Below are positions 1 to 24,697 of a DNA stretch of 24,697 nucleotides, piece after piece; position 1 is the stretch's first letter, and the number at the start of each line of letters is the position of its first letter. The DNA comes from Bugula neritina. Its lineage: Eukaryota; Animalia; Bryozoa. The position numbers and the translations under genes are program-made. The notes under the pieces are model-generated. The model ran no database searches, was not told the origin of the DNA, and saw only the letters and a list, made by a program, of their open reading frames with translations. Location: the NCBI GenBank assembly GCA_964035545.1, contig CAXIUT010000099.1, forward strand, positions 1 to 24,697, written 5' to 3'.

Positions 1-93
1 CCCAACCCCAACCCCAACCCCAACCCCAACCCCAACCCCAACCCCAACCCAACCCAACCCCAACCCCAACCCCAACCCCAACCCCAACCCCCC
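1..93. repeat. Left telomere, (CCCCAA)n
   Basis: Tandem CCCCAA with a few CCCAA variants at the window start; this is the Tetrahymena-type ciliate telomere repeat. Confidence 0.98.
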
Positions 94-178
94 TAAATGA
101 TAGCCGATAATATTCTTAAATTAATATTGTTTATTATTCATGATAATTATTAGTAAAATGGATAATGGGATGAATCAA

Positions 179-322
179 TCATGCACATATTCCTTGTTTG
201 TTTATCATACCATGAGGACATTGCTGGACACAGGCATCAGCTGTCCTTAATCTATTGGGACAGCTTGCGAAACAGAATGAGTTGTAGAAGAAGTTTTCTT
301 TAGACTCATTGCTCCAGTTCAT
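179..322 (-). pseudogene. Relic copy 1 of the 3' end of the Cys-rich gene (7419-12257)
   Basis: About 105-298 aligns closely with 7350-7537 (codons for ...CFASCP...CVQQCPHGMINKQGICA-TGA plus 3' flank); no full-length gene upstream. Confidence 0.85.
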
Positions 323-461
323 ATGTAGTCTATCGATATGTTTTATTCTTTGATTTTTAAGTGGATTTCCTCTTGTTGTAAAGTATTTGAGGTAGTGAAA
401 GGATTTTTGGCTGAGAATTGGAGCTGCCTTTTGTTTCTAGACTATGCCTTGTCATGTTTTA

Positions 462-923
462 TGTTTTTCTTCAGTTGTGATATATTTTACCATCGATTAT
501 TTGTAGTTTATCATGTGAAAATATCATGATGTCTTGGCTCTCCTTAGGAGTCTAACAAGTTGTAAATTAAACTTGATTCTTTTTATTGAGACAGGTAGTA
601 GTCAATGCGATCATTTTGACTCTGCTATCATGAATAGATTCTATTGAAGATGATGGAACGTGTCAGCCTTTCAAGGAAATCAAATAATATCAAGTACTTT
701 GAGCTTTATATCTGAGCTTTATTTCATAAAAAATCAAATTTTCTATTTCTAAAGTGTTTAGTTTTCTATAGTTTAAATTTACTAGTTAAATGTGGTTTTC
801 TAAAACTCAGCGATTAGAAATTATAAATCGAATCGTTATTTAAATAGAACATAATTTAAATGTTAAAGTTTCTCTTCCCTCTTCTTATCAGCTTGTTCGT
901 GGTAAGCTACTGTCAATCCACTT
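462..923 (+). repeat. Duplicated upstream region plus signal-peptide codons (copy A; copy B at 3533-3994)
   Basis: Appears identical by eye to 3533-3994 at offset 3071, ending just after the codons for MLKFLFPLLISLFVVSYCQST. Confidence 0.9.
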
Positions 924-3107
924 CCCTTCCCAGTATTTATCTAATAAGTTCCTACTTTCATTCAAATATGCTTGCAGAAAAGGAATCCCTCTAAGCTCAT
1001 GCAAGGCTCAACTCATTTGGAATGATCAAGTAGTCTCATCAATTAGCCCCAGTGACCACAAGATTCACAACTATAAGGTCAGGCTTTACGCTTAAATAGG
1101 ACCTAACAAACTCCAATTCTCTGGATCAGGGAAAAGTGATAGCTACGGTCTCATCATCGACAATGTTAAGATGATCAGAACTGGAACCAAAGAAGATATT
1201 GTAGTCAACGGAGACTTCTAAAAGCCAAGAGTTGGAAAAGGATGGAAAATCTTCAATAAAATTCCTGGATGGAAAGGAAAAGGAATTGAGGTTGGATGGG
1301 GAAAAATATACAATAATGGATGGAATAGTCAAGTAGTCGAACTTGATGGAAACAAAAATTATGCCATCACTCAACTTTGGAATTTTGATGATGATTATAA
1401 AATTGTCAGTTCTGGGTCTCTTGATTCTTCGAACCATCGTCTCAATCACAACCTTAATCGCCTGGAACACTGCCATCACCTGGAAGCCCTCCATCAAACT
1501 CAATATTGTCTGGCCCTCTTTAGAAAAAATTCAAACTTACTTTCCAATATGCTTGTAGAAGCGGTATTTCTTTAAACATCTGCAAAGGAAAAGTCATCTG
1601 GAATGATGAAATTATGGATATCAATCCAACTAACAAATTTGTTAAAACCTATTCAGTATGGGTTGATGTCAAACCAGGATAAAATTATCTCCTATTCAGA
1701 GGAGCAAGAGGTTCTAAAATATAAGGTCTCATGATTGGTCATGTTTAGTTAGTCAGAAAAGGAGAAATAGACAATATTGTTAAAAATGGAAATTTCAAAA
1801 GGCCAAATATTGGACAGGGTTAATTAATCTTTGATACAATACCTGGGTGGACCGGAACTAAAGTCGAGCTTACATGGGGAAAACGATACAATAGTAGATG
1901 GAACGGACAAGTAGTAAAACTCGATGGAAAAAAACAATACTTCATCTCTCAACATTGGAATTTTGATAAAGACTTTAATGAAATCAGTAGCAACCCTCTT
2001 AATCCTCCTCTTCCATCACCTTCATCACCTTAATCACCTTAGTCACCTTAATCACCTTCATCACCTTAATCACCTTAATTACCTTAATTACCTTCATCAC
2101 CTTAATCACCTTAATTACCTTAATTACCTTAATCACCTTAATCACCTTAGTCACCTTCATCGCCTTCATCACCTTAATCACCTTAATCACCTTCATCACC
2201 TTAATTACCTTAGTCACTTTAGTCACCTTAATCACCTTAATCTCCTTAATCACCTTCATCACCTTCATCACCTTCATCACCTTAGTCACCTTCATCACCT
2301 TAGTCACCTTCATCACCTTAATCTCCTTAATCGCCTTAATCTCCTTCATCACCTTAGTCACCTTCATCACCTTAGTCACCTTCATCACCTTAGTCACCTT
2401 CATCACCTTCATCACCTTAATCACCTTAATCTCCTTAATCACCTTAATCTCCTTAATCACCTTCATCGCCTTAATCACCTTAATTACCTTAGTCACCTTA
2501 ATTACCTTAATCACCTTAATTACCTTCATCACCTTAATCACCTTAATCTCCTTAGTCACCTTAATCTCCTTAATCTCCTTAGTCACCTTAGTCACCTTAA
2601 TCTCCTTAATCACCTTAATCACCTTCCACCCTTTCGAATAAATTCAAACTTACTTTCAAATATGCTTGCAGAATTGCTATTCCTTTTAACTCATGCCAAG
2701 GAAAAGTCACTTGGAATGGTCAAGCTATGTTTATCAATCCAACTAGCCATTAAATTCAAAAATACTAAGCATAAGTTGATGCCAAGTAAGGACAAAATTC
2801 TCTGAAATTCTAAGGAGCTGGACTTAGTGATAGCTGTGGTCTCATTATTGACAATGTTCGGCTGGTCAGATAAGGATGCAACAAAAATATTGTTGTCAAC
2901 GGAAACTTTGAGGATCCGTATGTCGGAAGAGATTGGAAACTCTTCAATAACATTCCGGGATGGAGTGGACAAGAAATATAAGTTGGATGGGGACAGATAT
3001 ACAATAGCGGATGGGGATAGAGAAATCAAGTAATAGAACTCGATGGAAACCATAATTATGCCATGACTCAACTTTGGAATTTCGATTCCTCTTATCGCCT
3101 AATATGA
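860..3107 (+). CDS. Secreted protein with 3 DUF642/galactose-binding-like domains and an (S-P-E/S)n linker; two 1-nt frameshifts
   Basis: Signal peptide MLKFLFPLLISLFVVSYC. Domains read FLLSFKYACRKG...WND...GSGKSDSYGLIIDNVK...IVVNGDF(E)KP...IPGW...IEVGWG...VVELDGN...TQLWNFD. TGA at 3105-3107. Compared with the paralogue at 3931, one base is missing near 929-932 and one near 1432-1435 (read error or young pseudogene). Confidence 0.8.
2016..2624 (+). repeat. Coding 9-bp minisatellite TCACCT(TAA/TCA/TAG), about 68 units, encoding Ser-Pro-Glu/Ser
   Basis: 9-nt period is visible and in frame with the flanking domains as S-P-x. The His/Leu and Lys/Val ORFs in the track are off-frame readings. Confidence 0.95.
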
Positions 3108-3230
3108 AAGCTTGAATGATATCTAAACTATTTTAAATCTAATATTATCATAAAAACTATCATTTTCCAGGCATAAAAATTGTTTTATTATTCATGATAA
3201 TATTAGTAAAATAGATAATGGATGAATCAA

Positions 3231-3393
3231 TCATGCACATATTCCTTGTTTGTTTATCATACCGTGAGGACATTGCTGGATACAAGCATCAGCTGTCCTC
3301 AATCCATTGGGACAGCTTGCGATACAGAATGAGTTGTGGAAGAAGTTTCCTTTAGACTCATTGCTCCAATCCTGGCCATAAGAATAGTTCATA
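3231..3393 (-). pseudogene. Relic copy 2 of the 3' end of the Cys-rich gene, with internal deletion
   Basis: 3178-3349 matches 7366-7538. The adjacent 3354-3391 (minus strand gaactattcttatggccaggattggagcaatgagtct) resembles ~7965-8001 (gaactgtccctatggccaggacttgagcaatggagtct). Confidence 0.85.
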
Positions 3394-3930
3394 TGTAGTC
3401 TATCAATATGTTTTATTCTTTGATTTTTACGTGGAGTTTCTCTTGTTGTAAAGTATTTGAAGTAGTAAAAGGGTTTTTGATACGAGAATTGGAGTTGCCT
3501 TTTGTTTCTAGACTATGCCTTGTCATGTTTTTTGTTTTTCTTCAGTTGTGATATATTTTACCATCGATTATTTGTAGTTTATCATGTGAAAATATCATGA
3601 TGTCTTGGCTCTCCTTAGGAGTCTAACAAGTTGTAAATTAAACTTGATTCTTTTTATTGAGACAGGTAGTAGTCAATGCGATCATTTTGACTCTGCTATC
3701 ATGAATAGATTCTATTGAAGATGATGGAACGTGTCAGCCTTTCAAGGAAATCAAATAATATCAAGTACTTTGAGCTTTATATCTGAGCTTTATTTCATAA
3801 AAAATCAAATTTTCTATTTCTAAAGTGTTTAGTTTTCTATAGTTTAAATTTACTAGTTAAATGTGGTTTTCTAAAACTCAGCGATTAGAAATTATAAATC
3901 GAATCGTTATTTAAATAGAACATAATTTAA

Positions 3931-6900
3931 ATGTTAAAGTTTCTCTTCCCTCTTCTTATCAGCTTGTTCGTGGTAAGCTACTGTCAATCCACTTGCTCTC
4001 CTTAATATCTGTCTGATGAGTTCCTGCTTTCATTTGATTATGCATGCAGAAAAGGAATCCCTCTAGACTCATGTAAGACCCAAATACTTTGGAATGGTCA
4101 AGTAGTCTCATCAATTAGCCCTCATGATCATAATATTCACACTTATTATGTCTGGCTTTACGCTGAGATAGGACCAAACAAACTTCAATTCTCTGGATCA
4201 GGGAAAAGTGATAGTTATGGTCTCACTATTGACAACGTTAAAATGATAAGATATGGAACCTAAGAAGATATAATAGTCAACGGAGACTTCTAAAAGCCAT
4301 GTGTTGGAAAAAGACAGAAAATCCTCAATAACATTCCTGGATGGAGTGGAAAAGGAATCTAAGTTGGATGGGGAAAACTATACAATAGTGGATGGAATAG
4401 TCAAGTAGTAGAACTTGATGGAAACAAAAATTATGTCCTGACTCAACTTTGGAACTTTGATGATGACTTCAACATCATCAATAGCTGCCTTCTTCATCCT
4501 TCAGTACCATCACCACATCCATAGCCTCTATTGCCTCCATCATCTCCATCATCATCTTTATCATCTCCATCATCTCCATCGCCTTCATCTTCTCTATCGC
4601 CTCCATCATCTTTATCACTTCCATAGCCTCCATCATCTCCATCGCCTTCATCTTCTCTATCGCCTCCATCATCTTCATCACTTCCATAGCCTCCATCATC
4701 TCCATAGTCTCTATAGCCTCCATCATCTCCATCACTTCCATAGCCTCCATCATCTCCCCCCCTTTAGAAATAATTCAAACTTACTTTGAATTACAATTGC
4801 AAAAGTGGTGTTCTTTATAACTTATGCAAAGGAAAAGTCATTTGGAATGGTAAAACTATGTATATCAACCCGACTAACCACCATATTCAGACCTTCTCAG
4901 CATGGGTTGACGCAAAGTAAGGACAAAATTATCTTCAATTAAGAGGAGCTAGAGGTAGTGAAAATTAAGGTCTCATTATTGACAATGTTAAGGTGGTCAG
5001 AAAAGGATGTGTTGACAATATTGTTGAGAATGGAAACTTCTAAAAACCAAGTGTTGGACGTAATTGGAAAATCTTTAGTAGCATTCCTGGCTGGAGTGGA
5101 ACTGGAGTCGAGATTGGATGGGGAAAAATATACAATGCTAAATGGAATAGTCAAGTAGCCAAACTCGATGGAAAGAAAAAATATGTCCTCACTCAAGTTT
5201 GGAACTTCGATAAAAACTTCAACCAAATCAAAAGCTCTCTTCATCCTTCACCTTCTCCAATACCTGCCCTATCAACCAGCACTCTTGAGAAAAAGTTTTT
5301 ACTGACTTTGAATTACAATTGCAAAAGTGGTGTTCTTTATAACTTATGCAAAGGAAAAGTCATTTGGAATGGTAAAACTATGCATATCAACCCGACTAAC
5401 CACCATATTCAGACCTTCTCAGCATGGGTTGACGCAAAGTAAGGACAAAATTATCTCTAATTAAGAGGAGCTAAAGGTTGCTAGAATGAAGGGCTCGTTA
5501 TTGACAATGTTAAGGTGGTCAGAAAAGGAGATATAGACAATATTGTTGAGAATGGAAACTTCTAAAAACCAAGTGTGGGACGTAATTGGAAAATCTTTAG
5601 TAGCATTCCTGGCTGGAGTGGGAATGGAGTCGAGATTGGATGGGGAAAAATATACAATGCTAAATGGAATAGTCAAGTAGCCAAACTCGATGGAAAGAAA
5701 AAATATGTCCTCACTCAAGTTTGGAACTTCGATAAAAACTTCAACTAAATCAAAAGCTGCTCTCTTCATCCTTCACCTTCTCCATTACCTGCCCTACCAA
5801 CCAGCACTCTTGAGAAAAAGTTTTTACTGACTTTGAATTACAATTGCAAAAGTGGTGTTCTTTATAACTTATGCAAAGGAAAAGTCATTTGGAATGGTAA
5901 AACTATGTATATCAACCCGACTAACCACCATATTCAGACCTTCTCAGCATGGGTTGACGCAAAGTAAGGACAAAATTATCTTCAATTAAGAGGAGCTAGA
6001 GGTAGTGAAAATTAAGGTCTCATTATTGACAATGTCAAGGTGGTCAGAAAAGGATGTGTTGACAATATTGTTGAGAATGGAAACTTCTAAAAACCAAGTG
6101 TTGGACGTAATTGGAAAATCTTTAGTAGCATTCCTGGCTGGAGTGGAACTGGAGTCGAGATTGGATGGGGAAAAATATACAATGCTAAATGGAATAGTCA
6201 AGTAGCCAAACTCGATGGAAAGAAAAAATATGTCCTCACTCAAGTTTGGAACTTCGATAAAAACTTCAACTAAATCAAAAGCTGCTCTCTTCATCCTTCA
6301 CCTTCTCCATTACCTGCCCTACCAACCAGCACTCTTGAGAAAAAGTTTTTACTGACTTTGAATTACAATTGCAAAAGTGGTGTTCTTTATAACTTATGCA
6401 AAGGAAAAGTCATTTGGAATGGTAAAACTATGCATATCAACCCGACTAACCACCATATTCAGACCTTCTCAGCATGGGTTGACGCAAAGTAAGGACAAAA
6501 TTATCTCTAATTAAGAGGAGCTAAAGGTTGCTAGAATGAAGGGCTCGTTATTGACAATGTTAAGGTGGTCAGAAAAGGAGATATAGACAATATTGTTGAG
6601 AATGGAAACTTCTAAAAACCAAGTGTGGGACGTAATTGGAAAATCTTTAGTAGCATTCCTGGCTGGAGTGGAACTGGAGTCGAGATTGGATGGGGAAAAA
6701 TATACAATGCTAAATGGAATAGTCAAGTAGCCAAACTCGATGGAAAGAAAAAATATGTCCTCACTCAAGTTTGGAACTTCGATAAAAACTTCAACTAAAT
6801 CAAAAGCTGCTCTCTTCATCCTTCACCTTCTCCATTACCTGCCCTACCAACCAGCACTCTTGAGAAAAAGTTTTTACTGACTTTGAATTACAATTGCAAA

Positions 6901-7341
6901 AGTGGTGTTCTTTATAACTTATGCAAAGGAAAAGTCATTTGGAATGGTAAAACTATGCATATCAACCCGACTAACCACCATATTCAGACCTTCTCAGCAT
7001 GGGTTGACGCAAAGTAAGGACAAAATTATCTCTAATTAAGAGGAGCTAAAGGTTGCTAGAATGAAGGGCTCGTTATTGACAATGTTAAGGTGGTCAGAAA
7101 AGGAGATATAGACAATATTGTTGAGAATGGAAACTTCTAAAAACCAAGTGTGGGACGTAATTGGAAAATCTTTAGTAGCATTCCTGGCTGGAGTGGAACT
7201 GGAGTCGAGATTGGATGGGGAAAAATATACAATGCTAAATGGAATAGTCAAGTAGCCAAACTCGATGGAAAGAAAAATCAATCAATCAAACAAAGCTGGA
7301 AATTCAATTACTCTTACCACCTTTTATAAAAACTTCAATGA
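3931..7341 (+). CDS. Secreted 1136-aa protein with 6 tandem DUF642/galactose-binding-like domains and a Pro/Ser linker
   Basis: One frame from ATG 3931 to TGA 7339-7341 when TAA/TAG are read through. Signal peptide, domain 1, P/S linker (~4498-4761), then five near-identical domains. No TM or GPI-like tail. Confidence 0.9.
4498..4761 (+). repeat. Coding Pro/Ser-rich low-complexity linker (CCTCCATCATCT-based)
   Basis: Degenerate repeats translating as PPSSPSPSSSLSPPSS..., in frame with the 3931 gene. Confidence 0.85.
4783..7277 (+). repeat. Five tandem 522-525-bp coding repeats (175-aa domain plus linker)
   Basis: Anchor actttgaattacaattgc occurs at 4783, 5305, 5830, 6355 and 6880 (periods 522, 525, 525, 525). 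Confidence 0.97.
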
Positions 7342-7418
7342 TTGTCCAATAATATTTTAAATTAATATTGTTTTATTCTTCATGATAATATTAGTAAAAT
7401 AGATAATGGATGAATCAA

Positions 7419-10400
7419 TCATGCACATATTCCTTGTTTGTTTATCATACCGTGAGGACATTGCTGGACACAGGCATCAGCTGTCCTTAATCCATTGGGA
7501 CAGCTTGCGAAACAGAATGAGTTGTGGAAGAAGTTTCCAGGGCCACAAACTCTTTTGCATTGATTTCCATCTCTAAAAGTACCAATAGGACATTACTGGA
7601 CACATGCTCTGTTGTATGAATATTTCCCTGAAGGACAAGAAGTCACTCTTTGACATCCTCCGTTGATTGGCTCAAAAGAGTTATCGCAGACAATACAGAA
7701 AGATGAGCTGAAGCAGTTCATACAGTTTGGTGAGCAAGTTTTGCAGTGTCTTGAGTTGAAATCAGGGTAGTTACCAGTTGGACAGGCTCCTACGCACATA
7801 CCATCATAGATGAATTGATTAGAGTTGCAGACTGGACCACTAGGAGTATGACTTCTTCTGACACAACCTCCATAAGCGTTGGGAACATATCCGTTGAAAC
7901 ATCCTCCGTAGATACACATCTCTCCTTCGAAGAAGTAAAATCCTGGGTCACAGATATTGGCACAGACTCCATTGCTCAAGTCCTGGCCATAGGGACAGTT
8001 CACTTCTGAAATGCATTTCTTTGAAGCAGTATCAATAGAATATCCTGAAATGCATTTGGTGCATGAATGGATGCTACCTGAGCATTCAGCGCAGTTGGAG
8101 TCACAAGGTCTGCAGCTGCCATCGATGGAAGTAAAACCTGATCCACAGCTAGTTACACACTGACCTGAAGAAACAATTCCGGAAGAGCATTGGCAAACTC
8201 CATTGACTGGTCTGGCTCCTACTGGACATGAATGTTGACATTTTCCTTGGAAGTAGTAGAATCCACTGAGACAAGAAGTACAGGCTCCTGAACCATCGCA
8301 AGATGAGCAAGGATAAGGACAGTCAGCACAGATACCAGCTCTTGGTTTAATATTGGAGTTGGCACAAGAAGTACAGAAGTGTCTAGATGAACAGGTTGAG
8401 CAAGAAGAATCACAGGTGATACAAGATTTACTTTATCTATTGTAGAATTGATATCTGAGGCAACCTTTTTGACAGATTGAACCTGTTTTAACATAGCCAT
8501 CGGCACACTGAAGACAGTTTTGAGGAGTAATTTTGCAGCCATAACAACTTTCTGAGCAGGCGACACAGTGACCTTGGAAGGCAAATTCATTTTATCCACA
8601 TACAGTAGTACAAGAGCCGTTAATTGATACTGATCCATGAAGACAAGAGGTGCAATTGCTAGGTCCTCCTTCACAAGTGGTACATTGAATAGAACAAGGA
8701 GCACATTCAGTGACTGAAACTTTGTAGAAAGCATCGGGACAGGTATCAGTGCATGATGCATTTCTTCCAACTAATTGAAGAGAAATAGCAGGACATTGAG
8801 CCCAACATCCTCCTTGATAAAGAATTTGTCCATATGGACATGAGACACAGTTAGTAGATGAACCAAGGCAGGTAGCACATCTAAAGTCACAGATTCGACA
8901 GACGCCCTTTTCAGCATAAGTGCCATCAACGCATTTCAAGACACAACTTTGGTGATCGTAAGAAGTTTGAAGATATCCGAATCCATTCAGGCAGCTAGTG
9001 CAGTATGAAGGGTGATTAATGCATGTTTTACATGGTTTATTACATGGAGAGCAAACCCAGTTTCCTGAGGATTTATCACCAATGGTTCCAGATGGGCAGA
9101 CATTGTAGCAATTTCCTTTATACATGAAGAAGCCATCTTTACAGTAGTAGCAAATTTTATTTTGAGTGCATCTTTGGCAACCTTCTGAGCATCCTACACA
9201 AACAGATCCAACAGCAGTAAATCCATCATTGCAAGATGGTAGACAAGCTGATCCTTGGAGGAAAAGAGGACTGATACAACTAGTACAGTTAGTTGGTGAA
9301 CTACATTTTTAGCATCCACTGGGGCAAGGCAAGCAGTCTCCATTTGCAGCAACATAGTTTCTAGCTGAGCAAATACATTTGTTATCAGCTGTTTTGGTGT
9401 ATGAAGTTTTGCAAGTGGTACAGGTGTTGACATCGACACATTTGATACAGTTGGTTCCACAAGCAGCACAGTATCTAACTCCATTAGGTGAGACAGTGAA
9501 ATAAGTTTAAGCAGGGCAGATGCAAGATCCATTTCCACTAGGAGTAGATAAAGCAACGCATGAATCGCATTTGGTGGCTGAGGAGCAGATACTACAGCCA
9601 GTTGAACAAGGAACACAAGTATTGTTGGAATTTGCGTAATATCCAGGCATGCAGACGCAGATGCTTTCTGGAAGTTTGATGACTCTGTTTTTAGAGGAAA
9701 GACATTTGATGCAGAGTTTTAGGCCTTGCTAGCATTGAGAACAGAAGGGATCGGCATTGCAGTTTGATTGGATGCATGAACCGTCAGCTGTTGAGTAATA
9801 TCCTGGTTGACAGAGACAAGTTTGTTGTCCATTGCTGTCTACTCCAGAGACTCTATTTTTAGAGGCATCGCAAGAAGTGCAGAAATTGGGAGATGTAATA
9901 CATGTTTTACAATGAGGTTCACATAGTTAGCAAGTTTTAGTTTGGTTAGTGTGATAGATCTCATAATATCCATCCATACAGTTGCAGACTGTTCCTTTCA
10001 AAATTCTTTTAAGAGTAGAATTGCAACCAGTACAAGCTGACGAATTGGTGCAAGTTAAACATGTTTGAGAGCAAGTTGAACAGTTGGCAGCTCCAGTATC
10101 AAAGAATCCTGTGATGCAAGCACATCCTTGACTAAGATCTCTTCGAAGAGGATCAACACAGGCTGTGCAAGTAGCTGCTGGTGAGCTACAATTTTGACAT
10201 TAAGTGGGACATTGTTGACAAGTGGTTCCATTGACAAAGTATCCATTACCACAAGTGCATGATAAACTAACATTGTCATGATTAGCTCCAGTCACACAAG
10301 TGGTGCATTTAGCTGGATCACTTGGCAAGCAAATAGAACAGTAAAGAGCGCTACAAGGGAAGCATTGGAAGGTTTTAGTGGAATCAAGATAAAATCCACT

Positions 10401-12257
10401 TATACAAGTACAAGTGGCATTATTAGCATTGAAGGCAAGACCGGCTTTAGTGTCACAGACAACACAAACTGGAGGATTTTGTTGAACATCGAGACCAGTT
10501 CCAGCTGGACATGAAGTAGGGCAGCATCCAGTTGTTGGATCATAGGCTGCGTTGAATTGGAATAGACGAAGATAGGTCCAGAAACTTTGGTCTGCAGTTG
10601 TTGATCTAACATATGAGACGGTAATGACAGCAACAGCAGTAGTAGATCCAGCATTGATTCCTTTGAAAATACCAATTACTGAAGTTGTAGCTGTAGTTAG
10701 AGGAGTATAATTGATTTAATAAAGAACGAAGCCGTCAACTTCAAGTTTGATTTTATATTAATTATTGGCTGCCATTCTTGCAGTTCCTCCAATGGGATTA
10801 ACAGTATCAAAGTATCCGAATTAGAACTTGAGAGGAGCTCCAGCAGTTAATCCGACGAATGGGATTTAAGTTTTGAAGATGATGGTATCGTTATTGCCAT
10901 TATTAGCACCAAAATACATGAAGTTAAAGCTATTTGATGTCCCGACACCTCCAGGAACAATGATTGGAGCTGAGCTATCTTCAAGGATATATTGTTGATC
11001 TGATTTGGTAGGCACAGTGAAATAATTTTTTTTTCCGACTTGATCTATTCTAGTATTGCCAGAATTGCAAAGGTTATCAATGTTGACTGTGAAAATATCT
11101 GCAACGAAGAAGAAATCAGTAGGATTGGAGTTGGGAGTAGTGACTGTGAACTAATCGATTGAGTTAAGAGTGGCATTGACATGGATAGTTGTGCATGTTG
11201 TATTGGCGTTGATAGGAAGGATAAAACGAGTGATACCGTAAATAGCATAGCGGGCATCAGGAAGGTGATAGTAAAGTTGGTTGTATTAGGTTGCTGTAGT
11301 TCCTCTTTTGATGGGAATTCCTTCGTTGAATTTTTCAACAGTTGTGAAGATGTAGCTTGATGAATATAGTAAATTTGAGCCAGCAGGATATGTAGCAAGA
11401 ATGAGGTTAGAATCCATTCTTGAAATAACAAAAGCTACTTTGATGTATTCGATGGCTCCTCCAGGATTGTGAACGGCTACGTTAGGTCCATAGGGTGTAG
11501 CTGCTCTGGTGACAGTCACAGTATTCTCATTTAGAGCTGGATCTGGTGTCAAATTGGGTAGAACTCCAGCAGATAAATATTCAGTTGTAGTTCTGGCTGA
11601 ATTCCACATAAAACCCATAATATAGGCGTGGATTATTTATTGACCACTTCCACCAGCAGCAGTATTGGTAGCTGTAGTACCAGAAGTTGGGCAACCTGCT
11701 GAATCGAAGGCATAGTCAGGATCAGAATAAATGGAGCATGTAAGAGCAACTGGATTATTTTGATAGGCTGCACCGATGAGGTCAAGACCTGTTGGGGTAG
11801 TTGAGGGATTAGTTGCTTCAGCTACTGTAGCCCAGATATCAGAAAAGGCTCCGTTAAGGTTTCTGGAAACGACAATGTAGGTGAAGGAAACAAGGTTCCA
11901 AACGGTGATAGCTCCAGTGGATGGGTTTCTGAAATCGACAACGATTCTCATTCTTGTGTTTTGATTTTCATATGAAACTTTTTTGATGATGAGAGTATAA
12001 AAAGAGCTGCCACAGGCAGTTTGGAATCCAGAGAGTGCAAAACCATGACCCAAGACATCAACTGTTTAGAATGCGTTGAGAGTGAGATCTTGGTAGTAAT
12101 CTTTGTTGGCTCCATTGTTGTATGTATCAAGAGGATTGAGGTGGATGAGGCCGGTTGCCAGTTTTGGAATAAGGGAGGCGTTGTGGCATGTGTTTTTGAA
12201 GTTGGTTTGTCCGAAGGCAATGAGTACTAAAAGTGTAAAGAGGATGACACCTTTCAT
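7419..12257 (-). CDS. Secreted 1612-aa cysteine-rich protein (furin-like CxxC repeats) with a Cys-poor N-terminal region
   Basis: Track fragments 12066-12257, 11637-12053, 11286-11618, 8592-9125 and 7593-8003 share one frame and are joined by TAA/TAG read-through. Signal peptide MKGVILFTLLVLIAFG. CxxCxxxCxxC repeats run from about 10530 downward. Ends NKQGICA-TGA with no TM anchor. Confidence 0.92.
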
Positions 12258-12517
12258 ACCTTTGTTTAAAATCTTCTAAACGTCAATTTCTAATTCGACA
12301 TTAAAATAAACGACGGACGACAGAACCTTCAAAATTACATATAAATAAATAAAAAGCTATCAATAGTGTCCTTAATGCTTTAGAAGTACAATTTTTTAGA
12401 GAATAAATGAATACAGCTGTTTTTGAAACTTTTATTTTTGAGGAATAAAACTATTTAAGAAACGTTATTTGCAATATAAAATTAGATATAAATTTAATAC
12501 GGTCATAAAATATTCAT

Positions 12518-12593
12518 TTGGGGTTGGGGTTGGGGTTGGGGTTGGGTTGGGGTTGGGGTTGGGGTTGGGGTTGGGGTTGGGGTTGGGGTTGGG
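12518..12593. repeat. Internal telomeric tract (TTGGGG)n, right end of the first minichromosome
   Basis: 76 bp of TTGGGG oriented as a right-hand end, about 260 bp upstream of the Cys-rich gene ATG. Confidence 0.97.
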
Positions 12594-12906
12594 ATTTAAA
12601 AAGGGTAAATAACTGAAAAATATGCATTTTCAAGATGAGTATAATAAATATACGTTTTCATATAAATTCGTTAGAAAGCATCTTGATCATCTGCTAAAGA
12701 ATTGAATATAACTTTTTTGTTGAGATATATTTCAGTGAAAAAAGCTAAAGTTTTATTTATACTATTTTAGTTATTTTAACATATAATTAAATAAAATTAA
12801 CAAATGCCCTTATTATTGTTTAGTTAAACTATATTAAAATAATTTTTGGTAAAGAATATTTTTTACTTATTTATTGAAAAAGAACAGATAAATTCAATCA
12901 TACTTA

Positions 12907-13626
12907 TCATGCTTCTTCAATCTCCATATTATCTTCTTCGCTGATTTATGTATAAACCATTTCAAATTTTACCGAGTCAAATGCGATTGAGACTAACATT
13001 CCGATCAAAGTAAGAGCCAGAGTCCATTCAAGTAACTTACTTTTATCGCTATTGCTTTCATCCGTGTTGTCTTATGTCTTCATTGAGCTGTAGATAGCTT
13101 GAAGAAGCAAAAAAAACAGGAATAAATATTTCACATAGAGATTGATTCGACTAATAGCTTTAGTTTTATTGTACAAAATAGTGCAAATGACAGCATTATA
13201 GATTTATGCGACAAAAGTCAAGATAAAGAACCTACCTGCACAATAAACATGTATTTTTGTATTCATATGCCCTGTATCGATCGTGGCGGTGTTGACCATG
13301 AGAAAGAGAGCGCCCATGATTCCAATAACCAGTCCGACTTAAGGATGATACTGGCGAATGTGGAAACCATGCTAGATAGAAATCGTTCTCAGGCAGAAGT
13401 AGTTGACAAACCATCCCAATATTATCAGAGCTGCTCCTGTAATGGTGCTCAATCTGAAAGTTAGGAATTATGGATAGTGTTGGGCCACTATGCTGATGTA
13501 CTGGTGAGGGAAGGGTGGATCATGATGATAGTATTGAGATTGCCAGTAGATGATGGCCAGACTTAGAAGGGCAAATCCGCCTCCGATCAAGAGAAATATG
13601 CTCGCTGGAAAGGAACCTTTGAACAT
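12907..13626 (-). CDS. Frag1/DRAM/Sfk1-family (PGAP2/CWH43-N-like) multi-pass membrane protein, 239 aa
   Basis: MFKGSFPASIFLLIGGGFALLSLAIIYW...PHQYISIVAQHYP(E)FLTFR...IHVYCAGRFF...LLEWTLAL. Several hydrophobic segments; family-like YIS..YPE, H...A..F and EW motifs. ATG 13626, TGA 12907-12909. Confidence 0.7.
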
Positions 13627-13811
13627 TAGTTATGTAAATAGATATATTCAGATATTATCTGTGATTAAAATGATTAGTATTCTGATGAGATCATTTAAAA
13701 ATCTTTCTGGTAGTTCTGATAGTTCTGATAGATATATTTTGATATTGAAAATGAGCAGATCAATCAGATAACATAATCTGATAGTTATATTCATATTGAT
13801 AGAGGATTAAA

Positions 13812-15430
13812 ATGGACTACGATGCTCGTAAAGATTCTCTTCTTTCATAGCAAGAGTCATAGAAAGTTGAAATCTATCTTTCTTGTCGTAAAGTGGATGT
13901 TTAGGTTGTGACTGTTTAGGGGTTTTTGCAAGAAGCTAATAAGCCTCGTAAAAGTGTCTTCTATTCTAAACCTACTGCTGTACACAATTCAAGGGCTTAA
14001 TTCGCTAATTCTATCGTCCTAGAATACTTTTTTGAGTGTAACTCTGTATTGATAAAGATAGACAAAAACTTTTTTTCTAAGTTTTCGACACTTCTGGATC
14101 AGCACGTTACTCTGTGGGCAAAGTAGCGACTACTGTAGGTGAAATCTTTAACGGCCGTGAGAAAGGGATAGTTAAACAGATCGAGAACAATGGAACTGTT
14201 CGAGGATAGATGTTGCTTCGTTGTTAAAAAGTAGACAGAGGTACTCAAAGATATGTTTAATTCTTTTTGAGAACACGTAATTTAGATGTCGGGTCAACTT
14301 GTCTATGTTTTGGATAGAAATCTTCACAGTGGAAACTTTACAAGATAAAACAAGGACAAGAATATTTGTTATATGAAAGTGAGGTTCGAGAGGGTCAAAA
14401 CAACAGATATAATCACTTTAAGATCAATGAAAAGAGATTGTGTAATAATAACAATAAACAACCCAATATCATTAGATTTTTCAGTGGGACTTCTATGATA
14501 GCATAATCACGATTTGATTTGGCTACTTTACAGTAAGGTAAGCTGAGGTTAACTCTTACTAAAAATAATCAAGAAAAAGGACTTATCTTCTTTTAAAACT
14601 TTAAAGAATTTACTAAATTTGCTTTCACTGATTTCCTTTCTGCAGGCATGCAAATGGCTATGGTTCTATGCATTGATTTCACTGCTAGCAATGGAATACA
14701 AACAGCTTCTACCTCTCTGCATCATCATAGTGCTCATAAAAGGAGTCAATACGAGTAGGCTCTTCATGAAGTAAGCAACATTGTTCTTGATTATGATACT
14801 GACAAGTTAGTTCCTTGTTTTGGTTTTGGAGCTAAAGTCAACTTGCCATCTTTCAATACTTATAACAAAGTTCATCACTGCTTTCCTTTGAATGGATCGT
14901 AGACGAATCCTAACTTATTCCAGTTGGCAGGAATCTAAGAAGGATATCGAAAGTGTCTACCATATCTTCAGTTTTCAGGTCCTACCTTTTTTGCTCCTCT
15001 TCTTCGTGAAGCAATGTCAGTCTGTTAGAACATGAAATCAGAGCAGAAAGAGTATATGATTCTTCTAATTTTAACTGATGGAATTATCCACGATAAGTAG
15101 GAGGTCAAAGATCTGCTGGTCAAGTGTGGAAGGCTACCTTTAAGTATCATTATGATAGGTATTGGTAATAATTAGGATTGGAGTATTATGCATGAATTAG
15201 ATGACGATGATATGCAGATGACTGATTTTCAGGGCAATAAAACTATAAGAGACCTGGTCCAATTCGTTGAATTCCAAAAGTACAATAACAATGGAGTGTA
15301 ATTGGCTAGTCAGGTTCTTTATGAGTTGCCTCGTCAAGTGTAAGAGTACCATATGCTCAATAACATGGTTCCCTAGGTTTACAAAAACAATATGAGCGAT
15401 AGCTATGCCCAAAAAAACCATCTATATTGA
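13812..15430 (+). CDS. Copine (two C2 domains plus VWA), 532 aa, one 20-nt intron (14038-14057)
   Basis: Motifs EYFFE..QKLFF(E)VFD, CIDFTASNG, DYDTDKLVPCFGFGAK, FSGPTFFAP, LLILTDGIIHD, LPLSIIMIGIG and RDLVQFV. Removing the intron restores the frame. Confidence 0.93.
14038..14057 (+). other. 20-nt spliceosomal intron (copine)
   Basis: GTAACTCTGTATTGATAAAG; removal gives FE-YR-QKL, matching the copine FE..QKL spacing. Confidence 0.8.
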
Positions 15431-15473
15431 TTTAGATATCATTGTTATCAGTATAAGTGAAATATTTATGATA

Positions 15474-16055
15474 TCATTGTTAGGTAATGTTCGATTCTTC
15501 TATGTTTTCATATTGGTTTTCATTTTTATTGATGAGATATCTTCTTTGGGTTGATTGACTTTTTGAACGATTTTCTGGTGAGAATATTCTTTTTTTGTAA
15601 CGAAAGTTTCCTGATCTTCTCATAAAAATCTAACTTAATTCTTCATGTTTGTTATTTTTGTTTAGTATTTCGCTTTAAGATTTTCTTTTTGAGATGGAAA
15701 AGTTAAAACTTTTTCTCTAATGTGGTAACAATTCATATTTATCGATAACTTTCGAAGGAATAATACAGGATTTATTTCTAATGCCTCGACTACTTTGATT
15801 GCTCTAAGGTGTTTTGAATAAATTATCTTTGAGGTGTTTGTGGCCATTGATATTTCTTCTTTCATTGTATGGGTATTCTTTTTTCATAGAGTAGAGAAGA
15901 CCTTTTTGATGGATATGTTTTGATACTTTTTTGTTGGAGAAGAAATGACGGAGATTTGGGTCTTGTAGAGGGTTGTAGTAGGGTAAGGGAACTTCGTTTA
16001 TGTGATAGTTTGTTATGAAGGGTTTCTCGGGATGAGGTTGATAGTTTCTACGCAT
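15474..16055 (-). CDS. Hypothetical ~193-aa protein with a YNPLQDPNLRHFF...GL motif (ERICH3/FSIP2 N-terminus-like, possibly ciliary)
   Basis: Track ORF 15804-16055 continues through TAG/TAA to TGA 15474-15476. Motif resemblance is from memory and the C-terminal frame is less certain. Confidence 0.6.
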
Positions 16056-16219
16056 AATAAAATTATTCCAGTCTTTAAAATATAAATCTAGAATTATATT
16101 TTTTTGTGTTATTCTTGAAACTCATATTTTTAAGTAAAAATATTATGAAATATCAATCTGGAGAGCTTTAAATTTTTTAGATGAAATAATAAATAATAAA
16201 TAATAAATAATATAAAATA

Positions 16220-18013
16220 TCAAAATCTATTGACTTTTTCTAATGCCTTGGAACAAGAATTACTACTTTTTCTAAATTATTTATTTCCATTGATAGTTTG
16301 ATATAGTTTGACTTATTAAGGTTGTTATTAATAGCAAAAGCTACTTCTGATAAATTTTTGAGTTTTTGATTATTTTACTAATTTTTGACCATTTTTAGAT
16401 TCCACAGATTGATTTATAGTAAAATATTTATTAAAAGAACTCGATACTCTATGATTCTTTTCATTATCTTTATTTTGACCGAGTAAAGATCGATATCTAA
16501 GTTTTCCTTTGCTAGTTTTTTATTTTTATATCTATCTATAAGTTTTCGAATATCTGTTTATTCTATTTCTGCCAGTTTGTGCAGTTTCTAGAGTTCTGAA
16601 GTTAGTAGAAATAGATTTGAGTTATTTCTATTTATTTTATTCTTGATTATTTTATTATTTTTTATCAATTCTATGTGTTCTATTCCCATATCTGAAGCTA
16701 TCTGGATCCATCATATCCATAATCTACCCCATAGGTTTATCTTTGACCATTTGTTTGATTCTTGCGGTGTTGATATGTTTTCTTCTTTTCATTTACAAAT
16801 ATAGCTATCCAAAATTATTGGTATCGGTGATATGTTCGAGTATTTCGTCTTTGGGGGGAAGTCTGAATTTTATTAACCTTCTTGGTACTTCAGCATGATC
16901 TAATTACATTATCTATTGGATGTAGATGTTTCCGAGATCGTTCATGATCCATTTGATCTTTATATTTTAGATATATATTTTTGAAGTCATGTTCAAGTAA
17001 TGCACTATTTTGTAGGTCATTAGATCGACGTATTGTTGCGGATTGTTCAGCATCATATAGTGATCTAACTCCTAAATAGTATCGATATCGGTATACCCTT
17101 CCTCGTATTTGTGTAGTCCTCCTAGTAGAACCATGATATCGTTTTAAGCTCGTTAATCTAGCTAATTTTGAGGATTAGTCAAAGTGAGACTATATTTAGA
17201 ATAGTAGATCGCTTTGGTTTATAATTTATATTTTATGTAGGATTGGACATAGACTACTTAGTGCAATTTGTTGTTAGTCGACAGCATGAACATTTAGAAC
17301 TAAATTTGATTGAATAGTTGACAATTGCCATCGGTGTATTTGACTATGACAAAGGGTTACTTGCTATTCATTTTATGTTACTATATTTGTTGGATTTAGT
17401 ATTTTTGGTGTTTGTGGAGAATGTATCTTTTGAATTGTTTTTTATTTTTTTGTAAAATGCCTATATTATCCATTCCGTCGTGAAAATGGGTAGGAACGAA
17501 TTTGTCGAAGTAGTTCATGTGCATGTGATCGGGGTCGATGGCGTCGAGCATTTTCTAGTTGAAGAGGAGTTCTAGCATGTACTTGTATTCTTTTCTGTAG
17601 CGCAGCATGGTTGGATAAAGGGAGCGAAGAGGAGTAGTGCCTGATAGTTTTATTAGACGGCCGTCTTTTCGACTGCTTTGGAATGTTTATAGACTTTATC
17701 CTATTACGAATAGCAAATCTGGGAGGTTCATTTTTATGTTTTTGGCTCCACTGAGACACAAATTGTCTAGCAACTTTTTAAGCCATATTGTTGATGCTTT
17801 GCTTGTGACAGTGAAAAGATTGTGGTCTACTTGAGATTATATTTATATTTTCTATTCTTGGCAAAGTTTACAGGTACATGTGTCTTTATTAGTTAGGAAG
17901 TTTTTGGGGTCGATTGTGCTTTAGAGACCTTGAGTTGTAAAGAGGTTTGCTTATGTTGATTGTTGTGGGTGGGGGGAACTTGGATGTTTTCTGAAAGAGG
18001 AGTTGTTTTGCAT
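16220..18013 (-). CDS. Hypothetical protein, 597 aa
   Basis: TGA-free frame from ATG 18013 (MQNNSSFRKHPSSPH...) to TGA 16220-16222; no family recognised. Confidence 0.75.
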
Positions 18014-18173
18014 GTTTTTAATAAAATTATTTAGTTAAAATAATTCATCTTTTTATCATCTTTAACATAATAAAAATAATGAGCATCTTAATCAACTTGT
18101 TTTTGATATTTTAATTATTTTTTAACCATCTAAAATAAATATTTTGACTATATTATTAACCAAATACTGAATA

Positions 18174-19333
18174 ATGCAAATATCCACATCAAGTTCAGTC
18201 TTTTATAAGACACAGACTTAACTTCGAACTCGTAAAAGAATCCATAGTCTTCAGAGTGTGGTATTTTATTGTTTATTTAGGCAAAAAAAGCATTGAAAAC
18301 TGAATAAATCGAGTAGAATAAAGCTATTATGCAAAACTTGTAAAAATAATTTGAATATGATTACCGAAAAGCTTCTCATTTAATAGATGAAATATCACAT
18401 ATTCTTCCTGATAATGATGAAGTTAGTATTGATTACAAGTTATTGAAATATTTCTAAAATAAAATGTAACTAGTTTCCAACAAAGTCGAAAGAGAACAAG
18501 CTAACTTTTGTTAAAAATAATTTTATGACATAAAAAAGTTAGTAATTCAACGAAAAGAAAGTCATCAGTTCAATTTATAAAATTCTTAGAAAGTGATAAA
18601 ATCAAAATACAAAGAAATTCATTAACTATTTGAATAAATGAAGCAGGATAAGATGCACAAATTGATGAATCAGATGAAAGTTCGTCCTAAGAAAGGTTTT
18701 ATTCCTCTAGATAATACAGATAAAATCGTTCAGATCAAAGATAATATTTAAAGTATAAGAAATTAGATAAATAAATTATAAATTAAACATAAGAATTAAG
18801 TTAAAGAGGCATAAAAATTGAATAAATAATGGTTTTCTTTGTTAATTGGCATGCTAAGAGGAGGGTATTATATGAATATTGGAGTAAAAGATATATTTAG
18901 AGAAATGGTTGTTATTTCTTATGTACCTGTTAAAGATAACTTCCCTGATTTTATGGATTAAACAACTATTGGATTCTTTTTAAAGCAATATCAAGAAATA
19001 AAAATAAAATAATCAAATAAAAGTTAGTAAAATAAAATCACAAGAAATAAACCCAGATATCTTTCGCTATCGATAAAAAATATTCGAGAAATAACGAAAA
19101 AACCTAAACTAAAAGAAATATATGACGGAACAAAGTAATACATGGCAGATTATCTAAAAAGCCAAATCTGGAAAGAGTAATTAGCTTTACCTAAAATAAG
19201 ATAAAAAATAAGAATAAAATAGAATTGGAAATAAACAGAATTGAAAAGAATGAGACTAATTTATTCTGATAGAAATAATTTCAATAAAATAAAACTTATG
19301 TTATGGGGTCCTAAGGCAGAACTGACATCATGA
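18174..19333 (+). CDS. Hypothetical K/E-rich, probably coiled-coil protein, 379 aa, one 20-nt intron (18261-18280)
   Basis: ATG 18174. The unspliced frame hits TGA soon after 18280; the spliced frame is open to TGA 19331-19333. Confidence 0.75.
18261..18280 (+). other. 20-nt spliceosomal intron
   Basis: GTATTTTATTGTTTATTTAG; removal joins the ATG-bearing exon to a ~1-kb open frame. Confidence 0.78.
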
Positions 19334-19410
19334 TTATTTTAAATATTTTCTTAATAAGCATTTATATTTTAATCAGAAGGTGACAGCTCTATAATTCTTT
19401 TTTGATAATA

Positions 19411-19713
19411 ATGCAGAAATTAGCTCAGCAGGCCTAGAAGAAATAGCTCATTCGAGTGTATATTGAAATGGATAAGAACAAGTTACAGATAAAGTTTCCT
19501 TTTGATACCAAGGTGCTCTGCATGTAAGAATATTTGAAGCGAACAGTTAAATGGAACGCAGCCTAATCTTTATTTTTATTTGTTAAAGAATCTCGTAAAT
19601 TGATGACAAAAGATCAAACGATCTCTGAATATGCAAAGAAGGAGTAGGGGGGTAGCAATCCGAATAATGAGAAGGTGTTGAGGATAATAGTGAGGAAGAC
19701 GCCGACATTTTGA
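19411..19713 (+). CDS. Atg12/Atg8-like ubiquitin-fold protein, 100 aa, lacking the C-terminal Gly
   Basis: ...EYLKRTVKWNAA(E)SLFLFVKE...DQTISEY...VLRIIVRKTPTF-TGA resembles the Atg12/Atg8 core. Confidence 0.6.
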
Positions 19714-19734
19714 TTGAATATGAAAGTATTGATA

Positions 19735-21542
19735 TCATTAAATGATCAAATCTTAGATATCTGCTGGAAATATTTCATTTTTGTTGTTGTTGTTATTTTC
19801 ATTTTTTCTTTAGATCAGGCTATACTGTTTCTCGAGCATTATGATGTAGTGGATGTAGTAGAGAGCTTATTGACTGGTTAGTCTGTGTGCTGGGTTTATT
19901 TCATGGCATTTGCTTGCGAGATAGTTCAGTTAGCTATGAATTAGAGAGTTGGAGTCGTGTTCGTGCAGGGAAAACAGGTTTTTGATGATTGTTCCTACAG
20001 AATAAAGATCAAAAGTTGGTGATTGATTGTATTATTCATGTGAATACTTGTTGGAGACGTTGGGGTAAAACATTTATACTTATTTATAAAAGAAATAGTA
20101 GCCTGGGGTGGACATGACTGAATAAGACAAAAGTTACGACTCTTGGTGTAGGCTTTGAATCCATTATCTGATTATTTGTTGGATAGAATTGGACAGGAAG
20201 ATCCGAAGTCGATGATTTTGATATTGAATTGATCGTCTATTAGGATATTAAGTTCTTTGAGGTCTCTGTGTAGTATATTTTTTGAGACGAGGAAAAATAT
20301 TCCTTCTATGATTTGTTTTGTGATGTTTAATTTTTGTGAAAAGGAAAGTTGATTTAGTTTGTTGGCCATATGTAGATTTCTTTGGCAGTATTAGAGATAG
20401 ATATTTTATATTTTGTTTGATTAGAATTAGGTTGGAATGTAGTATTTAGCTATTCTTGGATTTTTATAATTTCTTATGAATTTAAGAAAGTTTACTTCAT
20501 TTTGAAAACTTTAGTCTGTTGATTTTTTATCTTTTTTTGGTATCTTCTTTACTAATTTTCTTTTTACCTATTCAATTATAGCCTCTTTATCTTACCTGTT
20601 TAGCTTTTATAAATATTTAGGATGAATTGTTGGATACAGATAAGCGATATACTCTCCATAGTATATCTAACTAAAACCGCCTATATCGATTTTTTCTTAT
20701 TTGAGTACTGTATCTACAATGATTCCTTGGGCAATTAATGAAATATTATTATTATTTTCATATTTTTTTTATTATTAGGTTAATTATTGTGCTGCTTTTT
20801 ACTATGCTAGAAAGCAATTCTTTTTTTTATTTTTATTCATACCAGATTTACCATTTCTATATTAATTAAGTATATTTCCAGGTTGATTTCCGATGATTTA
20901 GATAGCCTGGTCAACTACTTTGATTGAACTATTGGTGAGATCATAATATCGGATAGATTTATCTCGTTTTAAACGATTAAGTTAAAATTTCTACTTCAGA
21001 TGACGCAATGTTATCAAATATTGATAGACTTTCTAGGATTTTAGTTATAATATGGGTATTGTTTTTATTTTGTTTGAATATTTCAAAAATTGTTATGATA
21101 CTTAATAGTATAGCTAGAATATGGTTGGTCCTATGTATTGTTTTAGAATTTAGTAGGGTATGGAGTAGCGAAAACATAGTAGTTGAAGGTAATTTGGATT
21201 TAGATAAAAATTACCTAAAAAGCTTTAGATATTCAGCTGTTTCAATATGTTTTAAGTTGAGACAGATGGATCAGGTTCTTTGAGTATTTTATTTTAATCG
21301 ACCATTTCGATGTTAATTTGAAGTTGTTTCTTGAGTTGAATAGTCCAGAGGGTATCGAGTTTAACAGGGCAACTTTTTTTTTATTTCAATTTGATTCTAT
21401 ACTTGAAAGTTTGGAATTAACGGTCTATGAGAATCTGGTCTATAGTTTGACCAGATACTTAGCTGAGAGATTGTTCTATTCTTCTGATAAATTATGATCT
21501 TCTACAATCTTGGACATTTTACTCTTCAAAAAATAGGTTCAT
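19735..21542 (-). CDS. Protein kinase, 595 aa, with a long N-terminal extension and one 20-nt intron (20118-20137)
   Basis: GGFS(E)IYYG, FQNEVNFL, IYL(E)YC, HRDLKELNILI, KIIDFG, STPGY, DLYSVG and NPAHRLT. Frame traced from ATG 21542 to TGA 19735-19737. Confidence 0.88.
20118..20137 (-). other. 20-nt spliceosomal intron (kinase)
   Basis: GTAACTTTTGTCTTATTCAG; required to put DFG and DLYSVG in one frame. Confidence 0.85.
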
Positions 21543-21706
21543 AATAACCTATGTAATTTTTATAAATTTTGTTATAAAATGTTTATTTACATAAATGAAA
21601 TGCTTTTCACTAGACTATTATCATGCTAAGATATTTTGAGTAGTGTCTTTGTTATATTTATTATCTTAATATTTCAAAATTAAATATTTCAATTTACTAT
21701 TGAAAA

Positions 21707-22301
21707 TCATCTCTTCATTTTATTTTTGCCTTTTTTGATCTTTTTTTATTTTTTATTCTACCTGTCTTCTTGAATGCTTAAATATTCTATAAGATCAGCT
21801 ATATATCCTTCGAATTTGCATTTTTTTATTCTATTTTTATGAGAAGATGACGAAATATGCTAAATTTAAACATTTTTACTTCAAGGTAATCAGGAAAATA
21901 TTTTTTGCAAACATAGCAGAGCTGACTTGATCGAGGTTTAGGAGTCATCTGAATTATGAAATATTTACTATTTTACTAGCTATTATTTGGGTGCTTAGCT
22001 ATCTTAGTTTAGTTTTATGAACTGTTTGAAGTTTTTTATCATGTTCTTTTCCATCAAATTCATTCAAAAATGCCGAAGAATAATATTTTTTATCAAAATT
22101 GAACTTTGGAGTGATAGAGTATTATGTTAATTTTTTTTTGTTCTCTTTGATATCAAGAGCCTTGACAGGAGTAAAACTAGCAAGAATATTTTCTTCATCG
22201 GAATATTAAGATGTGGGTTTTAGAGAGAAAAGATGACTATCATCAAGTTTAGAGCAATAGTATTTTGTATTTTGAGGTGATGATTCAGTTGAATAGCTCA
22301 T
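21707..22301 (-). CDS. DBF4-type zinc-finger protein, 184 aa, two 20-nt introns
   Basis: After splicing it reads LCYVCKKYFPDYLEHISSSSHK (C-x2-C-x9-H-x5-H). ATG 22301, TGA 21707-21709. Confidence 0.78.
21860..21879 (-). other. 20-nt spliceosomal intron
   Basis: GTAAAAATGTTTAAATTTAG; removal completes the zinc finger. Confidence 0.85.
21949..21968 (-). other. 20-nt spliceosomal intron
   Basis: GTAAATATTTCATAATTCAG; the unspliced frame hits TGA immediately after it. Confidence 0.8.
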
Positions 22302-23327
22302 AAATGATATGAATATATTTTGCGCGAAATATATCTCTATTCGAAATAAGGATTTCGGCTCTCTAAGTTTTAAATATTTATTTTGAATAAAATATTTAAT
22401 TTTATTATTAACTTTTACTCTTTAAAGACTAAATTGATCAAAATATGATAAAATCAATTATAAAATATGAAAAAGTATGAGATATTGATTGATTTTTAGG
22501 GCAGTTAAAATTCAATATTTAAATTTAAAGTTTCAAAATAAGATAATATTATTTACAAAGGAACTTCTGTTCTTTTATTGAATCAATAAATAAACTAAAA
22601 ATATCATAGATAAGCTTAAATCATTAATTCTTATATTTATCTTTTAAAAATAAATTCAAAAATAGATTATCATCTGGAACTCAAAAGAGTAAGTATTCTT
22701 ATCTTTTAGTTTGGTTTATAAAATTGATAAAAATAGGATGGTAGTTTCTTGTTGTGATATTAGGGAAAAGGGGTATTCAAAACATAATTAGCTTGTCAAA
22801 AAAGGATTATGAATATAAAAGGTAATAAACAAAATGGTCTAAAATTTAAAGATCGTTTTATTGATATCGGTTAAGTTGAAAAGAACTGGAGTGAGGATGA
22901 AGGTACTTTTACTTTTATAAAAATATAAAATAGTAGTTAATCAAAAATCAATTTTAAATTAAGTAGTTGAAGAATATATAAAATATCAATTGGATCTACT
23001 TATTTTAGTTAATTATATCTTAGCAGCAATCTTTACTCAATATTTGATAATGTTTTATCATGAAGAAGAAATAAAAAATACTCGTAAAAATCAGTTATAA
23101 TTCTAATTTGAAAAAGGGACACTTTCAAATTCAGAAACCCTTTCGTTTTCAAAGTAAATCATCTAAAGATTCTAATAAAAGACTCTCTTTCTTTGTGTGA
23201 AAAGTTAGCTTATTTATCTTATAAGCCTTGAAGAATTTAAAATCAAATGAGATAAGGAGCGAAGAGGTTTTGTTCTGCTGTAAGCTAAAAGAATTCCATG
23301 GTTAAAGGATAATTAAGGGCAAATTAA

Positions 23328-23787
23328 TCACCATGACTGTATTACTTTTTCTTTGATTTCGATTAGTATGGAAGAGCCACTCTTCTGAATGGAATACCAG
23401 TCGTTTTTTTTACACTGTTTGAAATTCAGTGGTGCGCTTATCAAGTGTTGTGGCTTCCCATCTCTCCATCAGTTCTTTGTGTTGTTCATGCTGCTTGTCA
23501 ACGTATTCTTCTGCCATTGACTTCTGCACTTTCTTATGGACTTAGCCCATAATTGACTTCAAGTCATCTTTATATTTAAGTTGGAGCTTCTGGTGATGAC
23601 TTCTGCATTGATCAGGGGTTCTTTTTCTAAGAATTTTAGACAAACGAAAGAATACTTTGGACCTTCTCCTGTTTTTTTACGTAAGGAAATCATCAATGTT
23701 ATCTTGCATAAACTTCAGGTAGACAAAGTTTTCCCATGAGCTCCATGCCCCGATAAATATTTTCTTCTTATTGACTTTAAATCCCAT
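23328..23787 (-). CDS. SHHQK-class Myb-like DNA-binding protein
   Basis: GAWSSWENFVYLKF...RRRSKVFFRLSKILRKRTPDQCRSHHQK. The end is uncertain: TGA 23328 if the homopolymer at 23404-23411 has one extra base, otherwise TGA 23149. The start may lie further upstream. Confidence 0.8.
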
Positions 23788-24579
23788 TTTTTTTATTTGA
23801 TGGTATTCTGGCTAAAAACTTTCTTATTAGGAGCTATTAGTCAATTTAGGAACAATGGGAGGTTACTAAAGTTGTTTGATGAGGGGCTCATAGAGTTGTT
23901 GAAAGGGAAATTATATTTTATGTTCCATATGACTTTATCTCCCAAAAATTTATTATAATTCACATCAACTCTATATCTCGATTCAATTTTCCCAAAGATG
24001 TCCAAACTTAAATATAGAAACTTTATTACCATTTGATTTGATTTTTCTCTTCCCTTCTTAGCTATCTGCTTCTTTTTGATGCAGTTTCTAATCTCTGATT
24101 TTTTCTAAGTTGAATTATAAACTTAGAGCTAGTTGGCTAATAAACTTTGACAACTATTTTAGAGCAAATATGAGGTTGTGCATTGGTGATGTCTCTTTTC
24201 CTACAATTTTATAATATTGAGAGTAGTATCAGGAGGAAACTTGTCCCGAAAATAAACAAAAGACAAAAATCATTATAAAATAAATTTGATGAAACATTAG
24301 GCTTCAGTGAGAGTCTGGAGATCATATGATATTTGTTTGATTAATTATTTGTTGCTTAAACCTGTATTTGAGGAGGAAGTCCGAAGGAGTATTTTATAAT
24401 AAATTCAGATAGGATTTTATAGTTTAGATCATAGGGATCTAAGAGTTTCAAAAATTCATAAGTAAAAAAAATATTCTTATTTTCATACAATTTATCTTCT
24501 ATGATTCTTTCTAAGTTGAAATGATAGATAAAATAGATAGTATCTAATAAATAAAGTCATATTTTTATTGAATAATTAT

Positions 24580-24697
24580 GGGGGGGTTGGGGTTGGGGTT
24601 GGGGTTGGGGTTGGGGTTGGGGTTGGGGTTGGGGTTGGGGTTGGGGTTGGGGTTGGGGTTGGGGGTTGGGGTTGGGGGTTGGGGGGTTGGGGTTGGG
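24580..24697. repeat. Right telomere, (TTGGGG)n
   Basis: Terminal TTGGGG array with some G-run length variation. Confidence 0.98.

What the first reader, a model, noticed from the sequence alone, without database searches (positions are those of the whole stretch)
949..7341. Secreted family built from an apparently circularly permuted DUF642/galactose-binding-like domain
As I recall the bacterial DUF642-like beta-sandwich repeats, they run N(L/I)xxNGxFE...PGW...IE...ELD...IxQ then Y.LSF.YA.R...WNG...G.SDS.G..IDNV. Here all 9 units have the halves reversed. The mature protein begins at FLLSFxYACR...SDSYGLxIDNVK, continues straight into IVVNGDFExP...IPGW...IEVGW...VELDG...TQLWNFD, and the long Ser/Pro linkers and the stop codon follow TQxWNF. 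The new termini lie inside the canonical domain, and a Cys pair (CRKGIPLSSC) sits near the start. Inference: a permuted, possibly bacterially derived glycan-binding module multimerised for avidity in a ciliate.
Basis: partly seen in the sequence, partly recalled or inferred. Interest (0 to 1): 0.85.

Follow-up and report, generated by a model that had tools for sequence, protein, structure and literature searches.

The report
Circularly permuted DUF642-like lectin repeats
Two neighbouring genes of a peritrich ciliate encode secreted proteins made of 3 and 6 copies of a sugar-binding-type beta-sandwich (DUF642-like) whose two halves are in swapped order, a natural circular permutation that standard family profiles and structure searches miss.

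Summary
Read with TAA/TAG as sense codons (they align with conserved Glu/Asp, the peritrich code), window 860-3107 and 3931-7341 encode signal peptide plus 3 and 6 units. All 9 units run C-terminal half (FLLSF.YAC...IDNV), 5 residues between profile ends, N-terminal half (NGxFE...PGW...ELD...TQLWNF), then a Ser/Pro(/Glu) linker of 21-218 residues or the TGA stop.

Against a profile of canonical-order relatives, each unit gives two non-colinear hits. An in-silico half swap gives one colinear hit. Pfam DUF642 matches 20 of 42 canonical-order relatives and 0 of 50 permuted ones.

AlphaFold2 folds one permuted unit alone at pLDDT 94.8. Foldseek finds no PDB match for it, against 293 for a canonical relative. 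Canonical CBMs superpose only on its first 80 residues, through their C-terminal halves. The only full-length colinear match is CBM60, the published circular permutant of CBM36.

Single-unit permuted genes exist in this genome (contig C48) and elsewhere, so the fold need not form across linkers. A giant gene on C138 carries the same halves in canonical order.

Glycan binding, avidity and bacterial origin remain inference. A first-reader note (s1-437900) describes the same family further along this contig. Verdict: real, a new variant of a known kind.

The parts
1..95 (+). C4A2 telomere repeats; left end of a telomere-bounded piece of about 12.6 kb (right end G4T2 at 12518-12594)
860..3107 (+). 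Gene 1: signal peptide plus 3 permuted units; frame broken by single missing C at 929 and 1430 compared with the intact copy at C108:47.3-49.6 kb; stop TGA 3105-3107
943..1407 (+). Gene 1 unit 1 (B half 943-1179, A half 1195-1407)
1524..1982 (+). Gene 1 unit 2 (B 1524-1757, A 1773-1982)
2015..2625 (+). 9-bp tandem repeat (68 copies) encoding a Ser-Pro-Glu linker; the whole linker is 218 residues
2637..3104 (+). Gene 1 unit 3 (B 2637-2870, A 2886-3104), directly followed by the stop
3931..7341 (+). Gene 2: intact 1136-codon frame, signal peptide 3931-3990, 6 permuted units, stop TGA 7339-7341
4015..4479 (+). Gene 2 unit 1 (B 4015-4251, A 4267-4479)
4480..4767 (+). 96-residue Ser/Pro/Leu linker
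4768..5226 (+). Gene 2 unit 2
5290..5748 (+). Gene 2 unit 3
5815..6273 (+). Gene 2 unit 4
6340..6798 (+). Gene 2 unit 5
6865..7323 (+). Gene 2 unit 6, followed by a short tail and the stop

Best explanation
Each unit is a single, self-sufficient beta-sandwich of the DUF642 / galactose-binding-like (CBM-type) superfamily in circularly permuted strand order. The chain starts at what is normally the second strand of a central hairpin (FLLSF.YA). It runs through the normal C-terminal strand (IDNV), crosses a short new junction into the normal N-terminal segment (NGxFE), and ends at the first strand of that hairpin (TQLWNF). The cut lies between positions 73 and 74 of a 153-position profile of canonical relatives. 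The likely origin is tandem duplication of a canonical domain followed by loss of the outer halves; arrays in both registers still exist. This part is shown at sequence and predicted-structure level. Inferred only: the genes encode secreted, non-anchored, multivalent lectin-like proteins in which extended Ser/Pro(/Glu) spacers string 3-6 sugar-binding modules together. Such proteins would bind a polysaccharide (the cell's own extracellular matrix or stalk material, or prey surfaces) with avidity.
For: Order of halves: 9 of 9 units are B then A with a constant 5-residue gap.

Half-swap test: against the canonical-order profile each unit gives residues 2-77 to profile 74-149 (42-70 bits) and residues 83-152 to profile 2-73 (56-79 bits). 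After the swap there is one hit over profile 2/3-148 (106-157 bits).

Link to DUF642: 20 of 42 canonical-order relatives hit PF04862 (best E 4.5e-11). P0047 scores 31.4 bits, over the 27-bit cut-off, and P0108, P0139 and P0095 match over model positions 2-156 of 157. None of 50 permuted units hits it. Language-model features place the unit next to DUF642 clusters at 0.95 with 176-179 shared features.

Structure:
- The permuted unit alone folds at pLDDT 94.8, pTM 0.90. A canonical relative folds at 94.8 / 0.89 with the same strand series cyclically shifted.
- Foldseek against PDB gives 0 against 293 matches at E<=1e-3.
- CBM4-2, CBM36, CBM35 and other chains match the canonical model full length at Z 11-14. 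They match only residues 1-80 of the permuted model, through their C-terminal halves, at Z 4-5.
- DUF642 Atlas models align only to residues 1-82.
- CBM60, a published permutant, matches colinearly at Z 8.0.

Autonomy: a single-unit gene with signal peptide, B, A and TGA lies on C48. P0103 is a single unit that ends in TGA TGA in another organism.

Selection and secretion: dN/dS between paralogous units is mostly 0.23-0.5. There is an N-terminal signal peptide and no hydrophobic C-terminus.
Against: No window unit, and not even a natural stop-free A-linker-B stretch of a paralogue, reaches any Pfam threshold, so the tie to DUF642 is transitive. The structures are predictions, from a paralogue at C108:45.1-45.5 kb because every window unit holds TAA/TAG. 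No multi-unit model was made, so pairing of halves across linkers in the long proteins is not excluded. The C138 gene shows that an A-14 residues-B connection is also used. No RNA evidence was found: the runs that hold the locus also cover intergenic DNA. No ligand evidence exists. Z 8.0 to CBM60 is within the range that the tool calls common.
Confidence: 0.85

Rival explanations
1. The domain is canonical and forms across the linker. The A half of one unit and the B half of the next make the sandwich, the Ser/Pro stretch is a giant loop, and the first B and last A are orphans or pair with each other.
For: The C138 protein uses exactly this A-short spacer-B connection, and its array starts with A and ends with B. 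Some database arrays have short gaps at both junctions, for example B-5-A-8-B-7-A in P0005, so the register is formally ambiguous.
Against: Single-unit genes (SP-B-A-stop) exist in this genome and elsewhere. The B-to-A gap is fixed at 5 residues (3-12 in 52 database units), while the A-to-B gap varies from 21 to 218 low-complexity residues. A single unit folds at pLDDT 94.8. Every gene of this cluster starts with B after the signal peptide and ends after A.
Confidence: 0.08
2. The units are members of CBM60 or another already permuted bacterial CBM family, not derivatives of DUF642.
For: The best full-length structural match is CBM60, 2xhh_A: Z 8.0, 108 of 119 residues aligned.
Against: Identity to CBM60 is 6%. 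No permuted unit hits Pfam CBM60. Both halves match canonical DUF642-like proteins at 42-79 bits each and by phmmer at E 1e-12 to 1e-98.
Confidence: 0.04
3. The genes are decaying repeats or pseudogenes without function.
For: Gene 1 of the window has two frameshifts. One unit pair has dN/dS of about 1. A TAA sits at a conserved Trp column in gene 1 unit 2. No RNA run was found.
Against: Gene 2 is intact over 1136 codons. The copy of gene 1 at 47.3-49.6 kb is intact, and public contigs carry the intact version at both sites. Most dN/dS values are 0.23-0.5. The family has 359 relatives at E<=0.001 among cluster representatives.
Confidence: 0.05

Closest known systems
DUF642 (Pfam PF04862), galactose-binding-like cell-wall proteins of seed plants and bacterial PEP-CTERM proteins
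   Same: The two sequence halves and motifs are the same: NGxFE, PGW, E.G.G..YN, ELD, Q / L.F.YA.R, G.N.L.F.G.G.SD..G..IDNV. The predicted beta-sandwich is the same, and the proteins are secreted. The plant protein At3g08030 binds cellulose in vitro, and BDX and At5g11420 bind a pectin methylesterase (PMC6651502).
   Different: The order of the halves is reversed. No match reaches the Pfam threshold. The proteins are arrays of 3-6 units with mucin-like spacers, in a ciliate with UAR=Glu. A C-x8-C pair is present in all 9 units but in 0 of 42 canonical relatives.
CBM60 versus CBM36 (Montanier et al. 2010, J Biol Chem 285:31742; PDB 2xhh)
   Same: This is a natural circular permutation inside the same beta-sandwich CBM superfamily. 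CBM60 is the only solved chain that aligns colinearly with the whole unit, and CBM36 aligns with only half of it.
   Different: There is no detectable sequence relation (6% identity). CBM60 is a bacterial, calcium-dependent xylan binder appended to enzymes. Here the permuted and canonical forms are still clearly alike in sequence and coexist in one genome.
Engineered circularly permuted jellyroll 1,3-1,4-beta-glucanase (PDB 1cpn)
   Same: It shows that jellyroll sandwiches tolerate new termini, and it matches the unit at Z 5.9.
   Different: It is man-made, an enzyme, and a different superfamily.

Membership tests
DUF642 (PF04862) | Match to the Pfam model above the gathering score (27 bits) | tested here: not met
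   Window pieces: none. A stop-free paralogue stretch in either order: none. 0 of 50 permuted units. Canonical-order relatives: 20 of 42 at E<0.01, and P0047 scores 31.4 bits.
DUF642 (PF04862) | Both halves homologous to the family's N- and C-terminal halves | tested here: met
   Each half of all 9 units scores 42-79 bits against a profile of canonical relatives. phmmer E values reach 1e-98. ESM features give DUF642 at 0.95.
DUF642 (PF04862) | Colinear order: NGxFE half first, IDNV half last | tested here: not met
   The order is reversed in 9 of 9 units.
DUF642 (PF04862) | Galactose-binding-like beta-sandwich fold | tested here: met
   These are predicted models only. The canonical relative matches CBM4, 35, 36 and 61 at Z 11-14. 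The first half of the permuted unit superposes on the C-terminal halves of the same chains.
DUF642 (PF04862) | Binding of cell-wall polysaccharide or partner enzymes | not testable with these tools
   Needs a recombinant protein.
CBM60 (PF16841) | Sequence match to the family model | tested here: not met
   No permuted unit matches at E<=0.01.
CBM60 (PF16841) | Permuted strand order colinear with the solved CBM60 structure | tested here: inconclusive
   2xhh_A: Z 8.0, rmsd 3.9, 108 residues aligned, model 4-154 to chain 1-119. The tool warns that a Z of 7-8 is common.
Natural circular permutant (general) | The permuted unit is an independent folding unit | tested here: met
   Single-unit genes on C48 and P0103. 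A single unit folds at pLDDT 94.8, pTM 0.90. No experimental proof.

The most novel reading that the evidence does not exclude
The domain register in these tandem arrays is evolutionarily fluid. The same genome holds arrays in the permuted register (C108, C48) and in the canonical register (C138). The C138 units branch inside the permuted clade, so the permutation would have been reversed by re-phasing of an array. That would make the arrays living intermediates of the duplication-and-truncation route to circular permutation.
Probability: 0.3. Interest if true: 0.7.

Novelty: new variant of a known kind. Interest (0 to 1): 0.55.

Why it matters
Natural circular permutations in which both topologies are still recognisably alike in sequence, coexist in one genome and sit in tandem arrays are rare. 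They let the duplication-then-truncation model be examined directly. The case also shows a practical blind spot. A family with hundreds of members is invisible to Pfam (0 of 50 units) and to Foldseek (0 PDB hits) purely because of strand order, although its fold is among the commonest sugar-binding folds. For ciliate biology it points to a set of secreted multivalent lectin-like proteins on a telomere-bounded piece of about 12.6 kb given over to secreted repeat proteins. These are candidates for stalk, matrix or prey-binding functions in a sessile peritrich.

Tried and rejected
- Pfam scans of stop-free window pieces and of a 342-residue stop-free paralogue stretch gave nothing significant; the best was CBM_4_9 positions 2-18 at the NGNFED motif, E 0.19.
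- A PDB sequence search gave nothing.
Whether bacteria hold the permuted order was therefore not tested beyond the 150 best database hits, where all proteins with bacterial sorting signals are canonical.
- An AU test did not reject a single clade of all canonical-order units (p 0.145), so the nesting of C138 inside the permuted clade (SH-aLRT 81-92) is only suggestive.
- A search for RNA runs found none on record. The runs that hold the locus also cover intergenic DNA and show no splicing.
- The original CBM60 paper is not held in the library, so it is cited through PMC6852018 and the PDB title.
- A canonical DUF642 hit in the same assembly (C300, 38.8 bits) lies on a contig that looks bacterial: 46.5% GC and few in-frame UAR codons in its DUF642 frame. 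I did not use it as ciliate evidence.
- Introns as the cause of the frame changes in gene 1 were rejected. The intact copy differs from the window copy only by one C at each of the two sites.
Full report
**What is in the sequence**

The window starts with C4A2 telomere repeats (1-95). G4T2 tracts lie at 12518-12594 and at 24587-24677. The first 12.6 kb therefore look like one macronuclear minichromosome.

Read with TGA as the only stop, 3931-7338 is a single frame of 1136 codons holding 24 TAA, 10 TAG and no TGA. It begins with a typical signal peptide and has no hydrophobic C-terminus.

Gene 1 (860-3104) has the same build but changes frame twice. It differs from a 99.6% identical copy of the whole 7.3-kb segment at C108:46507-53783 by one missing C at 929 and one at 1430. 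That copy is a continuous 797-codon frame. Contigs of public runs X1, X2 and X4 carry the extra C at both places. The breaks are therefore an assembly error or a lesion of this copy only.

**Genetic code**

In alignments with database relatives, TAA/TAG of the family's units fall most often on Glu (25% of weight against a background of about 5%) and on Asp. This includes a column that is Glu in 48 of 49 relatives and one that is Asp in 44 of 49. With this code the 218-residue linker of gene 1, a 9-bp repeat with 68 copies, reads Ser-Pro-Glu. The other linkers are Ser/Pro/Leu-rich.

**The units**

I call the NGxFE...PGW...ELD...TQLWNF half A and the FLLSF.YAC...G.SD..GLIIDNV half B. Half-profiles find nine B-then-A pairs in the window. 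Each has exactly 5 residues between profile ends. The A-to-B gaps are 21-22 residues (four of them), 39, 96 and 218 residues. Every unit has a C-x8-C pair. This pair is present in 18 of 49 permuted database units and in none of 42 canonical ones.

**Relatives**

A 342-residue stretch of a paralogue without any TAA/TAG (C108:44762-45787) was searched against 1.84 billion representatives and found 359 proteins at E<=0.001. Mapping the halves on the best 150 shows two architectures.
- Permuted: signal peptide, then B-(3-12)-A, alone or repeated.
- Canonical: signal peptide, then A-(2-10)-B, alone or repeated. This group includes small proteins with PEP-CTERM or VPDSG-CTERM bacterial sorting signals.

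The consensus lines of the two alignments carry the same motifs in opposite order.

**Link to DUF642**

Pfam DUF642 matches 20 of 42 canonical-order units (best E 4.5e-11). P0047 scores 31.4 bits, over the 27-bit cut-off, and P0108, P0139 and P0095 match across model positions 2-156 of 157. It matches none of 50 permuted units, none of the window's stop-free pieces, and not the natural A-linker-B stretch. Membership by the Pfam criterion is therefore not met, and the relation is transitive. It is nevertheless strong:
- Each half of each window unit scores 42-79 bits against a profile built from the canonical units.
- A language-model feature search puts the unit next to DUF642 clusters at 0.95 with 176-179 shared features.

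Against the canonical profile every native unit gives two hits in the wrong order: residues 2-77 to profile 74-149, and residues 83-152 to profile 2-73. After swapping the halves in silico there is one colinear hit over profile 2/3-148. The mirror result is obtained with the profile of permuted units. The cut lies between canonical positions 73 and 74, the turn of the hairpin I.Q... / ..L.F.YA.

**Structure**

- One permuted unit, modelled with a 50-row alignment, folds at mean pLDDT 94.8 and pTM 0.90.
- A canonical relative folds at 94.8 and 0.89. The two strand lists are cyclic shifts of each other.
- Foldseek finds no PDB match at E<=0.001 for the permuted model. It finds 293 for the canonical one: CBM35, CBM4, Stig/HpiC1 cyclases and the Fbs1 sugar-binding domain.
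- With VIA-align the canonical model matches 4bj0 (CBM4-2), 1ux7 and 7ay3 (CBM36), 3zm8 (CBM35), 9mui, 2dcj, 4itc and 2e26 over their full domains at Z 11-14.
- The permuted model matches the same chains at Z 4-5, and only with residues 1 to about 80, against their C-terminal halves. Examples are 4bj0 82-167, 1ux7 53-130 and 3zm8 55-131.
- DUF642 models of the ESM Atlas likewise align only to residues 1-82.
- The single full-length colinear match is 2xhh_A, CBM60 (Z 8.0, 108 residues aligned). Its PDB title states that it is a circular permutant linking it to CBM36 (reference in PMC6852018).

**Does the fold form across the linker?**

Four observations speak against it.
- A single-unit gene (signal peptide, B, A, TGA) lies on contig C48 of this genome.
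- P0103 is a single unit that ends in TGA TGA on a 68-kb contig of another organism.
- The B-to-A junction is short and constant, while the linkers vary tenfold and are low-complexity.
- One unit folds alone.

**An unexpected relative**

A giant frame on contig C138 carries about 15 units of the same halves, 47-49% identical to the window's, in canonical order. Each is A, then 14 residues, then B, then about 93 residues of Glu/Lys/Pro/Ser linker. The array begins with A and ends with B.

In a tree of half-normalised units these branch inside the clade of permuted units of this genome (SH-aLRT 81-92). An AU test, however, does not reject a single clade of all canonical units (p 0.145).

**Function**

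Units evolve under purifying selection; dN/dS is mostly 0.23-0.5. The secretion signal, the CBM-type fold, the mucin-like spacers and a neighbouring furin-like/VSP-like cysteine-rich gene on the same piece of DNA fit a secreted multivalent carbohydrate-binding protein.

In plants, DUF642 proteins bind cellulose or a pectin methylesterase in vitro (PMC6651502). No ligand, location or transcript evidence exists here.

**Novelty**

No paper in the library combines DUF642 with circular permutation or with ciliates. Circular permutation within the CBM sandwich superfamily is known (CBM60 and CBM36). This is therefore a new variant of a known kind, and a clean one because both registers remain alike in sequence. 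A first-reader note (s1-437900) describes the same family further along the same contig.

Noticed in passing
window 1-95, 12518-12594, 24587-24677: C4A2/G4T2 telomere tracts bound 1-12594 and end a second piece near 24.66 kb. Contig C108 looks like macronuclear minichromosomes strung together, or it holds internal telomere tracts.
   Followed up: partly
window 18-7277 versus G000:C108:46507-53783: A 99.6% identical second copy of the whole two-gene segment. Its gene 2 copy (C108:50281-54369) has two more units than the window's.
   Followed up: partly
window 929 and 1430: Single missing C in gene 1 at each site. Public contigs of three runs carry the C, and at 1430 run X2 shows both forms (150 of 265 depth with the C).
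   Followed up: yes
G000:C138:205-17311 (L035, L036): Giant secreted frame (over 5000 codons, with two frame breaks near 10.7-11.8 kb) carrying about 15 canonical-order units. Long Glu/Lys/Pro/Ser linkers are flanked by a Cys on each side (RRVC...KSCAN), and non-repeat regions of about 1200 and 750 residues lie at the ends.
   Followed up: partly
G000:C48, L037:4642-5166 (-): Single-unit member of the family: signal peptide, B, A, TGA.
   Followed up: yes
G000:C108:46364-46588 (L012 about 3025-3250): The last unit of the gene at 43196-46588 is cut after profile position 48 of the A half and continues in frame into telomere-like CCCCAA repeats read as Pro-Asn.
   Followed up: no
window 7422-12359 (-), and remnants at 100-340 and 3177-3400: A 1646-codon cysteine-rich gene with furin-like/VSP-like repeats. 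Copies of its 3' end follow each DUF642-like gene, so the duplication unit included it.
   Followed up: partly
window 1821-1823: A TAA sits at a column that is Trp in 35 of 48 relatives (gene 1 unit 2). The same holds in two paralogues, so this unit type may be degenerate.
   Followed up: no
G000:C300:3483-3932 (-), L040: Canonical DUF642 (38.8 bits, over the cut-off) on a 46.5% GC contig that looks bacterial, probably an associated bacterium in the assembly.
   Followed up: partly
L038 (GCA_020050275.1, JAHZTE010025418.1): Another organism with in-frame TAA/TAG in its aconitase gene carries a 666-residue two-unit permuted member flanked by Cys/Pro-rich regions.
   Followed up: partly
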